From assembly GCA_030614005.1 (NCBI GenBank), contig JAUWKS010000010.1, forward strand, positions 1 to 32,000: a stretch of DNA of 32,000 nt, read 5' to 3'. The stretch is from Candidatus Heimdallarchaeota archaeon (GTDB lineage Archaea; Asgardarchaeota; Heimdallarchaeia; JABLTI01). Under the pieces are notes generated by a model. That model searched no databases. It was not told the origin of the DNA and was given only the letters and a program-made list of their open reading frames with translations. Position numbers and translations under genes: made by a program. Positions 1 through 32,000 of the stretch are shown here, in pieces; positions within the stretch are counted from its first letter, which is position 1, and each line of letters starts with the position of its first letter.

Positions 1-1
1 C

Positions 2-649
2 TTCAACAAGTATTAGATAGCTCCTAATTAGCGCTTCTCTATTTCCAATCTTCTCTTGAATTTTTATAGCATCAAAAATAATTGACCCTTTTTCTCTTTT
101 ACCTGTTATGAAGTATATATATGCAAGTCTTGACGATACTTCTGCACTTTTTTCTTTTATATTTAGTTGATCAAAAATAGCTATGCTTTTTTGATAACTT
201 GTAATTACTTTGCTGAAATCACTTTTTTGGGTAAACAAAAAACCAGACAATTTATAATATTCAGCTCTTCGTTTTTGTTCTTCTTTGCCTTTTTTATTTG
301 GTAGATTATCTATTTGTCCCTCAATTTGCTTAACTATTATGTTGAGGTCTTCTGTTTGACCTAATTCTCGATAGACTTCCCCCATAATTTGTAATGAATC
401 AATAATTAACAAACGATTTTTCTTTTTCTCACTTATTTCTAGTGATTTATTAGCTAATATTAAACATGTTTCGTATTCTGCGTATGAAAAATGAATTTTA
501 CTTTTTTTTAACAACAATTCCGTATCAAAAATAGTTTCTTGGTTGTGTTTGGAAAAATGCTTGCTAATTATCTCTAATGCTTTGTTATAGTTTCCTTTTA
601 TAATCAACGTATTTATTTCTTTTAATATACTGGATTCTTCATTCAACAA
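2..649 (-). CDS. TPR-repeat protein, runs off the left edge (not in ORF track)
   Basis: Hand translation is open from TTG at 649 (or 646) to the window edge: LNEESSILKEINTLIIKGNYNKALEII...AEYYKLSGFLFTQKSDFSKVITSYQKSIAIFDQL...AIKIQEKIGNREALIRSYL. Helical TPR-like periodicity; in-frame TAA upstream at 674-676. Confidence 0.8.
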   Translation of the reverse strand, partial: MLNEESSILKEINTLIIKGNYNKALEIISKHFSKHNQETIFDTELLLKKSKIHFSYAEYETCLILANKSLEISEKKKNRLLIIDSLQIMGEVYRELGQTEDLNIIVKQIEGQIDNLPNKKGKEEQKRRAEYYKLSGFLFTQKSDFSKVITSYQKSIAIFDQLNIKEKSAEVSSRLAYIYFITGKREKGSIIFDAIKIQEKIGNREALIRSYLILVE

Positions 650-801
650 AATACAAACACGTCGTAGAGAATTTTAAAGTTTCAATCATTACTAAAATAT
701 TTTTGTCAAGAGACTTTATTATTATATCTCTTAATTTTATAAAAAACTTTGGTTAGAACAAGTGAAGTCAAATTCCTTATAGGAATCTAACTATTCATAT
801 A

Positions 802-820
802 TAGCATTATATAAATGCTA
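802..820. promoter_or_regulatory. Inverted repeat TAGCATT-atata-AATGCTA over a TATA-like element between the divergent TPR and GNAT genes
   Basis: 7-bp arms with 5-nt spacer seen directly; a second IR ATTCCT-tat-AGGAAT at 772-786. AT-rich background lowers significance. Confidence 0.35.
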
Positions 821-935
821 AAGATATTTGAAACTATGACTTGTATATTCGAGTTAATGGAAATCAAGATTAATAATTTACGAATAAAAAAAATATCTTT
901 TGTTAGAATCATACCGACGAATGAAGGAGTAAAAT

Positions 936-1373
936 TTGAATTTAAGTACACCAAATAAGATTATTGATATCACTAATAAACCTGAATATTAGCGGTTGCT
1001 CATTAATTGCATTATACATAGAAAAAAGGAAATTCCACTTGAACAGCTACAAATAGATAATGAAAGATATGATTACCTAGAAAGAGCAATTCCCAAAGGA
1101 CTTCATATGAAGGTTTTGTTCTTCAAAGGAGAGCATATCTGGATGATTGAATATGGACCACTGGAAGCATCAGGTCTTCCTATTAATGGAGAGAATATCG
1201 TTGTAATGAATTGTATATGGGTTCATAGTCGTGCGAAAGGGAATAATTTTGGGAAGCTCCTTGTAAAAGATATGATGAAAAGTGAACAGCAAGCAACAGG
1301 TTTTGCTACTATAAGAAATTTAGACTTTTTGTATGTGAAAGAAATAAAACAAGTAAATTGTTTTTTTGCATAA
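936..1373 (+). pseudogene. GNAT-family (YoaP-like) acetyltransferase, disrupted
   Basis: GAAGGAG RBS then TTG at 936 gives MNLSTPNKIIDITNKPEY*RLLINC, with in-frame TAG at 990-992. The body has IEYGP-E...NCIWVHSRAKGNNFGKLL (degenerate acetyl-CoA loop). Resemblance to the family appears to stop after GFATI (about 1313). Confidence 0.65.
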
Positions 1374-1453
1374 TAGGTTGTAAAGATAAATATTATTTTC
1401 TAATTTTTATTTAGTTGTATTTTTTGTTATTTTTCAAGGATTTTTGTTATAAT

Positions 1454-2140
1454 TTACGCGATCAAATAGTTGCTTAAATCTTCTTTCAATTTTGGTTTAT
1501 GAGTAAAAGGATTAATATTTAATTCACGGAATTTCAGATACAAAAATAGAATGTAAAGTAAATCAAATATTAAACAACCAATTCCAAGAAACTTTACAAA
1601 AATACCATTTTGAAATTCATAGAAATTCATGAACACAAGGATTGTTGGACCTAATGTTCCAAGCATTTTAGCCAAAGCAATATAGATGGATTGTCCTGAA
1701 ACATTATTTCGTCTGAATAACATTGCTAAGAAGAGTATTGACATAACTAGATTCTGTAAAAAGGCTGAATATACTCCGGAGAAATCATCAAATTCAATTG
1801 TAATAAATAGTACTCCTAGAAAGCTTGTAGAAAATAACAGTAGAAATTGAGGAATAAACAGTCGTTTGTTCAATGAATTTGAGAAGTCTTTTTTGTAATA
1901 TAGAAAATATGTTACGACTATTACTACATCCAAAGCAAACCATACATAATTAACAATTCTTTGAGCTAATATCATAGGATAAATTGCGGCAAAAATAAAT
2001 TCCCAAGAAAGATTTAAGCAAAGAGCTACTATTGGCATACCATAATTCTTATCTTTAAAACCACGATAAATAATTAATACATATGTGATGGACCACAATA
2101 CAGCACTTGAAGCGGCTAAAAAATGACTGATTTCACTCAT
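1454..2140 (-). CDS. PaxB/Pyr4-family integral membrane terpene cyclase homologue (about 7 TM)
   Basis: Motifs WSITYVLIIYRGFKDKNYGMPIVALCLNLSWEF, NYVWFALD, QNLVMSILFLAML-RR-N-SGQS...KMLGT and LIFDLLY match the PaxB/Pyr4 pattern, including the WE glutamate and the C-terminal aspartate. GAGGGGG RBS. Confidence 0.8.
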   Translation of the reverse strand: MSEISHFLAASSAVLWSITYVLIIYRGFKDKNYGMPIVALCLNLSWEFIFAAIYPMILAQRIVNYVWFALDVVIVVTYFLYYKKDFSNSLNKRLFIPQFLLLFSTSFLGVLFITIEFDDFSGVYSAFLQNLVMSILFLAMLFRRNNVSGQSIYIALAKMLGTLGPTILVFMNFYEFQNGIFVKFLGIGCLIFDLLYILFLYLKFRELNINPFTHKPKLKEDLSNYLIA

Positions 2141-2347
2141 TGATTCCCCTCTTAATTTCTAAATCTGTTTTTTATTTATACTTTGTTGCTCCTTATCATC
2201 TAAAGATTTAGTGTACTAATACTTTTCTTATCAGATAGAATTGTCATTTTAAGAGTAAAAAAATTCCATTGCACGTCTTTCTTCACAAAGATCTTAGAGA
2301 AAAGCTATTTTATAGAAGAAATAAACTCTTTGAACTTTTCTCATCAT

Positions 2348-3022
2348 TTAGGGAAGCATCCCATGTAATAGAACTTTTATTTGTATATTAACAAGGCTTT
2401 CTAATTCTTTTTCAGGATTAAAATTATCATTAGCATCTTCTATTGGGAATAAATTGATTGGAATCCAGATTAGACTCAAGAATAATCTCGTACATTCAGC
2501 AGGTTTAAGATCTTTTCTAAGATTGCCAGAATCTTGACATTTTCGGAAATAGTCATTTAGTATTTCTATTATCTTTAAATCTCCAAGTGAGCTTAATAAA
2601 TTGCTAATGTAATTTCTAGGTAAATTACATGCTTCGGTCATATTTTGAATATGATGTGGAATGCTAACTCTTTCTCTAAAAAATAGATATAATAAACTTT
2701 GATGTTCCCCGATTTTTTTCTTCAGTAACTTCCACATTAATGGTAAAGTAACTTCAAGATCCGGTATCATTACTTCTATTGTTTCAAGTAATTCCTGTGC
2801 AGATTGAAGAGCTATTTTAAAACGGGTTTCAAAAATTGCGCACAATATTTGGTATTTATTTCTAAAAAACCTATACAACAAAGTCTTCGATATTCCATCT
2901 GCAACAGCAATGTCATTCATGCTTGTTGATTCAATGCTTTTTCGTGCCATTAAATCAATTGCAGTTTGAACAATCGATTCTCTTCTATGATTATTTTTTA
3001 ATTTTCTTTTAATAGGAATCAA
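2348..3022 (-). CDS. TetR/AcrR family transcriptional regulator
   Basis: N-terminal HTH: SIVQTAIDLMARK...TSMNDIAVADGISKTLLYRFFRNKYQIL. TTG start. Confidence 0.9.
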   Translation of the reverse strand: MIPIKRKLKNNHRRESIVQTAIDLMARKSIESTSMNDIAVADGISKTLLYRFFRNKYQILCAIFETRFKIALQSAQELLETIEVMIPDLEVTLPLMWKLLKKKIGEHQSLLYLFFRERVSIPHHIQNMTEACNLPRNYISNLLSSLGDLKIIEILNDYFRKCQDSGNLRKDLKPAECTRLFLSLIWIPINLFPIEDANDNFNPEKELESLVNIQIKVLLHGMLP

Positions 3023-3068
3023 ATCTAATCAAATGACCCTATACACTAATGTTTATATAAGTGTTATG

Positions 3069-3094
3069 TTTTGTTTACAATATTGTAAACAAAA
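3069..3094. promoter_or_regulatory. Perfect 26-bp palindrome, candidate TetR operator
   Basis: TTTTGTTTACAAT|ATTGTAAACAAAA is self-complementary and is followed by an extra GTAAACAAAA half-site (3095-3104). It lies between tetR and the ABC operon. Confidence 0.75.
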
Positions 3095-3100
3095 GTAAAC

Positions 3101-3113
3101 AAAAGTTTATAAA
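3101..3113 (+). promoter_or_regulatory. BRE + TATA box for the ABC operon (probably leaderless mRNA)
   Basis: AAAAG-TTTATAAA ending 24 nt before the GTG at 3138. Confidence 0.55.
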
Positions 3114-3137
3114 AACATAGATAAATAACTGATAAAA

Positions 3138-4361
3138 GTGAACAGAAAAATGAGCTTACAAACAATTTCCTTCGCATTAAAAAACACTTTCCGTAAAAAA
3201 TCTATCGCATTTATATCAATTTTAGGCATAGGTATAGGAATAGCATTAATGATTGTTATTTCTTCAGCAACAATTAGCATGGATAAAATGATGACTGATA
3301 CTTTGGCAAGTAGAGTTGGAGATGTAGAAGTTACAGAATATGGTAAACCACCTGTATTATCAGCTTTACCTGAGAATATAACGACGATCATAAATACTAT
3401 TGAATCAAAAGATCAAATAAAATTTATGAGTCCAGAAATAGTAGTAAATGGATTTACACAATTTACCTCAGCATTTGAACTTCCAAGCATGGTTAACTTA
3501 TATGCGCGTGGAATAGATCTAAAAAACGATGAATTATTTGAAGGTCCAACTACAAGAATAATTGATGGAGAGATTTATAATGATACACTTGAGATTATTG
3601 TTGCAGATCTTGTTATGGATATTGCTGAAAAAGAATATCCCGGTTGGTTGAAAATTGGTTCAGTAATCCCTTTTCAAATTAATGCAACTTATTCCATTAA
3701 TTTAACTCTTACAGGCACATATGAAACTGAAGAAAATCCTGCTGCACTACTTGTAGAACCAATCTTTGTTATGTCAATTGAATCAGCCCGTTCTATTAAT
3801 AGTCTTTTCTTACCCGAATCCTTTACAGGTTTTAGCGCAGTAAAAATAAGATTTAATTCTGAAACCATTAATAAAACACAAACATATGCTGAAGAACTAA
3901 AAGAATTAACTCCAAAAATGACCGTTAGTTTACTTGGTTATTTTGGAGGAACAGTTGAAGATCTCCTATTGATATTCGATGTTTTCTCCACAGTCATCTC
4001 AACAGTTTCTGGAATAGCAGGAGCAATGGCAATACTTGTTGCACAATTAATGGGAGTAAATGAGCGATTGAAAGAATTTGCTATAATGAAAGCAACAGGG
4101 TGGAAAAATCGAACTATTTTCTTTGAAATAGTTTTGGAATCGGTAGTTTTTGGTATAATCGGTTCGCTTATAGGAATATTATTTGGTTCAGGTTTAATTT
4201 ATACTCTTGAATTAGCATTAGGTCAAAGTTTCATAAAATTGACATGGCAATTAATTTTATTGGTTTTGGGTTTTGGTCTAGGTATTGGAGTAATAAGTGG
4301 GTTTTTGCCTGGCTTAAAAGCAGCTCGCATAAAACCTATGGAAGTTCTAAGGAGCTCATAA
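3138..4361 (+). CDS. ABC transporter permease, MacB/FtsX/LolE type
   Basis: N-terminal TM, large extracellular domain, then ERLKEFAIMKATGW motif and three C-terminal TMs. Confidence 0.9.
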   Translation: MNRKMSLQTISFALKNTFRKKSIAFISILGIGIGIALMIVISSATISMDKMMTDTLASRVGDVEVTEYGKPPVLSALPENITTIINTIESKDQIKFMSPEIVVNGFTQFTSAFELPSMVNLYARGIDLKNDELFEGPTTRIIDGEIYNDTLEIIVADLVMDIAEKEYPGWLKIGSVIPFQINATYSINLTLTGTYETEENPAALLVEPIFVMSIESARSINSLFLPESFTGFSAVKIRFNSETINKTQTYAEELKELTPKMTVSLLGYFGGTVEDLLLIFDVFSTVISTVSGIAGAMAILVAQLMGVNERLKEFAIMKATGWKNRTIFFEIVLESVVFGIIGSLIGILFGSGLIYTLELALGQSFIKLTWQLILLVLGFGLGIGVISGFLPGLKAARIKPMEVLRSS

Positions 4362-4377
4362 AGGAGGAATTAAAAAA

Positions 4378-5115
4378 ATGGCAGACTATATTTATCATGA
4401 CCAAGAAATTGACTCAGACAAATCAAATGACTATATCATAAAAGTATCTGGTCTCTCAAAACTTTATAATGAAGGGTTACCTTCAATGGTTAAAGCTTTA
4501 GATCAGGTATCATTTGGTATTAAAAAAGGAAAGATGATTACAATCTTTGGACCTAGTGGATCTGGAAAAAGCTCACTGCTTAATATCCTTGGATGTATGG
4601 ATTCAGCAACATCTGGAAGCGTTTTCCTTGAAGATATTAGAATTACTGAATTATCTGAGCGTGAATTAGCAGATATTCGAAAGCACATGATTGGGTTCGT
4701 TTTTCAAGAATTCCTTCTAATCCCTACTTTAACAGCAATAGAAAATGTTCTTCTTCCTGTTATTCCTGGTGGAATCAAGAAAGAAGACCGTGAACGTGCA
4801 ATGAATCTACTAACTCAAGTAGGTTTAAAGGAGCGTGTAAAACATAAACCAAAAGAGCTAAGTGGTGGAGAAAAGCAAAGAGTAGCAATAGCAAGAGCTC
4901 TGATAAATAATCCAAAAATTATTTACGCAGATGAACCAACAGGTAATCTTGATACAAAAACTGGTGATGAGATTATGCAACTTCTACGAAACTTAAATCA
5001 AGAATTAGGAGTCACAATTGTAATTGTCTCTCACGATCCATCAGTTTGGGATAAAACAGATTACCTTTTGAAGCTAAAAGATGGACAAATTGACCCCCAC
5101 AAAATAACCAGCTAA
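4378..5115 (+). CDS. ABC transporter ATP-binding protein, LolD/MacB type
   Basis: GPSGSGKS, LSGGEKQRVAIARAL, ADEPTGNLD, VSHD; GGAGG RBS. Confidence 0.95.
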   Translation: MADYIYHDQEIDSDKSNDYIIKVSGLSKLYNEGLPSMVKALDQVSFGIKKGKMITIFGPSGSGKSSLLNILGCMDSATSGSVFLEDIRITELSERELADIRKHMIGFVFQEFLLIPTLTAIENVLLPVIPGGIKKEDRERAMNLLTQVGLKERVKHKPKELSGGEKQRVAIARALINNPKIIYADEPTGNLDTKTGDEIMQLLRNLNQELGVTIVIVSHDPSVWDKTDYLLKLKDGQIDPHKITS

Positions 5116-5198
5116 AATCTAACAAAGAACTTTAGTTAAAAAATTAACTAAAAAGGGAAAAATATATGCAAACTGTAATGTGAACATATAATATAAAC

Positions 5199-5230
5199 GA
5201 AGACTAGATTTACGAATATAGTCTTCTTTT
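5199..5230 (+). terminator. Hairpin plus T-run downstream of the ABC operon
   Basis: GAAGACTA-N12-TAGTCTTC followed by TTTT. Confidence 0.4.
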
Positions 5231-5377
5231 CAATTCCCAAATTTTCAATTAAAAAAAACAGATAGAATAAAATTCATATATAGAAACTTGTGAGTGCAAA
5301 AAAAATCTAAAACTAATTAAAAAGAAAATTATAACTGATAAATTACTAAAATAAATGAAATTATGAAATAGTCGGAT

Positions 5378-6439
5378 TTGATAATTATGAATAAAAACAC
5401 CAATAGTCGAATAACAGCATTTGTCTTTTCTGGAGGAGGAAGCTTAGGTGCAATTGAAACTGGAGCTTTAAAAGCACTTGTTGAACATGACATTCATGCA
5501 GATTTGATTATAGGAACTTCAATTGGAAGTATAATCGGTGCAATGTTCGCTTATAATCCAACCATTGAATGTGTCCAAAATATGGAAATGCTTTGGGGAG
5601 AAATTAAAACAAGAGATGTTTTTCCTAAATCTTTGTTTACTTCTCTTTTGAATTTGGCTACTTCAAGTCAATATGCATTATCAACAAAAAAGTTGCGCAA
5701 ACTAATTAGCGAGAAAATCCCTTATACCAAAATTGAAGACACAGAGCTACCTTTGTATATTATTGGTTCTGATATTATAACTGGAGAAGAGGTTGTTTTT
5801 AATAAAGGCTTGATATTAGAAGCCTTAATGTCAAGTGCTGGAGTTCCTGGAATTTTCCCACCACAACATATGAACAAACGTATGATAGTTGATGGTGGAA
5901 TGTTGAATAATTCAGCAATCTCAACAGCATTTAAATTGGGAGCAGAACGTATAGTTGTTTTTCCTATTGGTGTTCCTCCAAATGATGTAAAACCAAAAAA
6001 CATTATGGAAATACTCATTCGAAGTGTCGTTTTTCATTCTAACCGTCAATTGGCTTCAGATATTCATCTTTACAAAGATAAAGTTGAACTAATAATAGTT
6101 CCTCCACCTGATCAAATAGATGTGGGACCACATGAATTTTTCAAATCAAAGCTCTTGATTAAACAAGCATATTCTAAAGCAAATGAATGGTTGAAAACTG
6201 AAGGGTTTTCACCAAATGCTGAAACATATCAACAGCCTTGTGATGTTCATACAGCACAAATCAATTTTGTTGAAGCTATTATTCCTAAACCCGGGACAAC
6301 AACAATTACTCTCCTATCTGAAAACATCAAAGAAAGAAAAGAAACTTTACAAAAAACAATTGATAAAACAACTGATAAAATACAAACATCATTGCGTAAG
6401 AAAAAAAAGGGAATGAAGGAAAAAGAAGTCAATGATTAA
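5378..6439 (+). CDS. Patatin-like phospholipase
   Basis: GGGSLG oxyanion loop, GTSIG nucleophile, DGG motif; charged helical C-terminal tail. Confidence 0.93.
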   Translation: MIIMNKNTNSRITAFVFSGGGSLGAIETGALKALVEHDIHADLIIGTSIGSIIGAMFAYNPTIECVQNMEMLWGEIKTRDVFPKSLFTSLLNLATSSQYALSTKKLRKLISEKIPYTKIEDTELPLYIIGSDIITGEEVVFNKGLILEALMSSAGVPGIFPPQHMNKRMIVDGGMLNNSAISTAFKLGAERIVVFPIGVPPNDVKPKNIMEILIRSVVFHSNRQLASDIHLYKDKVELIIVPPPDQIDVGPHEFFKSKLLIKQAYSKANEWLKTEGFSPNAETYQQPCDVHTAQINFVEAIIPKPGTTTITLLSENIKERKETLQKTIDKTTDKIQTSLRKKKKGMKEKEVND

Positions 6440-6554
6440 ATTGAAAATCACATATTTAATCATTAGAATTTTTTAATCAAAATAACTAAAAAATTTAAAT
6501 TAAAATTTAAAAAAATCTCATTTAAAATATTGATCTTAAGGAAATGAATGATCT

Positions 6555-7406
6555 TTGATTGAACTTTCTGCTGTTTCACCCAACTCGAAAGAAATCACTG
6601 AATTAATTATCGAAATGGATGACGGAGTAAAATTAAAAATCGTTAAATTTCAACCAAAAAACAACCTCTTAAAACCACCAATTTTCTTTATACCTGGTTT
6701 TCTTTCAATTATTACCCATTGGGGTGTTTTAATTGATCATCTCGTGAAAAATGGTTATACCTTATATGTAATGGAAACACGAGAAAAGCAATCTTCATCA
6801 GCAACAAAGAAATCAAAATTCAATTCAAAAAGATACCTTGATGATTTAGCAGAATCCTTGCTAGAAGTTAAATTAAAAGATAATTTTATTTTAATGGGTT
6901 CTTCTCTTGGGTCTGGAATGATAATAAAATATCTCTCAGCTCAAAAAAATAATGGATCTCCTTATCCAGAGAAAGGGATACTTCTAGAAGCAATTTATAA
7001 CACAAATAGTATAAGGAAAGCAATATCTATAGCAAAACTGCCAAAAAGTGTTTTTTCAATGGTAAAAAACATCTCAGCAAAAATTGTTCCAAAAGTTTTA
7101 AGACAATTTAAACTATACCCAACAAAATATCAAACATTAATAGAATCAATAAATCAAGCGGATTCTTCTATAATGCGAATATGTTTAATAAATGCTAAGG
7201 ATGAGAATCTTAGAGCTTATTTGAAGGAGATAACTATTCCAGTATTCGTTGTTGGAGCTATTGAAGATAAAATTCATGATTTAGAGCAAAGTAGAGCAAT
7301 TTCTGAGGAAGTGTCTAATGGTAGTTTTGATTCAATTGACTTTAATAATACTATTAGTCTTGAAGAATTAGCTAAAAGAATTTCAAGTTTTATTGAAAAT
7401 AACTAA
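6555..7406 (+). CDS. Alpha/beta-fold hydrolase
   Basis: PPIFFIPGFLS, GSSLG nucleophile elbow, VFVVGAIEDKIH acid loop. Confidence 0.85.
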   Translation: MIELSAVSPNSKEITELIIEMDDGVKLKIVKFQPKNNLLKPPIFFIPGFLSIITHWGVLIDHLVKNGYTLYVMETREKQSSSATKKSKFNSKRYLDDLAESLLEVKLKDNFILMGSSLGSGMIIKYLSAQKNNGSPYPEKGILLEAIYNTNSIRKAISIAKLPKSVFSMVKNISAKIVPKVLRQFKLYPTKYQTLIESINQADSSIMRICLINAKDENLRAYLKEITIPVFVVGAIEDKIHDLEQSRAISEEVSNGSFDSIDFNNTISLEELAKRISSFIENN

Positions 7407-7478
7407 TTACTACTTTAGAAAATTATTTTCACAATTATTATTTAAAGAATAAATTGAATGAAATCTTGTTATTGAGAT

Positions 7479-7916
7479 TTGATAATTATGAATGAAAAAA
7501 CTTGTATTTTTTGTATAATTGTTAACAAAGAAGCTTTTGCTGCTGTATTATACGAGGATGATGATATTGTGGCTTTTATGGATATCAAACCAATTAATGA
7601 AGGACATACTTTAATCATTCCTAAGAAACATGCTGTATTAGTTGAAGAATTAGATAACAAATTATATTTGAAGCTATTTCCAATTGCTCGCAAAATTGCT
7701 AAAAAAATTAAAGAGAAAATTCCTGAAACAACTGCGATTAATTATTTTATAGCTGACGGAGAAGATGCGGGACAAGAAATTTTTCATGTTCACCTTCATG
7801 TTATTCCAAGAAAACCTAATGATGGTTTTGGTTTTACCTTCGATGAAGAATATTATAATCGATTATTATCCGAAAAAGAACGTGAAAGTGCAAGGGATAA
7901 AATTTTCCCTATTTAG
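7479..7916 (+). CDS. HIT-family nucleotide hydrolase
   Basis: CIFC zinc knuckle, GHTLIIPK-H, HVHLHVIP histidine triad. Confidence 0.95.
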   Translation: MIIMNEKTCIFCIIVNKEAFAAVLYEDDDIVAFMDIKPINEGHTLIIPKKHAVLVEELDNKLYLKLFPIARKIAKKIKEKIPETTAINYFIADGEDAGQEIFHVHLHVIPRKPNDGFGFTFDEEYYNRLLSEKERESARDKIFPI

Positions 7917-7977
7917 AATGCTGAAATTTATCAATAAATAAACCAATTTATTCAATAATCAATAAATGAATTAAATA

Positions 7978-8823
7978 TTGGTGGTAAAAGTGGATATAGT
8001 TGTACTAGATGTAGTTATTCCTGTTTCAGTAGCAATATTTCTTACATTGATTCATTTTGTGGGTGAAAAAATAAGTTCCCGATTGCACAAATGGCACTCT
8101 CAACTCGAGAGTTTAGGAGCAGGATTAATGGTAGGTATCCTCTTCTTAGAGTTACTTCCTCAAGTTTCTATTGGAGCAATTGTATTAGATTTTTACATCT
8201 ATATTCCATTACTAACTGGTTTTGTTATAATAGCACTTATTGAAAAAATTGTTTATAAAAAAATGCTCAATGAAGATATATCATCCACCAATAAATTGCC
8301 AGCAAATGATAAAGAAGTTCATCACGAAACAGAAACAGATTCTAGTGTTGAGCACGAAAGCGATGTTATGGAACTTGTCTGTATAATCCCTGAACAAAAT
8401 GCTATTTTTGAAGCAATAGCTTTAATTACGCATAGTTTAATGATTGGCATTTTAGTAGCATTGATTTTTTCCGAATATCCTCTTGAAGTAAGTTTCATAA
8501 TAATGATTCCTTTTGTCATTCGAGCTTTTACCGTTGCTTTTTCTGCAGAACAAATCATGGAAGATTTAAATAAAAAACCGGAAAAAATATTTCGCATTCT
8601 AAGTATTATTGCTCCTTCATTAGGAGCTTTTGTAGGAGTATTTCTTGTTTTAAGTGAAGTAGCCTTTTTTATTATCTTTGCTTTTGCTTTAGGCTTGGTT
8701 TTGTTCACTGTCATTCGGGACATGATCCCTCTCGGCAAAAAAGGAAAACCAATGTTCTTTATTATTGGAATTATCTTTACCGTTGGAATTTTCCTTTTGA
8801 ACGAACTTGTACTTTTACATTAA
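7978..8823 (+). CDS. ZIP-like metal transporter
   Basis: About 8 hydrophobic segments, LELLP, His/acidic loop VHHETETDSSVEHESD, ITHSLMIG, FTVIRDMIP. Confidence 0.65.
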   Translation: MVVKVDIVVLDVVIPVSVAIFLTLIHFVGEKISSRLHKWHSQLESLGAGLMVGILFLELLPQVSIGAIVLDFYIYIPLLTGFVIIALIEKIVYKKMLNEDISSTNKLPANDKEVHHETETDSSVEHESDVMELVCIIPEQNAIFEAIALITHSLMIGILVALIFSEYPLEVSFIIMIPFVIRAFTVAFSAEQIMEDLNKKPEKIFRILSIIAPSLGAFVGVFLVLSEVAFFIIFAFALGLVLFTVIRDMIPLGKKGKPMFFIIGIIFTVGIFLLNELVLLH

Positions 8824-8849
8824 GAGAAAAACTAAATCTCTCCTCTTCT

Positions 8850-9644
8850 TTAATCTTTTTTTCTTTTAGAGAACATTTTCTTGTAAACAGTGATTCTGAG
8901 TTTACGAGGGAGGTTTCGAGCTAAGAAAACCAAGAATTTATTTCTAAAACCAGGAACACAGTAGACCTTTCCTCTTTTCAAAGCTTTTAAGGACGCTTCG
9001 ACAACCTTCTCAGCAGTCATGAATTTTCTCTTATAAACAGGATGATCAGTTCCATATCCCATTTTCTTATGAAAGTCAGTTATGGTAAAACCTGGGCAAA
9101 GAGCTTGTATCTTAATACCCTTATCTCGTAACGAAAAATCAAGTGACTCTGAGAAGTAGTTTAAGAAAACTTTTGTGGCACTGTACATAACACTTAGACT
9201 AGGTAAAAATGATGCAAGGGATGAAACGTTAATGATAGCACCTTTTCCTTTTGCAAGCAAACCAGGTATGACCGCGTGAGTAAGTTTTAGAGTAGCGATG
9301 TTGTGGACTTGAACCATATTAACATGACTTTCGATTGCTACTTTATGGAATGCTCCTCTTTCTCCACCGAAGCCGGCATTATTCACAAGTATTTCTAAGT
9401 CGGGATTATTCTTTATTCGTGCCTCGGCTAGCTGAAGTTCATTTTCATTTCCTAGATCAATTAACATATAATCAGCATTAATGCCCTTTTCTTCTGCAAG
9501 TTCTTTACATAGCTTCTCAAGAAGATTCTCTCTTCGACCTATTAGGATTAAATCATAACCATCATTAGCAAATCTTCGGGCAAAGGCAGCACCTATTCCA
9601 CTTGATGCACCAGTTATTAGTGCTATTGCTCTGCTTTCTGTCAT
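8850..9644 (-). CDS. Classical short-chain dehydrogenase/reductase
   Basis: ITGASSGIG, LVNNAGFG, YSATK. Confidence 0.95.
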   Translation of the reverse strand: MTESRAIALITGASSGIGAAFARRFANDGYDLILIGRRENLLEKLCKELAEEKGINADYMLIDLGNENELQLAEARIKNNPDLEILVNNAGFGGERGAFHKVAIESHVNMVQVHNIATLKLTHAVIPGLLAKGKGAIINVSSLASFLPSLSVMYSATKVFLNYFSESLDFSLRDKGIKIQALCPGFTITDFHKKMGYGTDHPVYKRKFMTAEKVVEASLKALKRGKVYCVPGFRNKFLVFLARNLPRKLRITVYKKMFSKRKKD

Positions 9645-9766
9645 AGTAAATCAAGGAAAGCATACTGCTTGTGTTTAAGAGGTTTCTTGTCTTCTAGAAG
9701 ATTGCAGAATATTTTCCTCAATTTTACTGAATAAGAGTGAGCTTCGGCTGTGTATTAAGAGAAAAA

Positions 9767-10834
9767 TTAACCCCCAACATCCTTTCTTTCAAGAACAACA
9801 ATTCCTATTATTAAGAGAACAATAGTAATCACAATTAATACAATCAAGGAAACCAATGGATGAATATAATTGGTCTCAGCTAAGAGGAATGTTAAATCAT
9901 TTTCCACATCATTTGCTCCGAGAAACGCTGAAATATCAGTAAATTGATTCACATATGTTCCAAAGAATAACCCAAAATTCTGTTGGAAAAATGGTATTGG
10001 TTGAAATCCAAATGGTTTCAAAAATAATAGGAAAATTGAACTTAGATTATACCCCAAATCAATTATATAGAGATACCATGTTTCGTAATATCCTGGAAGA
10101 GCAAGTCTTAGCAGAATTCCAACAAAATAAATCACTATTATTGCTAGCATAATCAATACAACATTGACAACTACTTTCTTGCTAACGATTGACATGAATC
10201 CCATAATCAGACCAATAACTGCTATCATCATTAAAGCATACAAATAAATTGGAATAAGATAGAGCAGTGATTGTAGAAAAACCTCTAAAGATACTTGGAA
10301 AAAAGAGCAGGTTATTGTGAGCCCAAGGAATAATGAAAATAATTGTAGTATTGCCATATTAACGAAATAACCTAAGAATTTGCCAAAAAAGATAGTTGAT
10401 CTTCTTATCGGTTTAGTCATTAGAAATATCAATGTTCCACTATTTTCTTCTCCAGAAATAAATGTCGAGGCAGATAATCCACAGAAGAGAAAAAGCAGAA
10501 TTCCTGCACTCCAAAAGAATGAATGAAATGCGAAATGGCTTACAACAGTTGCAATTTGAAAATTAATATTCAAATCTGATAATGGAGCTTCTAAATTTCC
10601 AGATGCTACTGTAGTTAAGATAAATGGAAAAATGATTGATAGAAAAACATAAGCAAGTACTCTTACTGCTCCAAACATTTCTACAAATGTTTTTTTGAAA
10701 ATCATAAACATACCAAAAGATACTTTACTATCTCGAGCAATTTTCTCTGGCTTCTCCTTCTTAGGTTTTTCACCAATAATTGTTGGTTCAATGGTCAATG
10801 ATTCACTATCGGATTCTTGTAAAGATAGTTCCAT
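9767..10834 (-). CDS. ABC-2 type transporter permease
   Basis: ISGEENSGTLIFLMTKPIRRSTIFFGKF motif and multiple TMs. Start moved from 10945 to ATG 10834 behind a GGAGGGG RBS, directly after the ATPase stop. Confidence 0.88.
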   Translation of the reverse strand: MELSLQESDSESLTIEPTIIGEKPKKEKPEKIARDSKVSFGMFMIFKKTFVEMFGAVRVLAYVFLSIIFPFILTTVASGNLEAPLSDLNINFQIATVVSHFAFHSFFWSAGILLFLFCGLSASTFISGEENSGTLIFLMTKPIRRSTIFFGKFLGYFVNMAILQLFSLFLGLTITCSFFQVSLEVFLQSLLYLIPIYLYALMMIAVIGLIMGFMSIVSKKVVVNVVLIMLAIIVIYFVGILLRLALPGYYETWYLYIIDLGYNLSSIFLLFLKPFGFQPIPFFQQNFGLFFGTYVNQFTDISAFLGANDVENDLTFLLAETNYIHPLVSLIVLIVITIVLLIIGIVVLERKDVGG

Positions 10835-10838
10835 TTGA

Positions 10839-11942
10839 TCATCCCCTCCTCGCTTTTTTGAACAAGCCTTCTCTCTCAACTTGTTGCTCAAATAATAGTT
10901 CATCTTCGTAAAGAAAGTCTGAACCGTATCGCTTTGAAATAACATTGATGAATACTTCTTCTAGAGTAACCTCAATGGGAGAAAAGCGTCGAAGCTCTGA
11001 ACCATTCCGCTGAAGAATTTCAGGTAATTGGACATAAACATAATCAATAAAATCACTTTGAAAGATTATAGTATCATTTGAGTCAAGGTAAATTTGAGTT
11101 GAAACTCCGAGACTGGATAAATCGTCCATCACTCGTTTTGCATTAGAACATTCCAATGCGTATTCACCTGTTGAAAATTCTTTACGCATTTCTTTCAATG
11201 TGGTTGTTAAACCGATTTTGCCTTTGACAATAATAGTTACTCGAGAGACTAATTTTTCGATTTCAGTTAAAATATGTCCACTTACAAAGACACTAGTACC
11301 TAATATTGAGGCTAGTTCTTTGATAGTATTCACTAGTTTAAATCGCGATTCGGGATCGAGACCAGCAGTGCTTTCATCAAGAATAGCTAAGCGTGGGTGA
11401 TGCATCAATGCTTGAGCCATTGCCAGTTTTGCTTTCATACCTGTTGAGAATTTAGCCGGATGCCGGTAACCATGTTTAGTCATTTCTAGAATATGAAGAA
11501 ATTCTTTGGCTCGTTCTTTTGCGAGAGTTTTCTGCATACCAGTTAATTGACCCATGTAAATTAAATAATCATAAGCAGTCATTGATTTCCAAAAGTGGGG
11601 ATTAGCAATTGCTACTCCTATCAGTTTATTTGCTGCAGGAGTTCCAATTGGTTTACCAAAAATGTATCCTTTCCCACTAGTAGGTCTGTATGTTCCAGCA
11701 ATCATTAACATCGAAGTGGTTTTTCCAGCACCATTTGGACCCAAATAACCATGAACTTCTCCCTCTTTAACTGTGATATTAATACCATCAACTGCTCTAA
11801 CTTGGTTATATCCCCTACCAAAGTATTTCTTCAAACCTATAGTCTGAATAGCAAGGCTTTCATCTACTTCAATTTCTTGTTCTTCAATTTTTTCTGGTGC
11901 TGCTTGGAGGTTCCCAGAGGGTTCTTCTGTTGTCCAATTCAT
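10839..11942 (-). CDS. ABC-2 type transporter ATP-binding protein
   Basis: GPNGAGKTT, FSTGMK signature variant, LAILDE, C-terminal TLEEVF motif. Confidence 0.93.
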   Translation of the reverse strand: MNWTTEEPSGNLQAAPEKIEEQEIEVDESLAIQTIGLKKYFGRGYNQVRAVDGINITVKEGEVHGYLGPNGAGKTTSMLMIAGTYRPTSGKGYIFGKPIGTPAANKLIGVAIANPHFWKSMTAYDYLIYMGQLTGMQKTLAKERAKEFLHILEMTKHGYRHPAKFSTGMKAKLAMAQALMHHPRLAILDESTAGLDPESRFKLVNTIKELASILGTSVFVSGHILTEIEKLVSRVTIIVKGKIGLTTTLKEMRKEFSTGEYALECSNAKRVMDDLSSLGVSTQIYLDSNDTIIFQSDFIDYVYVQLPEILQRNGSELRRFSPIEVTLEEVFINVISKRYGSDFLYEDELLFEQQVEREGLFKKARRG

Positions 11943-14900
11943 TTATTGTTCACCCTCCATTTCTACAGATGGGCCAAAGTCAGCCAGGTTATCTTTCGGT
12001 CTAACTCTAACAAAAATCTTCAAGCCAATATATACGATAACTATTGCGCCTATAGCAATCCAAAGAATAATCACTCCGCCACCTTTTTCATTAACTACTA
12101 CAAGTGAAGCATAAGCACTGACTCCATTGCGATCAGTAATAGCAACGGAAACAATGTGTTCTCCATGACTCAGATAAATAGTTATTTCAGAATCAAAAGT
12201 ATCCGCAATTTCTGTTCCACTTAGAAATATCTGAGTGTAGACTTCTTGAGCCGCAGTTTCCCAAGATAATTGGTACTTGCCACTACTCCCTGGTTGTATT
12301 TCTATATCCAAAAGATCAATAGTATAGAGATTATTTATCGCTCGTAGTCTCCCAAAATTATCAAGAAAAACAATGTTTCCTTCTAAAGTTCCATTTAATT
12401 CAGAAGGTAAGAATGCAGACATTACTAACCCATCAATTTCTTTCCAAATTAGACCGGTATCACTATCTATGATAATCGAAGAAAAGTCTCCTGTTGGAGT
12501 GATAAGAGTCATCAGAATATCCTCTTTGTTGTTTCCAGAAACATCGCCAAGATTTTTCATAAATGCTGCAGGCATCATTGTTGGATAAGAAAACTCATCT
12601 TTGCGCACAGGAACAATACTATAACTGGCAGCTATTGTTGCTAATGCCGTTGATACATCAATTAGTTCTAAAGTCATTCCCTGAGCGGTTTTATCTATTC
12701 CGCCCCCTTGATTAACCGACCAAGCGAAAAGCAACTCTGGAATAGCATCACCATTCATATCGGAAACGTAATCAGTAAAGTCTGTTATTCCTGCTCGCAT
12801 AAATTGTTCCATATAATAAAATCCAGTGTCAAAATTCGCTTTATTAGCAAAATACAAACTTAGGAATGTTCCATCTGAACCATCAATGATATAGTACCCT
12901 TGAGAGAGGGAATTTGCATCACCACCACTCCAAGGAACAAAAGCAATATGATCTCGAATTCCGTCATTGTTGAAATCTACTTGATAGAGTTTCAAATTTA
13001 AATCATTATAATTTCCCTCGATATCATATGCAATTATTCCTGTTTCCAAATCAATAATTGTAATTAACATTACATCATTTTGATTTCTATTTAGCGATAG
13101 AATTGTTTCATTATGTGCTTCATCCATATGGAGTACAAAATTTTCTTCATCTATCCAACCCTCGACATTTTGCCAATTCCAATGAAGAGTAGAAAAGTTT
13201 GTTGAGTCTACTAAGACTGCGCGATTGTCACCAATGATTAGGATATCCTCAGCAGAATTACCAACTAAATCACCAATATTAAAGATAACGCCTCTATGTG
13301 GAAGCCAATTTCTGTAATGAGGATCGAAGATATCAGTTTCCCGAGTAAGATTCCATAGATAACTTCCATCTATACCACTGTGACAATACAAGTAACCATT
13401 TTGACCTGTTACAAGAATATCTTGAATTCCATCTGAATTTTGATCTTCAACAGGTGCAATTGATATTATTTTCAATTGATCAGGATTATAAACCCAATCA
13501 GGATTCGTTGCAGTGGCTTCCCAAACAATAGAACCATTATTTCCATCAAGTAACAGAACCTTTGAAATGTTCTTGAGGAAGAATGATTGTGTAGTTGTTT
13601 CTCTTTGAGCTAACCATAAATCTGGGATACCATCACCTGTAATATCATCACCTAATTTTACTTGGCTGTATCCACCACTTAACAATAACTGATTCTCCAT
13701 AGACATTTCATGATGCCAAATCGTTTCTCCAGTAGTGCCATCAACAACTGCTAATTTAGTGATCGTATAACGATTTGTTGACCAACTATCTAGATAATGG
13801 ATACTCTTCTGGAGAAAATCAACCGTTGAATCATTATTTATATCATAAAAAATTTCTATTTGTTCTTGAGCAGAGATAGTTAAGCGCCAAACCAAATCTC
13901 CAGTTTCACCATCAAGAAGATAGAGACCGTATCCTGCAAGAAAAATAAGAACTTCAGATTCTAGCGAACCTGTAATATTATTAACAGAAAAAACATAATT
14001 GCCATTAAAAGGATAATCACTCCCTTGAGTTTGAGAACTAGAAAATAAATCAAAATTCATACTACTAGTAAATGCTGAAATCTTCCATTGATCAATCAAA
14101 GTATTATTCTCTAGTGAATAGACATCAATTAGAAATGTGTTGGTGGAATTCTCAGTTCCCGTTGGAATGATCAATTTAGTAAAACTACCATTGGCATCTT
14201 GTGAACTATAAGAAGTAACAGATTTTACTTCATCAATATTAATAGAAAATAAACTCCATAAAACATTCATTTCATTTTGCTCAATATCAATAACTGATAC
14301 AGTACTATTTCCGAACGTTCCCGTTCCACGACCTAATGTAAGAATTTGAGGGTCGGAGGATAGAGAATCTAATTCAAAAACCATGACATTATAAAAATTT
14401 TCAGAACCAAAATAAGCCATATCTTGTGTTGTTCCTGCAGCTGTAAATGCTTTGACTTCGTCGAGTAATTTTCCATTAGTAATGTCAAATATTGAAACAT
14501 ACCCAGTTTCTGTGGATATTATTACATCATCTTTAGTATCACCATTAAAATCTTCTATTATCTTAACATCATATACATTCTGTTCTATTGAAATAGTGAT
14601 ACCAGTATCTGTGTCTGTATATTGAATTGAATCTGTAGCTTGTATGGACCATATTTCTTGCCCAGTTTTTCCGGAAACAACTAATAATTCACCATCTTGT
14701 GAACCAAAAATGATTTCATTCGTACCGTCTGAATCTAAATCATCAGATAATATATCGAGCGACCAAATATCATCAGTTGCGCTTGCTGACCACAAAAGAG
14801 AACCATCGAGAACATCTAATGCGTAAATAGTATTGTATGATGAAACTACCACATCATCTAATCCATCACTTGTTAAATCATCAATTTGCAAACCATTCCA

Positions 14901-15437
14901 TGAGCGAGTTTCTTCCTCAGAGAAACCTATGCCATCTACAAAGACGGTTACTGTAGGTCGGAATGACCAGATTTTTTCCCCAGAAAAACCATCAATTAAT
15001 TCAGTATTGTTAAAATCTTGAGTGTCAACAGTGATTAGTACATCTCTGATGTTGTCGTTTGTAACATCCTTTAAAGGAGTAATACTTAAGATTGCCCCTG
15101 GAGTAGAAAGAAACCAATAAATTATTCCTCGTTCGACATTGATTTTAGAAAGCCCAATATGAGAACCCATGTAGAGTATTTCCTCAGAACCTGCTCCACT
15201 CAAAGAATCTAAGATTGGTCTACAAGTAGTATCACCTGGCAAACCCGAAAATGATGACCATATTTCACCATCATTGGAATCAGATACAGCTGTTTGTGGT
15301 GGCAAAGATGGGTTTGCTGAAACAGCATTCGAAGTAGAAATTTTACTCGTAGTAATTAAAGTACTAACTAAAAATGAAATAAAAGGAGTTGTAATAAGTA
15401 TAAACAAAAGTATAATTGTTTTTTCCTTTCTAAACAT
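11943..15437 (-). CDS. Large membrane-anchored FG-GAP/PQQ-like beta-propeller surface protein (about 1164 aa)
   Basis: Signal-like N-terminus from ATG 15437 (GGTG RBS). 11 clear D-x-[NDT]-x-D-G-like Ca-blade motifs and repeated DG-x-TG-x-x-x-W motifs, then an Ig-like segment, a TM helix and a 21-aa tail. Confidence 0.8.
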   Translation of the reverse strand: MFRKEKTIILLFILITTPFISFLVSTLITTSKISTSNAVSANPSLPPQTAVSDSNDGEIWSSFSGLPGDTTCRPILDSLSGAGSEEILYMGSHIGLSKINVERGIIYWFLSTPGAILSITPLKDVTNDNIRDVLITVDTQDFNNTELIDGFSGEKIWSFRPTVTVFVDGIGFSEEETRSWNGLQIDDLTSDGLDDVVVSSYNTIYALDVLDGSLLWSASATDDIWSLDILSDDLDSDGTNEIIFGSQDGELLVVSGKTGQEIWSIQATDSIQYTDTDTGITISIEQNVYDVKIIEDFNGDTKDDVIISTETGYVSIFDITNGKLLDEVKAFTAAGTTQDMAYFGSENFYNVMVFELDSLSSDPQILTLGRGTGTFGNSTVSVIDIEQNEMNVLWSLFSINIDEVKSVTSYSSQDANGSFTKLIIPTGTENSTNTFLIDVYSLENNTLIDQWKISAFTSSMNFDLFSSSQTQGSDYPFNGNYVFSVNNITGSLESEVLIFLAGYGLYLLDGETGDLVWRLTISAQEQIEIFYDINNDSTVDFLQKSIHYLDSWSTNRYTITKLAVVDGTTGETIWHHEMSMENQLLLSGGYSQVKLGDDITGDGIPDLWLAQRETTTQSFFLKNISKVLLLDGNNGSIVWEATATNPDWVYNPDQLKIISIAPVEDQNSDGIQDILVTGQNGYLYCHSGIDGSYLWNLTRETDIFDPHYRNWLPHRGVIFNIGDLVGNSAEDILIIGDNRAVLVDSTNFSTLHWNWQNVEGWIDEENFVLHMDEAHNETILSLNRNQNDVMLITIIDLETGIIAYDIEGNYNDLNLKLYQVDFNNDGIRDHIAFVPWSGGDANSLSQGYYIIDGSDGTFLSLYFANKANFDTGFYYMEQFMRAGITDFTDYVSDMNGDAIPELLFAWSVNQGGGIDKTAQGMTLELIDVSTALATIAASYSIVPVRKDEFSYPTMMPAAFMKNLGDVSGNNKEDILMTLITPTGDFSSIIIDSDTGLIWKEIDGLVMSAFLPSELNGTLEGNIVFLDNFGRLRAINNLYTIDLLDIEIQPGSSGKYQLSWETAAQEVYTQIFLSGTEIADTFDSEITIYLSHGEHIVSVAITDRNGVSAYASLVVVNEKGGGVIILWIAIGAIVIVYIGLKIFVRVRPKDNLADFGPSVEMEGEQ

Positions 15438-15641
15438 GAAAGTGACACCAACCGATATTTGAGAGCTAATTCCTGTTAGATAAGTAACAGATGTTATTCT
15501 CTCGAGATAATAATAAAATATCTTAATCTTATTTAAAAACAATTAAGATAGAGGCAAGTAAAAAAAAGAAAAGTAAAAATGATAAAGAAAATAAATCCGC
15601 CAACCTTCATCCAAACGTCAAAGCGCAATTACATCTTCTTC

Positions 15642-16667
15642 TTATTGCTTGAGTTTTTGATCGAGTTTCGTAAATTTTTTCCACGCTTTATTTATCTCTT
15701 GTTGATGATTTTTCAAACCTGTGGGAAGCTTGTCAATATCTAATTGAAGACTTTTCCAATGTATAATCGGAGAAGAGTCTATGTTGTTCTCTTGTTTTGT
15801 ATTCTTTTTTAATGGCGAGAGGTCAGCACCCAATACACACTTTTTATGGAGATAAATCTTGTATAGGTTTTTGCACAATATGAGTGGGGAGAGGTCTATA
15901 GAAATAATCTGATTTCCAGCTAGGTAGATCTCTTTTAATTCTGTACATTTTGCAAGTGGCGAGAGGTTGACTGCAACAAGCTGATTAATAGCAAGGTCGA
16001 GATCTCTTAGTGCAATGCAATTTGCGAGAGGTGAGAGGTCGATAGAGGTGAGCTTATTGTCTTCAAGGCCAAGATCTTCTAGTACTATGCATTTTGCTAG
16101 TGGGGAGAGGTCAATAGATGTAAGCAGATTCTCAGAAAGACAAAGCTTTTCTAGTGCTATGCACTTTGAGAGCGGTGAGAGATCGAGCTCTGTAAGCCGA
16201 TTATCATTAAGGTAGAACTCTTTTAATTTTGGGCATTTTGCAAGAGGCGAGAGGTCAATAGAAGCAAAAAGATTATCATGAAGGTAGAGCTCTTCTAGTT
16301 TTGTGCACTTCGCAAGTGGTAACAGATCAAGCTCTGTAAGCTGATTTCCTGAAAAAAAGGGAGTACCAATAATGAGTATTTTTAGTTCTGTGCACTTTGC
16401 AAGTGGCGAGAGATCAAGTTCAGTAAGCTGATTTTCATCGAGAGCGAGCCTTTGTAGTTTTGTACACTTTGCTAGTGATGAGAGATCAATTGTAGCAAGT
16501 TCATTAGAAGAAATGTCGAAATCAAGTATTTCTGTTCCCTTTCCAATTTGTGAGAGATCGACTGTTGCAAGCTGATTATTAGAAAGATTAACCTTTTCGG
16601 TATCCGTACTCATTTTACTAGTGAATTGTTTTCCATAGGAATCAGTTCCTTTTACAACAATCGTCAT
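15642..16667 (-). CDS. Leucine-rich repeat protein (about 10 repeats of 24 aa)
   Basis: Repeat consensus xLTxIDLSPLAKCxxLxxLxLxxN; no signal peptide. Confidence 0.95.
   Translation of the reverse strand: MTIVVKGTDSYGKQFTSKMSTDTEKVNLSNNQLATVDLSQIGKGTEILDFDISSNELATIDLSSLAKCTKLQRLALDENQLTELDLSPLAKCTELKILIIGTPFFSGNQLTELDLLPLAKCTKLEELYLHDNLFASIDLSPLAKCPKLKEFYLNDNRLTELDLSPLSKCIALEKLCLSENLLTSIDLSPLAKCIVLEDLGLEDNKLTSIDLSPLANCIALRDLDLAINQLVAVNLSPLAKCTELKEIYLAGNQIISIDLSPLILCKNLYKIYLHKKCVLGADLSPLKKNTKQENNIDSSPIIHWKSLQLDIDKLPTGLKNHQQEINKAWKKFTKLDQKLKQ
15850..16570 (-). repeat. 72-bp coding tandem repeats of the LRR gene
   Basis: GAGAGGTCAATA recurs at 16105 and 16249 (2 x 72 bp) with related units throughout; one unit has a 15-bp insertion. 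Boundaries are approximate. Confidence 0.8.
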
Positions 16668-16841
16668 TTTGCAACCTTCTTTAGCTAATTATTCAGATAC
16701 TTTTCAATACTTAAGCATTGAATCTTTAATATGTTAAAGATATTTTCCCTTGAGATAAAGATAAACTGGTTCTATGACTAATATATGAGTAAAACGATTA
16801 AATTAAAGATAAGTAGAAAAAGAAAAAAGGAAAGAAGAAAA

Positions 16842-17822
16842 TCAATTTCTCCTTTTGCGACGTTTAATTCCTGCTATCAGAGATATTGAAATAAAACCAC
16901 TAATTGCTGCAATGATAGCAAAATTTGCACCAACGGCTTTAATACCTCCTGAAGCAATTTCTTCTTCATAGGTATCTTCCATAACTACATTATCTACTGT
17001 TTTCTTTGTTTCCAGTTTCAAGTTATAGTTATCTAATTCTCCGTCTGATGTATATTTAAGCTCAAGGATGATCTTATACAAATCATAAGAAAAGTATTGG
17101 TCTCGTCCTAAAGTAGAATTGTACTCAGGATAGGTTATTACTCCTGATAAATCAAAAAGGAAGGTCCATTTATTGTCATTTGAAAATCGTTTAAGAGCAC
17201 TATCAAGTGAATTGCGATTCATAATTTTGTAACTAGCTATATTCTCCAAAAAATCACCTAAGGTTATCTCAGTGATATTTGTTGGAGCATAAAAATTAGG
17301 AACAGATGCAAGAACAGTAGAAGCATCAAAGAAATCCACAAATGCATTGTTAATCTTCTCCCATTCGTTTTCAATTAGTAACCATTCGACAATATCAATA
17401 AATTCAAGCTGAAAATCAGTTAGTATTGTTTGATTCGTATTAATATCAAAAATATAAGTAACATCAAGAAAACCTTCGCTAAGCAAGTAATCGTCAACAA
17501 AATCATCCCAAGCGTAAGTAAAACCTCTTTCAGGAGCAATACCGTTAACATCACCAGGTATTGCTTCATATCTTTTAGCAACTCGATCAACATTAGTAAT
17601 ATTTAATTGATATTCACTTAGAAGTGATCCATCAATTATTGTTCGAAAGTTGGTATCCAGATTCAACCAGTTATTGTTGGTAGTGACCCTAGCACCCCAT
17701 AGATACGTATCTCCAGCAGACCAACTTACTGCTTGACTAGTAGAAATCGTACTAAATAGAAACAAAAATATTGTAAAACCAATCAAAGACCATATCTTAC
17801 TTTTCTTCAGCAATTTTATCAC
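16842..17822 (-). CDS. Secreted surface glycoprotein with C-terminal TM + basic tail (paralog A)
   Basis: Signal peptide ending STSQA, several N-x-S/T sequons, ends FAIIAAISGFISISLIAGIKRRKRRN. Confidence 0.75.
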   Translation of the reverse strand: MIKLLKKSKIWSLIGFTIFLFLFSTISTSQAVSWSAGDTYLWGARVTTNNNWLNLDTNFRTIIDGSLLSEYQLNITNVDRVAKRYEAIPGDVNGIAPERGFTYAWDDFVDDYLLSEGFLDVTYIFDINTNQTILTDFQLEFIDIVEWLLIENEWEKINNAFVDFFDASTVLASVPNFYAPTNITEITLGDFLENIASYKIMNRNSLDSALKRFSNDNKWTFLFDLSGVITYPEYNSTLGRDQYFSYDLYKIILELKYTSDGELDNYNLKLETKKTVDNVVMEDTYEEEIASGGIKAVGANFAIIAAISGFISISLIAGIKRRKRRN

Positions 17823-17929
17823 CTATTATTATATATATATAATTACTTTTGGTAATCATTTAAGCATTTCTCAATGTATCATCAAAAAAATTTGTTGGAA
17901 TAGAAAAGAAAAAGAAAGTGAGAGAAAAC

Positions 17930-18892
17930 TCACTTCTTTCGCTTTACACGAACAATTACTGCAAGCAAACCTAATGCTGGAATGATCGCAAATAAAGCAA
18001 AATAACCTGTCAGTTTTTGAAGAGTACCAAAAACCATCGTACTAGTGTAAACAAAATGAGAAACTAAGTCATCATGGGTTTGTTGATATTCATATCGATA
18101 TACTGCCTTTTGCAATATTCCTCCATCAGAATATGAAAATTCACCAAAGATAGTATAAAGGTCACAGAGATAGTAATTATAGTATCCCGCAGTTCCATTA
18201 TAAACTCGAAAATGCATTTTTCCAGTGAAATCAAATTCAAAGCTAAATTTCGTATTTGTTGCAGTGAATTTGCCAATAGATTTGTTTAAATTATTCTTGA
18301 CTCCTTGAATTTTTATAAGCGAAGCATTCCCGAAAGTATCACCTAAAGTTAAATTGTAGATAATAGGATCAAATGGATGTATTACTGTATCAACAATTTC
18401 AGAGAGATTGAATAATTCAGCAAAGCCAGTATTTACTACTGCCCAATCAGGTTCGATTAATTTGAATGGATCTAATGCAAAATCAAAGCTGTACAATACT
18501 GTTTCATTGGTATCGTAATTCCAATGGAAATCAACGTCGACAGAATTAGTTAAAGGAAGTTCATCCTCTACAAAATCTTCTGCAGCATAATCGATTCCAC
18601 CATCGAAATATGTTGACCCTGTATCTGAGATATAAGCATCATATTCTTTTGATACTGTGTCTATTGCAGTAAGATTATATTTATATTCAGTATCAGTTTC
18701 TAACCGCTGATATAAATTAACACCTTGTTCATTATCAGAGAGATTGGTTTCGCTTAGACTTTGTCCGGACCAAATATAAATCCCACCTGCATTCCACTCC
18801 CGAGTAGCTGCTTGGCTACTGGAGATATTGGCTAATAGTAGTGTGAAAGCAATCACATTCAACATCAAAATAATTCGTAATTTTCGATTCAT
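17930..18892 (-). CDS. Secreted surface glycoprotein with C-terminal TM + basic tail (paralog B)
   Basis: Signal peptide ending SSSQA. Aligns by eye with paralog A (W-AG--Y-W, YN-T-ID-V-K-Y-A, FSYSDGG / LKYTSDG). Ends FALFAIIPALGLLAVIVRVKRKK. Confidence 0.75.
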   Translation of the reverse strand: MNRKLRIILMLNVIAFTLLLANISSSQAATREWNAGGIYIWSGQSLSETNLSDNEQGVNLYQRLETDTEYKYNLTAIDTVSKEYDAYISDTGSTYFDGGIDYAAEDFVEDELPLTNSVDVDFHWNYDTNETVLYSFDFALDPFKLIEPDWAVVNTGFAELFNLSEIVDTVIHPFDPIIYNLTLGDTFGNASLIKIQGVKNNLNKSIGKFTATNTKFSFEFDFTGKMHFRVYNGTAGYYNYYLCDLYTIFGEFSYSDGGILQKAVYRYEYQQTHDDLVSHFVYTSTMVFGTLQKLTGYFALFAIIPALGLLAVIVRVKRKK

Positions 18893-19051
18893 GAGAAATA
18901 CCCCTCAATACAATAACAACAGATGCTATCTATATTAAGAGTTTCCAAATAAAAAAACAAAAAAGATTATTTTAGTTTCAAAACGATTTGAAAAAGAGAA
19001 TATCAGAAAAAGAAAAAAAGAGATTTGAATATGTGGAAGGTATAATCTCTT

Positions 19052-19561
19052 TTATTTTCTTCTTTTGATGAAGAATACTTGGATAGCTCCGGTTAAAGCG
19101 AGGATACTCAAAACTATTCCTAATCCAATACCACCAGTTTCTGTGACGGTAACATCGAAACCAGCATCTTTCATATGTTGTAAAGCTAAGTCAACACTAT
19201 ATTCGTAGAATGGTAAAGATTCATCAAAACCAACAGAGGCTTTAGGCCAATGTGTAACACTAGGAATACCCAAACCTTCGAGAATTTCTTCACAGATGAT
19301 CTCACGAGGAATCATATGGCTAATGGCTTTGCGAATATGTTTACCAGATTCTTCACCAGCAATAGGACAAAGTTCTCCTGTGCCAATGTAGGGATGATAC
19401 ATATTGATAGCCATTTCTTGGTTACCTGGATCGTCAACTAAAGTGTATGTTGCACCGGCAATAGTCATTTCACTGATCATTGCTTTGAAATTGTAGTCCA
19501 TCATATCAACTACACCAGAAGCAAGAGCAGATAAGGCACCTTCTTTGGAACCATAGAACAT
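19052..19561 (-). pseudogene. C-terminal fragment of an OppA/DppA-like (family 5) solute-binding protein
   Basis: QEMAINMYHP...IRKAISHMIPREIICEEILEG-G...YEYSVDLALQHMKDAGF, then TM + KRRK. Only 169 aa, with no signal peptide; upstream is AT-rich non-coding DNA. Confidence 0.65.
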
Positions 19562-19630
19562 ATTCTCATAAAAATATTTAAATATATTACACAAATCTGA
19601 GATTAAAGAGGCATTTATTTGAGAATATCT

Positions 19631-19648
19631 TTCTTATTTTATTGAGAA
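19631..19648. promoter_or_regulatory. Candidate wHTH operator TTCTTA-N6-TGAGAA
   Basis: Same geometry as 19723-19740 (TTCTAT-N6-CGAGAA) and 21132-21149. Confidence 0.5.
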
Positions 19649-19864
19649 AAACCCGTTCTTTATAAAGAAAAATCCTTTTCGCGTCAGTAGGGATCTATTA
19701 ACGGTATAATTAAATGCATAGATTCTATCAATTTCGAGAAGGTTCTTATCATTTTAGGGGAGGGTTACAAAAAACCTCTAATAAATCCATTTTAGCTCAA
19801 AAAGTTGCGAAAGCAGTCTAGATATTGTTAGAGAGAAAAGAAGGTTTAATTATTTAAGAGATAA

Positions 19865-19874
19865 TTTATATAAA
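19865..19874 (+). promoter_or_regulatory. TATA box of wHTH-1
   Basis: TTTATATAAA 31 nt upstream of the ATG, with a GGAG RBS between them. Confidence 0.5.
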
Positions 19875-19905
19875 GCGACTATTTAGAACCTATGGAGTTC
19901 AGCTA

Positions 19906-20553
19906 ATGGAATCTCAAGATTTAGTAACGTTCAAACCGGTAATTATCAAAATGGTTGATGCAAAAACATTTAGTACCTTTTCTGATGAGCATCTTACTGC
20001 TGTGCTAAGTTTTCTTCGGATTTCAAATTCCATGACTGTACCTGATTTAGTTTTGGCGTTTAAGGATCAAGGTATTATAAAATCAGACTCTACTGTTTAT
20101 AGATATATACAAAAATTAATTGAAAAAGAATTAGTTACCAAGTCCGGCAAACGTATTACTAGCGTCAATCCTGAAGAAGTTAAAAGTGAAACGCTCTACA
20201 GTCGTACTGCCCGTGTTTTTGTTGATAAATCAAATATCCCTGAAATAATTGAAAATCAACCAGATACTCCGTGCAATATTTGTAATTTAAGTGCCCAATT
20301 ATTACAGCAGCTTTTCCCACAAAATAATTTTTCAGCAAAGTGCTTTTCTACAATAATAAGTAAAATAGAGCATTCAAGAATTAAACTTTTTACTCAATTG
20401 GTAGAGAATGCAGACCAAGCTGTTCTGGATCAATTTGATGATATTAGCTTTGATCAAGTGAAAGAAATCATTAATTTAACCGGCTGGATTGCAACCTTGA
20501 AAACAATAGATTTAGATGCGGAGTTAACTGAATGCACTAAAAGTAAAAACTAA
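19906..20553 (+). CDS. Winged-helix (ArsR-like) regulator with C-terminal helical domain, paralog 1
   Basis: MTVPDLV...KSDSTVYRYIQKLIEKELV...GKR...SETLYSRTARVF. Confidence 0.8.
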   Translation: MESQDLVTFKPVIIKMVDAKTFSTFSDEHLTAVLSFLRISNSMTVPDLVLAFKDQGIIKSDSTVYRYIQKLIEKELVTKSGKRITSVNPEEVKSETLYSRTARVFVDKSNIPEIIENQPDTPCNICNLSAQLLQQLFPQNNFSAKCFSTIISKIEHSRIKLFTQLVENADQAVLDQFDDISFDQVKEIINLTGWIATLKTIDLDAELTECTKSKN

Positions 20554-20640
20554 AGTTTCTCTATCAAAGATTATTTTGATTTTTTATTCAGTATACTTTT
20601 CTTTAAGAATTAGGTTATAAGTAAAATTGCGATTTAGAGG

Positions 20641-20674
20641 AAAAATCTAACCCCTGCGATCTTTAACGCAAGGG
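20641..20674 (-). terminator. GC-rich hairpin plus U-tract ending the micropeptide operon
   Basis: Minus strand CCCUUGCG-UUAAAGAU-CGCAGGGG-UUAGAUUUUU, starting 2 nt after the stop of the third small ORF. Confidence 0.65.
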
Positions 20675-20676
20675 AA

Positions 20677-20787
20677 TTAGATATAATCATAACAGTAGTC
20701 TTCAAACATTAAAATGAAAACTTCTTTTTCTTGTTCATTTTGTTTGCAATTTGAATTGTTTTTCTTCTTGTCATTGCTTTGTTTCAT
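20677..20787 (-). CDS. Small ORF 3, 36 aa: MKQSNDKKKNNSNCKQNEQEKEVFILMFEDYCYDYI
   Basis: GAGGAG RBS (20798-20803), ATG, TAA; below the ORF-track cutoff. Confidence 0.6.
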   Translation of the reverse strand: MKQSNDKKKNNSNCKQNEQEKEVFILMFEDYCYDYI

Positions 20788-20825
20788 ACTTTATCTTCTC
20801 CTCAATTTTTTCGTTCTTATTTTTG

Positions 20826-20930
20826 TTATTTGTATTTTTCAGTAATACTCTGCATCATAGTTTGTGTCAATCGACTTTTTTGAAGTTGTTTCTTCACATG
20901 TAATTTCATTTTTTCTGTCTTAACAGTCAT
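20826..20930 (-). CDS. Small ORF 2, 34 aa: MTVKTEKMKLHVKKQLQKSRLTQTMMQSITEKYK
   Basis: GGAGGTGA RBS that overlaps the stop of small ORF 1, 6 nt before the ATG. Confidence 0.65.
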   Translation of the reverse strand: MTVKTEKMKLHVKKQLQKSRLTQTMMQSITEKYK

Positions 20931-20936
20931 CTCTTA

Positions 20937-21047
20937 TCACCTCCAGTTTGTACTCACTTGAGTCAAGCTAATAGTTAATTTTGCATTGACTCCATCATAG
21001 TTCTTTCTGATTTTTTTCTCAAGTTCTTTTCTTGTTTTAATCTTCAT
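20937..21047 (-). CDS. Small ORF 1, 36 aa: MKIKTRKELEKKIRKNYDGVNAKLTISLTQVSTNWR
   Basis: GGAG RBS (21057-21060), ATG, TGA. Confidence 0.6.
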   Translation of the reverse strand: MKIKTRKELEKKIRKNYDGVNAKLTISLTQVSTNWR

Positions 21048-21098
21048 TATTATTTTCTCCGACTAATTACGTTTAGGCAGTGTTAGTCTCCTAAAACA

Positions 21099-21149
21099 TT
21101 AAGAAATATTTCTTAACATAGTATATAAGTTTTCTCATTTAATTGAGAA
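21099..21149 (-). promoter_or_regulatory. Promoter of the micropeptide operon, bracketed by two palindromes
   Basis: Minus strand GAAAAC (BRE) + TTATATAC (TATA, 21121-21128). Perfect 18-bp palindrome TTAAGAAATATTTCTTAA at 21099-21116; TTCTCA-N6-TGAGAA at 21132-21149. Confidence 0.6.
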
Positions 21150-21295
21150 CATTGTTTAATTTTATTAGAACTTGTTTTCTAAGTCTTTAAGAAAAATATA
21201 TAAATAACTTGAGAAGATATAGACATATAGATTAAGACTATTTGAATAAATAGATATCTTATGAATAAAATAAGCAAGTACGGAGCGAAGTATTA

Positions 21296-21931
21296 ATGGT
21301 CTCTCAGGAAGCAATAACCTATAAACAAAAACCAGTTAAAATTATTAAAGATCAAAAAACGCTCAAAGTTTTTCATAAAGAAAATTTAATGATGGTTTTG
21401 AAATATCTAAAAAAAGGTCCATGTTCTATACAAGATCTTGTTACCAAATTCAAAGAACACGACAATGAAAAATCGGACAAAACTATTTATCGCTATTTAC
21501 ACAAATTAATTGAAGTTAAATTAGTAGCAAAAGCAGGTAAAAGAGTCACTGCTGATGAAGACGACGAAATTTTCAGCGAAACAATTTATATTCGATCCGC
21601 AAAAGCATTCATTACTGTTAATCCAATAGATGACCGAGAATGCACAGGTGGAGAAGAATGCCCTGTTTGGGAAGCGATACGATTATTGGTTGGTCAATTT
21701 TTTGATAAGAAAGGAGACAGAAAGAGCTTCAGTGATTTAGCTACTAAATTAGATCGTGATATAGATAAGCTTGTCATTGAAATGTTTGAAAATGCTGATG
21801 AAGAAACACTTGATAAAATTGTAGAACTAGATTGGTCAGGTATCAATCATGTAATGCAATTTGCAGGATGGTTAGCCATTAGTACAAAGATAGACATTTC
21901 TAAAGAATTAGAAAAAAGTTACAATGCATAA
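21296..21931 (+). CDS. Winged-helix (ArsR-like) regulator with C-terminal helical domain, paralog 2
   Basis: SIQDLV...KSDKTIYRYLHKLIEVKLV...GKR...SETIYIRSAKAF. C-terminal ENAD...GW motif shared with paralog 1. Confidence 0.8.
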   Translation: MVSQEAITYKQKPVKIIKDQKTLKVFHKENLMMVLKYLKKGPCSIQDLVTKFKEHDNEKSDKTIYRYLHKLIEVKLVAKAGKRVTADEDDEIFSETIYIRSAKAFITVNPIDDRECTGGEECPVWEAIRLLVGQFFDKKGDRKSFSDLATKLDRDIDKLVIEMFENADEETLDKIVELDWSGINHVMQFAGWLAISTKIDISKELEKSYNA

Positions 21932-21986
21932 TCTCATTTGAGATTTTACTAAACAAAACAATAACATCAAAAGTATTTAACTCTAG

Positions 21987-22041
21987 AACTTGAGGGCGAG
22001 GTTTCCCTAATTAACCATTCCTTTCTCCTCTCTCTCAAGTT
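21987..22041. terminator. Long stem-loop between convergent genes
   Basis: AACTTGAGGGCGAGG-N25-CCTCTCTCTCAAGTT; 14 of 15 pairs including one G-U on the plus-strand RNA. Confidence 0.45.
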
Positions 22042-22080
22042 TATTGATTACTTTTTACTTCGTTATGCAGATTGAAAAAC

Positions 22081-22617
22081 CTAGTCTAACTCTTGGATAT
22101 AAGTTGAAAATGGTTCAAGTTCTTTCCAAAGATTGAAATGAGTGTTAAGAATCCCAGCTAAATTAGAATACTCGACAAACATTCCTTGTTTCCGAAAACC
22201 AAGGAGGTTATCAAACGTTTTAAGGGCTAAGATAATTTCCCAACCAGTATGGTTTGATTTTTCTCGCATAAAGGTTCGAAGGTTAGTAAAAAGAACTTTA
22301 GGTGTATCATCACTATCAGGACCATTAAAATCAGTAATAAGTATTGCACAGATACGAGTTAATCTTTTAAGATCTACTTCAGTGCTCACTTGATATCGTT
22401 TTCTTAGCTTTTCACTTAGATTATAGGTAACACCATCAGATCTCATTAATGTATAAGGTATAGATAATGTCTCTTTTTCCTTATTTTCAATAAATGAGCC
22501 AGGCTTAAAAACGAGTTTACCTACTGATGACTGAATAATTAAATTGAAACCTGTTTGTTGTAAATATTCAATGCCAATTTTGAATTTGTTTTGTCTCTCT
22601 TTACGATTCATAAACAT
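22081..22617 (-). CDS. Hypothetical protein
   Basis: 178-aa ORF filling the gap; no motif recognised. Confidence 0.6.
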   Translation of the reverse strand: MFMNRKERQNKFKIGIEYLQQTGFNLIIQSSVGKLVFKPGSFIENKEKETLSIPYTLMRSDGVTYNLSEKLRKRYQVSTEVDLKRLTRICAILITDFNGPDSDDTPKVLFTNLRTFMREKSNHTGWEIILALKTFDNLLGFRKQGMFVEYSNLAGILNTHFNLWKELEPFSTYIQELD

Positions 22618-22713
22618 AAAACGACTGAAGAAGTTATAAGATTTCTCATATTAAGTATAGTTAGTAATGAGTAAAGCTAATATTAGTTTAAACTCTCAAT
22701 TATTTGATGCATT

Positions 22714-23238
22714 ATGAAAAAAGGAGTCAAAATTTCTTTAATAGTTGTTCCGATTGTAATCGTAGTTGTCTTAGGGGCAACATTGGGTGGAACATTACTT
22801 TACACGAAGAATAATGTGAGTTACACTATTGGTGATACAACTTTAACAAATGATATTGCTAGATTATCTTTGGGAGTGTTTTCAGGGCATATAGAAACAG
22901 ATACTCCTCTCGAGATAGTTAACAATGGACTTTATGATATCATTAATTTATCAATCACAATAACAATTACTGGGCAAAATTTCGATGAATTAGCAGATCT
23001 TAATGGTATAGTTTTAGGTCATGGTGTGAATGATTTGGGAACAATTCCAAAAGGTGAGTCTTGGTCAGGAGTTCTTGAAATAACAATAAATGAATATATT
23101 GTAATTCTTGCTATTCAAGATGGAGAAATGAAAATCAGTATTGATATTGCTTTCAAGTTGAATTTTGTTCTTTTCAAACCAAACTTAGCTTATAATGAAG
23201 TACAAATTGAAGAATGGGACTCACCTTTCGATTTCTGA
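22714..23238 (+). CDS. N-terminally anchored membrane protein with LEA_2-like beta-sandwich
   Basis: KK + single TM, then beta-rich LEIVNNGLYDIINLSITITI pattern. Confidence 0.55.
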   Translation: MKKGVKISLIVVPIVIVVVLGATLGGTLLYTKNNVSYTIGDTTLTNDIARLSLGVFSGHIETDTPLEIVNNGLYDIINLSITITITGQNFDELADLNGIVLGHGVNDLGTIPKGESWSGVLEITINEYIVILAIQDGEMKISIDIAFKLNFVLFKPNLAYNEVQIEEWDSPFDF

Positions 23239-23300
23239 TCTTATTTGATTGAAGTAATAAAAAGAATAAAGGTAGGGGTTGTATGTTTACCCCTTTATCT

Positions 23301-24206
23301 TTAAGTAAATTTTTCGTACCAAACCTTGATAACAAATTCAAGCCATTTGGTATGCATATCTCCACCATCTATCCAACCTTTCTCTTTTTGACCAAAATAC
23401 TCAGGAATGTCTGGATGGGAAGCAATTTCTGCTAAAGGAATATTCTGTTTTTTGAGCTGTTTCAGAGTTGAAAGAAGCTCCTCAAAATATTTTCTTACAT
23501 TACTGATGAACTTTTTATCAACGATGGATCCATGACCGGAAATGAAATGGTCGACGTCTAAAGATTCCCATTTTTTATACACGTCAATTACTAACGGATC
23601 AAAGACATATTGTGCATAACTTGTTACTATATTATCACCTGTACACACAAGCTTCTCTTTAGCTGAATAAATATAGGATGAATCTTTTGAATGTCCACCG
23701 GTTACTTTTACTACTAATTCATGACCTTCTGGTCCTATTGTCATTTCACTTGCAATAGGAGTATTAGGCAAAAACCATAGACCATTCTTTATCGTTGAAA
23801 CTATTTCAGCAGAATCTGAATATTCTTCTGCGTTTTTAGCTAATTGAATGTGAATATCTTCGGGAGGACTTAGAACATCTGGTTTTATAATTTCTACTCC
23901 AATCTCAGGGGCAACAATTTTGACATCTTTAAAAACTTCCATAGCCATAAAATGATCTTCGTGCATATGGGTTAAAATAAGATGAGAAGTTTTTTTAGCA
24001 AAATGTTTCTCCATATCCTCTCTAAATTCCTTGGCAAAAGCAATGTTCATCCCACAATCAACAAAAACCAATTCACCTGGTAAAGAAATACACGTCATTA
24101 GTGAAGTATGAGCTGGTCGAAGGTCTCCTCTGAACTCTTTTCTTGTTGCTAACGTTGTAAAGACATTTTCTGATACTTGTATATATTTATCTTTAATCTC
24201 ATTCAT
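23301..24206 (-). CDS. Metallo-beta-lactamase-fold hydrolase
   Basis: THMHEDH, GGHS, TGDN, SGHG. Start moved to ATG 24206 behind a GGAGGA RBS. Confidence 0.92.
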   Translation of the reverse strand: MNEIKDKYIQVSENVFTTLATRKEFRGDLRPAHTSLMTCISLPGELVFVDCGMNIAFAKEFREDMEKHFAKKTSHLILTHMHEDHFMAMEVFKDVKIVAPEIGVEIIKPDVLSPPEDIHIQLAKNAEEYSDSAEIVSTIKNGLWFLPNTPIASEMTIGPEGHELVVKVTGGHSKDSSYIYSAKEKLVCTGDNIVTSYAQYVFDPLVIDVYKKWESLDVDHFISGHGSIVDKKFISNVRKYFEELLSTLKQLKKQNIPLAEIASHPDIPEYFGQKEKGWIDGGDMHTKWLEFVIKVWYEKFT

Positions 24207-24310
24207 TTCTAGTTTCCTCCATAAAAGCAATATCACAGTATAATCGAATATTTTTAAGGATTTCATTTATAATCTAAACTGAAAACTAATTGAATTTCAT
24301 AATAGATACG

Positions 24311-25006
24311 TTACACAATAAATTTTCTTGCCCAATGACGTCTTCGTAGAATTGAAAATCTCTCAGCGTACTGTACATCGGAATCCATGCCCATACTTCT
24401 TCTTCGTGCTACAACATTTTCTACTGCTCCAACCCATCCGTATGTTTCCGCATAACAATTTGTTACTTCTTTTATTTTATCAATTGAATCAGAAACATCC
24501 ACGTAAATAGAAGGTAAAAGAGCTCTCTCATCATAGTATTGAAAAATAGTCAAATCTTCTCGGTGGGCACCTAATGGAGACACTATTCGAGGTATTCTTG
24601 CCATAGGAACAGCATCAATAAGGAGTTGAGCCATTGATCTATGATCAGGGTGCCGGTGAAAGGAGTTCCAAGTGATGATTGCATCAGGTTTTATCTCGCT
24701 AATTACTCCAGCTAATTTCTTGGCATTTTTTCGTGTTATTTCAACTTCCGTATCTTCGAAATCTAAGAACATAATCTCACAATCAATTATTTTCGCTACT
24801 TTTTGAGCATGGTCCTCTCGAGCAGAAACGATTTTTTCAACAGGAACATCACCCATTAACGAAGTCATTTCTCCATGAGTAGCAAAACATAAAACAACTC
24901 GATCTCCACGAGTAATATGATTGGCCATTGTTCCTACACAACTTATTTCATCATCAGCGTGAGGAAAACAAGCAAAAATGGTTTTTCTATCATCATTTTG
25001 TTTCAA
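24311..25006 (-). CDS. PIG-L/LmbE family (BshB1-like) deacetylase
   Basis: PHADDE, GEM, HRHPDH, YAERF. Confidence 0.92.
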   Translation of the reverse strand: MKQNDDRKTIFACFPHADDEISCVGTMANHITRGDRVVLCFATHGEMTSLMGDVPVEKIVSAREDHAQKVAKIIDCEIMFLDFEDTEVEITRKNAKKLAGVISEIKPDAIITWNSFHRHPDHRSMAQLLIDAVPMARIPRIVSPLGAHREDLTIFQYYDERALLPSIYVDVSDSIDKIKEVTNCYAETYGWVGAVENVVARRRSMGMDSDVQYAERFSILRRRHWARKFIV

Positions 25007-25116
25007 AATATCACCAGAGATTCAAGATACAATTATTCATATTAAAGATTGAATGTATTAAAATAAATGTGTCTAATAATGTGAAAATGATAAAAATAGA
25101 AAAATTAAAGTGGAAT

Positions 25117-26673
25117 TCAATTCCAATTATGCAACTTGTAATATTCTGTAACCATCTTCTTAATATCTACTACTGAACCTTTTGTAGGACCCCTTTTTAA
25201 TGGTTCTTTTAGAAATCGTTCCGGTAAAGTATCATCTCTTTGAGACATCCCAAACTTCTGGTTAAGTTTCTTTTGCAAATCAATTGACTCATTCATAATT
25301 TTTTGAAGATAGGCAGGTGTATATTTTATTCCTGTACAAGTTAGTAAGAGAGAGGATATGTTATCAAAATTCAAAACATCCATACATAACCCGATGTTTT
25401 TACACATAGTGAGGCAATCAGTAAGTAAGGCTATTTTTTCTGAATAGAAAACTAATGCTGCTTTACCCTCTTCAGATAAACGATCAGCTGCTTTTTCTGT
25501 GCCAAATCTTTTTTTGGCCTCTGCTTTTCTATTTGTAAGTTCAAAAAACGGTTCTGCTCGTAAATGATCTCCTCCTCTAGAGGCAATAGCGTAAGTTAGT
25601 CCGTAGGCTTTAATTCCACGAGGGTCACCATTAATAATATCTAATCCTTTAACATGAAGAACTAATTTTTGAGCCGCTTCACTAAAATCTTGTGAAAGCA
25701 GAAAAGTACCATTAGCAAGACGATTACCGATGCCTTCTCTGAAAGTTATCTGTTTAATCACTTCTCGAACTTTGTCATTGTCTCCCCACTTTAAATCAAG
25801 CCCATCTAAATCACAAGGTTGAATTAAACCTTTTTCTTGGCATTCCATTATCCAAGCAATTACTTCAGAAGTAGATATAGAATCAAGACCCATCTGATTT
25901 AACCAATGATTCATTTCAAGAGCAAAAGGAAGATGCTCATTGCCTATCTTTGAAGTAAAGCTACATAATGTTTCATATTCTGGTCCCTCAGCTTCTATGC
26001 CTTCGCAAATGTAATATCTTGAACAATGTAAGTTACAATTAAAACAAGCTTTATTTTTCACTTTGAAAGTTCTAGCTAGTTTTTCGCCGGAAACTTTGTC
26101 AATATAATCACAAACACCATCTTGGAAATGATTAACAGGTAAAATACCAATTCTATTTAAATCAGACATTAGCATTGTTGTACCCATTTGGTAACGTTTA
26201 GTATATTCATTGTGATTCTGAATATCTTGTTCAATTTTCTTTACTTCAGCTAAAAATGCTAATGGTTCAGCAAATTCAATCGATTTTGAACCACGAACAG
26301 CAATTGCTTTGAGATTTTTAGAACCCATGACAGCGCCCATACCAGTTCGTCCATTAACACGATTTCCACTCGAGACAATGGTTGAATAGAGAACTTGGTG
26401 CTCTCCAGCAGAACCTATTGCCGCAACCTGAATTTGATAATCTCGATGTATTCTTCTAATGATGCTTGTTGTTTCGACTATTGTTTTTTCTTTAAGTCGT
26501 GAACCATCACAAAATTCTACACCATCGTTTGTAATAAAAAGGTAAGATAATTGGTCAGCTTTTCCAGTAATTATAATATGGTCAAATCCAGTTAGTTTCA
26601 TTTCAGGACCAAATGATCCACCTGCAGCTGAATCACCAAGAATTCCTGTTAATGGTGATTTTGCTGTGACAAT
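25117..26673 (-). pseudogene. aor: Tungsten aldehyde:ferredoxin oxidoreductase family gene lacking its 5' end
   Basis: GAVMGSKNLKAI, CFNCNLHC, GPEYET, GLDSIS, SRGGDH, DTLPERF. In-frame homology IVTAKSPLTGILGDSAAGGSFGPE extends upstream of ATG 26601 to about 26673, then ends with no usable start codon. Confidence 0.75.
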
Positions 26674-26771
26674 AAAATCCTTTATTATCAGTAAATTTTT
26701 ACTTGAAAAGGAAACAGTTTGGAATTATACTTTAAAACAATAGATAAAATATGCTAGGTGAATGATTAAGA

Positions 26772-27791
26772 ATGAAACAGGCATTTATTACAGGAGCAAA
26801 TGGATTCATAGGTAGCTTTCTTACGAAACATCTAGCTGAACAAGGAATACAAACAACTGCCTTTATTCTCAAAGGAACAGATTGTGATTTACTTCGTATT
26901 ATCTATCCCACACTCAAAAACGTAACAATTGTTGAAGGAAATATTCTAGATAAAGAATCTCTTAATGAGCTAGTTAAGGGAAAAGATTACATTGTTCATC
27001 TAGCAGGAGTAGTTATTGGTTATGAGCAAGAGGATTTTGATCGAATAAATGTTAAAGGCACAGAAAATATCCTAAACGCTTGTATAGAATACAATCCTAA
27101 AGTAGAACGAATAGTACTCACATCCTCAAGTGCAGCTGCAGGATTTGGTACTGCTGATAACCCATTGACAGAGGATCAAGAACCACGACCTTTACCGGGT
27201 GATTTTTACGGTATATCAAAATATCGGATGGAACGTTTAGCTGAAACCTATAAAGATAGATTATCAATAACAATTATTCGACCTTGTGCGGTGATAGGTC
27301 CAGGCAATCAAGTGGTACAGGAAAATTATCCATTAATTAAAAAGGGATTTAAATTAGAGTTCCTAGGTCCTAAACGTGCTGCTAGCACAATTAATGTTGA
27401 AGATTTAGCATTTGGTTTTTATCTTTGTATGGTAAAACCCGAAGCAAAAGGAGAAGTATTCTATTTCTGTGCAAATGGAATTACTTCTTTATCAGAATAT
27501 CAAGAAATAGTTAGTTATATAATTTCAAATCGAAAATATGGAACATTGATTAGTATACCAATTCCCCGATTTCTTATGAAGACTTTGGCATTAATAGTTG
27601 AAAGAGTTCATCGGATAAAAAAGAAACCAGCGCCATTTATTAGCAAAACAAAAATTATTGGTATTTATGCCCCAGGGCAAGTAGTTAGTGCTGAAAAAGC
27701 CAAGAGACTTCTTGGATGGAAACCTAAATACTCAATTGTTCAAAGTATTATAATTGAAGCAAATTGGTTTATTGAGCAAGGTTGGATCTAA
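26772..27791 (+). CDS. Extended SDR, NAD-dependent epimerase/3-beta-HSD-like
   Basis: ITGANGFIG, HLAG, TSSSAA, YGISK, IIRPCAVIGP. Confidence 0.92.
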   Translation: MKQAFITGANGFIGSFLTKHLAEQGIQTTAFILKGTDCDLLRIIYPTLKNVTIVEGNILDKESLNELVKGKDYIVHLAGVVIGYEQEDFDRINVKGTENILNACIEYNPKVERIVLTSSSAAAGFGTADNPLTEDQEPRPLPGDFYGISKYRMERLAETYKDRLSITIIRPCAVIGPGNQVVQENYPLIKKGFKLEFLGPKRAASTINVEDLAFGFYLCMVKPEAKGEVFYFCANGITSLSEYQEIVSYIISNRKYGTLISIPIPRFLMKTLALIVERVHRIKKKPAPFISKTKIIGIYAPGQVVSAEKAKRLLGWKPKYSIVQSIIIEANWFIEQGWI

Positions 27792-27793
27792 AA

Positions 27794-28537
27794 ATGACTG
27801 AACAAGTCCTAGAAGCCAATATTGAGAAAATCATTGATGATGTACCAGCAAAGGAACTACTTTTGCTAAGCATACCTATTAGCATTCTTTTTGCAATATC
27901 TGGAATGGATTTCATCGGGTATTTTATTTATCTAATAACAAGAACTTCCAGCACAGAGATTTACTCGAGAAGTTTACTCAACGTATTACTAATTGGATTT
28001 CTATCAACAGCAATTGTGCTCTTCATCGTGCCCTTTTTAATTAATAATTTTCGATGGAAGAAATCTTTGGCTTATTTTGGCACACAGAAAGGTAATTGGA
28101 AAATAGGGTTAATAGTTGTAGGAGTTGTCATTCTATTCATGCCACTTTTGTATTTCAATTCGCAAGAACAAACAATGATAAACACCTATCCCTTGACAAA
28201 AGATGTTGTATTCTCATGGCCTGTATTTGCCCTCTACGAATTATCATATATTGTTTTTTATTACATTCCTTATGAATTCTATTTTAGAGGAGTACTACAA
28301 TTAGGGTTAAGCAAAACAAAGAAGAAATGGCAAAGTATTCTATTTGTTACAATTCATACAACAGTACTTCATATTACAAAACCTTGGGCAGAAATAGTAG
28401 CAGCATTGATTGCTGGGATATTATTTGGCATTTTAGCTGAGAAAACAGATTCTTGGGTTTATGTTTTCATTATTCACATTACTGCTGGAGTGGTAACAGA
28501 TACGTTTTGTGCTCTAGGGTATTTAGGAGTGCTTTAG
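27794..28537 (+). CDS. CPBP (Rce1/Abi-like) intramembrane glutamic protease
   Basis: PYEFYFRG, TTVLHITKP, IIHITAG...D. ATG at 27794 preferred over TTG at 27782. Confidence 0.85.
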   Translation: MTEQVLEANIEKIIDDVPAKELLLLSIPISILFAISGMDFIGYFIYLITRTSSTEIYSRSLLNVLLIGFLSTAIVLFIVPFLINNFRWKKSLAYFGTQKGNWKIGLIVVGVVILFMPLLYFNSQEQTMINTYPLTKDVVFSWPVFALYELSYIVFYYIPYEFYFRGVLQLGLSKTKKKWQSILFVTIHTTVLHITKPWAEIVAALIAGILFGILAEKTDSWVYVFIIHITAGVVTDTFCALGYLGVL

Positions 28538-28540
28538 CTT

Positions 28541-29587
28541 ATGGTAAAAACTGCACCAATAAAAACTACTCGAGTATTAATCACCGGAGCAAACGGTTTT
28601 GTTGGTAGTAATTTAACCAAACTTCTAAGTCGAGATCCATCTCTAGAAGTTCAAGCAATGGTACGTTCCAAAGATACCACAAGATTTCTGAAAGATTTTC
28701 AATACAAAGAAAACTCAACTGAAAAATGGTTTGAAATGGTTGAAGCTAATCTAAATGATGAAGAATCCATTTTTGAAGCTTGTAAGAACATAGATGTAAT
28801 TGTTCATTTAGCAGGATTAGTTAGTGATTGGGGTAAGAAAGATCGTTTTTGGGAAATGAATGTAGAAGGTACAAGAAAAGTGCTTTCTGGTGCAAGCAAA
28901 GCAAAAGTTAAGAGAGTACTCTATTTAAGTTCATTAACTGTGCATGGATTAAATGGTCATACATATGATACCGAGACTGCACCTCGAGAAGAAAAGAAAT
29001 TTGTTTATGGAATAACTAAGAAAATTGGGGAAGATTTGCTTTTTGAGTGGACGTCAAATAATCCAGAAGTAGATGGAGCAGTGATCCGACCGGGATACAT
29101 TATCTATGGTCCATATGACAGAAATTCTTACGTAAAAGCTCTAGATCAAATTGTTAAAGGAAGATTCGCACTGATCAATGGTGGAAGACGATTAGTATCC
29201 TATGTATATGTAGAGAACCTTTGTTATGGGATTGAACAATTAATTAAAGCAGAAAAGGTTAATGGTGCTTACAATGTCCTAGATGGAAACATGACTTGGA
29301 AGGAATGGATAGCTATCTGGGAAAAAGTAATCAATAGGAAAATATGGATAATTCGTACTCCTTACTTCCTTTTAGTTCCTATAACAGCTCTTATGGTTGG
29401 AATTTACAAATTATTTCGAATTAAGAAATCACCACTATTGAACTTCTACAGAATTAAGGTTATGCGGAAAGATTTAGCTTTTGTAAATAAGAGGATAAGA
29501 ACCGAGTTAGGTTACACTCCTCCAACAAAGCTAGAAGAAGGGATACAGAAAACTTTAGATTACTACAATAACAAATCTACAAACTAA
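28541..29587 (+). CDS. Extended SDR, NAD-dependent epimerase/3-beta-HSD-like (second copy)
   Basis: ITGANGFVG, HLAG, LSSLTV, YGITK, VIRPGYIIYGPYD, VYVENL. Confidence 0.92.
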   Translation: MVKTAPIKTTRVLITGANGFVGSNLTKLLSRDPSLEVQAMVRSKDTTRFLKDFQYKENSTEKWFEMVEANLNDEESIFEACKNIDVIVHLAGLVSDWGKKDRFWEMNVEGTRKVLSGASKAKVKRVLYLSSLTVHGLNGHTYDTETAPREEKKFVYGITKKIGEDLLFEWTSNNPEVDGAVIRPGYIIYGPYDRNSYVKALDQIVKGRFALINGGRRLVSYVYVENLCYGIEQLIKAEKVNGAYNVLDGNMTWKEWIAIWEKVINRKIWIIRTPYFLLVPITALMVGIYKLFRIKKSPLLNFYRIKVMRKDLAFVNKRIRTELGYTPPTKLEEGIQKTLDYYNNKSTN

Positions 29588-29666
29588 ATAAAGTTGGAAC
29601 AACTAACATTCAAATAAAAAAATTATTTTAATAAATATTAAAAGAATTGGCTATCTAAAATTTAAT

Positions 29667-30152
29667 TCACTTAATTGTACCATTCTCATTAAATTCTACA
29701 AGCATTCTGAATTTCTCCATAATGATTTCAGGAGTTTTTTGATAGTTTTTATAGGGAAATCCCCATTCAACACCTAAATCGTCATCGTAATCATCATACA
29801 AACCCATTTTTACTTCAGGTAACAATATGATTTCTTCCAAAATAAACGATGTAAAATTGAAAGATGTAGGAGTTTCACCTACACTTGATATATAGAGATT
29901 ATAAGTTGGACCGAGATTTTCAATTCCAGCCTCAATTTGGAGTCGATTTATCTTACGTTGTTCATCATAAGCCCAACGTGTTGACAATTGTTTTAAATGT
30001 TCGTCTATGTGTAAAGAACCTTTTTCCAGTTGTTCAATGAGATTAAAAATAACTGCAGTCTTTAAAACAAGTGGTTCAATTTTAACGATGTAAACTGCTT
30101 TCCCATCCTCATCGCTCCATAATCCGCACAATGCTTCTGGAAAGTCTTTCAT
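29667..30152 (-). CDS. Hypothetical protein
   Basis: 161-aa ORF with a distinctive acidic stretch MGLYDDYDDDLGVEWGFP; no family assigned. Confidence 0.65.
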   Translation of the reverse strand: MKDFPEALCGLWSDEDGKAVYIVKIEPLVLKTAVIFNLIEQLEKGSLHIDEHLKQLSTRWAYDEQRKINRLQIEAGIENLGPTYNLYISSVGETPTSFNFTSFILEEIILLPEVKMGLYDDYDDDLGVEWGFPYKNYQKTPEIIMEKFRMLVEFNENGTIK

Positions 30153-30351
30153 GAATGAACACCTTTGAATTCAAATAATATTAATTCTATTATATCTATT
30201 TTCAATCTTGTTTGTTATAATTAAGTGTGGAAAATACAATGTCCTTATTTGTCGGTTGAAAATCGATCCTCCATTTTAGCTAATGCCATAAACACAGAGT
30301 TTAAATTGTAAGACCGAATTGTTAAAGTTATAGTTTATTGAGGTAAGAAAT

Positions 30352-32000
30352 TTGATAAAACAAAAATTATACTCAAACCTTACAAGTGGATTGAAGAATA
30401 AGACTGCTAAAAGAATGCTCATATTTGTCTTTATTAATATGCTCTTATTACTCGCTACTCCATTAAGAAGTTCTGCAATAAATAGCGTTACAAATGAGAT
30501 TAAAACAATTAATCCAATAATCGATCCTGTTTATTCTATTGATGCTATTCCATTTCCAGAATCACGACTTATTAGAGTTGCAATTTATGATGAGCAAAAT
30601 CTAACTGCACCAAGTTATGATACAAGTTTTGGTGATATTAATAATAATATCTCAAATCTTGTTGATATTCTATCGGTAAATGAGCAAATAGATATTACAA
30701 TTGTGAATGCTCAAGAGATATCTGATAGAGTATTAAATACTGCAAACTTTGATGTTTTTGCAATGGTTGATAATAATCCACGGGAAAATATCACAAATAT
30801 GGTCATTGATTTCTGGCTCGCAGGTGGAGGAATAATAGCTTTCGACAGTCCAGCTGTTTTTCTATCTTATTTTGGGATTCTCCCTCCAGAAGCATTAGGA
30901 ACTAGTGGACGTCCAGCCTATTGGGATTTCGATTCGGATGGCTTTAATATAACCAATCGTCATCCTGTAGCAAAAGCTTACGATTTGGACACAAGCATTG
31001 TTGCTGATGGAGGTTATGGTTATTGTTCATGGGATTGGTCAGCACTAACTGGATCAGTAATTGCTAGCGATTTAATACCAATAGCACATAGTAAAAGTGA
31101 TGCGAACGAAATTACCGTACTAGGTTTCGACCCAACAGATCGAGGTGGAAAAATAGTTTCAATTGGTTTTGATCTTGATCATGAAGAAATTCCAGAACTT
31201 GATCAGCTAATTCGCGATGCTGTTGATTGGTTAGCTCCTCGACCTAAAGCAAAAATAGCTTTCGATATGTCACACAAACCTCGACGCAGTATTGATACTT
31301 GGGATACATATTCTGATTATCCTGGTAGTTATGCTATAATGAGAGATTTACTCGTTAGTCATGGTTATACTGTCGATAAGTTATATGATGTTCCATCAGG
31401 AGATAATTTCACATATGATAGATTAAGTAAATTTGATATGCTCATCTGTGAATCACCAGATATTAACTATACAGCAGGAGATATAGCAGCAATGGAAGCA
31501 TGGATTACAGATGGAGGTTCACTGCTCGCTGTTAGTGACAATCCAATATTTTCATTTAAAATTGGTGGTGAGCAACTCAACTCATTACTTAATCCATTTG
31601 AGATGTCCGTTGTAGAAGGACCAATGGTTACAACAACCTTCACTGAATTCACAAAACACCCTACCACAGAAGGTGCGACAGATCTCTATTTTGCCAATTA
31701 TGGATATATCAATATCACTGGTTCTGCTGTTCCAATTTGGAATGATGGTCCTAACACAAATATCGTCGTTGCTAGCAACGAGTATGGTGACGGACGAGCT
31801 GTTCTCACAACAGACATTAATTGGATCCAAGATACGTATATAGTTAATGCAGATAATGAACAATTTATACTCAATTTAGCAAATTGGCTTACAGCTGCAA
31901 CAGCAGATGTGTTAATTTACGTAGACTGGAGTGTTTCTCCAAATTTCTATAAATCTCCACTGGCATTAGCTTTGAATGATTTAGGTATCAACTATTACTT
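30352..32000 (+). CDS. Secreted protein with tandem class I GATase-like / GIFT (DUF4350-like) domains, runs off the right edge (not in ORF track)
   Basis: GAGGT RBS then TTG at 30352; hand translation is stop-free to 32000. Signal peptide, then domains with FDVFAMVD...FWLAGGGII and IAFDMSH...LSKFDMLICESP...WITDGGSLL...YGDGRAVLTTDINW...NLANWL. Confidence 0.8.
   Translation, partial: MIKQKLYSNLTSGLKNKTAKRMLIFVFINMLLLLATPLRSSAINSVTNEIKTINPIIDPVYSIDAIPFPESRLIRVAIYDEQNLTAPSYDTSFGDINNNISNLVDILSVNEQIDITIVNAQEISDRVLNTANFDVFAMVDNNPRENITNMVIDFWLAGGGIIAFDSPAVFLSYFGILPPEALGTSGRPAYWDFDSDGFNITNRHPVAKAYDLDTSIVADGGYGYCSWDWSALTGSVIASDLIPIAHSKSDANEITVLGFDPTDRGGKIVSIGFDLDHEEIPELDQLIRDAVDWLAPRPKAKIAFDMSHKPRRSIDTWDTYSDYPGSYAIMRDLLVSHGYTVDKLYDVPSGDNFTYDRLSKFDMLICESPDINYTAGDIAAMEAWITDGGSLLAVSDNPIFSFKIGGEQLNSLLNPFEMSVVEGPMVTTTFTEFTKHPTTEGATDLYFANYGYINITGSAVPIWNDGPNTNIVVASNEYGDGRAVLTTDINWIQDTYIVNADNEQFILNLANWLTAATADVLIYVDWSVSPNFYKSPLALALNDLGINYY

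Follow-up and report, generated by a model that had tools for sequence, protein, structure and literature searches.

The cyclase gene and its neighbourhood

The 32-kb stretch of Heimdallarchaeota DNA analysed here (the window) contains an intact open reading frame on the minus strand (1454..2140), which begins with an ATG start codon and encodes a 228-residue homologue of the Pyr4-family transmembrane terpene cyclases, referred to as P0001. The assignment is based on the reading frame, the Pfam profile PF25129, and an AlphaFold2 model. The motifs quoted in the initial annotation are all located in the protein: GMPIVALCLNLSWE spans residues 34–47, WFALD residues 67–71, SGQS residues 148–151, and FDLLY residues 192–196. 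Their co-occurrence in a reading frame of 228 residues exceeds chance by far. An exact-sequence look-up of P0001 returned no record. The gene is under purifying selection, with a dN/dS of 0.19 relative to an 87%-identical copy (L094), and is therefore functional.

The region upstream of the cyclase gene (2146..2180, minus strand) contains putative expression signals, which were read from the sequence. An RBS-like GAGGGG is positioned at 2151–2146, 5 nt ahead of the ATG, and a TATAAATA box is located at 2180–2173. Approximately 90 nt past the stop codon of the neighbouring tetR gene, and before the cyclase gene, there is a run of seven thymines. The box and the thymine run after tetR make it possible that the cyclase gene has its own promoter. 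The promoter- and RBS-like motifs may be genuine, and we treat them as candidates since such motifs are common in DNA with 29% GC.

The tetR gene (2348..3022, minus strand; PF00440) encodes a TetR-family regulator, is co-oriented with the cyclase gene, and is located 207 bp upstream of it. The gap between the two genes contains no site resembling an intrinsic terminator. Genes of a MacB-type ABC exporter are transcribed divergently from tetR on the plus strand (module 3138..5115), and encode an FtsX-like permease (3138–4361; PF02687, PF12704) and an ATPase (4378–5115; PF00005). The tetR/ftsX intergenic region contains a candidate TetR operator recognised from the sequence (3069..3104), which is composed of a perfect 26-nt palindrome, TTTTGTTTAC-AATATT-GTAAACAAAA, and a third half-site. 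The pairing of tetR with the cyclase gene is retained in L094. A paralogous tetR/ABC module is present on contig C35 of the same genome, with a HEAT-repeat protein where the cyclase would be, and therefore the cyclase looks like an add-on to the module. The TetR proteins of the window and of the C35 module share 37% sequence identity. The observation in the initial annotation that the window encodes neither a prenyltransferase nor a flavin epoxidase holds for the full 32 kb, which is also devoid of a prenyl synthase.

Genome comparison showed that the sister genome G010 (Candidatus Heimdallarchaeota archaeon HM7_B34) cleanly lacks a 5.74-kb segment of the window (1687..7428). Within this segment are tetR, the genes of the ABC exporter, two thirds of the cyclase gene from its 5′ end, and genes for a patatin-like lipase (5378–6439) and an alpha/beta hydrolase (6555–7406). 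The remnant in G010 is frameshifted and corresponds to cyclase residues 152–226. The cyclase has been lost through deletion in this nearest sister genome. A low-depth joint of positions 2446 and 7447 in run X6 was considered as a sign of the deleted form in natural populations; it differs from the junction in G010 and was dismissed as unreliable.

The DNA was initially ascribed to a probable Asgard archaeon, and the synteny of the window with G010, which belongs to the same genus, is in agreement with this origin. It is extremely unlikely that the contig is a bacterial contaminant of the archaeal bin, which would make the archaeal cyclase an artefact. The flanking TPR, HIT, ZIP, and SDR genes match ten out of ten other genomes of the genus with nucleotide identities of 67–88%, and G010 is collinear with the window over the junction. 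The GC content of the gene (29.1%) suits that of the window (32.5%), the gene and the neighbouring tetR are bridged with 1–2 mismatches by contigs from independent assemblies of two separate studies, and the tetR/ABC module has a paralogue elsewhere in the same genome. These observations outweigh the bacterial identity of the nearest named homologues beyond the lineage and the estimated bin contamination of 3.4%.

Family membership and predicted fold

The best profile match of P0001 is the Pyr4 family, as proposed in the initial annotation. The protein matches PF25129 (Pyr4-TMTC) with 105.5 bits (E-value 4e-30, cutoff 27; 107.6 bits in the genome-level search), and the match spans residues 4–201 of P0001 and positions 16–222 of the 227 positions of the profile. 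No NCBIfam model matches P0001. The founding members of PF25129 are Pyr4 from Aspergillus fumigatus and PaxB from Penicillium paxilli.

The AlphaFold2 model of P0001 has a mean pLDDT of 91.6 and a pTM of 0.87, and contains seven long helices of 17–27 residues. The predicted transmembrane helices are formed by residues 3–29, 37–53, 58–81, 92–116, 123–144, 152–171, and 181–206, and the topology predicted from the charges of the loops places the N-terminus outside and the C-terminus inside. The size and helix count of P0001 match those of the compact Pyr4 family, whose members have approximately 230–260 residues and seven transmembrane helices. In a fold search of Swiss-Prot AlphaFold models, all of the top 30 matches were fungal Pyr4-family cyclases with TM-scores normalised by query of 0.70–0.85, including Pyr4 (0.82) and PaxB (0.81). 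Pyr4 and PaxB open an epoxide set by a flavin monooxygenase, and their genes are located in biosynthetic clusters. In contrast, the gene of P0001 is found outside any such cluster and without an epoxidase, in a host that is apparently anaerobic.

Conserved residues of the putative active site

Three acidic residues of P0001 are located near the middle of the membrane. Glu47 (codon 2000..2002, minus strand) belongs to the Asn43-x2-Trp46-Glu47 motif in the middle of transmembrane helix 2, is the presumed Brønsted acid, and corresponds to Glu63 of Pyr4 and Glu60 of DmtA1. Asp193 (codon 1562..1564, minus strand) is part of the Phe-Asp-x2-Tyr196 motif in the middle of helix 7, and corresponds to Asp218 of Pyr4 and Asp214 of DmtA1. 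The third buried acid, Asp71 (codon 1928..1930, minus strand), is from the WFALD motif in the middle of helix 3, and is a candidate equivalent of Asp96 of MacJ according to the alignment offset. The Asn43-x2-Trp46-Glu47 motif is invariant in alignment A1. Among 148 cluster representatives, the position of Glu47 is occupied by glutamate in 143 and that of Asp71 by aspartate in 145, and the position of Asp193 contains aspartate in 136 and asparagine in 8. The AlphaFold2 model shows Glu47, Asp71, and Asp193 as a buried, conserved acid cluster at mid-membrane depth, ringed by the conserved aromatic residues Trp16, Tyr20, Trp46, Trp67, Phe127, Phe137, and Tyr196.

The active-site residues of Pyr4 are Glu63 and Asp218 (PMC6486709). 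The fold alignment places residues 4–208 of P0001 on residues 20–233 of Pyr4, so that Glu47 maps to residue 63 (offset +16) and Asp193 to residue 218 (+25); the equivalences to Pyr4 and MacJ are derived from the end-offsets of the alignments and from residue spacing, and not from a residue-level alignment. Mutagenesis of DmtA1 identified Trp29, Tyr33, Asn56, Trp59, Glu60, Asp214, and Tyr217 as important (PMC6173783). Residues Trp16, Tyr20, Asn43, Trp46, Glu47, Asp193, and Tyr196 of P0001 are invariant and have spacing identical to that of the seven DmtA1 residues; the offset from Asp193 to Asp214 of DmtA1 is +21, and a tyrosine follows at position +3 (Tyr196). The fold offsets and the spacing in DmtA1 thus bear out the claim that the glutamate of the Trp-Glu motif and the C-terminal aspartate occupy the catalytic positions of Pyr4.

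No solved structure is related to P0001 by sequence, and the Pyr4 family has no solved member. The nearest solved folds are those of the seven-transmembrane SWEET, cystinosin/PQ-loop, and KDEL-receptor proteins, which match weakly (TM-scores of approximately 0.55, E-values of 0.0075 or higher), and could indicate that P0001 is a transporter or lipid sensor that merely shares its ancestry with cyclases. However, P0001 is closer to the characterised cyclases (TM-scores of 0.70–0.85), and all the catalytic or essential residues of DmtA1 and Pyr4 are invariant in it. Furthermore, three buried acids in the middle of the membrane would be costly if unused. We therefore consider a non-enzymatic function very improbable. 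The predicted fold and the conserved residues indicate that the gene product is probably an integral-membrane terpene cyclase of the Pyr4 family, competent for catalysis and with a class-II-like, protonation-initiated mechanism.

A clade of stand-alone prokaryotic homologues

The clade containing P0001, which is named "transmembrane-type terpene cyclase" in UniRef, is present in at least 542 species genomes of bacteria and archaea. Its members include proteins from Adhaeribacter, Pontibacter, Lysinibacillus, Ktedonobacter, Nostoc, Anaerolineae, Clostridia, Nitrososphaera, Nitrosopumilus, and Methanoperedens. The proteins of the clade are 41–52% identical to P0001 and share 24 invariant columns with it. 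The Heimdall copy differs from the rest of the clade in its long branch, with a stem of 0.58 substitutions per site, and in a 20-residue C-terminal tail. It is also the sole member of the clade seen next to a TetR/MacB module.

BLAST clustering of the genes located within five positions on either side of the cyclase gene in 79 homologous loci identified no conserved partner genes; the largest cluster of neighbours was found at nine loci. Neither a prenyltransferase nor a monooxygenase is a recurrent neighbour in these 79 loci, and a Pfam scan of 150 immediately adjacent genes detected no family in more than four. The clade is stand-alone, partner-less, and not an archaeal speciality. In a 2026 survey of 1107 bacterial Pyr4-like sequences, approximately three quarters were set aside as having no terpenoid genes nearby (PMC13307353), and the clade of P0001 probably overlaps with these sequences. 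The designation of the stand-alone members as putative cyclases follows from their homology to characterised enzymes. The statement in the initial annotation that no characterised archaeal member is known agrees with our literature search, which yielded no paper on one. A link of the family to the cyclohexane ring of crenarchaeol was considered and dropped, since the family occurs in none of the 200 other sampled genomes of the phylum of ammonia-oxidising archaea.

The bacterial enzymes DmtA1 (drimentines, Streptomyces), XiaE/XiaH, ZigF, TylF, and GroF resemble P0001 in having approximately 230–250 residues and seven transmembrane helices. They are encoded in clusters with prenyltransferases, prenyl synthases, CDPS, or P450s, none of which recurs at the 79 loci of the P0001 clade. 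DmtA1 and ZigF use an alkene as the starting point.

Probable lateral gain, and loss, of the gene in Asgard archaea

Of 399 Asgard genomes, 5 encode members of the Pyr4 family; the ten other genomes of the genus encode none. In the phylogenetic tree, P0001 belongs to a starred subclade with Chloroflexota-dominated bacterial sequences, and the AU test rejects its grouping with the Nitrososphaerota/Methanoperedens clade (p = 0.0036). A homologue from a second Asgard genus is in the same subclade. With respect to the choice posed by the initial annotation, between an archaeal clade and a recent transfer from bacteria, the bacterial grouping is supported, and monophyly of the Asgard sequences within the subclade is rejected at the margin of significance (p = 0.045; 0.063 when P0003 is included). 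The Asgard cyclase is probably a rare accessory gene that was acquired laterally and is dispensable. The gene would have been gained by lateral transfer, which would have put it as an accessory beside a native TetR/ABC-exporter module. Radical-SAM genes next to the cyclase gene in the second Asgard genus were examined as a possible shared feature, and were rejected as coincidental because they are unrelated (TIGR04013 family and TYW1-like).

The patchy, accessory distribution of the gene would suit a niche function, such as that of a TetR-controlled island in which the enzyme modifies or neutralises an exogenous lipophilic terpenoid or epoxide and the MacB-type pump exports it. Both intact Heimdall copies retain the tetR–cyclase pair together with the divergent FtsX/ABC exporter, the single deletion in G010 removed tetR, the exporter, and the cyclase jointly, and the palindrome between tetR and ftsX provides a candidate operator. 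Nevertheless, the half-sites cluster solely at 3069–3104 and none is found upstream of the cyclase gene, and the C35 module of the same type contains the HEAT-repeat protein instead of the cyclase. TetR is outside the 25 commonest families among the 150 clade neighbours, which corresponds to two occurrences at most, and in the second Asgard genus neither TetR nor ABC genes adjoin the cyclase gene. A role in detoxification is thus quite unlikely, and we favour the reading of the gene as a laterally acquired terpene cyclase.

Substrates and initiation of cyclisation

Among the characterised members of the family, MfmH and MacJ protonate an olefin directly, with no epoxide involved (PMC12891896, PMC9546479). 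The subtype that protonates a C=C bond, to which MacJ, MfmH, and DmtA1–3 belong, contains an additional acid in helix 3, Asp94 in DmtA1 and Asp96 in MacJ, which is missing in the epoxide-using XiaE and XiaH. Asp71 of P0001 maps to residue 96 of MacJ via the +25 offset and is a candidate equivalent of this acid; the spacing of Glu47 and Asp71 is 24 residues, compared to 34 between Glu60 and Asp94 of DmtA1, so that the equivalence to Asp94 is tentative. The acid at the position of Asp71 is also present in two divergent homologues from Actinomycetota, a phylum in which 8 of 401 genomes encode the family. MfmH is the first and MacJ the fourth of the fold matches of P0001, with TM-scores by query of 0.82 and 0.80 and sequence identities of 26% and 23%, respectively. 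All three proteins have the seven-transmembrane fold, the glutamate in helix 2, and the aspartate in helix 7, and, judging by the offset, they may share a further acid in helix 3. MfmH and MacJ form drimane-type meroterpenoids within, or in association with, polyketide/prenyltransferase pathways and have a known farnesylated aromatic substrate, whereas P0001 has no pathway partner and is only about 25% identical to them. Asp71 and the status of MfmH and MacJ as the nearest folds point to protonation of a C=C bond without an epoxide.

No P450, haem-copper oxidase/COX1, or cytochrome bd was found in the host genome, which is 90% complete, so that missing oxygenases may simply be unassembled. The DNA originates from cold-seep and marine-sediment samples. 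The host is apparently anaerobic, given the absence of a P450 and of a terminal oxidase and its origin in anoxic marine sediment, and therefore oxygen-dependent epoxidation is unlikely. The suggestion that the enzyme may function without epoxidation is thus favoured by the third conserved acid, the olefin-protonating nearest folds, and the lifestyle of the host.

The host genome encodes three UbiA enzymes, one of which is DGGGP-synthase-like, one MenA-like, and one divergent, and a single prenyl synthase; all four are encoded on contigs other than that of the cyclase. Prenyl chains for the cyclase could come from geranylgeranyl-derived lipids or from a prenylated naphthoquinone of the MenA type. 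PF02621, a marker of the menaquinone pathway, was not found in the genome. Neither SQS_PSY nor a squalene-hopene cyclase was found, and squalene and carotenoids appear to be unavailable as substrates in the host.

The MenA-like and the divergent UbiA enzymes, together with 11 FAD_binding_3 matches in the genome, at least some of which are probably geranylgeranyl reductases, could belong to a dispersed meroterpenoid pathway, whose aromatic prenyltransferase and flavin monooxygenase, encoded at other sites in the genome, would supply an epoxide-dependent cyclase with an epoxy-prenyl aromatic compound. Most characterised members of the family use epoxides, and unclustered pathways have a precedent in fungi (PMC12891896). 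However, the genome has no P450, haem-copper, or cytochrome bd oxidase and comes from cold-seep and marine-sediment DNA, and the top fold matches of P0001 are olefin-protonating members. Moreover, a prenyltransferase or monooxygenase neighbour is recurrent in none of the 79 loci, and the cross-phylum identity of 45–50% is more readily reconciled with one common substrate than with a variety of secondary metabolites. We consider such a pathway unlikely.

In the mechanism that we propose for the protonation-initiated cyclase, the prenyl chain would enter sideways from the bilayer. Glu47, tuned by Asn43, Tyr20, and Asp193 and aided by Asp71, would protonate the terminal C=C bond of the chain. The aromatic residues would then steer the carbocation towards a mono- or polycyclic product, and prior epoxidation would not be required. 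A more far-reaching proposal, which we put forward as a long shot, is that the entire clade consists of oxygen-independent membrane cyclases whose direct substrate is a polyprenyl lipid with a housekeeping role that the bilayer already contains. The target in this archaeon could be a lipid precursor with an unsaturated geranylgeranyl chain, or else a naphthoquinone made by the MenA-like enzyme, which would be cyclised at its side chain.

Implications for the Pyr4 family and for Asgard archaea

All characterised Pyr4-family cyclases are from natural-product clusters, yet its largest branch in prokaryotes lacks both clusters and partners, and such sequences were filtered out in the only survey that our literature search retrieved (PMC13307353). 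The stand-alone branch now extends to Asgard archaea that apparently live without oxygen, and P0001 contains the full predicted catalytic set and the third acid. The novelty of the archaeal copy is lowered by the presence of other archaea in the large stand-alone clade. With respect to Asgard biology, caution is appropriate: the gene is rare, probably laterally acquired, and dispensable, and represents neither an ancestral archaeal nor a eukaryote-like trait.

The conserved apparatus, maintained under selection, speaks for a lipid-modifying activity that needs neither oxygen nor a partner. The cultured carriers Pontibacter, Adhaeribacter, Lysinibacillus, and Ktedonobacter racemifer make the question directly testable. 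If the far-reaching proposal for the entire clade is correct, P0001 would be the first terpene cyclase of the carbocation type with a demonstrated function in an archaeon, and a single gene of the clade would enable anaerobes, both bacterial and archaeal and among them the closest archaeal relatives of eukaryotes, to make isoprenoid lipids that contain rings.

Genomic context of the cyclase gene

The cyclase gene is an intact open reading frame on the minus strand of the window (1454..2140) that begins with ATG and encodes the 228-residue protein P0001, in which all four motifs named in the initial annotation are present (residues 34–47, 67–71, 148–151, and 192–196). Upstream of the ATG on the same strand, the sequence contains a ribosome-binding-like site, GAGGGG, at a distance of 5 nt and a TATAAATA box at approximately 35 nt. 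The GC content of the gene (29.1%) fits that of the window (32.5%). Two separate studies, on samples from marine sediment and cold seeps, yielded contigs that span the cyclase and tetR genes with one or two mismatches, and the arrangement is therefore not an assembly artefact.

The source genome has a size of 3.6 Mb and is 90% complete, and the window belongs to its contig C40. The genome of Candidatus Heimdallarchaeota archaeon HM7_B34 (G010), from the same genus, is collinear with the window, and the genes flanking the cyclase are matched in 10 of 10 other genomes of the genus with nucleotide identities of 67–88%; the source was therefore correctly proposed to be an Asgard archaeon. Contamination is very unlikely.

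Elsewhere in the window (27782–28537 and 25117–26601), a CPBP/Rce1-like intramembrane protease is located between two genes similar to NAD-dependent epimerases/3-beta-HSD. The same stretches include an open reading frame for a tungsten-type aldehyde:ferredoxin oxidoreductase, the match of which begins at position 97 of the N-terminal-domain profile, and thus an N-terminal truncation or a miscalled start may apply. A 1199-residue PQQ/FG-GAP beta-propeller protein, which may be a surface protein, adjoins a 341-residue leucine-rich-repeat protein and an ABC-2 transporter (11943–15542 and 15642–16667).

Family and fold of P0001

The assignment of P0001 to the Pyr4/PaxB-type cyclases is correct. 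In a Pfam search, the protein matches nearly the whole PF25129 (Pyr4-TMTC) profile with a score of 105.5 bits, and NCBIfam contains no matching model. The AlphaFold2 model, built from 34 homologues, has seven long helices, a mean pLDDT of 91.6, and a pTM of 0.87. Fungal Pyr4-family cyclases, including Pyr4, PaxB, AndB, AusL, AscF, MacJ, and MfmH, make up all of its best 30 matches among the Swiss-Prot AlphaFold models, with TM-scores by query of 0.70–0.85. No structure of a Pyr4-family member has been solved. The closest solved folds are the seven-transmembrane SWEET, cystinosin/PQ-loop, and KDEL-receptor proteins, and these weak matches (TM-score of about 0.55, E-value of 0.0075 or weaker) hint that the cyclase family may descend from a transporter-like fold of this kind.

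Putative catalytic residues

The active-site residues of Pyr4 are E63 and D218 (PMC6486709). The fold alignment of P0001 residues 4–208 with Pyr4 residues 20–233 has end offsets of +16 and +25, which place E47 on Pyr4 position 63 and D193 on position 218, the Glu/Asp pair that the initial annotation gives for the family. Mutagenesis of the bacterial cyclase DmtA1 marks W29, Y33, N56, W59, E60, D214, and Y217 as important (PMC6173783), and the clade-invariant W16, Y20, N43, W46, E47, D193, and Y196 have identical spacings, which independently supports the putative catalytic role of E47 and D193. The equivalences with Pyr4, MacJ, and DmtA1 are derived from spacing and alignment offsets, not from a residue-level alignment with fungal sequences. 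Among 148 representatives of 50%-identity clusters, E47 is conserved in 143, D71 in 145, Q150 in 147, and Y196 in 143, whereas position 193 is Asp in 136 and Asn in eight. The acids E47 (TM2), D71 (TM3), and D193 (TM7) are positioned near the middle of their helices, and the positive-inside rule predicts an external N-terminus and an internal C-terminus.

Initiation of cyclisation and candidate substrates

Four lines of evidence favour initiation by direct C=C protonation without an epoxide, and the earlier suggestion of cyclisation possibly without epoxidation is reasonable. DmtA1 initiates cyclisation by C=C protonation and requires the additional acid D94, which is missing in the epoxide-using XiaE/XiaH and has Asp96 as its counterpart in MacJ (PMC6173783). 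The +25 offset places the invariant D71 on MacJ residue 96, a candidate equivalence with a spacing unlike that in DmtA1. MfmH and MacJ, both of which protonate the olefin directly (PMC12891896), are the first- and fourth-ranked fold matches of P0001, and MfmH has the highest identity (26%). A start at the terminal alkene was also proposed for the bacterial member ZigF (PMC13307353). In the 90% complete host genome, neither P450s nor haem-copper or cytochrome bd oxidases were found, and the clade is also present in Methanoperedens, Anaerolineae, and Clostridia.

The host genome encodes one prenyl diphosphate synthase, several FAD_binding_3 proteins, and three UbiA enzymes: one similar to DGGGP synthase, one MenA-like, and one divergent. 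The prenyl synthase and the UbiA enzymes are all encoded on contigs other than that of the window. The MenA-like 1,4-dihydroxy-2-naphthoate prenyltransferase (contig C53:1000–2800) scores 130 bits, slightly below the TIGR00751 cutoff. Squalene/phytoene synthase, squalene-hopene cyclase, and the futalosine-pathway marker MqnA/D (PF02621) were not found in the genome. Given this enzyme set, plausible endogenous prenyl chains would be those of geranylgeranyl-derived lipids or of a prenylated naphthoquinone.

The tetR/exporter neighbourhood

The tetR gene is co-oriented with the cyclase, which starts 207 bp downstream. A MacB-type ABC exporter, in divergent orientation to tetR, is followed by genes for a patatin-like lipase and an alpha/beta hydrolase. 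The tetR/ftsX intergenic region (3069–3104) contains TTTTGTTTAC-AATATT-GTAAACAAAA, a perfect palindrome of 26 nt, and after it a third half-site (GTAAACAAAA). This is a clean candidate operator of an archaeal TetR-controlled MacB-type exporter. Neither the palindrome nor the half-site occurs upstream of the cyclase. A paralogous TetR/FtsX/ABC module in the same genome (C35:107471–111100) encodes a TetR with 37% identity and, downstream of its tetR gene at the position of the cyclase, a HEAT-repeat protein. The cyclase therefore appears to have been added to a native type of module. Modules like that on C35 are present in every genome of the genus. A functional link between the cyclase and the TetR/exporter module is possible.

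Loss within the genus

No family match was found in the 10 other genomes of the genus or in the 40 nearest relatives. P0002, an 87% identical copy on a metagenomic contig, shares the tetR-cyclase gene order with a divergent FtsX, and dN/dS between these two intact copies is 0.19. In G010, window position 1686 is fused directly to 7429 with a one-base filler. This clean 5.74-kb deletion (1687–7428) takes out tetR, the ABC exporter, the lipase, and the hydrolase together with two thirds of the cyclase gene, leaving a frameshifted remnant of residues 152–226. The cyclase gene therefore predates the split of these species and is dispensable. In another genome of the genus (G004), the TPR gene is joined straight to the ZIP gene, and thus the entire block is variable; within the genus, 1687–7428 is an accessory region that varies.

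Distribution of the stand-alone clade and origin of the Heimdall gene

Homologues with 41–52% identity to P0001 are abundant. A profile search gave 1758 clusters at 50% identity, and relatives are encoded in at least 542 species-representative genomes. Carriers include Bacteroidota, Chloroflexota, Bacillota, Cyanobacteriota, Actinomycetota, and Binatota among bacteria, and Nitrososphaera, Nitrosopumilus, and Methanoperedens among archaea. The family is sporadic in every sample: it is present in 5 of the 399 Asgard genomes, in 1 of 201 genomes of the Nitrosopumilus-phylum sample, and in 8 of 401 Actinomycetota genomes. Around 79 loci, neighbouring genes form clusters that span nine loci at most. 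In 150 directly adjacent genes, no Pfam family was seen more than four times, and the 25 families seen most often include no terpenoid-related one. The tree and neighbourhood statistics contain one row (L055) from a genome that is flagged as unpublished (G601) and is also the centre of the Actinomycetota sample; no conclusion rests on it. A 2026 survey of 1107 bacterial Pyr4-like sequences retained the 264 with nearby terpenoid genes and left archaea aside (PMC13307353). No publication that connects the family to archaea was found, in agreement with the initial annotation, which knew of no characterised archaeal member.

In quick trees, the groups of which were partly named after the first tree was viewed, P0001 and P0002 belong to a starred subclade with eight Chloroflexota and two Chitinophagaceae sequences, others from metagenomes, and those of a second Asgard genus (three genomes at about 44% identity). 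The starred Nitrososphaerota/Methanoperedens clade lies apart from this subclade. A single clade of all archaeal sequences is rejected by the AU test (p = 0.0036), and the window's cyclase groups with mainly Chloroflexota sequences. The result for monophyly of the two Asgard lineages is borderline (p = 0.045; p = 0.063 with protein P0003). P0001 adds a member to a known family and belongs to a widespread, uncharacterised branch of it; in Asgard archaea, the cyclase is a rare, dispensable accessory gene, probably of lateral origin.

Follow-up and report, generated by a model that had tools for sequence, protein, structure and literature searches.

The closest described counterparts of the arrangement reported here, as we know them, are the Rgg/SHP and RRNPP systems of Firmicutes and phages, in which a tiny peptide gene lies beside, and often divergent from, the gene of a linked transcription factor, the peptide joins a charged head to a conserved hydrophobic tail, and the cassettes have multiplied and diversified within a lineage. 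These features recur in the archaeal locus described below, where the head-and-tail layout is that of ORF3 and of a further peptide family, termed X. The locus shares with the RRNPP systems the adjacent small peptide gene, but departs from them in its regulator, an ArsR/PH1932-type winged-helix protein of about 210 residues that carries a small helical bundle and is not an HTH-TPR receptor, and in having no export signal, exporter or protease. It differs further in encoding three peptides, two of them basic and probably helical, and in its archaeal host and BRE/TATA promoter.

On the regulator side, PH1932 (1ULY/2CWE) and Phr (2P4W) of Pyrococcus have the same N-terminal wHTH and C-terminal helical domain as wHTH-B, the protein encoded divergently from the peptide operon. 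Phr represses through a palindrome at or past the TATA box and transcription start, a position that corresponds to that of palindrome P2 at the present locus. Compared with PH1932 and Phr, the regulators described here are only 18–20% identical in sequence and occur in 5–11 copies per genome; we know of no small-ORF partner described for either Pyrococcus protein.

Small proteins of Methanosarcina mazei bind glutamine synthetase or the ammonium transporter/GlnK. They resemble the products proposed here in being shorter than 60 residues and cytoplasmic, in coming from short, often overlooked genes, and in binding a larger protein, as the present peptides may do. Theirs are single genes within a metabolic regulon, whereas here operons of one to three peptides have a dedicated regulator and form families confined to one genus. 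Plant-type microProteins mimic the interaction domain of a transcription factor and so titrate the factor; in contrast, comparison of the peptides described here with the wHTH family found no sequence likeness to any of its parts (BLASTP E 27; hhalign P 0.43 and 0.53). On the same values, a candidate mimicry of a regulator helix by the ORF3 tail, in which both contain I-x-M-F-E, was rejected.

To our knowledge, no part of archaeal genomes is less explored than proteins of fewer than 40 residues, and gene regulation in Asgard archaea is almost entirely uncharted. Our searches of the literature on small-protein/regulator cassettes in Asgard and other archaea found nothing pertinent, and neither a curated family nor a paper describing such a unit was found, in line with what a first-pass annotation of this DNA had supposed. 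The finding is genuine and fairly unusual; what is new is the expansion of a regulator family together with its divergent pairing with one to three micro-protein genes, which occurs only in one genus. The locus offers a linked set consisting of three constrained micro-proteins, a defined promoter, candidate operator and terminator, a regulator with a confident model, and paralogous cassettes that provide a natural comparative series for matching peptides to regulators. The system is also small enough that synthetic peptides and a single recombinant protein suffice to study it wholly in vitro, independent of culturing the organism. Should it be true that the peptides modulate their regulators, the cassettes would embody a regulatory principle new to archaea; if it is true that they are secreted signals, they would represent ribosomal-peptide quorum sensing, first in Archaea so far as earlier cases are known to us, in the lineage closest to eukaryotes.

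Organization of the micro-protein operon

The window, that is, the whole 32,000-nt stretch of DNA analysed, comes from a Heimdall-group Asgard archaeon and contains a peptide operon on the minus strand between two paralogous wHTH genes. The features of the locus are as follows.

19906–20553, plus strand: wHTH-A, 215 aa, a long-branch paralog lying 3' of the operon
20641–20674, minus strand: hairpin and T-tract resembling an intrinsic terminator, with a G+C stem-loop at 20674–20651
20787–20677, minus strand: ORF3, 36 aa, SD GAGGAG at 20803–20798
20930–20826, minus strand: ORF2, 34 aa, basic (+7), SD GGAGGTGA at 20944–20937 overlapping the ORF1 stop
21047–20937, minus strand: ORF1, 36 aa, basic (+7), SD GGAG at 21060–21057
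21099–21116, minus strand: palindrome P2, a perfect 18-nt inverted repeat with the halves TTAAGAAAT and ATTTCTTAA, candidate repressor site
21122–21136, minus strand: BRE-like GAGAAAAC and TATA box TTATATA, the latter at 21128–21122
21132–21149, minus strand: palindrome P1, TTCTCA-N6-TGAGAA, directly 5' of the BRE/TATA, candidate operator
21191–21215, plus strand: candidate wHTH-B promoter, with an A/T-rich TATA-like box followed by a TGAGAA half-site at 21210–21215 (putative)
21296–21931, plus strand: wHTH-B, 211 aa, divergent from the operon, probable local regulator

The first-pass annotation had described three consecutive minus-strand ORFs with SDs in this gap, an overlap between the ORF2 SD and the ORF1 stop, an upstream BRE-TATA, and a hairpin with T-tract 2 nt past the last stop, and each of these elements is found where it had been placed. 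Specifically, GGAGGTGA includes the TGA stop of ORF1, the hairpin begins 2 nt past the ORF3 TAA, and the SD-to-start spacing is normal for all three ORFs. In a simulation of 20,000 first-order Markov sequences matched in length and composition, not one had three or more ATG ORFs on the same strand that reach 34 aa and have an SD. With the features in place and this outcome of the simulations, the original description of the trio proves accurate. Its further statement that the ORFs are unannotated and fall below gene-calling cutoffs is wrong, because the exact ORF1, ORF2 and ORF3 proteins are already deposited, nameless, in the NCBI, ENA and Logan collections; related peptides of 28–32 aa are likewise gene-called in public protein collections.

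The predicted products agree with the character first ascribed to them. ORF1 and ORF2 are basic, with a net charge of about +7 each, and are probably helical. ORF3 combines a variable, K/N/E-rich N-terminal part, forming a charged and disordered-looking head, with an invariant C-terminal tail of 13 residues that is hydrophobic, aromatic and acidic in composition and contains Cys and Tyr. ORF1–3 lack a signal peptide, and their longest hydrophobic run is about 8 residues, without a membrane-length segment. A read-through fusion of ORF1 and ORF2 was considered and rejected: the two share a frame in the genome of the window (G000), but two stops lie between them and their register differs in the congeneric species G001. 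Co-transcription of a downstream gene for a secreted 320-aa protein was likewise discarded, as the sister operon has its own terminator and the neighbour is present in one ortholog group only.

Conservation and selection across relatives

The comparison covers G000, the congeneric species G001 and G010, and a fourth lineage represented by a public assembly (L104); the DNA datasets holding the stretch are marine-sediment and cold-seep metagenomes. In G001, G010 and L104 the locus is present at about 80% DNA identity, with gene order kept and all three frames intact. The SDs are conserved across species, save for a weakened ORF1 SD in G010, and the sole indel is a 2-nt gap located between ORF1 and ORF2, outside the frames. 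Homologues that keep frames, RBSs and synteny, which the first-pass annotation had named as a check on its proposal, are present in G001 and G010, with frames and gene order extending to L104.

Nei–Gojobori dN/dS ratios are 0.08–0.17 for ORF2, similar to the flanking genes (0.07–0.12), 0.14–0.42 for ORF3 and 0.41–0.59 for ORF1, placing all three ORFs below 1 (0.08–0.59), as had also been anticipated, while dS of the ORFs (0.5–1.2) spans a range equal to that of the flanking genes. DNA identity amounts to 81–86% across the promoter region, ORF2 and ORF3, to 70% in ORF1, and to 61% in the terminator and beyond, where the three-species alignment largely collapses. This fall past the terminator indicates that the conservation of the ORFs and promoter is selective and does not reflect too little divergence time.

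A six-frame control in three species reveals that the annotated frame alone is stop-free in each ORF, every other frame containing 1–14 stops. The pN/pS of the annotated frame is the lowest, or is tied with that of the wobble-aligned antisense frame; for ORF2 the two values are 0.18 and 0.19, but the antisense frame contains stops. In ORF2, and to a lesser degree in ORF3, changes cluster at third codon positions. In ORF2, 24 of the 34 columns are invariant. The N-terminal 17 residues of ORF1 are mostly invariant, and its second half is loose except for the codons that double as the ORF2 RBS; ORF1 is the weakest coding case of the trio. The last 13 residues of ORF3 accept synonymous changes only, and eight distinct ORF3 variants collected from genomes and metagenomes all keep the tail, with changes confined to the first 23 residues. 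ORF1–3 are thus very probably real protein genes.

Promoter, candidate operators and terminator

P1 fits the pattern TTCT-N10-AGAA, and its arms are invariant in G000, G001 and G010. P2 is conserved in G001 and G010 and sits between the TATA box and the presumed transcription start. A related TGAGAA-N4-TTTCyTA occupies the P2-equivalent place in sister cassettes, and GAGAAAAyTTATATA precedes the micro-protein operons in many sister-species cassettes. The 16-mer TGAGAAWWYTTWTATA, composed of the P1 3' arm and the TATA box, has only two copies in the 3.6-Mb genome, with no control matches, and both adjoin a wHTH gene: one belongs to the ORF1–3 operon, and the other lies on contig C103, where a lone 36-aa ORF that has a hairpin of its own lies opposite a third regulator paralog. 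A genus-wide search for TGAGAAWWYTTWTATA returns 17 matches against one in the reversed control, 11 of the 17 being situated between a wHTH gene and its peptide operon.

Candidate sites also lie in the promoter regions of the regulator genes. TTCT-N10-AGAA occurs six times in the window against 1.9 expected, three of these in the two wHTH promoter regions, including P1. The 559 nt of the same two regions contain five TGAGAA half-sites, where the window-wide density predicts about 0.5; the hexamer is not enriched across the window as a whole. The region 5' of wHTH-A (19595–19905) holds two TTCT-N10-AGAA sites and two TGAGAA half-sites, and the complement of TTCTCAAG in the candidate wHTH-B promoter is invariant in the three species.

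At the distal end of the operon, the terminator scan identifies one such site against 0.1 expected in shuffled sequences, and the consensus fold comprises 10 pairs, two of which have compensatory double changes. The proposal of a self-contained peptide transcription unit is accordingly supported by purifying selection on the ORFs, a conserved promoter and a covarying terminator.

The flanking winged-helix regulators

wHTH-A and wHTH-B are 34% identical, in keeping with the earlier reading of the flanking genes as paralogs. Pfam returns no match for wHTH-A and a weak, sub-threshold FUR match for wHTH-B. The AlphaFold2 model of wHTH-B (pLDDT 87) comprises an N-terminal β-hairpin, a winged helix with a long wing, and a five-helix C-terminal domain, thus providing a wHTH together with a C-terminal helical (dimerisation) domain. 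The best solved full-length matches of the model are the structures of PH1932, an ArsR homologue from Pyrococcus horikoshii (1ULY, E 2.6e-8; 2CWE, E 1.6e-7; TM 0.52–0.57 over about 200 residues), and its wHTH part also matches Phr, PadR and SmtB. Judged by the modelled fold, the flanking regulators are PH1932/Phr-like ArsR-type winged-helix proteins. Recognition-helix residues are invariant among the paralogs, which fits a shared half-site. A complex prediction of wHTH-B with ORF3, run without controls, gave a score of 0.01, which speaks neither for nor against binding.

The two regulators differ in their divergent partners. The divergent partner of wHTH-A is an OppA-like binding-protein gene, which is a full-length SBP_bac_5 gene in one relative and is truncated in the genome of the window. 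The suggested link between the peptides and the flanking regulator family is supported for wHTH-B, whose divergent pairing and promoter signature recur genus-wide, and is not supported for wHTH-A, which pairs with the OppA-like gene.

Beyond the regulators and the truncated SBP_bac_5 remnant, the neighbours in the window encode an LRR protein, a giant β-propeller protein, an ABC-2 transporter and two secreted membrane-anchored proteins without a family. Pfam identifies no modifying enzyme, exporter or protease among the window neighbours and two sister cassettes, and no OppBCDF genes were found near the cluster. In the two sister cassettes unrelated metabolic genes come next, and the non-wHTH neighbours differ between cassettes, leaving the regulator as the only gene that consistently accompanies the peptides.

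A genus-wide series of regulator/micro-protein cassettes

The regulator family is present in 70 of the 82 genomes of the class, and outside the genus the divergent partners of its members are genes of ordinary size. Within the genus, most genomes contain 5–9 copies by protein search, and up to 11 by family profile. A synteny scan of the paralog loci places small SD-preceded ORFs divergently upstream of nearly every wHTH copy of the genus. The recurrent cassette is built from a divergent GAGAAAAyTTATATA promoter, a TGAGAA-type palindrome just 3' of it, and one to three short SD-preceded ORFs, with a hairpin terminator present in one sister cassette that was read through. Three peptide families are distinguished in these cassettes, and a fourth type, a single-ORF cassette, occurs in two lineages.

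Family X, 33–38 aa: charged head and a tail ending ...ILLTMFYSDGLI
Family Y, 22–28 aa: basic helix, ...IKKEL...
Family Z, 28–32 aa: basic helix followed by RMKFALxTG[RKA]

In layout, ORF3 resembles X, and ORF1 and ORF2 resemble the basic helical Y and Z.

Profile searches of the class genomes detect ORF1, ORF2 and ORF3 only in G000, G001 and G010. Across the same 82 genomes, X is found in seven of the ten other genomes of the genus and nowhere else, being absent from G000, G001 and G010, the sole carriers of ORF3, and from the 82%-complete G007. Z is likewise confined to the genus, all 11 genomes of which contain it, the largest number of matches in one genome being 13. Only 34 Z clusters, all of them peptides of this kind, were retrieved from a library of 1.84 billion representatives. 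Of the best 30 Z places, 24 are no more than 1 kb from a wHTH gene that lies on the other strand. Pfam and NCBIfam give zero matches for all the peptide families; with ORF3 as the query, the ESM Atlas gave no usable match and a degenerate-pattern scan of JGI metagenome contigs gave none that was confirmed.

In the regulator tree, the wHTH-B clade is sister to a clade with a divergent X-Y-Z operon (support 83/84), so that the trio holds the X-Y-Z position in its sub-lineage. HMMs from which the trio was left out give E of about 1 for the window ORFs, and hhalign comparisons of the trio with X, Y and Z give P values of 0.013–0.032, which are not significant. The ORF1 profile finds two Z genes as its best non-self matches in the genus (E 0.016), and this is the sole hint of kinship. 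Because homology between the trio and X/Y/Z is not statistically demonstrable, their assignment to the same system rests on position, architecture and promoter signature, and the trio is a positional counterpart of X-Y-Z and not a proven member. The trio is more aptly described as one copy within a genus-specific expansion of regulator/micro-protein cassettes than as a unique unit.

Proposed regulation and alternative explanations

The best explanation overall, to which we assign a probability of roughly one half, is a micro-protein operon under a local regulator whose products are intracellular and possibly act on that regulator. ORF1–3 would constitute one transcription unit for three micro-proteins, and dimers of wHTH-B would occupy the TGAGAA-type palindromes that flank the TATA box, with binding at P1 and P2 repressing the operon. 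A site between the TATA box and the start is the classic archaeal repressor position, blocking polymerase recruitment. Through the half-site at 21210–21215, wHTH-B would probably also regulate its own gene. Control of the operon by wHTH-B appears likely. The products would act inside the cell by binding a larger partner. As no other gene consistently accompanies the peptides, the cognate regulator is the foremost candidate for that partner; binding to it would make a feedback loop. Feedback of the peptides on wHTH-B is a tentative proposal, and the pairing of the family with ordinary genes in other genera is equally compatible with feedback and with peptides that are purely a regulated output.

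The micro-proteins may alternatively be effectors elsewhere, acting on nucleic acids, the ribosome or another machine, with wHTH-B serving as a mere local switch without feedback. Such a role would suit the charge of about +7 on both ORF1 and ORF2 and the tandem pairs of Z genes that stand alone, away from any wHTH gene of the family (on contigs C7 and C121 and on the contig of the window near 56.9 kb), which imply that the Z family at least need not act on a cognate regulator. In divergent regulator–target pairs, moreover, the target is normally the effector, and the same regulator family is paired with ordinary genes in other genera. We nevertheless consider effectors of this kind unlikely, as they leave unexplained why there are 5–11 regulators per genome, each with a co-diverging peptide set, and the gene neighbourhood points to no partner. 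Far less credible is a non-coding RNA or regulatory DNA in which the frames are open by chance, a reading that we judge close to negligible. In its favour are the 250-nt promoter region, which is as conserved (81%) as the ORFs (70–86%), the weak constraint on the second half of ORF1, and the AAA-rich sequence, which leaves the antisense frames partly open too. Against these stand the third-position bias in ORF2 and ORF3, the lowest or tied-lowest pN/pS in the annotated frames and their zero stops across species against 1–14 in each other frame, the retention of the SDs (that of ORF1 weakened in G010), the intergenic position of the only indel, the outcome of 0 in 20,000 simulations, and an Rfam search of 19500–22500 that returned nothing relevant.

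Secretion of the products has been weighed in two forms. In peptide cell–cell signalling of the Rgg/SHP or RRNPP type, the tail of ORF3 or X would be released, exported and taken up again, and the C-terminal domain of the regulator would sense it. The SHP-like layout of ORF3 and X (33–38 aa, with a charged head that varies and a hydrophobic tail, containing acidic residues, that is conserved), the divergence of peptide gene and regulator gene, and the lineage-specific tail type, ORF3 or X, which tracks a diverged regulator clade as pherotypes do, all speak for it, as does the ancestral neighbour of the cluster, a full-length OppA-type SBP_bac_5 gene divergent from wHTH-A. Signalling is nonetheless improbable in our view: the peptides have neither a signal peptide nor a hydrophobic segment of membrane length, none of the cassettes is linked to an exporter or processing protease, the regulator is a wHTH followed by a five-helix bundle without a TPR domain, the SBP gene is truncated in the genome of the window with no OppBCDF nearby, and ORF1, ORF2, Y and Z do not match the pro-peptide layout. 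The fully developed version, in which the cassettes are an archaeal communication system with the ORF3/X tail as pheromone, PH1932-type proteins as receptors, lineages as pherotypes and the OppA-type protein as the ancestral uptake component, has only a slim chance of being correct. Precursors of RiPPs or bacteriocins that are modified and secreted are very improbable. In the window and the sister cassettes we find no modifying enzyme, whether of the radical-SAM, YcaO, lanthipeptide or another type, and neither a peptidase-exporter nor an immunity gene, most of the peptides are highly polar and basic, and the sole conserved neighbour is a regulator; the small size of the products, the head/tail division of ORF3 with Cys and Tyr in its conserved tail, and the several paralogous precursor-like genes per genome would agree with such precursors.

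The stand-alone Z pairs have identifiable neighbours at two of their locations. The pair on C7 adjoins a small GTPase gene, and the genes beside the pair on C121 we take, from a reading of their translations, to be SRP19- and Gar1-like.

A third regulator–micro-protein cassette

The genome that carries the window (G000) encodes a third cassette on contig C103, at locus L011, in which a wHTH paralog stands opposite a single micro-protein gene:

592-1212 of L011, minus strand: wHTH paralog
1419-1529 of L011, plus strand: single 36-aa basic ORF

The promoter of this cassette, TGAGAAAATTTATATA, is identical to that of the window operon, and a hairpin is likewise present. The 36-aa peptide, which is conserved in the same-genus species G010 (locus L054), constitutes a fourth micro-protein family.

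Members of the Z family also stand alone in G000, chiefly as tandem pairs, on four contigs:

C40, ~56.87-57.11 kb (L098 566-810): stand-alone Z-family genes
C7 (L075 2408-2675): stand-alone Z-family genes
C121 (L076 2115-2364): stand-alone Z-family genes
C54 (L077 2515-2604): stand-alone Z-family gene

The C54 copy lies directly 5' of the gene for a coiled-coil protein of 359 aa that carries an ArsR-like wHTH at its C terminus. The immediate upstream neighbours of one stand-alone pair are putative SRP19 and Gar1 genes, names assigned by reading.

The regulators

In wHTH-B (window 21296-21931), residues ~116-123 form a C-x5-C-P motif within the low-confidence linker that joins the wing to the helical domain; the motif is retained in several paralogs, not in all, and could serve in redox chemistry or metal binding. 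At loci L082-L085, L092 and L093, which come from another genus of the class, members of the regulator family are divergently paired not with micro-proteins but with a conserved ~310-aa protein beginning MKVVYRNWEPN.

Operon leader and antisense strand

21094-21073, minus strand: short hairpin TTAGG...CCTAA
20714-20903, plus strand: Phe-rich antisense ORFs, 43-50 aa

The hairpin falls within the 5' leader inferred for the operon and is retained, with changes, in the same-genus species G001 and G010. The antisense ORFs, which lie opposite the Lys-rich coding regions, are partly open in relatives too; stops occur in those frames across species, and the ORFs are therefore a by-product of AAA/AAG-rich coding.

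Neighbouring genes

17930-18892, minus strand: secreted protein, 320 aa
16842-17822, minus strand: secreted protein, 326 aa
19052-19594, minus strand: SBP_bac_5 (OppA-type) ORF, 180 aa

The two secreted proteins are paralogous to each other, each with a signal peptide and a C-terminal membrane anchor, and contain numerous N-x-S/T sites; no Pfam family was found for either. In one sister-species ortholog group, homologs that are 30-35% identical directly follow the X-Y-Z operon, separated from it by the operon's own terminator. The SBP_bac_5 ORF, beside wHTH-A, has no signal peptide and is missing the domain's first two thirds. Its counterpart at the equivalent position of a related contig encodes 582 aa and is divergent from wHTH-A, with spacing ~1.35 kb longer there. 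Judged from this comparison, the window copy looks like a 5'-deleted remnant.
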